Notes: generated by a model not told the origin, from the letters alone. A DNA stretch of 64,000 bases from Diplonema japonicum (GCA_964019335.1 OZ025679.1:1-64000); one strand, 5' to 3'. Numbered from the stretch's first letter, positions 1-64,000 are shown. Made by a program: numbers and translations.

Positions 1-462
1 GGAATTCCCTGTTCCGCCAAGTTCCGGTTCTGCCATTCTGCCAAGTTCCGACTTTCAGTTTGGCGGAAGGGAATGGAACGACCCAATCCTGCACAAGCAG
101 AATCTTGGTTACCCAGGACGCCCCGGCTGGGGTTGAGCTGAACACCACACACATTAAGGACACGACACGGAACGCAGAAGAAGCTACAACTCGGCTGTGG
201 TGTACCCCCTGTAATCAAGTAGTCTTGTGCAGGTCCTTTAACTCATATATCTCTCACCGCGGCCGGGTTGTAGCTTCTTCTGTGTTCCGCATCGATCACC
301 ACAGCCGGGTTGTATTACATCCAAATACAACATTTCCGGACATTTGTACATACCTGCAGCTGCAGTGCACCGGAGTAGATAGGTGCAAATGGCTTGATGG
401 AGCTGTGCATGTCTGCGGTATGAAGAAGAAGAAAAAGAAAAAAAAAAAAAAAAAAAAAAAAG

Positions 463-503
<41 letters not shown>

Positions 504-564
504 TGTCCAAAAATATTTGAAAAAAAAGTGTTTGCAGGTGTGTCAAAAATTGCAGAAAATTTTT

Positions 565-659
565 GAGTCCGGTCAGTCCGGTCAGTCCGGCCGATCCGGT
601 CAGTCCGGTCAGTCCGGTAAAATGGGTACACCGGACCGGACCGGATTCACCCATCACTG
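565..659. mobile_element. Terminus of a hAT-like MITE with subterminal gtccg repeats
   Basis: An array of agtccggtc repeats ends in ggattcacccatcactg (reverse complement CAGTGATGGGTGAATCC, a CAGTG-type end). The same 17-mer terminus recurs at 2850-2866. Confidence 0.5.
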
Positions 660-945
660 GCCATGGCGCCCCTGTAATCTTCTCCCACACGGGCACTACC
701 AGTGATGACCAACGTGGACATCAACAGCGAACAACACATCTGATGTACTTCTTTATATTTCCATATTTCTGTGTTATCCCCACTACTCAATAATAAAAGA
801 GGTAAAGGAGACCAGTGACAGGGTGCACCTCGGCCGCGTTTGCGTTCCACATTGTGTCCTTAATGCATGCGGTGTGCAGCTCAACCCTAGCCAGTGCTCT
901 GGGCAGGGGTGGGTCGTTCCGTTCCCTTCCACCAAACTGAAAAGT

Positions 946-1195
946 CGGAACTTGGCAGAACGGTGGAACCGGAACTTGGCGGAACTGGTAGAACTGGCAG
1001 AACATGGCAGAACTGGCAGAACATGGTGGAACTGGTGGAACATGGTGGAACTGGCGGAACATGGTGGAACTAGCGGAACTGCGGAATGTGGTGTAACATG
1101 GCGGAACTGGCAGAACTGGTGGAACATGGTGGAACTGGCGGAACGTGGTGGAACTGGTGGAACCAGCAGACATGGTGGAACTGGCAGAACAGGGA
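946..1195. repeat. Degenerate 9-10 bp tandem repeat (tggtggaac/tggcagaac)
   Basis: Directly visible tandem array. Confidence 0.85.
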
Positions 1196-2598
1196 ACCTA
1201 ATTTTTTTTTTCTTTCCCCCCTTTTTTCCTCTTTGCATCATCAAGGTTGAAAGTGGTGACTATATCACCACAACACTGACAGCACAATATTCCGTGTTGT
1301 GTCCTTAATGTGTGCAGTGTGCAGCTCAACACCAGCCATGGCACCCCTGGTAACCAAGATTCTGGGTGTGCATAATTTGCTGCCAGTTCATCACCCTGAG
1401 CATCTGCAATACGTTCCTCCACTCGGGCGCTACCGGTGATGACCAGCATGGAGGTCAACAGCGAACAACACATCTGATGTACTTCTTATATTTCCATATT
1501 TCTGTGTAATCCCCACCAACCAATAACATGAAAGAGGTAAAGGAGACACCAGTGACAGGGGGTGCACCTCGGCCACTTCTGCATTCCGCGTCGTGTCCTT
1601 AATGCATGCGGTGTGCAGCTCAACCCCAGCTGGTGCCCTAAGTAGTTTACTCACCCTGAGCATCTGCAATTTGTTCTTCCACTCAGGGTGCTACAGGTGA
1701 TGACCAGCCAAGTGGATGGAGGAAATGCCTGTTCGTCGTGTTGGCGGTGCCTGCACAAGAACTGTTAACTTGATACAGGGGGGGCACTGCAGCTGAGTTG
1801 TAGCTTCTTCTGTGTTCTGTGTTGTGTTCTTAATGTGTGCAGTGTGCAGCTTAACCCCAGCCGTAGCAACCCGGGGTAACCAAGATTCTGCGCTCATGCA
1901 GTTTGCTGCCAATTCATCACCCTGAGCATCTGCATTATGTTCTCCACTTGGGCGCTACTGGTGATGACCAACATGGAGGTCAACAGCGAACAACACATCT
2001 GATGTACTTCTTATATTTCCATGTTATCCCCACCACCTGAATGATATATATATGAGTTAAAAGAGGCCGGTGTTGGTGGCGCCCTGCACAAGAACTGTCT
2101 ACTTGATTACAGGGATTGTGGTGTAGTTTGCTGCCTGTTTGTCACCCTAAGCATCTGCATTATGTTCTTCCACTCGGGAGCTACCGGTGATGACTGATGA
2201 GGAGGTCAACAGTGAACAACACATCTGATGTTTTTTCATGCTATCCCCACCACCTTTGGAATAATATACAAGAGTTAAAGGAGGCCGGTGTTGGCAGTGC
2301 CCTGCACAAGAACTGTCTACTTGATTACAGGGGGTGCACCGCAGCCGGGTTGTAGCTTCTTCTGCGTTCTGCATCGTGTCCTTAATCACTGCGGCCGAGT
2401 TGTAGCTTCTTCTGTGCTCCGTGTCGTGTCCTTAATGTGTGCGGGGTTCAGCTCAACCCTAGCTGGGGCGCCCTGGGTAACCAAGATTCTGCACTCGTGT
2501 GGTTTGCTCGGTGATGACCAATGAGGAGGTCAACAGCAAACAACACATCTGATGTTTTTCTTATATTTTTATGCTATCCCCACCACCTGAAAAAGAAG

Positions 2599-2637
<39 letters not shown>

Positions 2638-2767
2638 CTTCTTCGTTTCTCGTTGTTTTTGTTGTTGTTGTCGTCTCTCAGTATCTTTTCTTGTAGACAT
2701 CTGTTTATACGTTTGAACTCTGCAGCAAAAAAAGGGGGGGGATGTGGTGTTGTGGTTGTATCTTGTA

Positions 2768-2866
2768 CGGTCCGGTTCAGTCCAGTCCAGTCCGGTCTGG
2801 TCCAGTCCGGTCCGGTCCGGTCCGGTCCAGTCCGGTCTAGTCCTAATTAGGATTCACCCATCACTG
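2768..2866. mobile_element. Second hAT-like MITE terminus with (gtccr)n subterminal array
   Basis: gtccg/gtcca pentamer array followed by ggattcacccatcactg, identical to 643-659. Confidence 0.5.
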
Positions 2867-3058
2867 CTTGGGGGGACTTTGCCAACACTGTGTGAACACT
2901 GCTGATGCGAAAAAGACGAGACATTTGTCTGTCCAGGTGTTTTTCACTTTACAGTATTTGCCAAAAGGTAAAAAAAGATTTTTTCTCTTCTTTCTTTTTC
3001 CCTCCTGCCCAGCCCAGAAGTGTGTGGGCTTTATCCTCCTCCTTTTTTTTGTTTTGTC

Positions 3059-3544
3059 TTTTTTTTTCAAAACTCTGTACCACACTACATCTCAAGCACA
3101 AAGCATCTCAAGCCTGTAGTCCTCAGCAGTGCATTCCGAAAGTGATGTTCTTTGCAGGATGCCTACAGGCAGTCTTGCCGCCCAACGCGAAGGGTGTGGT
3201 GTGCCCTTTGTGCACAGCGGTGACGAGACCCTGTGCCTCCAGGTTGAGGAGGTGCAAGATGACGTTTGTGGTGGCCGCCCGGTGGAGTCTCTTCGGTACA
3301 TCACCAGGCTTCCCATGTATGCGTCCTTCCCCTCACCAGTGTCGATCAGGATTTTTTCCCTCCCCTTCCCCACAAGGTACGTGTTGCTGCTTTGCAGAGT
3401 GAACGGCCCGGGGTTGTGCCCCATCACCTTCGTCACCAAGGGGGTCACCTTCTCTATTACTTTGAGCGCCATTGGCGCACGAGACAGATGGGCGTGCATA
3501 GTGTCCAATAAAGTACAGAAACTGTAGCTTTAGAATCATTGGTC
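3059..3544 (-). pseudogene. Processed (retro)pseudogene of the LACTB2-like gene at 58794-59870, with spliced leader and oligo(A) remnant
   Basis: Near-identical to 58794-58997, 59566-59698 and 59778-~59870 in inverted orientation. It begins with the SL exactly at the parent's AG acceptor and ends in A9. Two internal deletions remove the HxHxDH motif and shift the frame. Confidence 0.93.
3506..3543 (-). other. Spliced-leader (mini-exon) relic, diplonemid type
   Basis: The minus strand reads ACCAATGATTCTAAAGCTACAGTTTCTGTACTTTATTG. The 3' part, CAGTTTCTGTACT(T/A)TATTG, is the conserved euglenozoan SL end. Confidence 0.92.
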
Positions 3545-3609
3545 ATACACCATTCTTTAGGATACAACAAATATTTATTCAGAATAGACACTACATTGTA
3601 AACATAAAG

Positions 3610-4366
3610 ATGGCGTTTAGATTAGTAGCTTTCGTTTCTTGTGTTGTGTGTGCACATGGGTGGACTTCTGGTGATTTCGTGCCAATATTTAGAAGAACAA
3701 GCTTTAATGACGTATGTTCCTTTCAAAAAGAAAAAGAAACATGCCAAACAACAGCAAGTAACTGACTGGAAGGAGATGGGTCCTGATTTGACTCCTAGAT
3801 TTGGAAGGAACAAGGTTGTGCGGATCCATGGAATGGAAAATGTAGAGGGAGAGAAAATCGACTATAAGATGTATGTAACTCTGAAACGTATCACCATGTT
3901 ACAGGGCATTCGAGTTGGGCCATGGTTTGGGGAGGAGGACGACCTGGATCACCGTCCAGTCAGGGTGCAGCGAGTATGCTATATGTGATCAGAACTCATA
4001 CTATCACACCACAGTAAGCGGGACATGAGCAATTGTAAAGTACTGTCACACTTAGACCTTGAATTTACATATGAAATGGGCAGCTATGGGAAGATTGTGG
4101 ACTTCATCACAAAGCCGCATTGTATGTACAACTAAGACACATATCCAGAACATAACACAGACACAACGAATCCGGCTGGACACCACAACAAAATAGTATT
4201 AGATTATAGATGGAAGGAAGACCACGACAAGGATGTGCACACACCCCTCGTTGCATTGTACACCATATGCGTCTTCGGAAGCTTGTTGCTTGTGTCTTTC
4301 ATGACAGTGAATACGAAATCTGTCCGAAGGGGTGAAATGCTTGTTAAAGATGTGAGATCCCAGTGA
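3610..4366 (+). CDS. Conserved signal-peptide, single-pass membrane protein resembling the plant NPU/At3g51610-like family; 5 exons
   Basis: GT-AG introns 3712-3754, 3871-3904, 3974-4014 and 4122-4160 give one frame: MAFRLVAFVSCVVCAHGWTSGDFVPIFRR...DWKEMGPDLTPRFG...YKMAFELG...KIVLDYRWKEDHDKDVHTPLVALYTICVFGSLLLV. Family name is from recalled motif similarity. Confidence 0.7.
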
Positions 4367-4439
4367 GCAAAGGAGTGTGAGAATTTGAGAGTAACTACCC
4401 TCTTCTTCTTTGTTCTGTCACTTCATCCACCACAGCGAT

Positions 4440-6939
4440 ATGGCAGGAAGTCTCAGTGCCGATCAGGCACTGGTGTGCTTAGATACCCCTGATGACCATA
4501 CAATTCTAGAAAGCGTTCTAGACAAAGTAGGCGCTAGTGGTCTCCTTTCTGTGATGAAGTCCCAAGATGTCGATCTTCATGTCTTGGCAACGGCTACATC
4601 TGAAGAGCTTCAGCAGCTTGGATTAGATACAATTGGGAAGAGACGAAAACTGCAAACGTTGGCCCTCCAGGCTCTCGGTTTGGATGAGAGGGAGCGCGAC
4701 AGGTCTCCCGATGGGGCTCGAAGAAGTGTAGCTTTCTCTACTACAGGGTGGTTCCGCGATGGTGCCTCGTTCAGAGTACGCAACAGCAAAAGGGCGTCTC
4801 GTGAGTGGAGACACTCAACGATGCTTCCAGGAAATAGGCAGTCCGTCAAGTCAATTAAAAGCGAGAACCTCACCTTCGGTGAACGGAAGGAATTTAATAA
4901 CACACTTGGGTTTGGGTTCCAGCCGTGGATGAGAGGTGACGAAGTTCCTCTGGAAGACCAGACACCTGAGATGCAGCACCTGATGACATCACCCGAAACC
5001 ACGTACACACGTGACTCTCCATCTGCCTCAGGAAACGTGGTGTACACCCTGCTGTTTGGGTGGTGGGTAGCCTTGCTGTACGTTGTAGTTGGGTTGCTCC
5101 AGCTGCTGACTGTGGTGAATTGGCAGTATGGGATGTGGTGCTTATCAATGGCACGCTATATTTTAACACCCTTCGGGTGGCACATTTCAAATGCGGTAGT
5201 GGAAGAGTCATCGCCTTCCAGTAGCCCAATACGAAACCCGCTTCCACCTACTGAAAGAACGCCACTGGCAACAACGCCGCCTGGTTCCATGTGTTCTGAG
5301 CAGCACCCCGGTTGCAGCACCTTTTCCCTATGGCTGTTCAGAGTGTGTTTTGTTCCTGTTCTCGGCGTGGCACATGTTGGGATATTCTGTATTACCTGGA
5401 TGCTCGTTTGCACCATCCCGACAGCAAGGCTGCACAAACAGGTGGTGCAGTTGCTGTTATCTCCCTCCCTTCTGAAAACTCATGTGGTGCATGCTTCACC
5501 CGGAAATATTACTTCGCAAGTGCAGATATGTTATATGGCACCGTGGAACAGGAACTACTTGGGCTACTCCGTGCATGGTGTGAACATCTTCATGCTTAAC
5601 CTCATGGTGTTCGTGCCTCTTAATTTCGCCTTTAAATTCATCGCTAGTGAAACTTGGATTGAAGATAACAGCATCCTCGTTATGATATGTGGGATGCTTG
5701 CCATCGTCCCCCTCTCCTACTACATCGGGCACTCTGTGGCTTCTGTGTCGGCACAGACTTCCTTTTTTGTTGGTGCTGTACTGAACGCCACTTTTGGTTC
5801 TATTATTGAACTCATCATCTACTTCATTTCGCTGTCGAAAGGTTTAAGCCAGTTGGTTGTCTCTGCAACAACGGGTGCATTGCTTGCGTGCATGTTGTTG
5901 CTTCCTGGGCTGTCTATGCTGCTTGGTGGCATGCGGTACAAGGAGCAAGTCTTCAACAGAAAGGCAGGCAGCACGAGTGCATTGATGTTGCTTGTGGCAA
6001 TCTCTGGGCTTTTCATGCCGTCTATTTACTATAATATATATCGAAAGGAGAAAATAGGCTGTGGCGAGTGCCAGATGCATACTGAACCCCTTGTGAGGGA
6101 GGAAGTTATTGCAGGCGAGTTTAGCTGTGAAACATGCAACTACACGGATCACGAATATGCTAAGGACCGTGTGTACACAAAACACTTGGAGCCAATGATG
6201 TTTACAGTTGCTGTGCTTTTACTTGTGTGCTATGTGGTAGGGTTGGTCTTCACATTGCATACGCATTCCTTTATTTACGAAGAAGAAGAAGAAGCGGAGG
6301 AGCTACTTTCCATGGATCCCCCTTTGTGCACTCCTGCGGGCGACGCCATGTCGCACGATGAGGACTTGTCACGGGGCTCAATGATCGACCCTTTTAAGGC
6401 GCATGAAACTGAGAAAGGGCATGGCCCATCTTGGGGTACTAGAACATGTGTAGCCATCATGGTGATTGGCACCATGTGTTTTGCTGTGTGCAGTGAGACG
6501 CTCGTTGATGCTTTGAAGCCGTCGTTGGATAAGATCGGGATCTCTGAGAACTTCGCCGGTCTCACGATGATAGCCATCATTCCTTGCATCGCAGAGTTCG
6601 TCAATGCCATCCAGTTTGCAATGGCAGACAACATTAAGCTCTCCCTCGAGATCGGCAACATAGCAGCCATCCAAATGATCCTCGTGCAGATGCCCATCCT
6701 CACTTTCGGCTCGGCGTTAATGGGGAAGTACTACCCAGATGATGGTTTTGTGCTGCTCTTCCCAAGACTCAACCTGACAGCTGTTTTCCTATCTGCTGCT
6801 ATCCTGATCTACTGCTTGCTAGATGGCACTAGCAATTACTTCCAAGGGGTTGCCATGGTATGTCGCCTTTTTAGTAAGACACGAAACAGCTTGTGATATA
6901 CGTGATTATGCTCATCGTCTTCTACCACATACCATCTGA
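4440..6939 (+). CDS. Vnx1/CAX-family cation/H+ exchanger with N-terminal SAM-like domain
   Basis: CaCA alpha-repeat motifs GAVLNATFGSIIELII and FAGLTMIAIIPCIAEFVNAI; YccF-like GNVVYTLLFGWW. Intron 6858-6889 restores the last TM helix LVIYVIMLIVFYHTI*. Confidence 0.88.
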
Positions 6940-7928
6940 CCATGAGGAGCCAGGCTTCGCTTAGCTTGCGTGAAATTTGTTGTGCAATGTGTTATCTCCC
7001 GCGTTGTTTGTCTTTAGCTCGTTTGTTTAGTGAGCTTCCATGTTACTCTTTCCTGAGTGGGTCAGAGTACGGTAATGTTTGTGCATCCACAACCTTCTTT
7101 TTATATTTACTTTTTTTTTACCCCTGTTGAGGTTTGTGTTATTTGTCCTTCTTTTAACGTGTGTCATCCAGACAATCACTCACAGTGGTATCCTTCTATT
7201 GTTGTGTGCTTAGAATGTGGGCAGAGGCTATCAACAGTCTAGTTATGTATTTATGTGAATTGAGCAAATGCTATTTTGAGGTTTGGAAACCGCCAGGAAT
7301 CTTGTCCAAACTGCCGTTGAACCCTCAAATGGCCCGAGTGATTGCGAAATAGGCAAGTAACTGCTGACCCATTCTCTAACTGGTGGTTGAGCAACAAACC
7401 TGTCTGGTTCGCAGTCGCGATCTGTGTTCATTGGCAAGGATGGAAAAACAACGACAGTTAGCAGCGATACAGAGCTTCTGTTAACCATTGAAGGACGGGG
7501 TCTTTGAGCAATTTTAAATTGATTTTCTCTCTTTTTCTTACTTCTAACTTACAACACCACTGAATATGCGGCTTGGAAGGTACTTATGTGGGAATTACAC
7601 CGATCACCGGTCACGTTTGCGTTGGAAGATCCTTGACCCGCGTGTGCCCTGTTTTGCCCTTTACTGCCCCTGCCCTGCCCTGCTACTTTTTTGCTTTCGT
7701 GCCACCCAAACTGATTTGTTCAACATGATGTTCAATAGAAAAGAAAGTGCGCAGCATAAACAGTTTTGTGAAGAAAAGGAACGGTGTAGAAGCACTTGCC
7801 TTTCTTTGCAAAATATAATAAAATATTTCTTTTGCATATTTTGCGCTTCGTCCTTTAATGGTTAAAAGAATTTCTTTTTCTTGCTCGCTTCTTTTTATAT
7901 CATATGACGATTTAACAACCAAACAGAC

Positions 7929-9261
7929 ATGAAATTCAAATGCCGGGAATGTAATGAGCAGTTTACTGGCAAAGAGACCCTAGAGCACTGCCCAATGTGT
8001 TATGAATTGTGCGAGGCCATAAGCAACTCTTCCGGGTCTGGGTCAAGAGCAGCAAAGGAACCGAAGCAACCCAAGCTCGGTGAGTCAGACACCAAGGCGT
8101 CACCCCCACTTGCACCCAAAGTAAGGCAGAAACCGGTACCAAAAATAGTTCGGCCGAGGGCCGTAACATCTCAAGTAAGTAAACCTGTTGTAAGTAACGT
8201 AAAGATAGCTTCTCCTCCTCCTACCGCTATCCAGCCCTATTCGAATTTTATCAGCCCACAAGGAAATCAAGCTGTTGCGGTACCGAGGCCTGCAATTCGA
8301 CAAAAATGTCTTTCGGGCCCCAACGAACATGCTAGTAAGAAGCGCAGAATAGATGCACCTCTTCCTCTTGTGGCACCTACCCCTCGTCTTGCTGAGGCAC
8401 CAAAGGCAGCGAGTTTACCACCTTTCCCGGAAAGTTCAGTGTGGTCACAGATTACACCCTCCTCTCTAGTGCTCTTCATTGGGGAGGGCAACTTCTCTTT
8501 TGCGTATGCTGTAGCAAAGCGGCTTGGCAGTGGTAAGTCCCTCATCGCTACTGACATCGAGATGCACCACGAGCTCCTCGACATGGTGACACGTGCACCT
8601 GGTGCCATCCCGGACAGTGGTGGTAGCTTCGGAAGGCTCATCGAGCTTGGTGCAACCGTCTCGTGTGCGGTCGACGTGACCACGCTGTCGACCACAGTGC
8701 CTACCTGTCTCTACGTGGGTTCACTCGATTTCATGTCATGGGCTTTTCCCCACACACGGACTCCAAACCGCGATGAAAAGTATGTTAAAAGATAGCCAAA
8801 CCGGTTAATAATAAATCGGAAGGCACATGGTCGACTCCACTTGCTGAGTATACTTGTCATGCAAGAATCCAGCTAAGTACTTCACTGTGCTCCCAATCTG
8901 CTTTTAATCGTCGCCACCTTTCGCCATCTGGTCAATCCACCACCACAGTTGCGTATCGGAGCACCGAACACTTCTAAGAGCTTTCATTGACGAGGCAGCC
9001 AAAATGCTGAAGTTAGGGGGCACAGCACTCATCACTGTAAAGGAGGGCTACCCTTACAACAGTTGGGATGTTGCTGGACTGGTATGCTTTGCTTCGGAGA
9101 AGTTATGAACACAGCGGACGGACTACGTTGACTACTCGGCCTGCGAACCTTTTTTTCCTAAAGATTTCCCGGAATACGCTCATGTCACTACCATCGGTGC
9201 GCCAATAACGGTGATCACACCAGCAACCACTCACATCTTTAAAAAGATCAAGGAGCCTTGA
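7929..9261 (+). CDS. BMT5/DUF2431-like rRNA (uridine-N3) methyltransferase-domain protein with N-terminal CxxC..CxxC zinc ribbon; paralog 1
   Basis: LFIGEGNFSFA, FPH and ITVKEGYPYNSW motifs; introns 8780-8948 and ~9082-9113. Confidence 0.8.
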
Positions 9262-9400
9262 CCAGAATCATATTTGACAGTTGCCGATATTAACGCCATT
9301 TGCGACAACCAACCAGAAGACGGTGCGCTGTTTTCTATTATTTTTGGTTGTTTTGGCTTGTTCATGTTTCAGCACTGTACTCACCCATCACAGGTTAAAT

Positions 9401-9826
9401 ATGACTACTGCTCTTCGCAAGAACCGTAAGAAGAGGGGACACGTGAGCGCGGGTCACGGTCGTGTTGGCAAGCACAGGAAGCATCCCTCCGGTCGCGGTA
9501 ACGCCGGTGGTCAGCACCACCACCGCATCTGGTTCGACAAGTACCACCCGGGGTACTTCGGTAAGGTGGGTATGAGGCACTTCCACTTCAAGAGGAACCC
9601 CGTGCACAAGCCCACCTGCAACGTGTCGCAGCTCACCAACATGATCCCCGAGACTGACGCTGCCTCCGCCAAGGTGCCTGTTGTCGACCTCACCAACAGG
9701 GGTGTGTTCAAGCTGCTGGGCAAGGGTTTTGTTTCCAGGCCCATCATTGTGAAGGCCAGGTTCATCTCCCGTATCGCTGAGAAGAAGCTGAAGGAGGCCG
9801 GCGGCGCCTGCGTCGTGTCTGCGTAG
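9401..9826 (+). CDS. RPL27A: 60S ribosomal protein L27a (uL15)
   Basis: [54 protein letters not shown] signature; strong codon bias. Confidence 0.98.
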
Positions 9827-10131
9827 ACATAGCATCACGTCATGTAGTTTGCTGAGCACATCACATTTTATTTCACAACAGGGGGTGGGAATATGGCTGA
9901 TAAAACATCGTTCTGCGCTCCACCCAAGACGTTCCAGCAATTCTACTTCTCTGCCGTTGCCATTGCCATGGTGTGCAACAGTACTAATATAGTAATAACA
10001 ACAAACAGGTGATTGTGCTCTTATGTCTGTAGATGGTTAATATGTAAATGATTTAAGTATTTTTCTCCCCTCCCCCTTTTCTGCTTTTGTTTTGTCCCTT
10101 TTGTCATTACTGCTTCATTCGTTGCAGGGAG

Positions 10132-11333
10132 ATGAACAAATTCAAATGCAATAACTGCCGATGCGAGTTTGAAGATGAAAACACGTTGGCTTACTGCCCA
10201 GCATGTTGTGAGATGTGCGAGGTATGGTGAATGAAGCAAACTCATGCACACAGTACGAAGATACGAGAGGCGATGAAGGCGGATTCATTGTAGAGGACGA
10301 AGAAGGACAGGCAATGTTTGAGGATGAGGCACCGCCTCCTGAGGAGCCCAGCGCTGACTTCGATCTAGGCGACAATGGTACGAAAGATGACGATTTCTAC
10401 ACACCCGCCGCAGTCACCGCACCATCCTCAGTATCACCGCTATCTGTAAACCAAGTATCTCAGGCCATTTCTGGCCATCCCAAGCCGCCTCCAATTTCCG
10501 TTACTCTCCCTTCTTCAGTCGTCACCAAGAGTTCGATGCCTGCTCTGCTGTCTATACCTCCTATGGCCCCCACCGTTGATAAAAAGAGAAAACGATCCTT
10601 GTCCCCTCCTGACACTTCCCTCTGCAAATCTGTGTGGGAAAGCGTGCGCAACACGTCGTCCATGCTGTTAATCGGTGAGGGCAACTTCTCCTTTGCCTAC
10701 GCGCTGGCGAAGCGCATAGGCACCGCTCGGGGTATCGTTGCTACCGACGTAGAAATGCATCATGAACTACGGGACGCAGGTGGGTGTGACCACACGGTGG
10801 TATGTGTTGCTTTAAAAGATGTCATGTGCACTCAGATGCCCCTTATCCGGATGGGTGCTTGCATTAACTGCATCACCGACGTCAGCCAGCTATCCACTTC
10901 CTCGCCTTGGAGGACACGCGTGCGATCCTTCGACTTCATGTCATGGGCCTTTCCGCACACTCGGACCCCGAACCGCGACAAAAAGTATGCCATGCAAAGC
11001 ATCTTATGTAATCTGCAGCTCCGTTCCTGAACACCGTTGGCTTTTACGAGCTTTCATTGACGAGGCAGCTAAGATGCTGAAGATGGGGGGTACAGCTCTT
11101 ATTACTGTGAAGGAAGGCTACCCTTACAACAGCTGGGATGTGTCCGGTTTGGTATGTAGACACGATCTTTTTACCACATACAGAGCACCGATGTTATGGA
11201 ATACCGCCGAGGTGAGCCCTTCTTCCCCAAAGACTTCCCCGAATACCGCCATGTTACGACTGTAGGTGCACCTATCATGCAGATCACTCCAGCCACTACA
11301 CACGTTTTCACGAAAGTAATCGAGCCATCATAA
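10132..11333 (+). CDS. BMT5/DUF2431-like methyltransferase-domain protein; paralog 2
   Basis: Same zinc ribbon plus LLIGEGNFSFA and ITVKEGYPYNSW as paralog 1; several short GT-AG introns (e.g. ~10222-10253, ~10985-11018, ~11152-11184). Confidence 0.8.
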
Positions 11334-11519
11334 TGAAGATTCAATCAGTTGAGTAGTGTTTAACAGTCAGGCCTTCTTCGTTCTTCGGCCGACTAGTGTA
11401 ATGTTAGAAACTAAGATATGTCTCGTTACAAGACATCTTTGTCTTTGCTTTACATTGTCATAACTGCGCCTGTTGCCACAACGCGGCGGAAGCACACCAC
11501 AGGTCCAGCTATCTTCACT

Positions 11520-12713
11520 ATGCATGAGCCACAGCGTAAGATGGTGCTTGTGAGTATTCTTATAATAGGAATTCTAACAGTACTTTTGACAACACAGTTA
11601 GAGCTTGATTCGAGTTCGGAAGTTATGAGTGCACACACTCAGAATGCAGGCAGCAGCTTGCCTGAGACGACTAACAGAGGCACCAACAAGGATATGAGCA
11701 AAGAGGCGAGCAAGGACAAGGAAATGAAAGAAGAAGGAACAGCTGCTGGCGTCCCACCGCGGCTGCTGAGAGTGATAGGTGACACCCACGCGAAGAGATT
11801 AAAAACAGGTGATGAGTTACTTCAGGCGGCTAATCACCCGCTAAACTTTTTAGATAATTTCACTAGACCTTATGGTAACCCGACACTAGCACTAGAAACT
11901 CTGCAATCAAACCTCCGCACAGAGGGCTTCGGCAGCATTCCGAACTTGCTGAGCAAAGAAGTTGCCTCAGCGCTGAGGAAGTATCTCCTCTCATTGTTGA
12001 ACGAAGAAGGTGTAGGATGGGCACACAACGAAGGAGAGGACCTAAGAACAGACACACTGGGGAGAGTAATGCATGGACTGCCGAAGAAGTACTATGAGCC
12101 TTTAGAGAAGATTATGACAGATGCGAACTTCATGAAATATCTTTCCGCTTTGATGCCCTGCAAGGAAATGGAGCACCAGAAGTTCCGGATGACCCAGATG
12201 TTCATCACAGTGAACGACAGGATCAGGTGGCATGTGGACTACCCCAACCAGCCGCCCATGGAAGAAGGCAAGACGACTATGTACGGACCTGATTTCTGTC
12301 AGATCAAAACCATCTTCTATTTGCAAGACCACAGTGATGAGGGTCCGGGAAACCCCTCGGCGTTGATGGTCGTGCCGAGAACGCACCTTGCAGAGCCGAA
12401 GTGGTACAAGTGTGGTGGAAAGAACTGCAGCATTGCTCGTAAGCAAATGGTGCCTTCAGCTGAGTATACCAGTGTCAACCTCAAACCCTCACTGGGAGAG
12501 GTACTCGTCATGGACGCGCGGTTGTTGCATGCAGCTGCTGACTATACCCTTACCCTGCCCACAGTCCCCCAGCCCACTCCACGAAAGAACAAGTACCGTG
12601 TTTTCCTGCAGTTCTTGTGGGGCATTGACAACAATAAGCTCACAGATGCCATGCAGCGCAAGAAAGACAAAAACCTCTCCACCAAACATTTCAAACAAAA
12701 ATTGTTCCCGTGA
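11520..12713 (+). CDS. Membrane-anchored Fe(II)/2-oxoglutarate dioxygenase (PhyH-like)
   Basis: N-terminal hydrophobic anchor, WHVD (HxD) and distal DARLLHA metal ligands, ALMVVPRTH. Confidence 0.72.
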   Translation: MHEPQRKMVLVSILIIGILTVLLTTQLELDSSSEVMSAHTQNAGSSLPETTNRGTNKDMSKEASKDKEMKEEGTAAGVPPRLLRVIGDTHAKRLKTGDELLQAANHPLNFLDNFTRPYGNPTLALETLQSNLRTEGFGSIPNLLSKEVASALRKYLLSLLNEEGVGWAHNEGEDLRTDTLGRVMHGLPKKYYEPLEKIMTDANFMKYLSALMPCKEMEHQKFRMTQMFITVNDRIRWHVDYPNQPPMEEGKTTMYGPDFCQIKTIFYLQDHSDEGPGNPSALMVVPRTHLAEPKWYKCGGKNCSIARKQMVPSAEYTSVNLKPSLGEVLVMDARLLHAAADYTLTLPTVPQPTPRKNKYRVFLQFLWGIDNNKLTDAMQRKKDKNLSTKHFKQKLFP

Positions 12714-12915
12714 TCTGCCTCCTAGGTGTGCCTCGATGAAGCAAATATTGTGAAGATGCAAAGTTTTCACGTGCACCTTAACACCATAATACTTCTTCCT
12801 CTAGAGGAGTACTTCAAAGTGTTCCTTGAAAAATTAAAATATATCTTCTAAACTGGGCTTGTGGCTAACATTTATTCCGACTAGTTCTGCGTTAACACAC
12901 AACAGGCGGGGTGGG

Positions 12916-13472
12916 ATGTTAAGAAATACATGTTGTCTGTTGAAGCGGTCGCGGCAGCCGGGGATGTTCATGAAAACATTTTCCGAAGCACAGGTGGGGC
13001 AGCACTTGAACATGGACAGAATATATAGAAATCTCGCAATGGAGAAGCGTGACTATAAACGACCGTGGTGCTTCGAGAAGGACATGCGAGGGTCTGTGAT
13101 ACATCTGACGGTGCACTCCCCCGTGAAGCCCATGCAAGTGGTGGGCACCATTCTCGATGTTTCGCACAACGAAACCAACATGGACGCATGGTATGCACAA
13201 GGGGCATCAACTTAGACACACACAGGGCGCGATTGTTCTTCAGAAAAGGGAAGTCGTTGACTTGGTTAAAAATACCGCTGATGAGCCCTGCCATGGAATA
13301 CAAAATAGTGAGAGACAGAGATGATGTAAAGGTGTGAAGGCGGCATAACAGTAAATTAAGTACATCACAGGTTTGGGAAAACTACATTAAAGAAATGGGC
13401 CATCAGCGAACAATGTGGGACCACGGCCGTGCTAAAAGAGCGAGAAAGGGTGACAACTCATTATTCTGGTAG
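12916..13472 (+). CDS. Small basic protein with mitochondrial-type presequence, possibly divergent mitoribosomal bL19
   Basis: Two short GT-AG introns join three ORF pieces. MLRNTCCLLKRS presequence; KIPLMSPAMEYKIV weakly recalls the bL19 'plySP.i..I.V' motif. Confidence 0.45.
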
Positions 13473-13608
13473 TAACTGTGACAGTTATAAGTGTTTGATG
13501 TTTAATCACAAAATGTCGAATCACATCTGACATGTGGATATTCTAAACTGGTCACACCCTGCAATCCCCCCCCCCCCCCCCCCCCCCCCCCCCTATATTT
13601 CCACTGTT

Positions 13609-16368
13609 ATGGCCTCCAGGATCCTACACATGTTAAGATCCCAATGCCGCAGAGCTATTAGCGAGGATCTCAAAAACCGGCTTCTACAAGGGTGTGTTAA
13701 CACGACGCATCGTGTGATCAATGAACTGGCAGAAGGAGAAAGGAAGGGTGTGTGGCCATGGGATGGGGACACAATGCTGGCACTTGGTATCAACCACCTA
13801 AGCACAGCCGCCATAGATGACTTGAATATATGTACATCATCGGCACACGCACTGGCGTCCATGAAGAAGAGGACAACTGACAAGGTCGCCGTCAAGCGGT
13901 TCGTATCAAATACCGTTCAGGCAGCTTACAACAGTAAATATGAAGGGCTGAGGCCTTGTCAAGCAGGGAGGTTACTTGTTGCCTCTGCTGTGCTAAGAAT
14001 ACAGCAACTGGGCAACTTAGCCCCACTTACCGCAATAGCAGCAGGCGGTATCCCTTCGGAAGAGCTTGCTGTTACCGTGTGGGCAGCTGCCAAATTACAA
14101 ATCTCAGCAGCACACAACAGAGGAGCAGGTCTCGCGACAATAGTTAATGGAGCCCTGCAATACCACCAGGAGCAACCGCTGCCGCTGCCCATCCTCCAGA
14201 CCTTCTCATGGGCAGTTACTGAGCTGGGTCACCAGCAACACATCAGCAACCTGCATACTGATCTCTACAAAGAAACAATGAAGCTCAGGAACGCGACCAT
14301 ATACGACATTGCGATAGCATGTGCTGTGCTGGGTGGTCTGCCTACGAGCACCAAACGGATAGAGAAGTTGCTGTCAAAGATCAACCCCTCAATGCAGCCG
14401 ATTCCAGATGAGCAGGCGGTGGCCATACTTGGCGCGTGCAGCAACAACAATACGCCCCTCCCACAAGGCATTAGCAACAGGCTTGTCCACACACAGGGAA
14501 GCTTCGGGCACTGGATGGCTATTCTGCAGTACACGTACACAACACAGGCAACTGAACACCAGGATGTGGATGACGTGATATGGCAAAGGCTTGAGACATG
14601 TGACTTATCTGCTATAACAGGAGGGCACCTCGCGTTACTGTTGAACATAATTTCGAGAAGGGACCACTCGATCCACAAGTACCACTGCGTCACCAACAGA
14701 CTTGTCGAAGTCAACATCTCTGAATTGGTCAACAAGAGTATCGCCAGTGGCCAGGCCGAGCCGATGTTGTGGCTGCCCCGTGCCTTGGCAAGTGCAGCGC
14801 ACCTGAAGCTTGAGCGGGGGCATACATTTAAAAACAGCCTTGTTAAACATCTAAATGTACGCGATGAAAAATTAGTTAAGGCGAGTGATCAGGTGCTTTC
14901 TAAAATCCTGCAAGCAATCGCCATCGAACAAGGGCAGCCATTCTCCGTGCTAGGCTTGAAAGTCGCAAGGATCCTCAGTCACCGTACCGACCTCAATGCA
15001 CTTATTGTCACCAAGTGCGTTGCTGCAATACAGCAGCTGATTATCAGCGACAAGGACGCGTTGATCAGAAACATTTTGGCGAATACCTCAACCCAACCCA
15101 TCACGAACAAAGAATGCGTCGCGATCATGTCGAGGATCCATGACAACTCCGCCAGGCAGCCCATCGAGATCTGCCTACGTCACCTCGAAAATCCTCAAGC
15201 CATAAAACCCCTTACCCCTACAGAGGTTTGGATGCTTTTGAGCAAGCTGGCTTCCATGTCGTCTGACTCTTACTTCAAAGGACGGGACGTCAGCGGCATC
15301 GCTGATCGTCTTGCACAGCGCAGCGTGCAGCACGACATGCCTTCGTCCAATGTACACCGGTTGCTGTTGTCACTCTCGCAGCTAGGCTACAGTGAGATTG
15401 TTTCCAATACCATCGACAAATGCGGTCGAGATGGCTTTGGCAGCCTGACTCCCAGTCAATGCACGGAGCTGATATCATCGTTAGCACGCACAAAGCTTCG
15501 CGACAAGACTCTCTATAACGAGGCCTACAACATAGTACTCAAGACAAAAGCTTATGAGTCGGCCCCCCTGCCCGAATTAGTGCGCATGCTGTACGGAGCT
15601 TCTGCACTGAAGTATCTGGATGCTAGATTTGCCTCTTTGATTTGTAAGCAATTCCCGAACTTCGATCTGAGCACATTGGACACCATAGACATAGGGTTCC
15701 TGGTGGACGCCCTGTCGAAGTGCGCCAAGTGGCGGAATATGGCTGACATCGCCCGTGCTTCCGAGCAGTGCTGCGCTGCAATGCCTAACATGTTGAACAA
15801 GCTCACTACTATCTCCAAGGTGTGCGTTGTGCATCTGTATGATGTGTACCGCGTGCAGGTCCCACCACATGTGGTGAAGATGCTGACGAACCTCGACAAC
15901 GTGCACAGCTTGGAGGGCGCCAATGCTGCAAAGCTTTTAAATTCCTATAGTAAGCTGGGTATTAACGACGAGCATATTTACAAGGAACTGGTGCAGGTGG
16001 TGTGCGATTCAAAACACGATGGGACAATCTCCATCACCATACGCGCCTACAGGAGAGCAGGCCTCAAGCCACCCGAAGAGCTTATCGAGACTGGACTCGA
16101 CGCGACACTGTCGAAGGGTCAAGGAAACCCTATGTCTGTGAAGGAGATGTTCATGTCGTGTGTGTGGTACGAGTGGTTCGACAGGAACCCCCAAAAGTGC
16201 AAACAACTAGCGGCAAAATTTGTTGCCGACATTGAAGAGAAACGCATCACCCTTAGAAATAATGAGATCCTGTACCTCGTGAGGGTACAAGCAAAGTATC
16301 CCGCCTTCATTTCGCCACAGTTGCTATCTCATCTTCGTGCCTCGCACCAACAAAGGCCGCAGTGCTGA
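13609..16368 (+). CDS. Large alpha-helical repeat protein (FASTK/HPR/RESC-like), probably mitochondrial
   Basis: ~920-aa ORF with MASRILHMLRSQCRR presequence and recurring units such as 'LAVTVWAAAKLQI', 'LLLSLSQLGY', 'LLNSYSKLGI'. Confidence 0.6.
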   Translation: MASRILHMLRSQCRRAISEDLKNRLLQGCVNTTHRVINELAEGERKGVWPWDGDTMLALGINHLSTAAIDDLNICTSSAHALASMKKRTTDKVAVKRFVSNTVQAAYNSKYEGLRPCQAGRLLVASAVLRIQQLGNLAPLTAIAAGGIPSEELAVTVWAAAKLQISAAHNRGAGLATIVNGALQYHQEQPLPLPILQTFSWAVTELGHQQHISNLHTDLYKETMKLRNATIYDIAIACAVLGGLPTSTKRIEKLLSKINPSMQPIPDEQAVAILGACSNNNTPLPQGISNRLVHTQGSFGHWMAILQYTYTTQATEHQDVDDVIWQRLETCDLSAITGGHLALLLNIISRRDHSIHKYHCVTNRLVEVNISELVNKSIASGQAEPMLWLPRALASAAHLKLERGHTFKNSLVKHLNVRDEKLVKASDQVLSKILQAIAIEQGQPFSVLGLKVARILSHRTDLNALIVTKCVAAIQQLIISDKDALIRNILANTSTQPITNKECVAIMSRIHDNSARQPIEICLRHLENPQAIKPLTPTEVWMLLSKLASMSSDSYFKGRDVSGIADRLAQRSVQHDMPSSNVHRLLLSLSQLGYSEIVSNTIDKCGRDGFGSLTPSQCTELISSLARTKLRDKTLYNEAYNIVLKTKAYESAPLPELVRMLYGASALKYLDARFASLICKQFPNFDLSTLDTIDIGFLVDALSKCAKWRNMADIARASEQCCAAMPNMLNKLTTISKVCVVHLYDVYRVQVPPHVVKMLTNLDNVHSLEGANAAKLLNSYSKLGINDEHIYKELVQVVCDSKHDGTISITIRAYRRAGLKPPEELIETGLDATLSKGQGNPMSVKEMFMSCVWYEWFDRNPQKCKQLAAKFVADIEEKRITLRNNEILYLVRVQAKYPAFISPQLLSHLRASHQQRPQC

Positions 16369-16423
16369 TCCTCAAGCATCTTGTAAATCTAATTACACAT
16401 TGCTTACTTGCACTCAGGGTGAG

Positions 16424-17188
16424 ATGAACGAAGCATGGGAGAGGACGCACGGGGAGGTCCCTATTAAGGCGTCGAAGTCGCTCTTTGAGAAGGCCTTCAT
16501 AGGGAGGATGCTTGCCATGGCGATTCAGGCAGTTGATGAAGAGGAGCAAATGACAGATGAAGAAAGGCAATTAGTGATGCACTCGTTCAACAGTGGGGCG
16601 TGTGCTGTACTAGCAAAGGAAACAGACGCTTGTCCTATTCAGTTCGGTGTCTCGGCTGGAGTTGACTTGGAGGGACGTTACCCAGTATTCCAAAACTTTG
16701 GGAAATACTCCAACATGGTGTGTGTGGATGTGGCGATGAATGCAGCGTGTCGCACAAAGGACAGGAAGGTATGCGAAAAGAAGAAAAGTAATGATGATGA
16801 CACTTTGCGGCAACGCGCCAACTCCGATCTTTTTGTGAGAATTTGAAAACTGCACCCTTTGCGCAGGGAGCTGATACAACCATAATAAAATATAGAAAAA
16901 AATAGAAAAATAAAAACACACACCACGCAACAGATGCCGTTGGACATTGGAAAGAAGCACTATGATAAGCTCCATCTTGAAGTGACAAAACCACCGGTGC
17001 AAAAGAAGACAGAACGAGTTCCGAAGAAAACTGCAAAAAAAGCGACACGCCCTGTTAGAGTAATGGAGAAGGAGTTCAAAGCAGAGGTTGGATCACTGCT
17101 GGATACAATGGGTATCGGCGTGCAAGACGAGAATGATCATAACGCGAGCGATGAAGAGTCTCTGGAGGAAGAGCACGGTTTCAGTTAG
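16424..17188 (+). CDS. Hypothetical protein, possibly divergent TFIIA gamma subunit
   Basis: Intron 16769-16933 joins two ORFs in frame. The helix-pair then beta-strand pattern (LFEKAFIGRMLAMAI...LVMHSFNSGACAVLA...DKLHLEV) recalls TFIIA-gamma. Confidence 0.45.
16788..16878 (+). ncRNA. Candidate intronic box C/D snoRNA
   Basis: Box C ATGATGA at 16791-16800 and box D CTGA at 16871-16874, ~80 nt apart, inside an intron four times longer than typical here. Confidence 0.45.
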
Positions 17189-17238
17189 TTATACTTACAA
17201 TTCCTGCAACCAACTATTTTTAAAAAAGGTGCGTGTAC

Positions 17239-18012
17239 ATGATGCAGCGACTAGCAGCTTCTTTCGCGCAGGCCGCCTCGCAGCAAGGCTTCGACATCGC
17301 GCAGGTCTTCACGGCACAACAGTACAACACCATGGCAGCAAAGCTCAACAACGATAGGGTTGCAATGCTCCCTGACTACAATAGAGACGAAGGTTGCGGT
17401 GCTATTCTGGTTGGAAACAGCAAGGCCTTGTGGAAATACTTTGTGGATTGGATGAACGCAAAAGGAAAGGAACGTGCTGCTGCTCTGGAACATCCATTCG
17501 ACGAGTTCACTAAAGAGATACTGTCCAAGGTCGCAGAAGATACATTAGCATCGCATAGTTACCAGTTGTTTTGGAGTGGCGCATGTAAAGACGGCAAACT
17601 TGTTCCCCTGCAGCGCGTAGCGGAAGCTTCCGGTTTGGCTTATTTAGACCACAACACACACCTTTGCTTGCACCCTGTGTTCGGTGCTTGGTTCTCACTG
17701 CGATTGGTGGTTGTTATTGATATCCCCTACACAGAAGAAGCAGCGCCCCTCCTGCCCCCGCTGCTCAGCAAAGAAGAAGAGAGCAAAGCGCAAGTCGCTC
17801 TCCGCCATGCTATCGAAAGCAGCAACACGACCGAGCAGTCCCTGTGCACTACAATGCACAGGCGCTGCGACCATTCCGACTGGCCCTGGCATGTATGGGT
17901 CGCCCTCCGTGATGTTGTCATCCTCGGCCGCGAGCACCGCTTCACGGAGCCGCAGCTGGAATATCACTATACGAAGAATAAGGCTCGATTGATGGAGCAC
18001 GTCTTTTCTTAA
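17239..18012 (+). CDS. MMACHC: Cobalamin-processing enzyme CblC/MMACHC homolog
   Basis: GFDI..F...YN, ILVGNSKALW, HPFD, LQRVAEASGLAY and LHPVFGAWFSLR motifs. Confidence 0.82.
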   Translation: MMQRLAASFAQAASQQGFDIAQVFTAQQYNTMAAKLNNDRVAMLPDYNRDEGCGAILVGNSKALWKYFVDWMNAKGKERAAALEHPFDEFTKEILSKVAEDTLASHSYQLFWSGACKDGKLVPLQRVAEASGLAYLDHNTHLCLHPVFGAWFSLRLVVVIDIPYTEEAAPLLPPLLSKEEESKAQVALRHAIESSNTTEQSLCTTMHRRCDHSDWPWHVWVALRDVVILGREHRFTEPQLEYHYTKNKARLMEHVFS

Positions 18013-18096
18013 GTAACAGATGCTAACAGTTAAGTTCGTGCAGGCATCACATCACACAGGACGCTAAACACACCAAATGCGAGTGCGGGGTTTGTG

Positions 18097-19824
18097 ATGA
18101 AAAACTATTTCTTTGCCTTGCCAATCTTGTTCGTGCTCCGCCTGTTCAGCGGTGGGTCTCAATGCGTGAACTTGCTTATGATAATAGCCATAATGGCGGG
18201 GCTTTACTACTCGAGAAAGTGCAAAGGCATTGCAGAGATGCTGCTATTGTTTGCCGTCGAGACGGTGAGCAACACGATGGCGGTGCTGGGTGTGGTGAAT
18301 CACCCTGACATGAGCATGAAATGGGTGGGGATCATGTTTTTGCTGCAGCTAGCACTGCAAGTTGCCTTTATTCTTCCTTATGTGGCTGACAAGCTGCTGA
18401 TTGATGTCCCTTACGCACGTGTGTGGTGTTTCCCAGCTGCCTTTGCCGGGATGCAGGTTTTCGTGACGGCGGTATCACCTGGGGGGTCTTGGGGGGCTGC
18501 CGGCTTCTGTTTCACGTACAACGTACCTGCTGCTTTGACGCTGCTCTCGTTTTCGGGTCTCTCTGTTGTGCACTTCCTCATGTCGTGGACAGCGGCTTTC
18601 ATAATTACCAATTACATGAACATCACGACGGACGAGCCAGGAGCCCCTAGTTACGCGCGGTACTCTTCAGTCCCGTCCTCACCTGTCCCCGAACGAGACG
18701 ATGATTCTTTGGTCAGAATGAACAGCGCACCGGAGTCACCTTTACGCCAGTACCCCCAGCTTGAAAAAGTATTGCTGAGTCGACTCACTAGCTCGTGTCA
18801 TCGGAACACGTACATCTTGGTTATCCTCTTTTTCCTTACGTACGGCTCTCTTTACAGTTGCATCCCTACACTGTTTGGAAGGAAGGATGACAGAGAGGTC
18901 ATCAATCTGACGTGTATCTCTGTGGCCAATGGGTATGAGGTGTCTGTATCTTCATTGCTGCACACAACACGTGAGGCGGCAATGAACGGGAGCAAGCTCG
19001 TCATGTGGAGCGAAAGGCCGACACTCGTGAACAAGCAGGACGAGGTGCAGATCACGCAGTACGCAACAGAGATGGCAGTGTCAAACAACATCTTTGTGGG
19101 GCTGGCATACGAACTAGGAGACAATGAGCCGGGTTATGACACAACGAGTATGCAAGGGAAAGAAAAGAAACCACACAAAGGTCAGTTCGCATTCATCGAC
19201 CCAGCCGGGAACGGTTCAGTCAAGCTACATGTGGGCAGAGTACACACATCACCTTTTGGGAAAGGCCCTCACACTGACGCACCAGTTGTCCGTGCTGTGA
19301 ACACGTCGCTAGGCAAAGTTGGAGCCATCATGGGTTTCGATCTGTCGTTTCCGCAGTTCGTGCACGACGTTGCGGGGCACGATGTGAAGCTGGTGTTATC
19401 CCCAGCTGAAGACTACGGACCCATCTATGCCATACAGTGGAACCAGGCAGCACTGCGGGCGGTGGAGCAGGGAACCACCATTGTCCACTGCTCATCGATG
19501 TATGGGCTGCTAGTTGTCGATCCTTTTGGCAGGACACTCGCCTCCACACCACCAACGAAGAACCCTGTGTCCATCTTAGTTGCCTCGGTATGCATGGAAG
19601 ATGGAGGGCAACGCACAACACAACAGGTGCCCGTTGGGGATATCGCGACGCCGTATGCTTCTCTTGGCGACACGTTCGGGTTTCTGTGCTTTGCTTTCGC
19701 AGTGCTTTGCCTTCTTCTCGGCAAGGTGCAGGTCCCAAACTCACGTATCAACATCGCAGCGTGGCTGCACTCCCTGATCAACACCTCGGCACCTCCTGTT
19801 CTAAACATAGACTTACAGCATTGA
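18097..19824 (+). CDS. Apolipoprotein N-acyltransferase (Lnt)-like membrane nitrilase-fold protein, catalytic residues altered
   Basis: Multi-TM N-terminus with PGGSWG; CN-hydrolase motifs LVMWSE, RVHTSPF, GAIMGFDLSFP, RAVEQG, DPFGR. Confidence 0.75.
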   Translation: MKNYFFALPILFVLRLFSGGSQCVNLLMIIAIMAGLYYSRKCKGIAEMLLLFAVETVSNTMAVLGVVNHPDMSMKWVGIMFLLQLALQVAFILPYVADKLLIDVPYARVWCFPAAFAGMQVFVTAVSPGGSWGAAGFCFTYNVPAALTLLSFSGLSVVHFLMSWTAAFIITNYMNITTDEPGAPSYARYSSVPSSPVPERDDDSLVRMNSAPESPLRQYPQLEKVLLSRLTSSCHRNTYILVILFFLTYGSLYSCIPTLFGRKDDREVINLTCISVANGYEVSVSSLLHTTREAAMNGSKLVMWSERPTLVNKQDEVQITQYATEMAVSNNIFVGLAYELGDNEPGYDTTSMQGKEKKPHKGQFAFIDPAGNGSVKLHVGRVHTSPFGKGPHTDAPVVRAVNTSLGKVGAIMGFDLSFPQFVHDVAGHDVKLVLSPAEDYGPIYAIQWNQAALRAVEQGTTIVHCSSMYGLLVVDPFGRTLASTPPTKNPVSILVASVCMEDGGQRTTQQVPVGDIATPYASLGDTFGFLCFAFAVLCLLLGKVQVPNSRINIAAWLHSLINTSAPPVLNIDLQH

Positions 19825-19883
19825 CATTGTTTATCGCGGCTGCTGCCAACATACTCAGACAGGATACACTAGTGATGTAGTAG

Positions 19884-22800
19884 ATGGCGGAGAAGAAGAG
19901 TCTAGTCGAGCCAGGTGCAGAGGTCATCACGTATGGGTTGAAGAACAAACCCGAACTCAATGGCGAGAAAGGACGAGTTATAGGGTTTAAGGAGGTAAAC
20001 AATGGACAGGCTGTTGTGGTGCACTTCGGGAACGAGGCGATGATGCTGTTCGCGGACAATATACAAGTGGTGCCCAACAGCACGATCGAAATGCGCATTG
20101 ACACTGCTGACAATGCGCTGTACACGTTGGACGAATTCATCGAGTTCTACGGCACCGAGAAGGGCAAAGCTAGCTGGGACACCTCGAAGAAGTACGAGAC
20201 GGACAAGCCCGTCTATGCAAAGACATATTCCAGCAAGCCAAAACCCAAGGGCAAGAAGCCTAAGCCTAAAGGGAAAAAGCCCAAAGCCAAGGTACTGGGG
20301 AGAACAAAAAAAAAAAAAAAAAAAAAAAAAACACACACACACAGGGAAAGAAAACTAAACCAACACCAGAGCCCGAAGTAGAGCCGGAAGCAGAGCCGGA
20401 AGTTGAGCCGGAGCCTGAACGCGAGGCCTCTCCCGAACCTATAATGCAGCATGGAGGCCGCAGGAAAAGTAAAGACGCTGGGAAAGTAGACAAAAAGAAA
20501 ACGCGTAAGGCGCCGCCGCCACCGCCACCACCTGAGCCCTCTGAACCATCGGAAAGCTCAGCTGACTCGAGTACGGAGTCTGACGCTAGCGGGTCGGGCA
20601 CCAACAGCGAAGAAGAGCGGAGACAGCGGGAGGAAGAAGAACGGAGGAGGGCAAAAAAAGAAAAGAAAAAGGAGGAAGAAAAAAAACGAAAAGCAGAAGA
20701 GAAGGCGGCAAAGAAAAAGCAAAAGGAACAGAAAAAACAGAAGAAAGAGGAAAAAAAGAGGCTTAAAGAAGAAGCTAAACAACGGGAAGAAGAGGAGAAG
20801 AGGAAAGCAGAAGCAGAAGAAAGGGAGGAGGAAGAAAGACGTCGACAAGAAGAAGAAAAGGAGAAAGAAGAGGGCTCGGAGTCCTCCGGCACGTCAAGCT
20901 CCTCGTCCTCAACTAGCTCGGACGAAAGCGAGCAAGCAAAGACCAAGTCGGAAGAGGGACCGAAAGAGGACACTGCAGAAACAAAAGACCCCACAGATCC
21001 CGGGAAGGACGTTGAAGAAAAGGAAGTTGCACAATCAGAAATACCAGAAGCTCCTGAAGTACCTGCTAGCAGAGACTCTTCGGAAAACAAGCCTCTGGTT
21101 AATGAAACCAACACCCACGACGGAACTCACACTCGAGAAGTCACCCCGCCGACCTTCACAGAGCCCACACCTGGCGCACAACCGGCATCTGACCACGGTG
21201 AAGCTGCAAAGAATGTGACACCTGCCCTATCCACACTCACACCTACTGGGCAGCCATTTTACAGCCAAGATGTACAGGCACTTGATACACAGAACCCCCT
21301 CAGCGACCCTCTGCGTCGTCGTGCATACATGACGGAGGAGCTTGAGAAATTCTACAAGAAAAATAACCCCGAAAAGGTGTCTCAGGCGTGGGTTATATGC
21401 GGTCGAGCCATTGACAGGGAACCCGACCTATATAAGAAGCTGGTATGAGGGGTGGAAGAAACTTAATGAACACAGGCTCAGAAATACCCCGAAGCTGTGT
21501 TGGAGTTGGATTGGCTACTGGCCGCCGTCAACGCCAATTCAAAGCAGCTCGCCCGAGAAGTGACAGAAGAAACAGCGAAGGAGGATAACTTTACTTTGTC
21601 GGAGAAGAGCTCACCTGTCCCCTCTGCTGGGAGTGATGAGAGCGCAAGTGCCAGTCCCGAGAGCACACATCCTCACACACCACAGCAGACAGTGCTGTAC
21701 GTACAAGCGCCACCAGAGACCCTCTTCGATCAGTACAGCTCACCTTTTTACAGCACACGAAAGGCAGTAGAAGATCAACAGAAGCTTTACGACGGCTCGC
21801 CCAAGGTAGGTACAGACAACACAATGCAATACTGTACAGGAGGTGCTGCGGAGATCAATTGAAAGCCAGTTGAGAAAAGTAGACTCTCGGTTACTGCAGA
21901 CAGTAGATACACATGCTATGGCTGAGATGTACATTGGAAGAGAGAGAGACTTAGAAAAAGCACTGCTGGCAGCAGCGGGTGGTGCCTATTCAGCGAAAGA
22001 TGGCAAGCTGAGCACAAAAGACGTGAAGCTCAAAACCCCGTACAGGAACTCGACAATCACCACTACATACCAGCCTATGAATTACCACCCGCTGAACGCC
22101 ACTGTGCAATGGCAACGCAAGGGGAGAGCACCAGTAACCCCCACTCCCCTCCTGGAACCCATCCTTGTTGCCCCTGTGCAGTCGCCTGAATTGCAGGAGC
22201 CAATACCAAAACAAGTGCAGATCGTCACACCGGTGGAGTACGCAGAAATGCACACGCCCGAGATGCACATCGTGAGGCAAGTACAACCCTGCGAAATGTC
22301 GACCCAGACAGCTCTCGAAGAGGCAGAGCTTCCTCCTTCACATGGTATGCCCATACCACTGCTGACACTAAACTACAGAGGAATTGCAAGGCTTAATCAA
22401 CCAAATCAAAAAAGAAGATGAAAAAGTAAGGTTGCTCACCAAGCAAACTGGCGAGGCCTCCGAAGCGGCACTGATTGCGACAATACAGAAGAGTGCTGAG
22501 ATGCTCAAGACCACCATCCAGGTGTTTGCTAACTAATGAACCTACCTACTAATCACAGGACGTTGCGAACACAGCTGGTGTACCCTTGCAGTCCGACGGC
22601 GAGGTGGCATTCATACCTGATGTACGGCCTTCTGACAGCTCGCGATGGACGCAAGATGAAGAGCGTGACGCGGAGATTGATGCCTTCCTTGAAAGTGTTG
22701 AAACAGGGAGGTGGGGCTCACTTGCAAAAGAGGACACCAATGCCTCCACTTATGCAGTCCAAGTCCCTTATACGCCATCCCCCCAATACAGGCAACCACA

Positions 22801-23164
22801 GCCGCAGCCCCCGACTGATCTGACTCCCGTCCCACAGCCACGGCAGCCGCCTCTAGCACAGCCTCTTTACCCAACGACAACACCGCCGCCTCCTTCCCAG
22901 CCTGGCATTGCTGAACTAGAAACTCAAATGAAAAACCTGCTTGATCAGCAGCTTCAGCTTGAGCAGAAGATGGGCCTTAAGCCAACAGTAACAGCATCTG
23001 ACCAACTCGGCATCTTGCGGCAGCAAGACCAGCACCTACAGCAGCAGCAGAGCCAGCTCCTGCAAACGCAAGAACAAGAACTTCAGAAACTATCTCTCCA
23101 CACCCCACAGAAGATGGAACCCCCTAGACATGTCCTCCCATACGACCCTTTCGTGATGCTGTAG
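19884..23164 (+). CDS. Large low-complexity/coiled-coil hypothetical protein, 6 exons
   Basis: Five short GT-AG introns join ORFs 19884, 20444, 21497, 21843, an unlisted exon at ~22380-22521, and 22586 in frame. N-terminal GLKNKPELNGEKGRV SH3/KOW-like module; K/E-rich and P/Q-rich tracts. Confidence 0.65.
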
Positions 23165-23219
23165 TTTATGTTTGTTGTTATCATGCTCTTTGCAAGTTGC
23201 TCACATTTGCAGATCCACC

Positions 23220-24794
23220 ATGTCGCTCTTAAGGCCGAAGTACTGGTCTGATGAATTCTTCGCTACACCTGCCCGGCAGTCAAAGCCGGGATATCCGCCG
23301 AGTTTCGATTGCCTAGTTGATGAGAAGGTGAAGCGGCATGTTTTTACGAACAAAGATATTTACGAGCTTGTGACATTCTGCATCGATGCTGATCACATGA
23401 CGCAGGAAGCCGCCCCCGTGCTTAGACGTGCTGTCGACGAGTTGTGCAAGCTAGACCTTAAAGAGACGGACTTAGGCACGCTGCTGCCCACTGTACTTAG
23501 CTATGAAGTGAAAGAACCTGTCAGGCTCGAACTGGAGAGAGTGTTGCTGCGGCACGAAGCTAAGACTAGCATTCTGCTGGTACATGTCTTGTACCAGCCA
23601 CCGAGCAGTAGACGTGCCGAGCTGCGTGTGCTGTACACGATACAGCTCTTAGTTAAAATGTGCGACCCCACAGTTAGAAGATTCGCTGCTTATAGCTTGT
23701 CGATGTTCCTGCGTAGCTGTTCCATAGTGAGTCTGAATACAACAGCAGCCAAGGCACTGCTGATGTTGTACGAGGGCAGAACGGGGGCACCATACGGCAT
23801 GCACCTCGTGAGACGGTGCTTTGAGGTCAACAGGATAAAGGGTGGCTTGCAGGGCTATGCAATGTTTGCAAATACCTGTGGTCAAAATCCCGACATGACG
23901 TGCGAGCGGTTGTGGAAGGTGATGGGTCCGGCGGAAGTGAAGTGGGGGCAGGTTCAGATCCAGCACATCCCTGTGCCGGAGGAGAATGACTTCCACGCAC
24001 AGATCGCAGTGGCGCTATTCCAGCTGGATGTAGGGGGCGTGCACGGGCCGAGGTTCGACACCGAGTACGTGGAAGAAGGGCTTCCCACTCTAGGGAAGGT
24101 TTTGAGTGAGAAACCAATCACTTTGTCGCAGTGTATACCGTTGATGGATGCTTGTGGCAGGTGCGGCGACTTAACATCGGAAAATGCCATAATGCTAATG
24201 CAAGGCCTGGGGGTGGCCATGCAGTTCCCCGACACTGCGCGCATGCTCTACAGCATGTCCGTAGACACTATGCTGTTGTCCATGTTGAGCAAGTGCTTGC
24301 GGCCCAGACATGCAGACCCAGCGTCACTCCCCAGTGAACATGATTACCTCGTGGGCCTGTACGAAGATGCAAACGCCCACGTCCCTTACCTCTCATTGCT
24401 GCTCTTTGAAGACACGGTGGTTGACCGTCCTTCTCGTTCAGCGGAGTTGGTGTTGACCTGCTGCGTCGCGTTACTGGCGTCGCTGCTGGAGAGCAACGGA
24501 CCGGCTCTCAAAGCTATTGCGCTGTCCTTCCATGCAAAGGGCTTTCCAGCACTCTTCGCTAAGTTCCACAGCGAGCAAAGCCTTCAGGCTATGTACCTCC
24601 TGTTTCTGATGGATGCAACGTTCCTGGCCGACTACACTGCCTCCAATCCTGATGTTGCCTACTCCCTCATGTGCCTCATCGACAAGTTTATTGACACACA
24701 GGAGGCGTACCATCTTCTAAAGGCGATAGCCAGCGACCCACGTGCAAGGACAATGCTTTCAAAGCGCCACTTAAAGACTTTAAAGGGGGGTTAG
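23220..24794 (+). CDS. Hypothetical alpha-helical (ARM-like) protein
   Basis: Long Leu-rich ORF; ATG just after an AG acceptor. Confidence 0.7.
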   Translation: MSLLRPKYWSDEFFATPARQSKPGYPPSFDCLVDEKVKRHVFTNKDIYELVTFCIDADHMTQEAAPVLRRAVDELCKLDLKETDLGTLLPTVLSYEVKEPVRLELERVLLRHEAKTSILLVHVLYQPPSSRRAELRVLYTIQLLVKMCDPTVRRFAAYSLSMFLRSCSIVSLNTTAAKALLMLYEGRTGAPYGMHLVRRCFEVNRIKGGLQGYAMFANTCGQNPDMTCERLWKVMGPAEVKWGQVQIQHIPVPEENDFHAQIAVALFQLDVGGVHGPRFDTEYVEEGLPTLGKVLSEKPITLSQCIPLMDACGRCGDLTSENAIMLMQGLGVAMQFPDTARMLYSMSVDTMLLSMLSKCLRPRHADPASLPSEHDYLVGLYEDANAHVPYLSLLLFEDTVVDRPSRSAELVLTCCVALLASLLESNGPALKAIALSFHAKGFPALFAKFHSEQSLQAMYLLFLMDATFLADYTASNPDVAYSLMCLIDKFIDTQEAYHLLKAIASDPRARTMLSKRHLKTLKGG

Positions 24795-24866
24795 TTTGTT
24801 GTTTACATCTCGTTAACACACTATTCTGACGTTCGCTGACTGCAATGCATCACACAGGTCGCCACA

Positions 24867-26307
24867 ATGCAGGACTCCAATCCTGGCCTGCCCAGGAGCC
24901 ACACCATGCGGAGCCCTATTACACGTGACCTGGAGATTGGCAGGCGGCCTTCTAATAGACCTGGTGTCTCGCTCGATATTGAACAAGTGGACAAGATGAT
25001 AGACAGAGCAGCTTTGGGGCCTGTCCCTGAAAGAAGAGCGGTCACAAAGACCGAGTTTAGTGCTGCAAAGACGGTAATAGAAGGTGTGAATAAGAAGGGG
25101 TTCAAAAATAACTACTGTTCCCGAACGAGCAAACTTGTTAATGAAGTCCAGACGTTTGTCCGTTCGGCATTAAGAAAAAAAAGAATAAAAAACCAACCTA
25201 ACAGAGGCGACGACAGCATACCTATCGGGTAATGAGTACGAAACAGCACGTCAGCAGTTGGAACGTGACCTTGCGGCAGCAAAAGGCCTTACAGCTGATG
25301 TTGAAGAGGAGCTGGGCAAGACCAAAGAGGAAAACAAACGTTTGAAGACAGAATACGACGAGCTGCAGAAAAAGTTTACATCCACCGACATAGCATGCAC
25401 GAGGAGCCTGAAGGAGTTCGCAAAGCTGAAGCGCGAGGTTGAAGACATCAGAGCAGAGCGTGACTCCCTCTCGAAAGAGATAGACTACCTGCTGGACGAG
25501 GTGGACGTGCTGAAGGAGAACCTCACCATTCAAGAGACGAATGTTGATACGTTGAAAAAGCTGTCAGAACGCTTGCAGGAGGACATCGCAAAATATAAGA
25601 AAAGACAAGAAGAAACCTCGGACAAGCACAGGCTAGCTATCCTGAGGATGGAGACAGAGTTAGCCAAGGATGTGGACGAGCTGAACAGGGAATACGAAAC
25701 GAAGGAAGGTGAACTGCGCAGCATGCTGCGGCAGAGTGAGAACATGCGAGAGCAGGGAGACCAGGAGTGGATGAACAGACAGTCACGCCTGGAGAGGGCT
25801 GCCAAGGATGAGGTACAGGTTAAGAATGAGGAGCTGCAGAAACTGCGCACAAAAATCGACCAGCTGCTGAGGGAGCAGATCCACACCATGAGAGAACGTG
25901 TGAAAGAAAACAAGGCGCCCCTTGAGCAATCTACCATGCCCCTCAGATCTTCCAGTGGCGAGGGGTCTAAGCCAGCTTTAGACCTCAAGTCCTACACATC
26001 TAAAGTAATGACGGAAATATCAGAAGGGAAGAAGATCCTTTCTCTTGACCTGCTGGCAAAGGGGGATGTGTTCCACTCGCCTGTTTACTGGAGGGGCGCG
26101 GGGCCTGTGCATGCTAGTGACATCGCAGCCCTTGACCTAGGCGTGAAGCTGTCCGTTGACAACACGGCACTGCTTCCCCTGCCAAGAGCGTCCAGACCGA
26201 GCACTTTCACGTCTGTCAGGCACAACCAGGAACACCAGTGGCTGTTCGGCACCACCCACGGAGCAGAGGTCGCTGTCACCTTGAGGGTCATCCCTCCCAA
26301 GCATTAG
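24867..26307 (+). CDS. Coiled-coil protein (intron near 25150-25206, boundaries uncertain)
   Basis: Heptad-rich E/K/L ORF 25258-26307 preceded by a short exon. Confidence 0.65.
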
Positions 26308-26376
26308 ATAGAATAGAATTCTTCAGCATTTTATAGTACACATAATACACATACTTAAACAAGGAACACTACAAAA

Positions 26377-27310
26377 ATGACTGAGCAAATTGGCAAGGGG
26401 TGGTTCAGTGAGGTGTCTCCGTTCTGGCCCGGTCAGGCGCAGTCCCTGGAGGTAGACGAGGTGCTGTGGAACAAAAAGAGTGAGTTCCAGGATGTCCTCG
26501 TGTTCAAGAACAAGGGCCCTTGGGGCACTTGCTTCGCGTTGGACGGTGCCATTCAGGTCACTGACAAGGACGAGTTCAGCTACCACGAGATGATGGCTCA
26601 CATCCCGATGTTTAGCCACCCCAATCCTAAGAACGTCCTCATCATTGGTGGTGGTGACGGTGGCGTGATGGGACAGGTCCTGAAGCACCCGTCTGTGGAG
26701 ACGGTGACCCTGTGCGATGTTGACAAGATGGTGCCTGAGATCTCGAAAATGTTCTTCCCCAAGCTGTCCTGCTCGTTTGACGACCCGCGTGCTACGGTGC
26801 ACATCGGAGACGGGTTCGAGTTCCTGAAGGACAAGGAAGGCATGTACGACGTCATGATCGTTGACTCCTCTGACCCGGAGGGGCCTGCCTCCACCCTGTT
26901 TGGCAAGGAGTTCTACGAGAGGTGCCGAAAGAGCTTGAAGAAGGGTGGGCGTGTGGTGACTCAGGGCGAGAGCTTCTGGATCCACTTGGACCTTATCAAG
27001 AGCATGACTAAATTCCAGAGGGATATCGGGTATGCATAGCAACCACAGACACCGACCACAGCTTCGAGAACGTTGAGTACGCCAACATCACGATCCCCAC
27101 CTACCCGTGTGGCAATATCGGCTTCTTCATCTGCGGTGACGGCGAATCGTGCTCAGCCCCAGTCCGTGAGCCGACCGAGGAGATCCAGGCAGGGCTTCAA
27201 ATGTACAGCCCTGAGATGCACAAGCAGGTATTTAGAAAAAAAAAGCAGGTTGAAAATCACAACAGTCTTTCGTGTTGCCCCCTTTTGTGAAGCGTGCCCT
27301 GCAGGAGTAG
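26377..27310 (+). CDS. SRM: Spermidine synthase
   Basis: WFSE, LDGAIQVTDKDEFSYHEM, VLIIGGGDGG and DSSDPEGPA motifs. Introns 27030-27061 and ~27228-27265 restore IPTYPCGNIGF and SFVLPPF. Confidence 0.96.
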
Positions 27311-27314
27311 TGCG

Positions 27315-27388
27315 GGTTTCTATCAATTTCGATTTACGGGTTTCCATCAATCTCAGTCTAACTGGTTTCTATCAATCTCGATCTTAAG
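27315..27388. repeat. Three tandem ~24-25 bp units (ggtttctatcaatytcgatytaa)
   Basis: Directly visible immediately after the spermidine synthase stop codon. Confidence 0.7.
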
Positions 27389-27498
27389 TGCGCCCAGTGC
27401 GCCCGTTGCTGCTACGACGCGCGGCGCAGCATTTAGACCGACAGTGTTATCATCTTGAGTATTATGTTTATTATTCTTTTTTTGTTGAAAGCAACATT

Positions 27499-29175
27499 AT
27501 GGTTTACACAACTCAAGGACATATGGAGCCACCTGACCCGTCAGGCGAGGCGCGGGACTTTTGGGTTGAGGGAAATGCCGCCATGCGGAGCGGGAATGCA
27601 GGGGATGCTGTGGGCTACTACACAAGAGCTCTTGAGTTCAGACCAACAGACGGAAGGCTGTTGTCCAATCGGAGTGCGGCTCTTCTTGCGCTAGGGAACA
27701 CAGACGCTGCTTTGGTCGATGCTGAGAAGTGCCTCAGGATGCACCCCACATGGGTAAAAGGCTACGTAAGGGCTGCCATGGCCCTGCGATTTCAGGGTCA
27801 GCACAGTGCAGCACTTGCCTATCTCAACAAAGCAGGAGCATCCAACCCAGGGAACACGGAACTGGACACACTCAAGAGCTGTACTAAAGCAGAAGATATA
27901 TTCAACCATGCCATGGCTAAGGTGGACTCGCCTAGGTCGCCGTCGAGAAGTCCTGACTATGGGAGGCACCTCAGAACAAGATCAGAAGAAGTGCCAATGA
28001 GCCCAGTGCCTAACCCCCCACCTTCCATGGAGCCAGCTCATACGCCAGGTGCGCACCGTGTGCAATGTGATGACGGCACATCTTTTATGACATACTTCAC
28101 AGCACCATCCTTAGATGGACAAGGGACAGTTATGCCTGCCCCTGTAACAGCATCGCCCCCTGCATGGCGCACCCAGAATACACCCCAACCCTCTCCACCC
28201 AGACCTCCACCTCAGCTTTCACCCGCCCAATCAGAAGCATACAACGCAAACGGTGTGCCCCCAAACAGCTCACGGTTAACACCCGTGCGCCTTGTGGTCT
28301 GTTGTCTGCTTGCGTGTATCCCGTGGATGGTTATTACACCTGGCTGGTGCCCCCCCTCGGCCCATACATTCCTCTGGGCCTTCTTCACATCCATCAACGC
28401 CGCCTGGTCAGTGCTCATTCCCATCGCCATCCCAGCCCCTCCTTCACCCCACGCGTCCAATACGGTGGGAGTTGTCATCCCCATTGCCGTGCTGGCCGCT
28501 GCTGGTGGTGTTGGAAGGCTCATATCAGGTGACGAGGGGATTGTCACTGTGCTACAGGTCTGCATGATTGTACACACACACACACGCACAGGTGTTTGAA
28601 GTACAGAAGTGCCCGTTGGTTGTCATTTGCATTGCTGCTTTGCACCTGACAGTCACTGCCTATGCATCCGACAGCCTAAAAGTTTGTACTTACCTTGAGC
28701 CTGCTGAAGTTTCGCCCATTGCGGCGTCATTATCAAAATGGATGGTACCAGGGCTGGTGTGCCAAATAGGGCTTGCGGCTACACAGGTGTACCACTGGTG
28801 CAGTGCATTGAGGGTATGTTAGTGACTTTAAGTAAATGCAAGCAGGTCGCACCCACTGTCGACTCTGCCTTGGTGCTACCGGCATCTGCCGGGCTCCTCC
28901 TTGCAGCACTCTCGTTGGGGCTGATTGGTGTGGGTCTGCGCCAAGCTGATTTAGCTATTTCCAACACCCAGAAGGCACGCCCCGTCGTGCCACTCGGGCT
29001 GCCCTCCAGGGAGTGGATATGGCTGACTGTTGTATGGAACACGAAACAAACAAAAGAAACCCACACACAAGCACAGACCGGCGTCCTTGTCGCTGCATTC
29101 ATCGCCGTCAAAAAAGACGAGCCATGTGTTTGCAGCACCTCTACCCCTCAAAGGTGGTCGGCCTTTGGCTTTTAG
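27499..29175 (+). CDS. TPR-domain (STI1-like) protein with C-terminal transmembrane segments; 3' exons uncertain
   Basis: EGNAAM..GN...AV.YYTRALE, LSNRSAA and PTWVKGYVR TPR motifs; hydrophobic C-terminal exons separated by short introns. Confidence 0.7.
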
Positions 29176-29262
29176 TATTAATCCTTGTTGTACTTTGTTG
29201 GTATTGTAAGCTGCACGGTTGTACGCCATTTGCATAGTGACCTTTAGTAGGATATTGTCAAT

Positions 29263-30606
29263 ATGAAGACCGCCATGATGCTCTTGGGTGCTGCCAGCGT
29301 TGCTCTTGCAGATGAGCAAGTGTGGTGTGTGGCACCTCCTTTGTACCGTGGCCAGCCGTTGCCGAGCTTCGAGAAGGGGTCGAATATGGAGTTTAGGGGT
29401 ACCTACCGTGACTTGTCTTTGTACCTGCGCCCTAAGTCGGAGGCCTCCTTCATGGGAGGTGCTTGCAAAGAATTCGCAGCGCACCAGTCTGAAAACAACG
29501 GACTGTGGGTGCTGGAGTTCGACTACGCGGACCACATGCAGCTGGCGAAGGAGGCATCTCAGAAGGAGGGCCTCGACGTGCTTGCATGGAGAAACAAAAC
29601 CATTGTTGTCAACGGAGGTGAGGCTGTCCCCGACCGTCTTGGCTTCGATGCCTGCGGGAGCGAAGTTAACAAGAGAGTGATCTCCGTGCCACCTACTCCC
29701 GTCCTTGGGCCCAAGCCCTACACCGCTGCCGAGAAGGCAATCCACCAGAAGTACTTGGCCAACGTGAACGCCGATGTGGTGGCTGCCCTTGACACCGTCA
29801 CGGAGGAGTACATCACCAAAACCATCGAGCACCTCCAAGAGTACAACTCCAGGAACTCGTACACCGGGAGCGAGCTTGAAGATGCGACCGCCTGGTTGGC
29901 CAAGCAGTACGAGGCGTTCGGCCTCACCGTCGAGAGGCAACACTTCAGGGCTGACATGGCTGACAACGTGATCGCCACCTTCCCTGGGCAGGGCCCCGAG
30001 CCTCATATCGTTGTCGTCGGTGCCCACTCTGACTCCAGGAGCACCAGGAACACTGACCCTCTGCAGAGGGCTCCGGGTGCCGATGACAACGGCTCGGGCA
30101 CCACTGCCCTGCTGTGCCTGGCCAATGCTCTCAAGGAGACCGGGATTAAGCTCACCCACACTCTCGTACTGATGTCGTTCACAGGTGAGGAACAAGGTCT
30201 TCTCGGTTCCAGGGCTATTGCTAAGGAGTACGTTGAAAAGAAAATTCCCGTTGATCACATGGTGAACGGTGACATGCTTGGCTACAGGCTCCCCGGTGAA
30301 CAGCCCACCCTTGCCTACATGGACAGGTTTTCGGCACCAGAAGCCACTCTGTACTCCATGGAAATCGTGCACCAGTACGTGCCCGGTCTCAAGACAGGTA
30401 TTACTACCGGGTGCTGCAGCGACCAGCAGTCCTTCCACGAGAACGGTTTCAGGTCTGTGGGTCTCTTCGAGCACCCCGGCAGCGCTGTCCTCTACCCCAA
30501 GTACCACAAGTCCGACGACCTGCTCACCTTCCTTGACACTACCCAGCTTGTCCTAGAGACCCGTGCTATGCTCGCTACCGCTCTTGTCATGGCTGAGCCC
30601 TTGTAG
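29263..30606 (+). CDS. Secreted M28 family aminopeptidase
   Basis: Signal peptide; GAHSDS, PGADDNGSG, GEEQGLLGS, NGDM, SDQ and YHK zinc-ligand motifs. Confidence 0.93.
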   Translation: MKTAMMLLGAASVALADEQVWCVAPPLYRGQPLPSFEKGSNMEFRGTYRDLSLYLRPKSEASFMGGACKEFAAHQSENNGLWVLEFDYADHMQLAKEASQKEGLDVLAWRNKTIVVNGGEAVPDRLGFDACGSEVNKRVISVPPTPVLGPKPYTAAEKAIHQKYLANVNADVVAALDTVTEEYITKTIEHLQEYNSRNSYTGSELEDATAWLAKQYEAFGLTVERQHFRADMADNVIATFPGQGPEPHIVVVGAHSDSRSTRNTDPLQRAPGADDNGSGTTALLCLANALKETGIKLTHTLVLMSFTGEEQGLLGSRAIAKEYVEKKIPVDHMVNGDMLGYRLPGEQPTLAYMDRFSAPEATLYSMEIVHQYVPGLKTGITTGCCSDQQSFHENGFRSVGLFEHPGSAVLYPKYHKSDDLLTFLDTTQLVLETRAMLATALVMAEPL

Positions 30607-30917
30607 AGGGTATTTTTGTAAATTGAGCTAACTTCTGAGAAATATTTTATAGGGGTGCTCTCTTACCACGTGTGCTTTTTGTTGTCCCTTCCCTTCCCAT
30701 TATCTTTTTTATGTTCCACTTTATCTCTGGGTTTCTTTTTTTTGCCCTGTCCTCCCTCCCTTCACATATAACTGTTCACTGAAAAACGCAAGACAAAGGC
30801 AGGCAGAGCACGGATAACTCTTGCTTGACAGCTCTTTGGGCTTGGAAAAAATTGATTAGATAGGCCTTCCATTTGTTGTTCTGCGTGTCTCCCCAAATTG
30901 AAAAACTATCGCAGGAG

Positions 30918-33900
30918 ATGCCAACAGAGAACGAAGTTGATGTGAATGAGTTCTTCGCAGGGGAGGCGAAGAGGTACTCTGCGCAGGAGCTGAGGGAGCT
31001 GAACCCTGGTGTCAGCGATGGTGGGAAACCTGAACTGGCGCACATACCAGACTTGCTAACTAGTGGCAATGAAGCACCGCCACCGCCTCCGCAGCTTGAC
31101 CTTGCGGTGGAAGACATGCTGAGCTGTGGCCCACTGCTTCCGCCTTCTATGTCGCCCAAGGAGCTGAACAGGAAGCCGCCTATCTCCGTCGCCACTGAGA
31201 GGGAACCGTCTCCACCACCACCGAGCAACCCTCTCAACGAGATCCAGGCAGCCCTGCTTGACGCTGATTCTCCTAGGTATAGCCAGGCCGTGTCGCGTGT
31301 GCAGTCGGCCATGATCAACCTCATCACTGAGAAGCGCACCGAGTTCAACGACGAAGTCGTCGGGCAGATCGCCAATATCATCCACCAAGCGGCAGTCAAC
31401 GCCACCAAGCCCTGCATCCTGGCCGACGCTGTCAAGGAAACCCTTGCAGTCACCAAACACATGGCGCTGAAGCATGGCCAGGCCCTCCACGCAGCTATCC
31501 TCGACAGATGCCAACAGACCTTCGAGCGCCGTAACAAAGTGGCGAAACAGAGGTGGCTCAACCTGCTGTGCTTCCTTGGGGAGCTCTTCAACAGGGGGTA
31601 TGTAGTGAAAACACATGAAGCAAACAACAACAACAGGCTGCTCTCGGACCAGATCCTTACTTTCTGTATCGCCGAGCTTCTCGGGCTCCCTCGCAAACAA
31701 GGAAAGATTGTTGCTGTCCAGCCAAATGACAGCGACCTCGAAGCGGTGTCTGTGCTGCTGACAACATGCGGCAAGTTGATGGAGACGAAACTGAATGAGT
31801 ACGTGGTGGTGTCTTTTTTTGACAGACTGGCACACTTTCAGCAGGTACAATACATGCTACAATAACAACAAACACAGGTCAGCATGCAGCCACTTTTGAA
31901 GGATATTCTGAATGGTCCTCTTGCTGCGAGGAGGGCAGGTTGGCCGTCTGTGGCGACTATTGACAAGCCTCGCCGTGCGGAACCAATGCCTCCTTCACCG
32001 CCGACAGTATGCTTATAGCAACAAGCAAAACAACACAGCCACCTGCGGAGTCAGTTCCTAAGCCACCGCAGCAGCTGCCGTCGCAGACGCTTCCGTCTCC
32101 ACACTCACTACCGTCTCCTCACTCCCTGCACGCGCGATCACTTCCATCACCGCATCACACTCAGGAAAAAGTGCCGCACTTTCAGGCACCGCAGTCCTTG
32201 CCCGCATCCATCCCATCGTCTCTTCCATCATCGTTAGCATCCCCTCATCAGGCACCGCCCTCGGGGCTTGGTCCTCACGAGCTTGCGCAATTACAGCAAC
32301 AGCTACTACAGCAGCAACAGCACCAAGCCAAGTTCGCGTCCCCGCCTACTGTGGTCGACAGACTGAAAGCAGCCGGAGTGGCTGAAGTACTGCTAGCGAA
32401 CGGGAGCGCTGTCCCTAGCGCCGCGCCAGTGAATGTCTCAGTGAATGCCGTTCCAACAAATGCTGTTCCTGCACCTGTCAACGGCACGCAAGTCAACCAA
32501 GTCCCACCTACGGCACTCAGCAAGCCCCTCGTTGAAGAAGAGACTGAGAAGGACAAACCGTCCCTGAACCCCAGTGCACCTGCCTTCGTGCCTGGGGCAG
32601 GGATGAACGGCGTCGCGGCCCCAACCAGATCCTTTGGCGGCGAAATGAATACTGACTTGCTGGAGCCATCGAAGGACAGGACTGTTTACGTGGTGGGCAT
32701 CGACACCTCTTTGCCTGAGAAGACGCTTCTGGATTTCGTGCAGTCGTGCGGGAGGCTGCTCAAGATAAGGCTTTGCGGCGACACCAACAACAGAACAATC
32801 TATGGGTTCTTCGAGTACCGCTCGAGGAAAGAGGCACACACCCTCATGGACCAGGACAAGAAGTCTCTCGGAAAGTACATTCTCAACTGCTCGTGGGCAA
32901 AGTCCGCTATCAGAGATGCTATGACAGGCTCTGCCAACAGCAAGGTATGCAGCACGCATTCCAAAGTACCGCTGCAGGTGAGGAACTTCCGCTTCCACTA
33001 CGACGACGATGGGTCCGAACCTGAGATGACAGAGTTGAGGGAGTCGTGCCTGCAGCAGAAGAACTGGATGCCAAGGGGCAGGAAGAGGGTATGCTGGTGA
33101 ATACAAAGTAAATGCACACACAGCAAAGCGACTCGCCTGAAGACTTCACCCACCCTCCACCGCCGAAGGAACAGACAGTGCCCGAGTCTTACTACAGGCA
33201 GCGTGCGCCGGTGAGTGTGCACACAGAAGGCCCACCTATTTTAGTTAAGAAGAAGCAGCTTGCGTCGCCAAGCAGCTCGAGCAGAGGGCTCAGCGGGGAT
33301 GACGAGGCAGGCTCGCCGATTGCAGCGACACTTCTGAAGAAGCTTGATGTGCCGAGTGAGGTGAGCGAAAGTGCTGAAGCGCTGTTGGCGGCACTGGGGG
33401 CCGACTGCTCGAAGGACGTTGCGAACGTGAGGCACGTGCTTGTGAACTGCTCGAGCCTCGACACCGAGCCTTTGGATGTGGCGATCAGGGCACTGTTCCT
33501 CACGGTGCTCAACGATGACCCTGCCAAGAAGAACATCCCGTACAGGCTGCTGCAGGCATGCTCGAAGGCGTCAAGGATCTCTGCGTACAAGTGCTGGTCG
33601 GAAGTGTTCAGAGACCTCATCCAAGTGTCGGCATGGCGTGTGTACTCAAAGCTGTGGAGCACCATCGCAGATGTGCTAGCGGACTGTGTTGTCTCGCAGG
33701 CAGACCCTCTGCTGCAGAAGTCATCGTTGATGGACCTCTGCGCTCCCATCAGCAGAACGGCCGAGTGGGAGAAGTTCAGGGGTGCCATTTCGGACTCATT
33801 CCTCCAGGTGTGCGATGCGATGCATGCAACTAATACACAACACAACACAACACAACACAACACAACACAACACAACACAACACAACACAACACAACACAA

Positions 33901-34093
33901 CACAACACAACACAACACAACACAACACAACACAACACAACACAACACAACACAACACAACACAACACAACACAACACAACACAACACAACACAACACAA
34001 CACAACACAACACAACACAACACAACACAACACAACACAACACAGCTTGGGATCGACAAGAGAGAACTCGATGTGCTGCTGCCAAAAAACTGA
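30918..34093 (+). CDS. MIF4G-like + PAM2 + RRM protein (PABP-interacting/translation regulator)
   Basis: MIF4G-like LCFLGELFNRG...LLTTCGKLME; PAM2 LNPSAPAFVP; RRM RTVYVVGID...IRLCGD...YGFFEY. Introns 31845-31877, 32007-32038, 32945-32977, 33089-33123 and 33808-34045. Confidence 0.72.
33836..34040. repeat. (CACAA)41 pentanucleotide microsatellite filling an intron
   Basis: Perfect tandem array running into the CACAG acceptor at 34041-34045. Confidence 0.97.
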
Positions 34094-34990
34094 CACGCCT
34101 AAAACAAGGGAGGCCTGCTACACGGGACTTGCCTTGAAGGGACAGGAGGTGCCACTGTGCTGCCCCTGTGTGGTGTAGAAAAGAGACAGCCGCAATCCTT
34201 TTCGCTGCTTATTACCCTCTAGTGCCTTACACCAATGGCCTTTTTGCTCCCTTGTTTACTTTTTGTTCTCTCTTCTCTTCAATCCTCCCATGCCTCCCCC
34301 TTATCAAGTGTTTTACCCCCTTCCTTTTTTCGGTCACCCCTCCCCCTGTATCCCCTTTCCTATTTTCCCCTTCTTTACACACCCCTGTTCCCCTCTTTCC
34401 CTTTTTTTCTTCTTCCTCTCTATATAGTGTGCCTCCTGTGCTTGCTTGCCATCAACCATCTCCCTTTAGCTTCGTCTTTCTATATTTCTTCTGCTTTCTT
34501 TTTTTTTGTGTTCTCTTTTTTTTTTTTTTTTAATTCTCTTCTTGATCGCAAGTTTTCTCTGTTTTTATTTCCTTTTGTTACATTGGTTAAAATTACAATG
34601 GGGATACTTAGAGTTTGGGGCGGGGAAGGGTATAAAAGGAGAAAGGTGGTGGCACATTGCACAGTGGCTGGAGACCAAGGGAAAAAAAAAAAAAAAAAAA
34701 AAAAAAGCTGCGCTGGGATAAGCGTAGCTGTCTCCACTGATTGCTCTGTTGCCCAGCAGAGCTGGGTAAAAAAAAAAAGAAGAAGAAGAAAAAAATAAAC
34801 AAAAAAAAAAGATAGCATTCCTCTATTTCCCCCCCCCCCCCCCCTCTCATTTTCCCCTCTCGCCAATTTTTATAGTTTCTACCTAAGCGGCATAAGGAGG
34901 AAAGATGGGAAGAAAAAAAAAGAATAAAAGGGGAGGAGACAAGCCAGTAAAATAAAGTTTTTTTTCAGGCACTTTATTTTAGCCCATTTG

Positions 34991-35025
<35 letters not shown>

Positions 35026-36106
35026 AAAGGAAATCGTTTACTTCAATACAAAGGTTAAAAAAAAATCACGGGCTCTTTATTCTTTTTGGTGGGCATTGAT
35101 GTTTCCCCCCCTGTTTTTTTTCTTTTTTTTCTTAGAAGTTTTTTTTTTCCGTTGCTTTTTTCCCCCTCTTTTTTTTATCACTTACACAACAAAAACAACA
35201 AACAGCAGCAGAAAGAAGAAGAAAACCTCCTTGCCACTGTACCTTTCCCCATACACCCTTTTGCCCACCCAGCATTCCCCCTGTTCTCTCCCCCCTTCTT
35301 TTTTTCGAACTTAAATCTTTTTCCTTATGAAGGCCAACCTGCGTACAGCCTTCACCCCCTTTTTTTTTCGTGCCACATCTTGGTCCTCGCTTTCAGGAGC
35401 AAAGAGTTTCAAAAACGAAATTAAAAAAAAAAGAAAAGTGGGGGAGGTCGGGGCTTTTTAAAAAAAAAAAAGAAAAGCAAATCATAGAGCCCCTCTTTCT
35501 TTTACACAAGCAAAGGGCCTGGCTACTTTTCTTTACCCCCCCCTCTGTTTCTACGGGGAAAATATTTTCTCTCCCCTCTTGGTTTTTTATTTTTATTTTA
35601 CACAAACTCTTTATAGCAGCAACATTTTACCCCCCCCCCCCTTCTTTCGCTACTTGTGTGTGTGTGTGTTCTTTTTCATAGGTTCTTACCCTTTTTATTT
35701 TATTTCATAATAAAGGGGGGAGAAGGGGCTGAAAAGAAGAGCGAAATAAAACAAAGAGGAGTAGGGCGCTTTGTGATTCCCCCATCGTGTGACAGGTGTA
35801 ATGGCAGTTCTTCTAAACAAGACGGCGACCGCCTTTGCCCTGCCTCCTCTCGGTTTCTGTCCCCCACCCCACCCCACCCGTTATCCTTCCCCTTCCCCTT
35901 TCCCCCCCTTCCCTGTTACCCATACCTCATTTCTTTCCCTTCTTTGCCTCTTCCCCCTTTCCCCCTTCGTATCCAGCCTTTACCCCCGAATCATTCTTTT
36001 ACTTACAAAGAGAAAAAAAAGAAAAAAAAACCCCCCCTATTCCCTTCCCCCTTTCTTTCCCCAAGACCTCGAGCAGGTGTGCCGCCAGCTAATCACTACA
36101 GGCAGC

Positions 36107-37594
36107 ATGGACGGGATGGAAGCTAAGAAGAAGTCCTGCAGAGTGATTGTAAGAAGGGTGCGTAAGTGGCTAGGGTATCGCAAGGCGGTCGAGGATGCCG
36201 CAAAGGTTGCAGAGGTAAACCGATGGTTGAGGGTGAAGATACGAGCACGTCTTGCTGTGACACCTGCCGAGGAGGTTCTGGAAGGGTTCCTGTGCGTGCT
36301 GCACTTCATCGCCAAAGAGTTTGGACCGCACAAACTGATCTGGTACTTCATGCAGAAGGTGCAGTGTGAGGAGGCTACAACAAGGCGCAGCATCATGGAG
36401 AAGGAAGGGTACGCACGCCTGCTTCTGACGATGGAACACTTAGTTACCCCCTTTAGGGTCACCGTGCTCACACGGCCAGCCGCACAGCATTGCACTGCTT
36501 ACGTCACATCGGCCCTGCTGCGGTGTGTTGGGTACATCTCGGACATGCACGACTCGTGCGAAGTGTTCCTTCTTTCCAAGCAGTCCATCAAGGCATGGTC
36601 GGATGTCCTCGTCGAGATCCTGACCCTCTCGGAGGCATGCCGGCGGAGGACCATCGAAACTGGTGCAGCCGGCACCTTCACCTTCTGCGGGCTAGTCATC
36701 GAGGAGCACCAGCAGCGCTGTGCCATTGCAGTTGCACGGCACTGCGACGAGCACTTCTACGCCAACCTTCACGTGAACGTCAAGCGGCAGCGCGAGACAT
36801 TGGCTTACATCGGACGAGGGTCACAGGGGGAGGTCACCGTCGTGAGGCAGCAGGGTGTCTCTTACGCTTTGAAGGAGATCGTCTACAGCGACCTTGAGGG
36901 CTTGTACAGAGGGTACCTCAAGGCAACGCAGCACCGCAGCTACGACCACAGCAGCATAGTTAAGTACCTCGCTGTGCACGCTACAGTAGACGACATCGGG
37001 CGGCCCGTGCTGTCGATCTTGATGCCGTACTACACGGAGAGGGACCTTGGAAGACTCATGAAGGCCAGCCAGCTGGATGCACTGCACGTGGCATCTTTAG
37101 TTATCCAGATCTGCGAGGGGCTGGAGTATCTCCATACAATGAGCCCCCCTGTGGTGCATAGGGATGTCAAGCCGGACAACGTCCTGTTAAACAAGGGGCA
37201 GGCCATCCTCTCTGACTTTGACACTGCAAAACCCTTAGTGGCATCCGTGATCTCCAGCCAGGGTGGCACCTTCCAGTACACAGCACCCGAGACGCTCTAC
37301 TTGTTTCGCACGACGCCTGCCTCGGATATGTTTTCGATAGGCGTTATTCTATTCATCATGTTCACGAAGAGCCCCTTGCTGACTCACTCCGCCACGGGTA
37401 TTCAGCTGCTGCTGAATTCAGAGAAATGGGACCCCCCTGCTCTGGAAGCGGCCCTGCATCTGTCCCTTTCGTCGTGTGGTGTGTCGGACCAGTTTACAAG
37501 CCTGGTCATCACACTCTGCAGACACGACCCTGCCCTCAGGTTGACAGCAGGTGAAACGCGTTCAGTGCTGTGCACCGTACTTCAGTTATTGTGA
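36107..37594 (+). CDS. Ser/Thr protein kinase with long N-terminal extension
   Basis: IGRGSQGEV, YALK, HRDVKPDN, SDFD (DFG variant), YTAPE, SDMFSIG; start chosen at first ATG after ACAG. Confidence 0.88.
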   Translation: MDGMEAKKKSCRVIVRRVRKWLGYRKAVEDAAKVAEVNRWLRVKIRARLAVTPAEEVLEGFLCVLHFIAKEFGPHKLIWYFMQKVQCEEATTRRSIMEKEGYARLLLTMEHLVTPFRVTVLTRPAAQHCTAYVTSALLRCVGYISDMHDSCEVFLLSKQSIKAWSDVLVEILTLSEACRRRTIETGAAGTFTFCGLVIEEHQQRCAIAVARHCDEHFYANLHVNVKRQRETLAYIGRGSQGEVTVVRQQGVSYALKEIVYSDLEGLYRGYLKATQHRSYDHSSIVKYLAVHATVDDIGRPVLSILMPYYTERDLGRLMKASQLDALHVASLVIQICEGLEYLHTMSPPVVHRDVKPDNVLLNKGQAILSDFDTAKPLVASVISSQGGTFQYTAPETLYLFRTTPASDMFSIGVILFIMFTKSPLLTHSATGIQLLLNSEKWDPPALEAALHLSLSSCGVSDQFTSLVITLCRHDPALRLTAGETRSVLCTVLQLL

Positions 37595-37665
37595 CATAAT
37601 TATCCACTTACCTTAAGCATTATTTCGTGTTTTTTTATTTACAGCCGCTGCACACCTCACAGCAC

Positions 37666-38616
37666 ATGCCGTGGGAGTCCGTCACTACCATCAAGCGATG
37701 CAAGGAAGCGTCCTACAGCGTGATGTGGGGAGACGATGCAAGGGTGCTGTACAGTGCAGGCATCGACGGGCGTGTGGTAGGCTTCGACATGAAAGGGAAG
37801 CAGGTAGTGGAGTGCAACTTGAACAAAGGACAGGATGTAGTGCCCATAACAAAGATTAAGCTTTACGGAAAGCAGCGAGCCTTGGCCGCAAGGAGCGATG
37901 GGAGCATCATAAAGGTAGACCTGCGCGAGAACAGGCCCACACAGAGTATCCAGGAAGACAACGAAGTGTACACAATGGACGTCACACGAGATAGGACACA
38001 CTTCTTCACAGCAGGGAAGGACGGCAAGATCAGGCACTACGACATGACACGTGAGACGCCGCTGCATGTGCTGAACGATGAGGTGAACTACGATGTAGGG
38101 GTGCACCCTGTGCGGGTGTACTGCTTGAAGTGCGCACCGAAGAACGACCAAATAGTGTTCACGGGCGGGTGGGAATCGGTGAAGGCTTGGGATCTGCGAT
38201 CTAAGGGCAAGCCTGTGAAGGAGATAATTGGGCCCTACTTAGTGGGTGAGTCCATGGCTTTCACAGCGAACGACGCTCTGATCACAGCATCGCACCGCCC
38301 CGCCGAGCAGCTAGAGCAGTGGGACCTTGGGACATGCAAGAGGATCATGGTCCTGAGCGAAGACCCGTACCCCTTCCTTCCCACCTTCTTAAGTGTCACG
38401 CAGTCGCCGTACAAGTACATCGCAATAGGCGGCGGTGGCACGATCCCTTCGCACCACGCAGCTCTTATCCTCAACCACAACGCCAGCACGATACTCGCGT
38501 CCCTCCCTAAGCAGGATAACCCGAGGTCACTCCATTGCTGCGACTTCAACCACAAGAACAACACAGTGGCCTTTGGCGATGCTGGAGGAAGACTCCATGT
38601 AATGAGCACAGCTTAG
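37666..38616 (+). CDS. WD40-repeat protein
   Basis: SAGIDGRV..FD, TAGKDGKIRHYD and TGGWESVKAWD repeats. Confidence 0.88.
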   Translation: MPWESVTTIKRCKEASYSVMWGDDARVLYSAGIDGRVVGFDMKGKQVVECNLNKGQDVVPITKIKLYGKQRALAARSDGSIIKVDLRENRPTQSIQEDNEVYTMDVTRDRTHFFTAGKDGKIRHYDMTRETPLHVLNDEVNYDVGVHPVRVYCLKCAPKNDQIVFTGGWESVKAWDLRSKGKPVKEIIGPYLVGESMAFTANDALITASHRPAEQLEQWDLGTCKRIMVLSEDPYPFLPTFLSVTQSPYKYIAIGGGGTIPSHHAALILNHNASTILASLPKQDNPRSLHCCDFNHKNNTVAFGDAGGRLHVMSTA

Positions 38617-38701
38617 TTTGTACAGTAACACCACAACTTCTGTTGTGCAGATGCCTTGCTACCCTTGGGTCGCTTTACCCCTGCAGACTGGCCAATATGC
38701 A

Positions 38702-39253
38702 ATGTGCGACACGCTTAATATAGTGCTGCTGGGAGATGAGGGGGTGGGGAAGACGTCCCTGCTCAGGGAGTATGCAGACGAATTTACGGAGACAATAGGC
38801 TTTAATGCAGTGGCTGTGAACGAGGTGGTGGCAGGGAAGGACATGAAGGTGATGCTGTATGATTTGGGGGACGACGATGTGATGCGCAGCCTGGTGATGG
38901 AGAGGGGACACTGCTTTGTGGTGTGCTTTGCGGTGGATGATGAAGAGAGTTTTAGGAAGGTGATTGAAAAATGGCTGCCTGCGGTGCAGCACATCGACAC
39001 AGGCCCGCCAGTCATCTTATGCTGTACAAAGGTTGATCTCTGTCAATCTCCGGCAACTCATCCCGCAGTCCTCAAGGCAACTACCCATGCCAAGGACCTA
39101 CAGTATTCTTTCCTCACTACCACAACTCATTCACGCCCCTCCATTGCTACCCTATTCGCCCTCTCCGCAACCCAAGCACACCTCCACGCCTCCGAGACTA
39201 TCCTCCTTGAGACGTCCCGCAACGGCCCACGGAAGTGCTGTGCCATATCGTGA
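38702..39253 (+). CDS. Atypical Rho/Ras-like small GTPase with C-terminal CaaX
   Basis: GDEGVGKT P-loop, LYDLG, TKVD, C-terminal CCAIS*. Confidence 0.85.
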   Translation: MCDTLNIVLLGDEGVGKTSLLREYADEFTETIGFNAVAVNEVVAGKDMKVMLYDLGDDDVMRSLVMERGHCFVVCFAVDDEESFRKVIEKWLPAVQHIDTGPPVILCCTKVDLCQSPATHPAVLKATTHAKDLQYSFLTTTTHSRPSIATLFALSATQAHLHASETILLETSRNGPRKCCAIS

Positions 39254-39405
39254 ATTGTATAAAAAAAAAAAAGAAAAAAATAGTTAAAAGTCTCGGTCAG
39301 GTTATTTTTGCCCATGCCTGCACTGAGCAAATCAGCTAGCCTCATACATTATGCATTTCCTTGTCTACTTTCATAATAATAATTTTATTATCGCAGAACA
39401 CCACT

Positions 39406-42400
39406 ATGGTAGAACACCGGAAGAGCGGGCTTGCCGCGTCAGCGGGCGATGTGAGACAGCAATGCATCTGGTCGCAGGCACAAATGGGGCTGGTGTACCC
39501 GTCCCCATATGCTATCTTTGCTGGGTACTTCAGGGCAGAGGGGAAGACAATCACGAAAGAAAAGGTAAGCTCCGTGATGAAGGCCATCCTGAAAGCGTTC
39601 CCTGCGAAACCAAAGCAACTGACGTCGGCCACCGTGGCACTGGACTTTGGACTGTTCCAGTCGTGGGGGGGCAAAGCCCCGAAGGGGATGGATTACCTGT
39701 ACCCGGAAGAGGTCACCGATGACAGTGGGAACGTGAGAACCACTTCCGAAGTCTTCAGCCAGACCAACAAGTTCCAGGATTCGGCTTGCGACATCTGGTT
39801 CCACATCAAATCCGACCAGTCGCTAGAGAAATGTAGGGAGGTGCAAGCCATCATCGAGTTGACTCTGGGTGGCGTGGTCAAGAAGACAAAGAACGTACAA
39901 GAAGCTGCCTCCAAGACGCCTTCCGGTGGGAAGGGTAAAGTACTTGGATGTCGATTCGCAGAAAACCTGAACAACCCTTCTGACCCCGTCACACTCGCGA
40001 CACGCACCCTTGTGGGCCACGAAGACACGGACCACTACGGGGGCTCCTTCGTGGTGGCACAGCGTTTCACAATCAACTGGAACCACATCCACAACATGAA
40101 TGACGAGGAGATCGAAGACATCATCGGACGCACTGTGGGCCCGAACTACATCCTCCCGTCCAACGACACCAGAGCACACATCAAGTGCGCCCGTGGGAGG
40201 GACGCTCAGGGTAACACTACACCAGTTCTGCGTCTAGGTTTGCCCTTCGGCAGAAGGTTCAGCCCCACGGATCTTCGCAACGACCCAGACCTCGCCTTGA
40301 AGGGGGCCAACCTTGCTGACGAGGAAGGTATGAAATGCAACGCGAACAATCATAAAAACAGGAATCTACTTTGCGGGATACACGCAAGGAGTGCAGAACC
40401 TTGAAGTCATCATGAAGCAGATGATCGGCGAGAAAGAGGGCTTCATGCGCGACAGGCTTTTCGACAACTTGCAGTCTGATTTCGGCGGCTACTTCTACGT
40501 ACCATCGTACAAAGACCTTGGGATGGATTCCTTGAGCTTTGCCCATACTGAAAAGGTCAAGAACTGGGATGAGCACCCTGGGATGGACTGGAAGAGATTG
40601 AACACCCACTACGACAAAGCATCGAAGAATGGGTGGATGCACTACAACCACTTCGAGTACTTGAACACCATGTCCACTATGTCAGAGGTGGAGGCCAAGA
40701 AAAAGGACCCCCCTTCATCCAGGGTTCTTGAGCTGCTGAGCCACAACTTCAGTATCTGGCAGGATAACTGGTACTTCAACAGGAAGCAGCCCGAGTTTAA
40801 ACACATGAGGGTCTACATCACAGAGGCCTTCGGAGCGGCGGAGGCTACGAAAGTCATGAGACTGTCCGTGATCGAACGCAAGGCATGGGCCATCAGGATG
40901 ACCTTGAGGGTCTGTGCTTCGCATGAGTACGGCCACAGAGGGACTACCTGGATCGAGGGTGGTGTAGAGAAATCAACAAACCCACCAACTGAGGGCGCGA
41001 ACACTTACACGCTGCACCCCAGTGAGGTCATTGTGGGACAGCTCCCGAACCTGTCGCTTGGTCAGGGCAGGTACGCCATGGTCTTCGAAAGAGAAAATGA
41101 ACACCTCACAAACTACATGAGCGGCTGCAACGAAGCAAGTGGCTTAGGGCATGTTGTTCCAGGGCACCAGAAGCTCCTTGACATGGGTATCGGAGGTCTC
41201 AAGAAGCAGGCGGAAGACAAGATCAAAGACAGCATCAACGTTAGCGACGAAACGACGCAGTTCCTCAACAGCGTCATCATCTCCTTAGATGCCCTCTCAG
41301 AGTACTGCGAGGCCTTCGCTCTCCTTGCAGAGGAAGTCGAGAAGTCGCTTAGTGACGGCCAGATTGCTGAGAAGGAGAATCTCTCCGACATCAGTTCCAG
41401 GCTCCGCAACATCGCAACTGAGAAGCCGTCGAGCTTTTTAGAGGCACTGCAGCTGCTCTTCATCATGCACTGCGCTCTCCACCTAAATGGCGAGCCTGTT
41501 GCTATCGGGCGTCTGGATCAGATGCTGTACCCGTTCTACAAAAAGGACTTTGATCAGGGTTTCATCGACGAGCCCACCGCTCAGGAGGCTCTGGACTGCT
41601 TCTGGATCAAACTTGATGAGAAGGTGCAGCAGAATAGGCTGAACGTTGAGGACCACCAGAAGATGGGTTACCTCATGCCTGGCCCCCCTGGAGGCACCTA
41701 CCCCAAAGCATCTGTGAACCAATGGGTGCAGCAAATCACTGTCGGCGGTTACGTCGCGGACGATGCAGACGTCCCAACGCCTAGTTACAACACGATCACA
41801 AAGCTGGCCATTAGGTGCTCTAGACGGTTGCCTTTGAACGCGCCATGCTTGTCTCTGAGAGTGAACTCGAACACGCCCGACTACATCCTCGAGGAGGCAG
41901 CAAAGGCCGTCCTCAGCGGCGGGGCACACCCCTTCTTCATTCACGACGACAAGATCATCAAAGGCCTGCTTGAGACAGGCAAGGACATCGGGCCCAGCGA
42001 ACAACGCCTCAATGCGTTGTATGACGGCAAAGTGCGCCTGCAGGACGCCAGGGACTATGCTTGCGACGGCTGCTACGAACCTTTATTCAGTGGGAAGAAC
42101 TACTTCACGTTGCCCACGATGCAGCTGCTGGAGGTATTCGAGGCTGTTCTGAACGGGAGCAAAAAGTACAGCCAGGCAGGACCTAACTTCCTGAGGGGTG
42201 GCATAGTTACAGAGCCTGTCCCCGAGGCTTCAAACCTCGAAACTTTCGAGTCGCTAAAGCAAAGCTTCTTCGAACAGATGAAACTCGTGAACATGAGGAT
42301 GACTGATAACATACTTAATGGCTTCGGGGCCAGGGAATCCGGTTGTCCCACACCCTTGCTCTCCGCGATCATGGACGACTGCATTGGCAAGGGCAGGGAC

Positions 42401-43630
42401 CTCTACAACGGGGGTGGGCAGTACAACTTGGTGTCTCTGTGCATCACGGGGATCCCCACGTGGATCAACGCCATGTACAGCATCAAGAAGATGGTCTACG
42501 ACCAGGAGTCTGCTGTGACGTCACTCCCCGAGCTTGTCGAATGCCTCATCTGCGACTGGGGGCACAACATGGTGGAGCCCTTCCATAGCGCTTTACTGGG
42601 CAAGGGCAGGACTGAGGCCAGAGCTGAGAGATGGAAGAGGCTCCGTGAAATCGCGGACGCCCTCCCTAAGTTCGGCCGTGGGAACCCTGAGGTGGACAAG
42701 CTGGCACAGGAACTCATCGGCAAGCTTTGCGATATTGTGCTGAACTCATACCGTAAGCCCGCTCTGGCCTCTACCAAGGACAGCATCAACCGTTTAACGG
42801 AAAAGTTCGGCACCGAGGAGAACCCCTTCGGCGGCTTCCAGGTGCAAGTGGGGTGTGCCACCTTTGAGAACTACGTGGGCTTCGGGATCGGAGCAGGTGC
42901 CAGTGCAGAGGGCAGGCGCAACAATCAAACACTTTCATCCGACCTGTCGCCGTCGCCAAGTCTTGTGGACAAGCCTGTGGACCATCAAGCTTGTTCTTTC
43001 GTAGACGCCCTGCAGGGGTACACATCGACCGACATCGACAAGTTGACGCAGGGCGCTATGACAGACTTCAACATCGAGGAGAGCTTCCCTCTGGAGGACC
43101 TTGTTCAGGTGCTGCGCAAGTTCTCGGAGGGTTTAGGCCCCAACATGATGACCATCACAACTGCAGACCCTGCCACCTTCGAGGACGCATGCACGGACCC
43201 TGAAGGGTACGACCTGCTGCGCGTCCGCATGGGTGGCTGGACTGAGTTCTTTACGTCACTAAACCCGGACAACCAAGAGCAGCATAGGAGGCGACCCCTC
43301 TCGACGCCAAGCGGTGCTTCGACCAGCCACCTGAAGGCCAAGAGGAAGACCAACGCTGCCATGGTGGAGCACGTCGTGGAAAGCAGTGTTGTGCTGCAGG
43401 CGGCAGTCGAACCTGAGGACAAGGTGCTGAAGGCGCTGGAGAGGACAACGGAAGCATTGATGTTGTCTGCGAAGACTGCTGATACCTTGAACGCAAAGAT
43501 CACAGAACTGGAGGAAACCGCAAAGGAGGACAAGAAAAAGACTAAGAAGAAGAAGAAGAAGACCCTTAGTAGCAGCACCAAAAAGACCGGAGCCGAACCA
43601 AAGAAACCCCTTGGTAGCAGCAGGAAGTAG
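39406..43630 (+). CDS. DyP-type heme peroxidase - glycyl radical enzyme (PFL2-like) fusion, ~1396 aa
   Basis: The 34-nt GT-AG intron 40328-40361 fuses both ORFs in frame (DEE-G-IYFAGY). DyP motifs: DIWFHIKS, LGCRFAENLNNP, GGSFVVAQRF, EDIIGRT, AHIK, LRLGLPFG, DRLF..GGYFYVPS. GRE motifs: GHVVPG, IGRLDQMLYPFY, QITVGG, DGCYEP, KFG, GASAEGR, RVRMGGWTEFF. Confidence 0.93.
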
Positions 43631-44411
43631 CTTTCTCATCCTACTCCCATTCCTCCATCCCCTCATTCTCCCCACGATCGATTACAAACTGGTGGTGGTT
43701 GCCTTAGCAACAGCGCAGCAGTTGACGTCGCCTCTTGGCGGATGCGTGCATCGCCCTGCAGCGCAACCTTTCCTCGCCACTCACCAGTTTTTTCTTCTTT
43801 TTTTTTTCTTTTTTTTTTTTTTTTTTTTGCCAACGTTCATTAATAAAGAATGCATTGCCCAACAATACTGGGCAATGGAGAAGAAAGTTGTTATGCTGCA
43901 ATGTGACCTTTGAAACGGTGCAGTGGGAGAACGTGCATTTTAGCAGTTCTCCCCCTCCCCTTTTTCTTTTTCTCCACCCCCCCCCCCCCCCCCTGTTGTT
44001 CACCAGTCCACTCCCTACTTTGTCCTCCGTGCATACAATGCAAAAGAAGAACAATAAATACAACTGCTCTTTCCCAAAGTTCAGAAAGCCTTTTGGTACC
44101 TGGTTGGATATCTCACAACCACCCGTTAGCTTTATGACTTACAACAACCCTGTGCTCCTAACGTTTTATTTTCTTTTCCATTTTTTTTTTAAAAAAATAT
44201 TTGAAGGGTTTAACTAAAAAAAAAGAGGGTTTCTTGATCTGTGAGACCAACAACAAGACGGTCACGTTAAAAAGATATTATTCTTCATACTTCTTTTTTT
44301 GTTCCCTCTGCCCCCCCCCCCCCCCCCCCTTCAAACTCTCCATTCTTTTCACCCCCCTTTTTTTTTACTCATTACAAAAAAACCCGTACCACAGGAAGGA
44401 AGGTTGGGACA

Positions 44412-44470
44412 ATGGGTAGTGTGCCGCACGATCAGCTGCCGAATGTGTTGGCAGACCATGGGTATGGCAA

Positions 44471-44512
<42 letters not shown>

Positions 44513-47500
44513 TTTAAGTGAAGATAAGATAGCATTATTTCACGCGTGGTGGCAGGGGGTTTAACGAGTAGGGATCTTAATATCCCGTTTACTTCACTCG
44601 CTGCGCTCGTGAAGTAAAAAGCTACGAGTTAAACTTGCCACCACAAGTGGAATAATGCTCTTATTTTCACTAATACGTTGTTTTATTAACAAGAGCCGGG
44701 TTTGAAAGGGTGGGAGGTTACAGGGTTACAACAGGTGAAAGTGAGATTTGGGTTACAAAGTGTCGTTGCTAAATTTCAGTTTGTGCGACTCTTTTGTCCT
44801 CATCCCGCTTGCAAACATGCAAGCTGCATATGCTTGACACACTATGTTGTAGGGGTCGCTGAATTTCATTGCCAGATACTCTTTCATTTGTTCCTGACTA
44901 AACACCGAAGCTTTTTTCACCTCATGGCCTTCTTCAAAGCGCTTCAAAAGAAGTGCAACCCTGGGAAAGTTCTGCATTTTTTACCGAAGTTTCGTTGGAT
45001 GATGGCGTTGATCTTGCTGTAACTTGCCCAAATTGTCCTTCATATCTTGGAAATACTATACTAACTCGTCTTCCGTCGGGCTTTTCGATCTTGTTGTTCT
45101 GAAGTTGTGAAAAGAGCAAAAGCGGTGCCACTCTGCTTCGTAAGTGCTGGCGTTCATGATCTTCGACGCCCGCCTTTGTATCCTTCGCCTTTTTGCCCAT
45201 TGCCTTGGGCTTCCTTCTTATTGTAAAAATAGGTGAAATAGGTGAAATTAGGCCCAGGAGTGAAATAATGTTACATTATTTCACGCTCGAACATTATTTC
45301 ACTCCTGGGCCTAATTTCAAGGTAAACTGGGAGTGAAAATAAAGCTGGGAGTGACATAATTTAAAATCTTATTTTCACTCCCACCCTTGAAAACCCGGCT
45401 CGAGTTATTATATAAAAAAAAAAAAAAAGCTCTACCGGTGTGTGGCTGATGATCCAGCAGGTTCTCTTCAACACCCACGAGAGAGCAAGCTACCCGGAAA
45501 ACTGGGAGCTCCTGACATCCATAGTGTTCTTCGCAATGTGGGTCGTGTTAAGAAAAGCTGCATTTAAGACCTGTTTGCTGAGAATGGCCAGGTCCATGGG
45601 TGCTCCTGTATGCCTCAAGAAACACTAACATCAACCCAACTCAGGACGAAGGTGAGGAATACAAGTGGGCAGTTCTTGCCTGGAATGGTGTGTTCCACAC
45701 ATGGTCGACTGTGTTCCTGCTGGAGTGGCTGCCCCTCCACAGGTGGTACTGGCACACGGAGTGGGTGTGGGAGAACATCAACGACCCCAAGCCGCAAAGA
45801 ATGGAACTCGAGATGAAGTGCTTTTACATGCTCCAGCTAGGGTACCACTTCCAGAGCTTGTTCTGGCATTTCACAGAAGAGAGGCGTACGGACTTCATGA
45901 CAATGATGATCCATCATGTTGTGACTGTATGTGGGAAAATATAAAAAATGCACAAAAAAAAAAAAAATTAGGTGATCTTGATATTGGGCAGTTACATGAA
46001 CTCCTTCTGCCGCATTGGGATGCTGGTGCTGCTGGTTCACGATGCCAGTGATATCCCTGTCACTCTCACGAAATGCTTCCACATGTGTCATTGGAAGAAG
46101 CTCGCACACTGTTTCTTCGTTGTTATGGTTGTTGTGTGGTTTTACTACAGGCTGTTCCTCTATCCCACTTGGGTTATCCACTCCGTTGTGTATTACCCAC
46201 CAGTATGGGGGGGGTGACGAATAATAATAACTTGTTCATAAGATAGCTACTTATTGCCAACACAAATTATGAGTCATTATTTAACTCGAGTTCCCTCGTG
46301 CAAAAAAAACGGTAACGAGAGTTAAATAATGGCTCATTTGGCGGCAAGTAAGTCGTTTTATTTCACTCTTCGTCATTTGAGTCACTCACTCTTCACTGCT
46401 TTCACTGCTGTTTTTTTTTCACGCAGGTCAGCCTTTTTGGGGATTTTCCTAAGGTAATATGGGGTTGCTATTTCGCTGTGGCATTTTAAAGGGGAAGTAA
46501 AGCACTTAATCCCACTTTTAAGAGCTGGAATGGCCTTAGATGGCCAAAAATAGTCAAAATACCCCGTCCCCAAAAAGATGTTTCAAGGGGTTGGGTACAT
46601 TTTTTTCTACGACAAGACCCATTATTTCACTCTGAAGCCCCATAATTTAACTCGAAAATCTCATAATTTAACCATCTACCAACGGACCATTTTTGCCCAC
46701 CAGGTAAATTTTCAAAACTGCAAAAAAAAACTATTCTAGCGCAACGCTGGGGCTATATGCACCCGGAAATGCCTCCAGATGTCCCAATTCTAGAGAGGGT
46801 GCCCACAGCAGGGCCCACTCCCACAACATTTCAAAAATATCGTTCCCGAAGTGCTCGAGAGGGGGTACAAAAAACAAGTCAAAAAAATCGACTGTAAAAT
46901 TCTATAAAAAGCTATTTAAGCCCTTCTTGACGCGGTTCGTACGTGCCCCAGGGCTGGGGGACTTCTTTTTTTGACCCCGAGAGGGGTTTCTGGGGGGTAT
47001 CCCCGGCAAGGTGGTAGTCTTTGAAGCCCAGAGTCACGCAAAGTTGTACCAAGCAGGCTGAACACTGAAATAGGGGTCTTTTCGACTTGCAATGCTTGCA
47101 CCGCACGTTGCGGGGAAATGGTCCCAGAAGGTACTGTCGCGTCGCATTGGGGCCTCAGGGCACTCGTTCTGTGTTTCGGGGCATGGCATTGGGGCAGCCT
47201 GCTCTGTAGTTGACTTTAGCTGTTGTTTGGGCAGCCTCCCTAGTAGCCCTTCGATGACTGCCTCTTTGAGGCGTGAATCCACTGTCGTTCATACTCAGGG
47301 TGTTGGGGGGCAATGCTTTTTTCCAAACAAGCCAGGCATTTGCCAGAGATTTATCTAACAAGTACGAAAATACTTTCAGGGGCCACTTCGAAGTCATAAG
47401 GGTGCGTTTATGGCGTTTTGTCACAGCGTCACCCAGCGTCGGTTCCGCCCATTGCGGTGTTGTAAATATGCACTTGGTGGGGAGCGGGATGTCCTTTCTG

Positions 47501-49626
47501 GAGGGCCTCCGGCTTTCATTCTCTTTTGGCCGACACGCCAAATTTGACTTCACCAGAACATCCAACGTCGACAGAAAGCGCACAGGCTTGATTGCATGCC
47601 ACGTTGTGGTGCAAAGGATGCTCGTGTGCTGGTGGAACTGGGTGTCTCCACAGGGTGCGCGTCCTTGGGCTTGCGGCCTCGCTTCTTTGGGGCATCCGTG
47701 AGTGATCTCCGGGAGGCCTTCGCGATAGGTAGAAGTCAGCACGCTTGTTTGTTTCGCTGTGGGAACACAGATTTCCCAGAATAGTCAAAAAGCGGTCTCT
47801 TGACATGACGGTGGCGTACCCAGGGGTGTGGTTGAGAGGCGTGGAGCCAGTGTGCCAGTAGTCAGAATAATCTGGCTTGATATCCAAGTCCATCGACAAA
47901 AGGGCACCTAGGAAGGTATGCAGAGCATTTGCCACATTGTTCGAAGTTATGACCCGAATAACGTTTGGGACGAGCATTTGGGAGAATATATGGAATGGCG
48001 TTGAGCCTCTGATGTCAAAACAGGGTCCACAAGGATTCCGATCTTCACGAAACCGGATGCCTTCCAACTCCTCCGGCTTTGCCGTCCAATCACCCTGCTG
48101 TGACTCGGAATCGGTCGAATTCGAATCAGAATCACTGTCCGTATCAAAATTGCATAATAGGGATGAGCCATCAGTGCTACCATCACTCATAATGTCCTCT
48201 TCCGGCCTCTTTCTGGGTGCCCTTTTTTGAAGTGATTTTTAAGGGTAAATTTAGGCTGGCGTTTTTTTTTATTTTTTCATTTTCTTACAAAGTTAGGGCA
48301 GCATTTAGTTTATATTTTTCATATTTTCCGCGCAGGACCCCGGATGCGAGAAGTGTCCGGGCTGTATTGCATTGAAAGCCCTTTGCGCAAAAGATTTTTT
48401 TTCAAATCGTCTCTATAAAGACGCTCGTTGGTAGATGGTTAACTAGTTAAATTATGGCGATTTCGCGTTAAATTATGAGGCCCCTAGTGAGTGAAGAAAA
48501 TGACGAAGAGTGAAATAAAGTAATTTTATCTGATAGTTTAGAAATTGATCACTTTCTCGGTCACTCCGCGTGACCGAGAAAGTGGGCCAAAAACTCAAAA
48601 CCAAATTATGAGCTATCAACTGTCAATAATAGCTATCAAATTATGAAAAACGGCCTATTTTCAGCTGATTCAGGCAGAAGTGCGGGGGCCCTACACATTT
48701 TTAGTCCCCCGGACAACCCTGTTGACCTGTGACATTGCACCTTTCCAGGTTGTAGTTCTCCGTTACACGAAGACCCCCGAAGAAACCGCATACAAACAGC
48801 ACGGTACAGCAAGAAGCAGTTCAGCGGCCCAGACATGAGCTCCTCGAAATCCTCCCGTTTGAAAGTAGATGCTTTCGTCTTTGGGGGCCCTTGTTCTTCA
48901 GCACGCTTGCAAAAAAGTTTGACACGGTCCCATTCCCCAACCTTCTGGTTGCACTTTTCCTTTAAAACTGCCCTTATCTGGGAGTACTTGGTTCAAAGAG
49001 AAGAAGGGGCAGCGCCGTTTTTCTTCAGCTTCCTAAGATGAGCGAGAATGTCATCTTCAGTCGGTTCTTCGTCTTCCCACGAAAGTCAGCCCATGTTTTC
49101 AAGTACTGTGTTTTGCTTATTTCGGGTAGAAGACTCTCTTCCTTCTTCGTTTTCGGCATTTGATGTTTTTATTTTTGATGATCTTGAGCTCAAATGTTTA
49201 AAAAAGAATTTCACTCTGCCCCCAATAATGTCACTTTCCCCCCTATAATTTGGCAGCCACGGGCCATCAACACCTAATACCTGCCCATAATTGAGCTATC
49301 AAATTATAGCCCCGGATTATCAAATTATGAGAGGGGGGGTAATCAGATTATAGGGGGGGTTAGGAGTGAAGAAATTCCTGAACTATCAGATAAAAAAAAA
49401 AAACGGAACAAAAAAAAAAAAACAGCCGGGCCAATATGGGATCGTGTGGATATTGTTCACCCTCCTTATGTGTGTCCTTTTTATCTTGCACGTGTGGTGG
49501 TTCCATCTCTTCATGAAAATCGCCTTCGGTATTGCCAAGAACGGATCAGGTGAGGACCTAACGGAAGAACGCGAAGCAGCCAAGGCCAAGCTCCGAAACG
49601 ACATCGAATCAGGCCGCGCCGACTAG
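44412..49626 (+). CDS. Ceramide synthase (Lag1/TLC domain), 5 exons
   Basis: Exons 44412-44461, 45430-45607, 45645-45926, 45972-46202 and 49426-49626 are in frame. Lag1 motif RRTDFMTMMIHHVVT...GMLVLLVHDASD, then WFYYRL and LHVWWF. Confidence 0.9.
44514..45410 (-). mobile_element. Decayed Crypton-like tyrosine-recombinase element in intron 1 of the ceramide synthase
   Basis: Frameshifted minus-strand peptide PTEDELV*YF..TIWASYSKINAI..FPRVALLLKRFEEGHEVKKASVFSQEQM..ASGMRTKE (44753-45200). Terminal hairpins at 44517-44671 and 45243-45319; 24-bp inverted repeat 44693-44716/45378-45401. Confidence 0.72.
46220..49390 (-). mobile_element. Second decayed Crypton-like element in intron 4 (host of the piggyBac)
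   Basis: Minus-strand relic 49159 to ~48720: MPKTKKEESLLPEISKTQYLKTWADF / PTEDDILAHL..APSSL*TKYSQIRAVL..KTKASTFKREDF / GFFGGLRVTENYNL. Shares attatttcactc/cataattt motifs with element 1; hairpin at 48550-48584. Outer boundaries approximate. Confidence 0.7.
46672..48438 (-). mobile_element. Internally deleted piggyBac transposon with TTAA target-site duplication
   Basis: TTAA|CCATCTACCAACG ... CGTTGGTAGATGG|TTAA (13-bp perfect TIR). Transposase relics FLGALLSM..DYW..VMSRDRFLTIL, WHAIKPVRFLST, YNTAMGGTD, KWPLKVFSYLLD..ANAW and Cys-rich CKHC..CSACLVQLC..FKDYH, broken by frameshifts. Confidence 0.92.
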
Positions 49627-49815
49627 CAAGTGTAAGCTGAGGGAAAGACAATAGATATTTTTTTAGTCAAAAGAAAAAAAAAATGTTTTCCCCGTATCCT
49701 TTTTTTTTTCTTTTTTTTTCTTTTTTTTTTTCTTTTTTCTTTTTTTTCTTTTTTTTTTCTCTTGTCTTTGACCTGTCTCCCCCTCTTTTTTTTTTTTCTT
49801 TTTTTTCGGAATTAA

Positions 49816-50210
49816 CCCTTAGACGCCCAGGGGGGGGGGGGGGTAATTGATTTTCGAAAATTTTCAATTTTGGGTCTTTGTTGGCATTGGGTCAAACATG
49901 CTGAGTCTTGAGGTTATTTTTTGATTCGAGGTACGCATTTGAAAGATTTGAAAGATTAAGTCAAAAATCATGGAAAAATCATGAAAATCCGGAAAATACC
50001 CATTTTTGGTGTCACCCAGTGTCTCGGCACGTTCTGGGATGAAGTTATGAGGTTTCAGATGGATACAAATAGCGCATTTAACGCAGATTTTCAATATCTT
50101 TCCATTCCATCTTTTTTTTTATGAAAACCAATCCGAGGCTTTGGTCTAGATGACCACAGAACAATTACACCTATTAACTGCTTCTACAGAAGCAGTTGGG
50201 CGTTTAAGGG
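49816..50210. mobile_element. Non-autonomous piggyBac-type MITE
   Basis: TTAA|CCCTTAGACGCCCA ... TGGGCGTTTAAGGG|TTAA (13/14 TIR match), no coding capacity. Confidence 0.82.
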
Positions 50211-50285
50211 TTAAAAAAAAAAAATAAATATCAAGAAAATAGGAGGAGAGAAATAAAATAAAAAGAGAATCGTATCAGGTGAAGG

Positions 50286-50321
<36 letters not shown>

Positions 50322-51010
50322 AAGAAACAATTCTCAACTAACTAGAGCGACTACTACTAGATCTTGTAGTGGAATAGAAGAAAAAAAAAGATCAAAACTG
50401 AAAACGGAAGAAGAAGAAAAAAAAGAGAAATGAAAGTTATCCCTCTCCGTTGTGCTGGGCAATGCAGAGGAGAGGGGCTGCATCATGTCAAATGTGTGAG
50501 TGGTGATAAAAAGGTGGAATATGATTAAAAAACGATGATTTGGCCTACCCTCTGCATTGCACATTATGCCTAACCCACCACTCTCTGGCTGTTGTGTTTC
50601 TTGTCCAAAATGGTGACCTTCCCCCCCTCCCTCTTTTTTTACCCTTTGTGTCTTTCTTTCTCAAGTATTCCAACCACACACACAAATTCTTCTCTTTGTT
50701 CTATCACTTTTTTATTTTTATTTTTTATTTTCATACCTCCTTTCCTTACAGCTCCACCTCGTCCGTGCTTTCCCATTTTTTTTTTTACCCCCTTTTTTTT
50801 TATTCCTCCCGCCATCTCCAACAAGAAAGAATGGAGAACATTAAAAAAAAAAAAAAAAAACTGTCACATAAAAAAAAAAAAAAAAAATCACGAATTTGCT
50901 GGTTTGCCATTTGTCTCGTTCGCCATGCCTTCTCAATCAGGGGTCTATGAGAAGGAACGTAAGGGGGCGCTTGCCAGCTAACTGCAATATAAAAAAAAAA
51001 AGTTCTTGTC

Positions 51011-51041
<31 letters not shown>

Positions 51042-51045
51042 TAAA

Positions 51046-51425
51046 ATGGAAGCCAAGGTCTTACATATCATCGCCGCTTCCCTGGCTCTGCTGAGTTGGA
51101 TATTCCAAATAGTGGCAATGGCAGGAAGCACTGCCATGTGGAGCACCGACAATGATGTGAGCAAAGGGTGCGGGCTGTTCTCGTGTGATGGACCTGCCGT
51201 GTGTTCATGCAAGAGCACAGGCTGTGCGGAGTGTCCTCTGAGCCAGACATGCCCCGACAAGGTCACTGAAGGTCACTGCGAAGACCTCGCAGGGCATATC
51301 TCTGTGGCAGAGGCTTTCTCTGTTGTGGCCATTTTAGCAATGACTTTCGCACTCTTCCTGTGCATCCTGAAGCTCACTCCTATTGCCAAAAAAATCCCTG
51401 AAGGGGTATGAGAGTGATAAGTTGG

Positions 51426-51462
<37 letters not shown>

Positions 51463-51822
51463 CCACAGTGCATGAACACGCTGCAGTGCGCCCACATCAC
51501 GTCGGCCATCTTGTCCCTCATCACCTTTGCCTTGGTGGCTGCTTCTTACGACAGGGTATGGCAAAAGAAGGGGGAAAAAAAAAAAAAAAAAAAAACATTT
51601 CTTCCAGGAATTCTGCGGGTGCAAGGTTAAAGAGAACAGCTACGCGGAGTCAAGCCTCTCATACGGGTTTGCTTTCCTTGTCATCAACATGGTCTTCCAG
51701 ATCATTGCTGCGGTGCTTGCTGGAGCATCACAGGTATGGGCGAGATTTTAAAAAAAAAAAAAAAAAAAAAAAAGGCGATGGAAGGCTCGAGTGGAGGTGA
51801 CTACAATTCGTACTCGTCTTAG
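51046..51822 (+). CDS. Amastin/claudin-like tetraspan membrane protein, 4 exons
   Basis: Introns 51406-51468, 51556-51607 and 51734-51774; four hydrophobic helices; Cys-rich loop, C......VAEAFSVVAI and YGFAFLV motifs. Confidence 0.7.
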
Positions 51823-53163
51823 GGATAATGATTCGTGGAGGCAAGGAGGGGGGAAGAAGAAGAAAGCCACGAACTTTTTATTTATTTATTTGCCCCCTCT
51901 TCTTGTTTTTGTTTTTGTTTTTTTTTTTTTCGATTTTACAACAAAGTTCAAACCTTTTTCTTCTGGCAGCGCCTTTCTTTTTTTCTCTCTTTTCCGTTTT
52001 TTTTTTTTTTTTTTTTTTTTTCCTTTTTTTTTTTCCTTTCTTCTTCATGTCAATATTCCTTTTTGAAAGTCCTTCCATGGCTTTCTTTTTTTTTTTTTTT
52101 ATTATTTCTTTTTTTGTTTTTGTTTTTTACCTCTTTAGTTCCGCTTCCTCAGATATTTCTTGTCACCCTTCTTTGTCCTTCCCTCTAAGTTCTTCTTATG
52201 TCACTACTCAATTGAAGGGGGGAGGAAGAAGGAGAAAAGAGAGTAGGTTAATTTAAAAAAAAAAAATAAAAAAAATAGAAGGCAAGCTGCAGGATTCCTT
52301 TCTTTTTTTCTTTTTATAAGTTTCTTTTTTGTATATTTTCCCCATGGAGGGGTGATCGAGGTGCATAATATGTACACGGCGGTGGCCCTTGAAAAAAAAA
52401 AAAAAAAGAACAAGGGAGGAAGGAAAAGCCTATGGGAGGAATGGAAACAAGTCTCTACAAGGGGCAGTATTTGGTTACTGTCTTTCGAGACAAGGAAGCC
52501 CTGGGGAAGCATCGCAAGGCTTGCGTAGGTCATAAGACTTGAAATGGAGAAGAAGAAAAAAAAGAATTAGTTACAGAGTGATATGTGTGCAAGTATGTGT
52601 GCTAGGACTACTGAGGGCCATGCATATACCCCACCCCCCCCTCTTTTTTTCTCTCTTTTCTCCTGCTGTGTGTTAAAGAAACAAGAAAAAAATAAATCAA
52701 ACCCTTGATTGGGATATTTTTTACCCCCCCCTTATGTATCTCTTTTATTTTCCCTTTAACCCCTCCCCCTTTTTTTTGTTACCTGCGGGAATGGTGAACA
52801 ACGGGTAGGGACTGGGAAACGGTATAAATCGAATAAGGGGGAAAAACAAAAAGAAGAAGAAGGCAAGCCTGAGTGAAGGAGAGAAAAAAAAGAAAAAAAA
52901 AGCAAAGATAATTTATAAGGGAAGGGAATGACTGGAAACATGGAGAAGGAAACAAAGTGACAATGCCCTATTCTTCTTTCCCCCTCCCCTTATTCTTCTT
53001 GGTCCTCTCCAGTCCTTCCTCCTGCTGCTGTATACCATCCTATTGCTCCACTGTACCCGTTATCCTTCCCTCTTTCCGCTCAGCTTATATTTTCCCCCCC
53101 CCTTTTTCATATTCCCCTTTTTTTAATTCCATCTGTTTCAAAAACCAAACAGGGGGCACCTCC

Positions 53164-55118
53164 ATGGCCGCCGTCCCCTGCTCATACGGGTTAGCGGCTG
53201 TAAGTTCCCCATGGTTGTTTAAGCGGGCTGTGCAGGCAGCGAACACAGCTGAGAAGGAAGTTGCCATAGGTATCGATCTAGGGACGAAAAACTCTGTGGT
53301 GGGTGTGTTGCAGGGGGATAGTGTGGAGGTCATCAAGACCGATGGGGCCCCCACAATGCCCTCTGTGGTGTCGTACAGCCCAGACGGCGAGCGGCACGTT
53401 GGCAAGCCAGCCGTGGCACGCCTGCAGAAGGACCCCAGCAACACCATCTACGACGTGAAGCGCCTCATAGGAAGGACTTACAACGAGCGCGGCATCGCAG
53501 ACTCCAAGAAGATTCTCCCCTACGAGGTGGCTAAGGGCACCGCCAGCAGGGCCGTCATCCAGCTCCCCAACGGTACCATCATCCAGCCCGAGGAGGCTTC
53601 TGCCGCCATCCTCAGCAAGCTGAAGAGCTCTGCCGAAGCACACCTCAAGCGCCCTGTCACGAAGGCTGTTGTGACCGTCCCTGCGTACTTTAACGATGCC
53701 CAGCGTGCCTCCACCAAGGCCGCTGCGGAAATCGCCGGCCTCAAAGTACTACGTGTTATCAACGAGCCTACTGCTGCTGCTGTGGCACATGGGTACGGGG
53801 AGCCCACCAGCAGCACCGCACAGCGCAAGAACGTCCTTGTCTTCGACATAGGCGGCGGCACCTTTGACGTCTCGCTACTCGCAGTCGAGGGCGGTGTGCT
53901 GGAGGTGCTCGCTACGGCAGGCGACACACGCCTCGGCGGGCAGGACATCGACGTGGCCCTCATGCAGCACGTAATGAAGGACTTCAAGAAGCACCACAGC
54001 ATCGACCTCACCAACAACAAGAGTGCCATCGAGAGGCTCCGCAAGTCGTGCATCGCTGCCAAGCACGACCTCTCCACTTCGCTCATGAGCAAGGTCCCAT
54101 CCCCGCTGGGCGACCCTAACCACGTGAAGGGTCTCACGAGGAAAGAGCTGGAAAGCATAGCGAAGCCCGTCTTGCAAAAATGCCTCCCGCCAGTGACAAG
54201 GGTGCTGAAGGATGCCAAAGTGAAGAAGTCGCATGTCTCAGACATCCTGCTTGTTGGGGGCGTCACACGGATGCCTGCTGTGCGGGACATGGTCACCAAG
54301 TACTTCGGTCGGAAGGTCCTGTCGACGAAGGAGGTAGACCCCGACCTGGCAGTGGCGACGGGTGCTGCGATACAAGCAGCCAAGCTGTCGGGGGTGGGGG
54401 GTAAGACGAATAGCATCCTGCTGCTGGACGTGGCACCCCTCACGACAGGGATCGAGACGGAGGGCGGGTACATGACGCCTGTGATCGAGCGCAACACCCC
54501 CATCCCAGCACGGCAGTCGAAGCTGTTCACAACCACGAAGGACGCACAGTCCGCGGTCGACATCAGAGTTCATCAGGGCGAGCGCCCCAAAGCGAAGGAT
54601 AATTTCCTACTTGGAGAGTTCTCGCTGAAGGGCATCCCACCTGTGAAGAAGGGCGTGCCTAAGGTGAAGGTCACTTTCGACGTGGACGCCAACGGCATCC
54701 TCAAGGTGACGGCAGAGGACCAGGCGACGAAGAAGAAGAGCGACATCACCATCCACTCAAACAGCACCCTGACGCAGGATGACATCAAGCGCATGGTGGC
54801 CGACTCGCAGAAGCACAGCGAGGCAGACAAGAAGGTCACACAAGCACGGTCGCTGCGCGACGACCTGACGACCCTGATGGAGCGTGCCAAGGTATCTGAT
54901 GCAATGCAAACAAATATTAACGACAACAGACATCAGCGCAAGCAGTCCCCAAGAAGGAAGGCAGCGCCATCAGCACGGCAGTCAGCTCCGTCGAGTCGTG
55001 GCTGCAGAGCCCTGCTGCATCCACCGACACCGACAGCACCCTCAGCACCCTCGCCAGCAAGAAAAAGTGGCTAGAGGACAAACTCAACCAAACTCTGCAA
55101 TCTGTTTACAAAAACTAA
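53164..55118 (+). CDS. Divergent Hsp70 family chaperone
   Basis: GIDLGTKNS, TVPAYFNDAQR, INEPTAAA, VFDIGGGTFDVS and LVGGVTRMP motifs. Intron 54892-54929 gives C-terminus ...QSVYKN* (no EEVD or KDEL). Confidence 0.93.
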
Positions 55119-55412
55119 AAGAGGCGACTGTCTTGTCAACCGGCACAGGTGCCTCCGACGCTTGGGTGCCATACTCATGGTGTCACACGGTGGGCCCCGG
55201 TGTCCCTAGACAGTTCGGGTTTATTTCTTATTTTTGTACTCAAGAACAGGGGGGGGGGGAGAAAAAAGAGAAGGAAAAAAAAAAAAGCGAGGATCCCGTG
55301 GTAGCATGCAGCGCTCATCTCAGGATGTGCCGTGTGCACAAACAAATACTGTGTCCTGACTCTTTTTTCTTCTTCTTCTTTTTTTTTCTTCTGTTCTCCC
55401 CAGCTTTGCAAC

Positions 55413-55952
55413 ATGTTAACCATGCACAGCACAGGCCTCCCTCACACACTGCACTGCATGAAAGGAAAGGGATATGCTGTGGGGGCGCGCAGAGGCACAC
55501 CGGCACAGGCACAGGCACCTCAGGAGAAGAAACGAAGGAGGAGGAGAAGAAGGCGCAGGGTGAGGGTCGAAGACGAGGTGCAGAGGACAGTAGATGCCTT
55601 TTTTGAGGGCGGGACATGGGACGAGGTTGATATAGAAGACCCTCTAGTGCCCTTGGTGGTGCGGCTGACAGTGACGGGCAGGGACTTCACTCCTGAGGAC
55701 TACGAGCTGCTGCTGGAGTTGGACAGCAGCGTCGACAAGTCAGCTTCTGAGGCAGCAATGACACGTGTCGCATCGTTCACAGCAAAGCCACGTCACGCAG
55801 CAGGGGACCCTTGCTCCATCTGCCTGGACCCGTTTCGCACAGGGGACGCACTCTCGTCCCTGCCCTGCAGACACCTCTACCACAAGGCATGCGTAAAGAA
55901 GTGGCTGCGTTCCTACAACAAGTTCTGCCCGCTCTGCAGAATGGACGTGTGA
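55413..55952 (+). CDS. RING-H2 E3 ubiquitin ligase-like protein
   Basis: CSICLDPF...LPCRHLYHKACVKKWL...CPLCR; DFTPEDYELLLELD. Confidence 0.88.
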   Translation: MLTMHSTGLPHTLHCMKGKGYAVGARRGTPAQAQAPQEKKRRRRRRRRRVRVEDEVQRTVDAFFEGGTWDEVDIEDPLVPLVVRLTVTGRDFTPEDYELLLELDSSVDKSASEAAMTRVASFTAKPRHAAGDPCSICLDPFRTGDALSSLPCRHLYHKACVKKWLRSYNKFCPLCRMDV

Positions 55953-56305
55953 TACCCCTTTTAGTTAATTCTGGATTTTTTCGTGTCCCATTTAGTTATT
56001 GTTGTTGATCTCATGTGCTATATACTGTCCTTGCTCGTGCTGTCTTGAAGGTGGAGGTGGAGGAAGGGATATAGAAGGTCGTCCGCCCACGAAGAGCGGA
56101 GCCTCTCAAAGGAAGAGAAGGAAGGAAGTGAAAGAGAGATAATTGTTTCTATAGTCCCCCTAGTATTTTTTTTTCTTCTTCTTTCTTTCTCTCTTCTTGT
56201 TCTTTTCCTCTTTTCTCGTTTCCACATCATTATCCCCCCTCCCCTAGTTCCTCCTAGTATCCCCTTATGTTGCTTGTTTCAATCAAATTGCCCTGATAGA
56301 ACGAG

Positions 56306-56351
<46 letters not shown>

Positions 56352-56754
56352 GGAAAGTGCTGTGCCACTTGCCCATTTCACACCATCTTTCTTGCCATCC
56401 CCTTCTCCTCCCTGCCTTCGCCTCTGTCCGACTTTTTCAAGTCAATGCGTTGGAAAAAAAAAAAAAAAAAAAAAAAAAAAAACGAAACAAAAATGTGATT
56501 CCCTGTGTGGCCCCTTAGAACCTACTTGTTGGCCTCGGTTTGAAATGAGGATTTTTAACTTTTTTTTTTTATAGCATTTTTTTCTTCTTTTTTTTCTAAA
56601 AAAATGATTTTACACCTTGTGGCGATTTGTGTTGAGCAAAAAGAGGGGAGAAAAAAAAAAAAAAACCTTAGTAGCTCTTTCTAAGTTCCTTTTTTTCTTA
56701 CTCGTGCGAAGAACAAAAGACTTAAGTCATGAAGCTTATTTTCAGGTGGCGAGG

Positions 56755-56942
56755 ATAACATGGAAATATACGAAGTACATCAGATGTGTTGTTCGCTGTT
56801 GACTTCCTCGGTCATCACCGGTAGTGCCCGAGTTCAGGGTGACGAACAGGCAGCAAACTGCATGAGCGCCAAACTCAGCGATCTCTGCGCTCCTTGTAAT
56901 CAAGTTCTTGTGTTAGGCGCCGCCAACACCGGCCTCCTTTAA

Positions 56943-56945
<3 letters not shown>
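56755..56945. repeat. Isolated inverted copy of the 5'-cluster repeat unit
   Basis: atggaaatatacgaagtacatcagatgtgttgttcgctgttgac...aacaccggcctcctttaactc is the reverse complement of modules at ~1890-2110. Confidence 0.85.
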
Positions 56946-57013
<68 letters not shown>

Positions 57014-57409
57014 GAGCAAGTAAGCAGATGTTGTTGCAAGAAAATAAAAAGGGGGGGGGGGAGAGGGAGAATAGACACAGCTACTTTGTGTATCTTATTG
57101 TCGGCTTGCACACGAATTACTTTTAATGCAACCTCACAGTTAGAGCCACCCTTGGCAGCCACTGACAACAACACCAGAACCTAAGCTTTATTTTTTTTTT
57201 TTACTTGTGCAAAAAAAGAAAGAAAGAAAGAAAGAAAGAAAACATCTCTCCCACTTTTTTTTTTCTTTTTTTTTTCCCCCTCATTTTCTTTCTCTCACTT
57301 ACTCTTTTTGTTTCTTTCTCTTTTATTTTTTTTTCTTTTTTCTCTTTCCTCCCGAGATAAAAACGAAAAAGAAAAAAAAAGATCTCACCCCCCCCCCCCA
57401 ACCCACCCA

Positions 57410-57898
57410 ATGACTGAAGTGTCTGCCCATGTAGACCCTGCCCTTGTAGACCCTGCTGATGTTGTCGTTGACGAACTGTTTGCTGAGGTTGCGGAAGAGG
57501 TGTTGGAGGGGATGATGGAGGTGGAGACTTGTGTGGTGTGCTTTGAGGAAATGATGGGGGAGTGCATGGGGGTGACAGAGTGCAACCACCGGTTTTGCAA
57601 GATGTGCTTGGAGAAGATAAGGGAGACAAAGCCGTTCTGCCCGTTATGCCGGAGGAGGATAGGTCCTGACCCGCCTCACCTAGTACAGATAGAAGAGAAT
57701 GTGCTGCACCTACTCTTGCGCTTCCTTAGCGTCTCCTCGATGCTCCGGTCTCCCCAGCACGTAGCTGCCCCCGACACACGGCACGTCTTGCTGGATATCA
57801 TCCTCGGGATGTATGATGCTGAGATCCCGCAGGACCAGCCCACCAACCCCACTGCAGAACTTCCTGAAACCTTCATTCTAGCAGCTGGTGCTTTCTGA
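57410..57898 (+). CDS. RING (C3HC4) finger protein
   Basis: CVVC...CNHRFCKMC...CPLCR. Confidence 0.85.
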   Translation: MTEVSAHVDPALVDPADVVVDELFAEVAEEVLEGMMEVETCVVCFEEMMGECMGVTECNHRFCKMCLEKIRETKPFCPLCRRRIGPDPPHLVQIEENVLHLLLRFLSVSSMLRSPQHVAAPDTRHVLLDIILGMYDAEIPQDQPTNPTAELPETFILAAGAF

Positions 57899-57948
57899 GG
57901 TGAAGGGAAGGGGTTCGCGCCGCTTTTTTCGAGATTGATCTGTTATGG

Positions 57949-57983
<35 letters not shown>

Positions 57984-58253
57984 CGCGCTTTTTTTTTTTT
58001 TTTTTTTTTTTTTTTCTGCTACAGAAATTGGTCGGGATACGGGATTTTTTTTTTAAATTTAGAAAGGAAGAAGGGGGGGGGGGGGGGGAAGAAGAAAAAA
58101 ATATATCGTCAAAAGATAAAGTTCACTGCAAAATTTAGTTGTTCGATGGTTGATAGTTTATTTTCTTCCTTCTTCTTTTTTTCAATTTTCTCCTTCTTTT
58201 TCTTTTTGTTTTCTTCTTTCTACTTTTTTGCAGAAAGAAGAATGGGACAAAAG

Positions 58254-58286
<33 letters not shown>

Positions 58287-58799
58287 CCTCCTGCCTCTTT
58301 CTCTGCCTTTTCCTCTATTTTCTGCTTTTCTTTTTTTCGTTTTCTCTCCATTTACACGTTCTGCCTCTTTACTTCCTTTCCTTTTGTTTCTTTTTTAAGG
58401 TGTCTCGCGAAGACTTCTTTCCGTCTTTTTGCTGTTGCTAGCCTGACTAAGAAGGTCTTTTTTTTTTTTTTTTTTTTTTTTTTTATATTATTTCCTTCCG
58501 CAAGGCAACAGAAAAAAAAGAGATGAGAAGGGGGGGGGGGGGGAAGAAAATCGGTGAACAAAGGTTTAAGAAAAAAAAATCCTCCCGCTTTCTTGTGATT
58601 TCTTCATCCCCTTCTCATTTTTTTTTCTTCTTTTTTTTTTTTATTTTACCCCGGTCCAGCAGAGACATCAATGTCCTTTTGGTTGCCATTTTTCATTTTT
58701 TTTCCCATTTCTTTTTCGGGTGCCTCTTTTTCTTGCGCTTTCCCCTTCTTTCTATGACCCCTCTGCAGTGCCCCTGCTCTTATAACCCCTTAGGACACT

Positions 58800-59783
58800 A
58801 TGCACGCCCATCTGTCTCGTGCGCCAATGGCGCTCAAAGTAATAGAGAAGGTGACCCCCTTGGTGACGAAGGTGATGGGGCACAACCCCGGGCCGTTCAC
58901 TCTGCAAGGCAGCAACACGTACCTTGTGGGGAAGGGGAGGGAAAAAATCCTGATCGACACTGGTGAGGGGAAGGACGCATACATGGGGAGCCTGGTGGAG
59001 GGGCTGGATGGGGGGCACATCACGAAGATCCTAGTGACCCACTGGCACCCCGACCACGTGGGCGGACTGCGGAGTGTGCTGGGGCACAACGTTGCTAAGG
59101 GCGCTCAAATCTACAAAATGGAAGAGCCCAGCCAAGACCCCCTGATCTGGGAAGAGCAGGGCGTAGACCCTGCCTCTGTCAAGGGCATCGCGGCAGGTGA
59201 CATCTTCGAGACGGAAGGCGCGACCCTGCGTGCCATCCACACGCCTGGGCACACCAAAGACCACATCTGCTTCCTTCTTGAGGAGGAGCATTCCCTGTTC
59301 ACCGGCGACATTGTCCTGGGTCAGGGCACCACACACTTCAGCAACCTCACCAAGTTCATGGCGACGCTGAGGAACCTGCTTGCAATCTCCAAGGAGAGCA
59401 GCTCGTGCAGAGTGTACCCCGCGCACGGGCCTGTCATCGAGGAGGGCACCGCCAAGATACAAGAGTACATCGACCACAGGTTGCTTAGAGACAAGCAGAT
59501 TCTAGCAAAACTCCGCACCATGGCACCTACCACTGCAGCTGCCATCGTTGCCGACCTCTACAGTGATGTACCGAAGAGACTCCACCAGGCGGCCACCACA
59601 AACGTCATCTTGCACCTCCTCAACCTGGAGGCACAGGGTCTCGTCACCGCTGTGCGCAAAGGGCACACCACACCCTTCGCGTTGGGCGGCAAGACTACCC
59701 CCGCTGAGCTTGCAGACCTCTTCGCAGTTGTCTCCCCTAATGTGTCTGCTCAATGGAGCCTCCCCCCCGCAGCCCAGCTGTAG
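58800..59783 (+). CDS. LACTB2: Metallo-beta-lactamase-fold endoribonuclease LACTB2-like
   Basis: NPGPFTLQGSNTY, LIDTG, THWHPDHVGG, HTPGH, FTGD, YPAHG and a C-terminal winged helix. The trans-splice acceptor AG at 58792-58793 is confirmed by the retrocopy. Confidence 0.92.
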   Translation: MHAHLSRAPMALKVIEKVTPLVTKVMGHNPGPFTLQGSNTYLVGKGREKILIDTGEGKDAYMGSLVEGLDGGHITKILVTHWHPDHVGGLRSVLGHNVAKGAQIYKMEEPSQDPLIWEEQGVDPASVKGIAAGDIFETEGATLRAIHTPGHTKDHICFLLEEEHSLFTGDIVLGQGTTHFSNLTKFMATLRNLLAISKESSSCRVYPAHGPVIEEGTAKIQEYIDHRLLRDKQILAKLRTMAPTTAAAIVADLYSDVPKRLHQAATTNVILHLLNLEAQGLVTAVRKGHTTPFALGGKTTPAELADLFAVVSPNVSAQWSLPPAAQL

Positions 59784-59905
59784 GCATCCTGCAAAGAACA
59801 CCACTTTCGGAATGCACTGCTGGACTACAGGCTTGAGATGCTTTGTGCTTGAGATGTAGTATAGAGTTTTCTATATTGCAGCACCCTGTTGCAAGCACAG
59901 ACAGG

Positions 59906-60901
59906 ATGGCGGGGACCAGATGTGCAGGGGATGTGAAAATGCCGAAGAGGAGCCTGAAGTATGCAGTGGGGCGCGGCGGGGGGGTGGCTGTCAGGCAGTT
60001 CAGGGAGGAGACAATGCCGATGAGCTTAGCAGCGCGGAAGAAAGACGAGGTGGGTGCAGCAGTGGAGAGGGAGGGTGCTGCCCGGTTGCGGATCAGTGTG
60101 ATTAAAAAGAATGGTCTGCGGCAGGAGAAGTTCAAGAAAGCGATGTACTCGGCAAACAAGGAGAAGGTGACGAGAGGGCTGGGCTGCTGCTCTTGGACAG
60201 AGCGGCATACACTGGCACCTGTTCTGGAGACCACCCGGCACACAGGTGCTGAACGGGCCGTTTTGGTGAATCAACTGTACAAACACCTCACGAACAGGTA
60301 CGTGCAGACGCTGACAAGCAGCTACTCCGACATCACCATCAACCTCAGGGAGCCATCTACGTGGCCATGTGTCGACCCCTTGTCCGCCTCTATGCCGCCC
60401 TTGAAGCAGGACTGCCCCTACTACGTCCCCCCGTCGCTCCCCTACCCTAAGGTAGAGAAGAACATCTTGCTCCTGTCCCCTAAGAACGGTGTCGTCGATT
60501 CTCGCAAGCAGAGCAAGGCTCCTAAAGCGGACTCGGGCCTTGAGAGCGTCGCCAAGGAGTACATGGGGGGCGAGAAGAAGCTCCCTGCCAACCCCTTCAA
60601 GGTTGTCCAAAATACTATCTCTGTCCGTGGTGCCGAAAGCTCCGCTGTCAAGGCCTCCCTCAACAACATCCTCAACAAGGACAAGCGGCACAGGTGCCCC
60701 ACACCCGTCAAGACTCCGCCACCACCTCCTCCTCCTCTACCACTACCTCTATCTCAACCTCCATCCACACACCACATACCACAGCCTACCCTCCGGTCCT
60801 GCCCGTCGTACATCGACATGGCACGCAGGGCATCTCTGCCCACACAGGAGGAGGGGTCCAGCACCACAGAGTCGGAGCCTTCCTTGCTCGGGCTCTGTTG
60901 A
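59906..60901 (+). CDS. Hypothetical basic/Pro-rich protein
   Basis: Long ORF, ATG after ACAG, coding-like composition; no recognised domain. Confidence 0.55.
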   Translation: MAGTRCAGDVKMPKRSLKYAVGRGGGVAVRQFREETMPMSLAARKKDEVGAAVEREGAARLRISVIKKNGLRQEKFKKAMYSANKEKVTRGLGCCSWTERHTLAPVLETTRHTGAERAVLVNQLYKHLTNRYVQTLTSSYSDITINLREPSTWPCVDPLSASMPPLKQDCPYYVPPSLPYPKVEKNILLLSPKNGVVDSRKQSKAPKADSGLESVAKEYMGGEKKLPANPFKVVQNTISVRGAESSAVKASLNNILNKDKRHRCPTPVKTPPPPPPPLPLPLSQPPSTHHIPQPTLRSCPSYIDMARRASLPTQEEGSSTTESEPSLLGLC

Positions 60902-60989
60902 CGTTTTATGTTATTTTAACGAGTATCTCCTGCCTTTTTACAAAGCAGGGTAAAGAAGAAAAAGAGTAAAAGAGGTCAAAGTAACCACT

Positions 60990-62463
60990 TTGCTAAAACC
61001 TTACCACAGGAAGGGTCCATACCTTGTAGAGGCAGCCCCGCACGGGGTTGCCCTCGCTGCAGGGTATAAGCTGGGGAAAGGAAACAGCAAGTTGAAGGAG
61101 GAGGGGGAGGACGAAGAAGATGACTTCTGTGTGGGGGAACCGGAAGGGTTCAGCCCCGGGGTTGTGGTGTCGATGGAAGACGGGGAAGGGGACGTAAAGG
61201 CGCTGGAGGAGGCGGTGCAGACGAAGCTCAACCGCCCTGAAGACATCGGGGAGCCCATGCCGATGGAGCACACGGTGCGTCAAACAAACAAAAAAAAAAC
61301 TTCTTTTCCTATAAATTTTACAACCACAGGTACACGTGACATTAGACCCAACGGGGAACAGTCTTTTTGGGTTAAAAGGTTTGCCGCCGCACTTCGAGGC
61401 GGCTCTGATGGCATCAGGGTTTACACGGGACGAGATACAAGGCGGTCTGCCCGACCTGTACAGCTGCTACAGGACCATGAACAGGGAGAACAACCCGCAC
61501 GACCTTGCCAAGTCCTTCTCGAAACTGCCAAAAAGCGAGGTGCCCATCAAACGGTACAAGTTGAAAGAACTACTGAGCGCTGGGGACCCTACGAAACTGT
61601 ATAGCAAAATGAAGAAGCTCGACGGCGGGTCCCAAGGGGAGGTGTACAGGGCGGTCAACTCGAAGAACCAGATGATCGCTCTGAAGAAAATCTTCATCAA
61701 GGACGAGGCGAAGGAGGTCCCTGCACTGGAGAACGAGATCTCGATGCTGTACAGCTGCCAGCACGCCAACATCATCGACTACTACGCCACGCACAGGAAG
61801 GACGCCACCCTGTGGATCGCAATGGAGCTCATGAACGGGGGAAAGCTCACAGACCTCATCGAAGACAGCCACAAATTCAAAGAAGAAGAAATCGCCTTCA
61901 TCATGAAAGAAGTCCTAAAGGGCCTGCAGTACCTACACAGAACAGGCAGGATGCACAGGGACATCAAGTCTGACAATGTTCTCCTCTCCACCGCAGGCCG
62001 TGTCAAGCTCGGCGACTTCGGGTTCTGCGCCATGATATCTGAGGGCAACGCTGCCAAGCGGCGCACAGTCGTGGGCACACCTTACTGGATGGCACCGGAG
62101 GTCATCAAAGGTGACCCTTATGACTTCAAGGCTGACATGTGGTCGTTGGGCATTCTTGGGCTGGAACTATCTGACGGGGAACCTCCCCTCATGTCGCTCC
62201 CCCCGATGAGGGCCCTTTATGTGATTGTGACACAGAGAGCGCCTAAGATGAAAAGTAGGAATAAGTATGAAGAAGGGGGGGTAGGGTGGCGTGGTACATA
62301 TTCACACAGATGGTCTCGTGAGTGCATCGACTTTGTAGAATGCACGCTTCAGAAAGATCCCAAGCATCGGCCCACTGCCAACGAACTCATGACGCACCCC
62401 TTCCTCCGCAAAGCCGCCAAGACCGACCCGAGTTTTATTAAAAAAGCGCTTTCCAGAAAATAG
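60990..62463 (+). CDS. PAK/STE20-family kinase with CRIB (PBD) domain; start uncertain
   Basis: CRIB DIGEPMPMEHT|VHV across intron 61275-61329; GLP..F; LDGGSQGEV, HRDIKSDN, DFG, GTPYWMAPE; probable in-frame ~45-nt intron near 62264-62308. Confidence 0.9.
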
Positions 62464-63152
62464 AAGGAAAATAAACCGGGGGGGGGGGGGGGGAGGGGAT
62501 TTTTTTTTTTTACTATTATTTGTTCAAAGGGAACATGGTTGATTTATTTTTACTCTTTTGCTTTGAGTGAAGAGGGAAAAAAAAAAAAAAAAAGAAAAAA
62601 AGAAGTCCTCCCCCAAAAGGCCGTATAAGCATTGCCATGTTACTTTTGTGTTTATTTTTCTTTGAACCTCTTTCTCCGAGAGGTGCCGAGTGTGCGTGTG
62701 TGTATTCTCCCCCCGCCCCCCCTTCCCTCTTTCCCTTGTTTCCCCCCTTCTACTAGAAGTATAGAAAAAATAATTTGGTTTCTTTTTGATGGGAAGGGGG
62801 GGGGAAGAAAAAAGACACTGGGACTGTATTCGTCTCGCATCCAAGCATTGTGAAACTTCCTTTGTGTTTGTTTTGTGTTGTGTGTGTGTTTTTTTTTTCT
62901 TTTTTTTTTTTCCTCTACTTCATTTTCCGTATTGTACAGTTCCGTGTGCCATGATCTTTCTTTGCCACTTTGTTTTGAGGTAAGGGGGGAAATGAAAAAA
63001 AAAAAAAAAAAAAAAAAATGAAGGGAAAAAAAGGGGTAGCGGGAGGAAGTGGGCGAAAAACTTGGTAACACAAAGGTAAAAAAAAAAAAAAAAAAAAAAA
63101 AACCTGCAAACATGTAAACATAAAAACAAACCATAAGGAAGGGGGGGGGGGG

Positions 63153-63596
63153 GGGGGGGGGTCATATGGTCCTTAAAAAGGGCCACTTTTTGCCCTTTTT
63201 CAGGCTCTTCGCCAAGGACATTTTGGGCCCTTAAAAAAACTGTAACCACCCCAAAAGTGCCCACAAATCACCCAAACCCCCGTTTCCCGATGGTTTCCGG
63301 CCCCAGAAGTGCCCAGAATCATGTTCTAATTTTGGGACCCCCGTTTGGTACTTTCCCTGTGTAATCCTAGGGAACATAAAATAGGGGGCCCTAGGATTAC
63401 ATAGGGAAAGTACCAAACGGGGGCCCCAAAATTAGAACATGATTCTGGGCACTTCTGGGGCCGGAAACCATCGGGAAACGGGGGTTTGGGTGATTTGTGG
63501 GCACTTTTGGGGTGGTTGCAGTTTTCTTAAGGGCCCAAAATGCCCTTGGCGAAGAGCCTGAAAAAGGGCAAATAACGACCCCCTTATGACCCCCCC
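63153..63596. mobile_element. Foldback/MITE: ~184-bp near-perfect inverted arms with 16-nt loop
   Basis: 63189-63372 is the reverse complement of 63389-63572; outer gggggggtcata/tatgaccccccc termini. Confidence 0.85.
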
Positions 63597-63787
63597 TAGG
63601 GCTATGCTGGCAGGAAACGTGGAAACGTTTCCGTTTCCGTTCCCGTTTCCGTTTCCATACTTTTCAAAATTCTTATGGAAACGGCTTCCTTCTTAAGGAA
63701 ACATAAGGAAACGTTTCCGTATCCGTTTCCGTTTCCCTTTTTTTCAAAAAATGCATGGAAACGCGTTTCCATGCCAGCATAGCCCTA
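63597..63787. mobile_element. Small MITE with TAGGG termini and internal GGAAAC/GTTTCC repeats
   Basis: TIR tagggctatgctggca / tgccagcatagcccta; many ggaaac/gtttcc motifs in both orientations. Confidence 0.75.
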
Positions 63788-64000
63788 GGGGGGGGGGGGG
63801 GGGGGGGGGGTGGTGACGGAAAAAAGAAAAAAAAAGAGTGAAAAAATGAGATTCCTGCTAGCTCTCTTCCCCTCCCCCCTTTTTTTTCTCCTTTTTCTTT
63901 CAATTGCAGTGGCGATGGTGTCAAGTTATGCTAAACCTCATGAGAAGGTACTCTTCCTTTATTTCCCCCTTTTGAGATGACAGCGTCCTGCCACATACCG

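Follow-up and report, generated by a model that had tools for sequence, protein, structure and literature searches.

A heme peroxidase of the DyP type and a glycyl radical enzyme (GRE) are almost certainly joined in one polypeptide of the protist Diplonema japonicum, the product of a single gene, spliced-leader (SL) trans-spliced as well as cis-spliced, that lies in the 64,000-nucleotide stretch of DNA analysed here (GCA_964019335.1 OZ025679.1:1-64000; the window) and is a euglenozoan member of DyP subclass P2. It is plausible, and is proposed here tentatively, that the fused heme domain loads the GRE barrel with its radical in a peroxide-driven manner that needs no activase. The architecture is already catalogued and is not new: DyP-PFL fusions make up the annotated subclass P2 (Sugano group 2022, PMC9719856; also Zámocký et al. 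2016, PMC5041501), and the statement in a first-pass annotation of the window that such architectures were annotated elsewhere, though uncharacterised, is borne out by both papers. A literature search returned these two descriptive studies and no biochemical characterisation of any family member; in them the family is treated as unexplored and a PFL activase is assumed (PMC9719856; PMC5041501). New here are the absence of an activase from most carriers, the finding that the PFL-like genes of such carriers are of the fusion type only, the lack of a conserved neighbour gene, the absence of PflA from the protist genome as well, and the structure model of a homologue. The features of the gene and its product are collected in Table 1.

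Table 1. Gene, domain and active-site features of the DyP-GRE fusion, in positions of the window
Feature	Position	Strand	Description
Trans-splice acceptor AG	39395..39396	+	Spliced-leader addition site
5' UTR	39397-39405	+	About 9 nt, between spliced leader and ATG
Exon 1	39406..40327	+	Start codon and bulk of DyP domain; 307 codons + 1 base
Distal heme-pocket acid Glu186 (FAENLNNP)	39961..39963	+	Aligned to FvDGteNP of DyP 9obr
Proximal heme ligand His258 (RAHIK)	40177..40179	+	Aligned to His of 9obr, 2hag
Distal Arg276 (VLRLGLPFG)	40231..40233	+	Aligned to Arg of 9obr, 2hag
Cis-intron	40328..40361	+	34 nt, GT..AG, phase 1
Exon 2	40362..43630	+	Last DyP strand, linker, GRE domain, Lys-rich tail, stop codon
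Interdomain linker	40526..40696	+	About 50-57 aa; model residues 293-345, outside DyP and GRE matches
Complete GRE fold	40697..43309	+	N-terminal helices, then 10-stranded barrel; structure match
Cys loop C567-D-G-C570-Y-E572	42062..42079	+	Alignment to 1r8w
Gly loop R-V-R-M-G-G958-W	43220..43240	+	RMGGW aligned to RVAGY of 1r8w, 5i2a
C-terminal extension	43310..43627	+	About 105 aa, Lys-rich, helical; rest of family stops at RRRPxSxP

Profile and homology searches were run exon by exon, and the DyP half is recognised on both sides of the intron. TIGR01413 matches exon 1 over profile positions 85-265 (79.8 bits, 2.2e-22) and exon 2 over positions 273-322 (22.6 bits), and Dyp_perox_C scores 34 bits in exon 1 against a cut-off of 20 (3e-08). 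A structure model of a bacterial homologue, folded from its residue 54 onwards (1200 residues, pLDDT 88.9, pTM 0.91), consists of a class-P DyP, a short linker and a complete GRE, and its residues 1-292 match KpDyP, YfeX, DtpB and DypB at Z 25. By profile and model, the DyP half has the two ferredoxin-like alpha+beta domains of its kind and is a class-P (B-type) heme peroxidase domain. His258 and Arg276 are invariant in 119 aligned homologues. The literal GXXDG motif is absent, with F-A-E-N-L in its place, and the Glu that replaces the motif's Asp is itself invariant (119/119), an exchange in the distal pocket that is accepted for DyP subclasses I3 and P2 (PMC9719856). The DyP half is predicted to bind heme b and to turn over H2O2.

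The GRE half begins in exon 2, which matches PF02901 (PFL-like) with 334.9 bits (1.4e-99) and TIGR01774 with 246 bits against a cut-off of 678 (6.2e-73), the latter aligned as far as position 781 of 786. The homologue model superposes on propanediol dehydratase, glycerol dehydratase, CutC and PflD with Z 32-33 and an rmsd of 2.6-2.9 Å over about 700 residues, in alignments that run from residue 2-4 of the known chains to the chain end. In the aligned Cys loops, C570 and E572 are the counterparts of C433 and E435 in glycerol dehydratase (1r8w), GCYEP standing against GCVEP; both are invariant in 119 homologues, and the upstream Cys567 is kept in 94%. The R, R, G, G and W of the Gly loop are likewise invariant in 119 homologues, and a GxGH motif is present, while the Pfam Gly_radical model did not reach E 0.01 on exon 2. 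Gly958 is the predicted site of a glycyl radical. The first-pass annotation had described a complete GRE barrel with DGCYEP and RVRMGGW loops, which profile and whole-chain model match uphold; its residue coordinates are exact (His 40177-79, Arg 40231-33, Cys 42071-73, Gly 43235-37), and the catalytic motifs that it read as intact in both halves align to solved enzymes and are conserved in homologues.

The fold of the GRE half is of the dehydratase/eliminase (GCxE) type. With the PFL2-type GREs (glycerol and 1,2-propanediol dehydratases, CutC, HypD and PflD/YbiW) it shares the whole-chain fold, the GCxE Cys loop, the R-x-x-G-aromatic Gly loop and GxGH. Unlike them, it has aromatic-rich, family-specific N-terminal helices and an extra Cys (CDGC), lacks the dehydratase Asp, has an equivalog score of 165 against a cut-off of 1000, and comes in many cases from aerobic groups; and whereas PFL2-type GREs have dedicated radical-SAM activases, most of the fusion carriers checked lack a cognate activase gene. 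Two specific assignments were rejected. A true pyruvate formate-lyase would have a Cys-Cys pair where C-D-G-C-Y-E is found, and TIGR01255 gives 20 bits against a cut-off of 994; 'PFL' is here a domain name that carries no functional claim. A B12-independent diol or glycerol dehydratase would share GCxE, but the substrate-binding Asp of 1r8w (in WHD) is replaced by Thr, and dehydratase equivalog profiles reach at most 165 bits against cut-offs of at least 1000.

Between the two halves an aromatic linker of about 170 aa had been proposed; the aromatic residues are there, and the length is not, most of that stretch being assigned by structural alignment to the N-terminal helices of the GRE. The linker proper, with a pLDDT of 61-73 in the homologue model, has invariant Trp76 and His82 and near-invariant Tyr94, His96 and Tyr99 (exon 2 numbering, as for the following), and the helices, which are specific to the family, carry invariant Trp132, Trp136, Tyr137, Trp175 and Tyr189. 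This family-specific, aromatic-rich region follows a DyP-sized N-terminal part in all matched proteins of at least 1000 aa but one (1021 aa). As far as the model can be followed, the DyP is rigidly joined to the GRE in a fixed architecture. When exon 2 of the window gene was modelled alone, the pLDDT was 72.4; the first 81 aa and the region of the Gly loop came out poorly, and the C-terminal extension as a single long helix of low pLDDT. At 43543, within this extension, in-frame AAG/AAGAAG indels occur among related strains.

At least 173 bacterial species, and some eukaryotes, have relatives of the fusion, and all of the best 120 homologues (120/120) have both domains, at 45-53% identity. Eukaryotic carriers include ferns, a brittle star and this aerobic protist; bacterial carriers include Acinetobacter, Pedobacter, myxobacteria, actinomycetes and cyanobacteria, groups known as aerobes, with Acinetobacter calcoaceticus a cultivable one. 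Domain order and length (about 1300 aa) are common to subclass P2 (PMC9719856; PMC5041501), whose class-P DyP domain and distal Asp-to-Glu exchange recur in the window protein, and its bacterial, fern and echinoderm members are 45-53% identical to it. The window copy differs from other subclass P2 members in being a euglenozoan nuclear gene with a 34-nt cis-intron and SL trans-splicing, in an additional C-terminal tail, rich in Lys and about 105 aa long, and in a long branch, which in a FastTree phylogeny of 92 sequences (branch length 0.82) pairs with another long branch.

According to the first-pass annotation there was no activase nearby, and this is true both of the locus and of the whole 62.5-Mb assembly of the protist, in which no PflA was detected. 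Its best PFLA match, at 64 bits against a cut-off of 232, is an AmmeMemoRadiSam radical-SAM gene (TIGR04337, 475 bits), and its single PFL-like gene is the fusion. The wider search that the same annotation had suggested, across genomes that bear the fusion, gave a similar picture: with the PflA/GRE-AE models at their own cut-offs, a PflA-type activase is missing from 26 of 30 bacterial carriers, and the PFL-like genes of these 26 are all of the fusion type. Three of the four carriers that pass the cut-off have their PflA next to a canonical PFL of 770-786 aa; in Saccharothrix sp. the PflA is an orphan, the fusion being the sole PFL-like gene of that genome. In Acinetobacter calcoaceticus the top sub-threshold radical-SAM matches are PqqE, QueE and MoaA. 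These six-frame searches score the best candidates only and may miss highly divergent activases. AmmeMemoRadiSam was rejected as a family-wide activase, being present in 6 of the 30 carriers and absent from 24. A conserved neighbour gene was sought across 80 fusion loci and none was found; the clusters that did appear (ABC ATPase, response regulator, aldo-keto reductase, TonB receptor, ClpB, PurA) reflect either broad superfamilies or synteny within a genus and were set aside as partners. Because so few carriers have a PflA and no neighbour is conserved, the suggestion that the fusion family works without a radical-SAM activase is well supported by comparison.

Glycyl radicals do not survive O2, Compound I of DyPs oxidises Tyr and Trp at the surface, and Tyr-to-Cys radical transfer operates in class Ia RNR; we know of no precedent for a glycyl radical made by heme. 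In the mechanism proposed here, H2O2 or an organic peroxide would convert the heme domain to Compound I, and the oxidising equivalent would travel by way of conserved Trp and Tyr, in the linker and in the N-terminal part of the GRE, to the Cys570 and Gly958 fingers, where a thiyl, and perhaps a glycyl, radical would form and power some elimination-type reaction. The radical may be transient, and O2 tolerance would then be explained because it is made only transiently. The fuller statement, that a conserved relay of Trp and Tyr carries a radical from the heme domain to the Cys/Gly fingers, that no radical-SAM activase is needed, and that GRE catalysis is thereby open to air-breathing bacteria and eukaryotes, is likewise tentative, more a possibility than an expectation. 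The invariant Trp and Tyr could be mere packing residues. In a fungus, no other peroxidase gene was induced as strongly by H2O2 and peracetic acid as that of the orthologue (PMC5041501), and this induction was counted in favour of self-activation together with the aerobic carrier groups, the invariant catalytic residues and the fixed architecture; the orphan PflA of Saccharothrix, the putative activase of Chaetomium and the AmmeMemoRadiSam gene of the protist were counted against it.

An unlikely alternative is that the GRE fold has been kept and repurposed, the glycyl radical never being made and the fingers being structural, thiol-redox or non-radical catalytic; the CxxC-like C567/C570, for instance, could be coupled to the peroxidase as a site that reacts with peroxide or binds substrate. 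Such a barrel would need no activase, and none is found in most carriers; it would suit their aerobic life, the failure of the Pfam Gly_radical model to reach E 0.01, the exchange of the WHD Asp of 1r8w for Thr, and the near-invariant extra Cys three residues upstream of the catalytic one, in a CDGC sequence absent from glycerol dehydratase. However, R-x-G-G-W and GCxE are invariant from bacteria to eukaryotes at an overall identity of about 45-50%, which is the pattern expected for retained radical chemistry, and the known barrels that work free of a glycyl radical, those of class I and class II RNR, have dropped the Gly domain.

Rather improbable, too, is a protective role for the peroxidase, in which a separate radical-SAM enzyme activates the GRE (AmmeMemoRadiSam in the protist, an unrecognised enzyme in bacteria) and the DyP just scavenges H2O2, so that radical and activase are both protected. 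Protection from H2O2 has been suggested for the DyP domain (PMC9719856), and a 'putative PFL activase' is reported from elsewhere in the Chaetomium genome (PMC5041501); the PflA-related AmmeMemoRadiSam gene of the protist (475 bits with TIGR04337, 64 bits with PFLA) and the orphan PflA of Saccharothrix sp. point the same way. However, this reading fits poorly because carriers without an activase have no radical to shield, and 26 of 30 are without a PflA-type gene, 24 of 30 without AmmeMemoRadiSam, and their neighbour genes are not conserved. Moreover, a glycyl radical would stay exposed to O2 even with H2O2 removed, in a family many of whose carriers belong to aerobic groups, and an obligate fusion of fixed architecture with an invariant linker exceeds what a scavenger needs.

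The structure of the gene itself is confirmed. Two open reading frames on the + strand (39361-40404 and 40391-43630) share 14 nt but differ in frame, and the first-pass annotation had joined them by a 34-nt GT-AG intron whose ends are read directly from the sequence (GT at 40328-29, AG at 40360-61). Excision lets the frame read through ...DEE-G-IYFAGY... and gives a product of 1396 aa. That the TIGR01413 match stops at profile position 265 before the intron and resumes at 273 behind it agrees with this intron, as does a contig of a close relative, from a run presumed to be RNA, that crosses 40327/40362 with exactly the 34 nt skipped, GT..AG borders, and flanks of 81 and 190 nt; a DNA contig from another run keeps the same 34 nt. 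In another presumed RNA run, also from a close relative, an SL-capped contig starts at 39396 after 17 nt of leader, AGTTTCTGTACTTTATT, and the protist genome has 160 copies of AGTTTCTGTACTTTATT followed by GGT, a sequence found in an SL gene. Because the leader on the capped contig, which begins at 39396, is that of this genome, the ATG at 39406 is taken as the start codon. That the locus encodes a separate truncated DyP and a GRE protein, or is a misassembly or pseudogene with no fusion, is scarcely credible: the frames do conflict without splicing, and the two runs come from related strains, are RNA by guess, and include no one contig that spans the whole gene, but the intron-less contig has precise borders, the DyP profile carries on over the junction, exon 1 unspliced would miss the final DyP strands, the bacterial homologues are all one unbroken ORF of about 1300 aa, and DNA contigs match the locus with 0 differences.

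Peroxide-driven loading of a radical barrel by a fused heme domain would have functional analogues in two directions. In prostaglandin H synthase and linoleate diol synthase a hydroperoxide and a heme site generate a protein radical that serves a second reaction in the same chain, although their fold is unrelated and their Tyr radical lies beside the heme, in contrast to the proposed Cys/Gly pair in a separate barrel. Class Ia RNR has a homologous ten-stranded barrel with a catalytic Cys finger, and its O2-compatible metallocofactor radical and long Tyr/Trp pathway, which involve no radical-SAM activase, resemble the route proposed for the fusion; its initiator, however, is an unfused di-metal/Tyr subunit with no heme, and its Gly domain is lost where that of the fusion is invariant.

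To our knowledge, all characterised GREs require a partner radical-SAM activase, usually encoded next to them, and are confined to anoxic life, since O2 kills the radical. The fusion keeps all the residues of radical chemistry, joined to a heme peroxidase, and many of its carriers come from aerobic groups. Even a negative answer on self-activation would account for a conserved gene, induced by peroxide, that has been 'elusive' since at least 2014-2016. If the heme is the initiator, it would constitute a third loading route for the RNR/GRE barrel, the other two being the radical-SAM activases and, in class I RNR, the di-metal/Tyr subunits, and, if true, would open C-O, C-N and C-C cleavage of the GRE type to aerobic biocatalysis.

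Two overlapping plus-strand ORFs in different frames (39361-40404 and 40391-43630) were joined by the first-pass annotation into one gene through a short intron, whose excision removes 34 nt and yields the junction ...ADEE / G / IYFAGYTQG..., and this joining is borne out by a spliced contig and by the continuity of a protein profile over the junction. When the exons were searched separately, exon 1 (39406-40326) matched TIGR01413 positions 85-265 (2.2e-22) and Pfam Dyp_perox_C (3e-08), and exon 2 (40364-43627) opened with TIGR01413 positions 273-322 (5.8e-05), followed by the PFL-like profile PF02901 (1.4e-99, profile positions 147-628) and a TIGR01774 match running up to position 781 of 786. 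Because TIGR01413 resumes past the junction after a gap of seven profile positions, the searches support the splice independently. Four sequencing runs were also compared with window positions 39300-43700: X1-X3, whose RNA nature is only a guess, derive from close relatives 90-99% identical to the window, and X4 is a DNA-like run from the window's own organism. A contig of X2, with flanks of 81 and 190 nt, joins 40325 to 40360 and so skips 34 nt with GT..AG ends (shifted by +2, the intron listed in the table); a 5.4-kb contig of X4 retains the 34 nt and has zero differences from the window.

The 5' end of the message was located by a contig of X1 that starts at 39396 with 17 additional letters, AGTTTCTGTACTTTATT, which followed by GGT occur in 160 copies in the genome assembly versus none in a reversed control. 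One gene copy reads ...ACCAACGATTCTAAAGCTACAGTTTCTGTACTTTATTG followed directly by GT, and is a spliced-leader (SL) RNA gene of the kinetoplastid/diplonemid type; we take the leader of this genome to resemble diplonemid leaders, and its 5' half (ACCAACGATTCTAAAGCTAC...) is presumably diplonemid-like as well. The 160 copies of the SL 3' end with its GT donor are dispersed over many contigs, often near contig ends. Since the X1 contig begins behind the genome's own leader, the fusion transcript receives the SL by trans-splicing at AG 39395-96, leaving a 5' UTR of ~9 nt and ATG 39406 as the start codon; a very short cis-intron and an SL acceptor thus lie within one gene. The transcript support comes in separate contigs, none covering the gene end to end, and the fusion is shown to be one expressed, spliced gene encoding a DyP subclass-P2 protein. 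The same strand carries two ORFs directly upstream, one WD40-like and one small-GTPase-like (LLGDEGVGKTSLL), with the tight packing of polycistronic euglenozoan units. On the downstream side is a stretch without long ORFs and with many T/A homopolymer runs, and beyond it a minus-strand ORF that we take to be transposase-like.

Features of the fusion gene, its surroundings and related loci (window positions unless a locus or genome is named)
Feature	Position	Strand	Remark
Proximal His258	40177-79	+	aligned with His of 9obr, 2hag
Distal Arg276	40231-33	+	aligned with Arg of 9obr, 2hag
cis-intron	40328-40361	+	34 nt; GT at 40328-29, AG at 40360-61
Interdomain linker	40526-40696	+	model residues 293-345, ~50 residues, pLDDT 61-73
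Invariant or near-invariant residues (exon 2 numbering)			Trp76, His82, Tyr94, His96, Tyr99, Trp132, Trp136, Tyr137, Trp175, Tyr189
Cys570	42071-73	+	aligned with Cys433 of glycerol dehydratase 1r8w
Gly958	43235-37	+	Gly loop RVRMGGW
Lys-rich tail	43310-43627		lineage-specific
WD40-like and small-GTPase-like ORFs	37627-39253	+	directly upstream of fusion
ORF-poor stretch	43700-47100		~3.4 kb
Minus-strand ORF	47516-48190	-	next after ORF-poor stretch
SL 3' end with GT donor, example	L082:1485-1520
Second DyP gene	G000:C90 (L084:2512-5907)	+	uninterrupted 1132-aa ORF
AmmeMemoRadiSam gene	G000:C3 (L001:1111-2196)	+	intron-less
Orphan PflA, Saccharothrix sp. Mg75	G013:C91 (L088:4685-5410)	-	full-length, 273 bits
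Fusion and pflB-pflA pair, Chromobacterium alticapitis	G019:C157:16587-27239
Shorter fusion-type paralogues	G025:C291:145706-147259; G029:C56:142740-144299		PFL-like profile positions 145-623
Aldo/keto reductase loci	L064:4676-5722; L039, L054, L055, L063, L065, L068, L072, L078

The positions that the first-pass annotation assigned to the catalytic His, Arg, Cys and Gly proved exact. Alignment with the solved DyPs 9obr and 2hag shows that Glu186 (F-A-E-N-L-N-N-P) replaces the Asp of the GXXDG motif, and alignment with the dehydratases 1r8w and 5i2a (propanediol dehydratase) places YACDGCYEP opposite YGIIGCVEP (Cys433, Glu435) and, within RVRMGGW, R-M-G-G-W opposite R-V-A-G-Y. Two family alignments, of 21 and 119 members, show the Glu, His and Arg, C-D-G-C-x-E-P and R-x-R-x-G-G-W to be invariant or nearly so; judged by these residues, the catalytic motifs are intact in both the DyP and the glycyl radical enzyme (GRE) halves, and the GRE half is assigned to the GCxE eliminase type. 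The residues tested rule out a true PFL or diol dehydratase.

The domain boundaries were taken from a model of a Thermoanaerobaculia homologue lacking its first 53 residues (L061:1475-5074), folded with a 119-sequence alignment (mean pLDDT 88.9, pTM 0.91). With VIA-align, residues 1-292 match the class-B/P DyPs KpDyP, YfeX, DtpB and DypB (Z ~25, rmsd 2.4-2.7 Å), and residues ~345-1199 match whole GRE chains, from GRE residue 2-4 to the end (propanediol dehydratase, PflD, glycerol dehydratase, CutC and HypD; Z 32-33, ~700 residues, 2.6-2.9 Å). Since the DyP matches end at 292 and the GRE matches begin at ~345, the ~170-aa aromatic linker proposed earlier is mostly the GRE's own N-terminal helices, a region that the Pfam profile fails to align, and the true linker has only ~50 residues. 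The linker and GRE N-terminal region is family-specific and has unusually many invariant aromatics. As sole query, the aromatic-rich region gave 57 matches among 1.84 billion representative proteins. In the long matched proteins (≥1000 aa) it is preceded by a DyP-sized part and starts 300-630 residues from the N-terminus, with the single exception of P0124 (1021 aa), where it starts at residue 89. A pTM this high over three parts and 1200 residues points to a fixed arrangement of the domains. The window's exon 2 folded alone gave a mediocre model (pLDDT 72.4), used solely for the C-terminal extension of ~105 aa, a long helix of low confidence; in related-strain contigs the Lys-rich tail carries in-frame AAG or AAGAAG insertions, notably at 43543, consistent with a coding low-complexity repeat of variable length.

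The exon 2 search returned 465 proteins at E <= 1e-10, and the best 120 of these, 45-53% identical and almost all 1230-1355 aa long (two of 1067 and 1114 aa are apparently truncated), all carry both PF02901 and PF20628. The bacterial relatives among these 120 belong to Myxococcota, Actinomycetota, Bacteroidota, cyanobacteria, Chloroflexota and Pseudomonadota (Acinetobacter, Burkholderia, Xenorhabdus, Shewanella), and there are eukaryotic relatives in the ferns Ceratopteris and Pteridium and in a brittle star; a scan with one genome per species yielded at least 173 stretches in which a relative is encoded. A second, shorter fusion-type paralogue, with open frames of ~1220 aa, is present in both Archangium violaceum and Vitiosangium sp. 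The first-pass annotation was right that the architecture had been annotated before. A Chaetomium "DyP-PFL" fusion "with yet unknown physiological function" was induced by H2O2 and peracetic acid above all other peroxidase genes, and a putative PFL activase was mentioned elsewhere in that genome (Zámocký et al. 2016, PMC5041501). A 2022 survey (PMC9719856) named the architecture DyP subclass P2, classed it as unexplored, noted its Asp-to-Glu substitutions and suggested that the DyP domain shields the PFL domain and its activase against H2O2. No biochemical characterisation of any member was found in the literature searched, and the Diplonema fusion is a euglenozoan, intron-bearing new member of an already known, uncharacterised family.

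The fusion is the sole PFL-like gene in its genome (62.5 Mb, 132 contigs), and a six-frame profile search of this whole assembly, scoring only the best candidates, found no PflA-type activase gene above cut-off. The sole notable match to GRE-activase or PflA profiles is a 362-aa ORF on another contig, with 475 bits for TIGR04337, the AmmeMemoRadiSam radical-SAM family, versus 64 bits for PFLA (cut-off 232), so that the earlier remark of no activase nearby holds genome-wide; this only PflA-like gene is intron-less in a eukaryotic genome. A second DyP gene in the same assembly has weak DyP_N and Dyp_perox_C matches spanning residues 81-583 (TIGR01413 108.7 bits, six-frame search) and no Pfam match in its ~500 C-terminal residues, and from its sequence may be another unusual DyP fusion.

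Among 30 carrier genomes, some of them drafts, searched in six frames with only the best candidates scored, TIGR02494 and TIGR02493 were above cut-offs in the same four and AmmeMemoRadiSam in six. PflA is present in three of the four because a canonical PFL (770-786 aa, 690-725 bits) directly adjoins it; in the fourth, Saccharothrix sp. Mg75, where no canonical PFL was detected, an orphan PflA adjoins phosphoketolase and acetate kinase genes and no PFL-like gene other than the fusion is present, making this the one carrier whose fusion might in principle be served by a classical activase. PFL-like genes in the 26 genomes without PflA are all of the fusion type, and the three best sub-threshold matches in Acinetobacter calcoaceticus DSM 30006 are PqqE, QueE and MoaA. 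All-against-all ORF clustering of ±10 kb flanks at 80 bacterial loci found no conserved neighbour gene, the biggest non-overlapping clusters covering at most 11 loci with generic families. The family as a whole is thereby shown to be independent of a PflA-type activase and of any conserved neighbour. Chromobacterium alticapitis carries the fusion and a canonical pflB-pflA pair on one contig, with the fusion upstream of the pair by only ~6 kb. An aldo/keto reductase gene within 10 kb of the fusion at nine loci (Alpha- and Gammaproteobacteria, Bacteroidota) is the only metabolic neighbour recurring across phyla, probably by chance given the commonness of that family.

With radical residues invariant, no activase, and a peroxidase that is always attached in what looks like a fixed geometry, the simplest account, if a tentative one, is that the heme domain may be a peroxide-driven radical initiator. 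Peroxide would generate Compound I at the heme domain, from which the oxidising equivalent would travel via Trp/Tyr residues to the Cys (perhaps also the Gly) finger, to be followed by chemistry on the substrate. Tyr and Trp are oxidised by the Compound I of DyPs, and class Ia RNR, which has a homologous barrel, is driven by Tyr-to-Cys radical transfer; given this chemistry a heme-initiated mechanism appears reasonable, and it would mirror prostaglandin H synthase. A serious rival is that the barrel has been repurposed and the glycyl radical is never formed. The shielding role suggested by the survey loses weight, since most carriers lack anything able to make a radical in need of a shield and removal of H2O2 gives no protection against O2. 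What is added here is an activase census, a corrected domain anatomy and transcript evidence, and with these an old puzzle becomes a hypothesis open to direct test.
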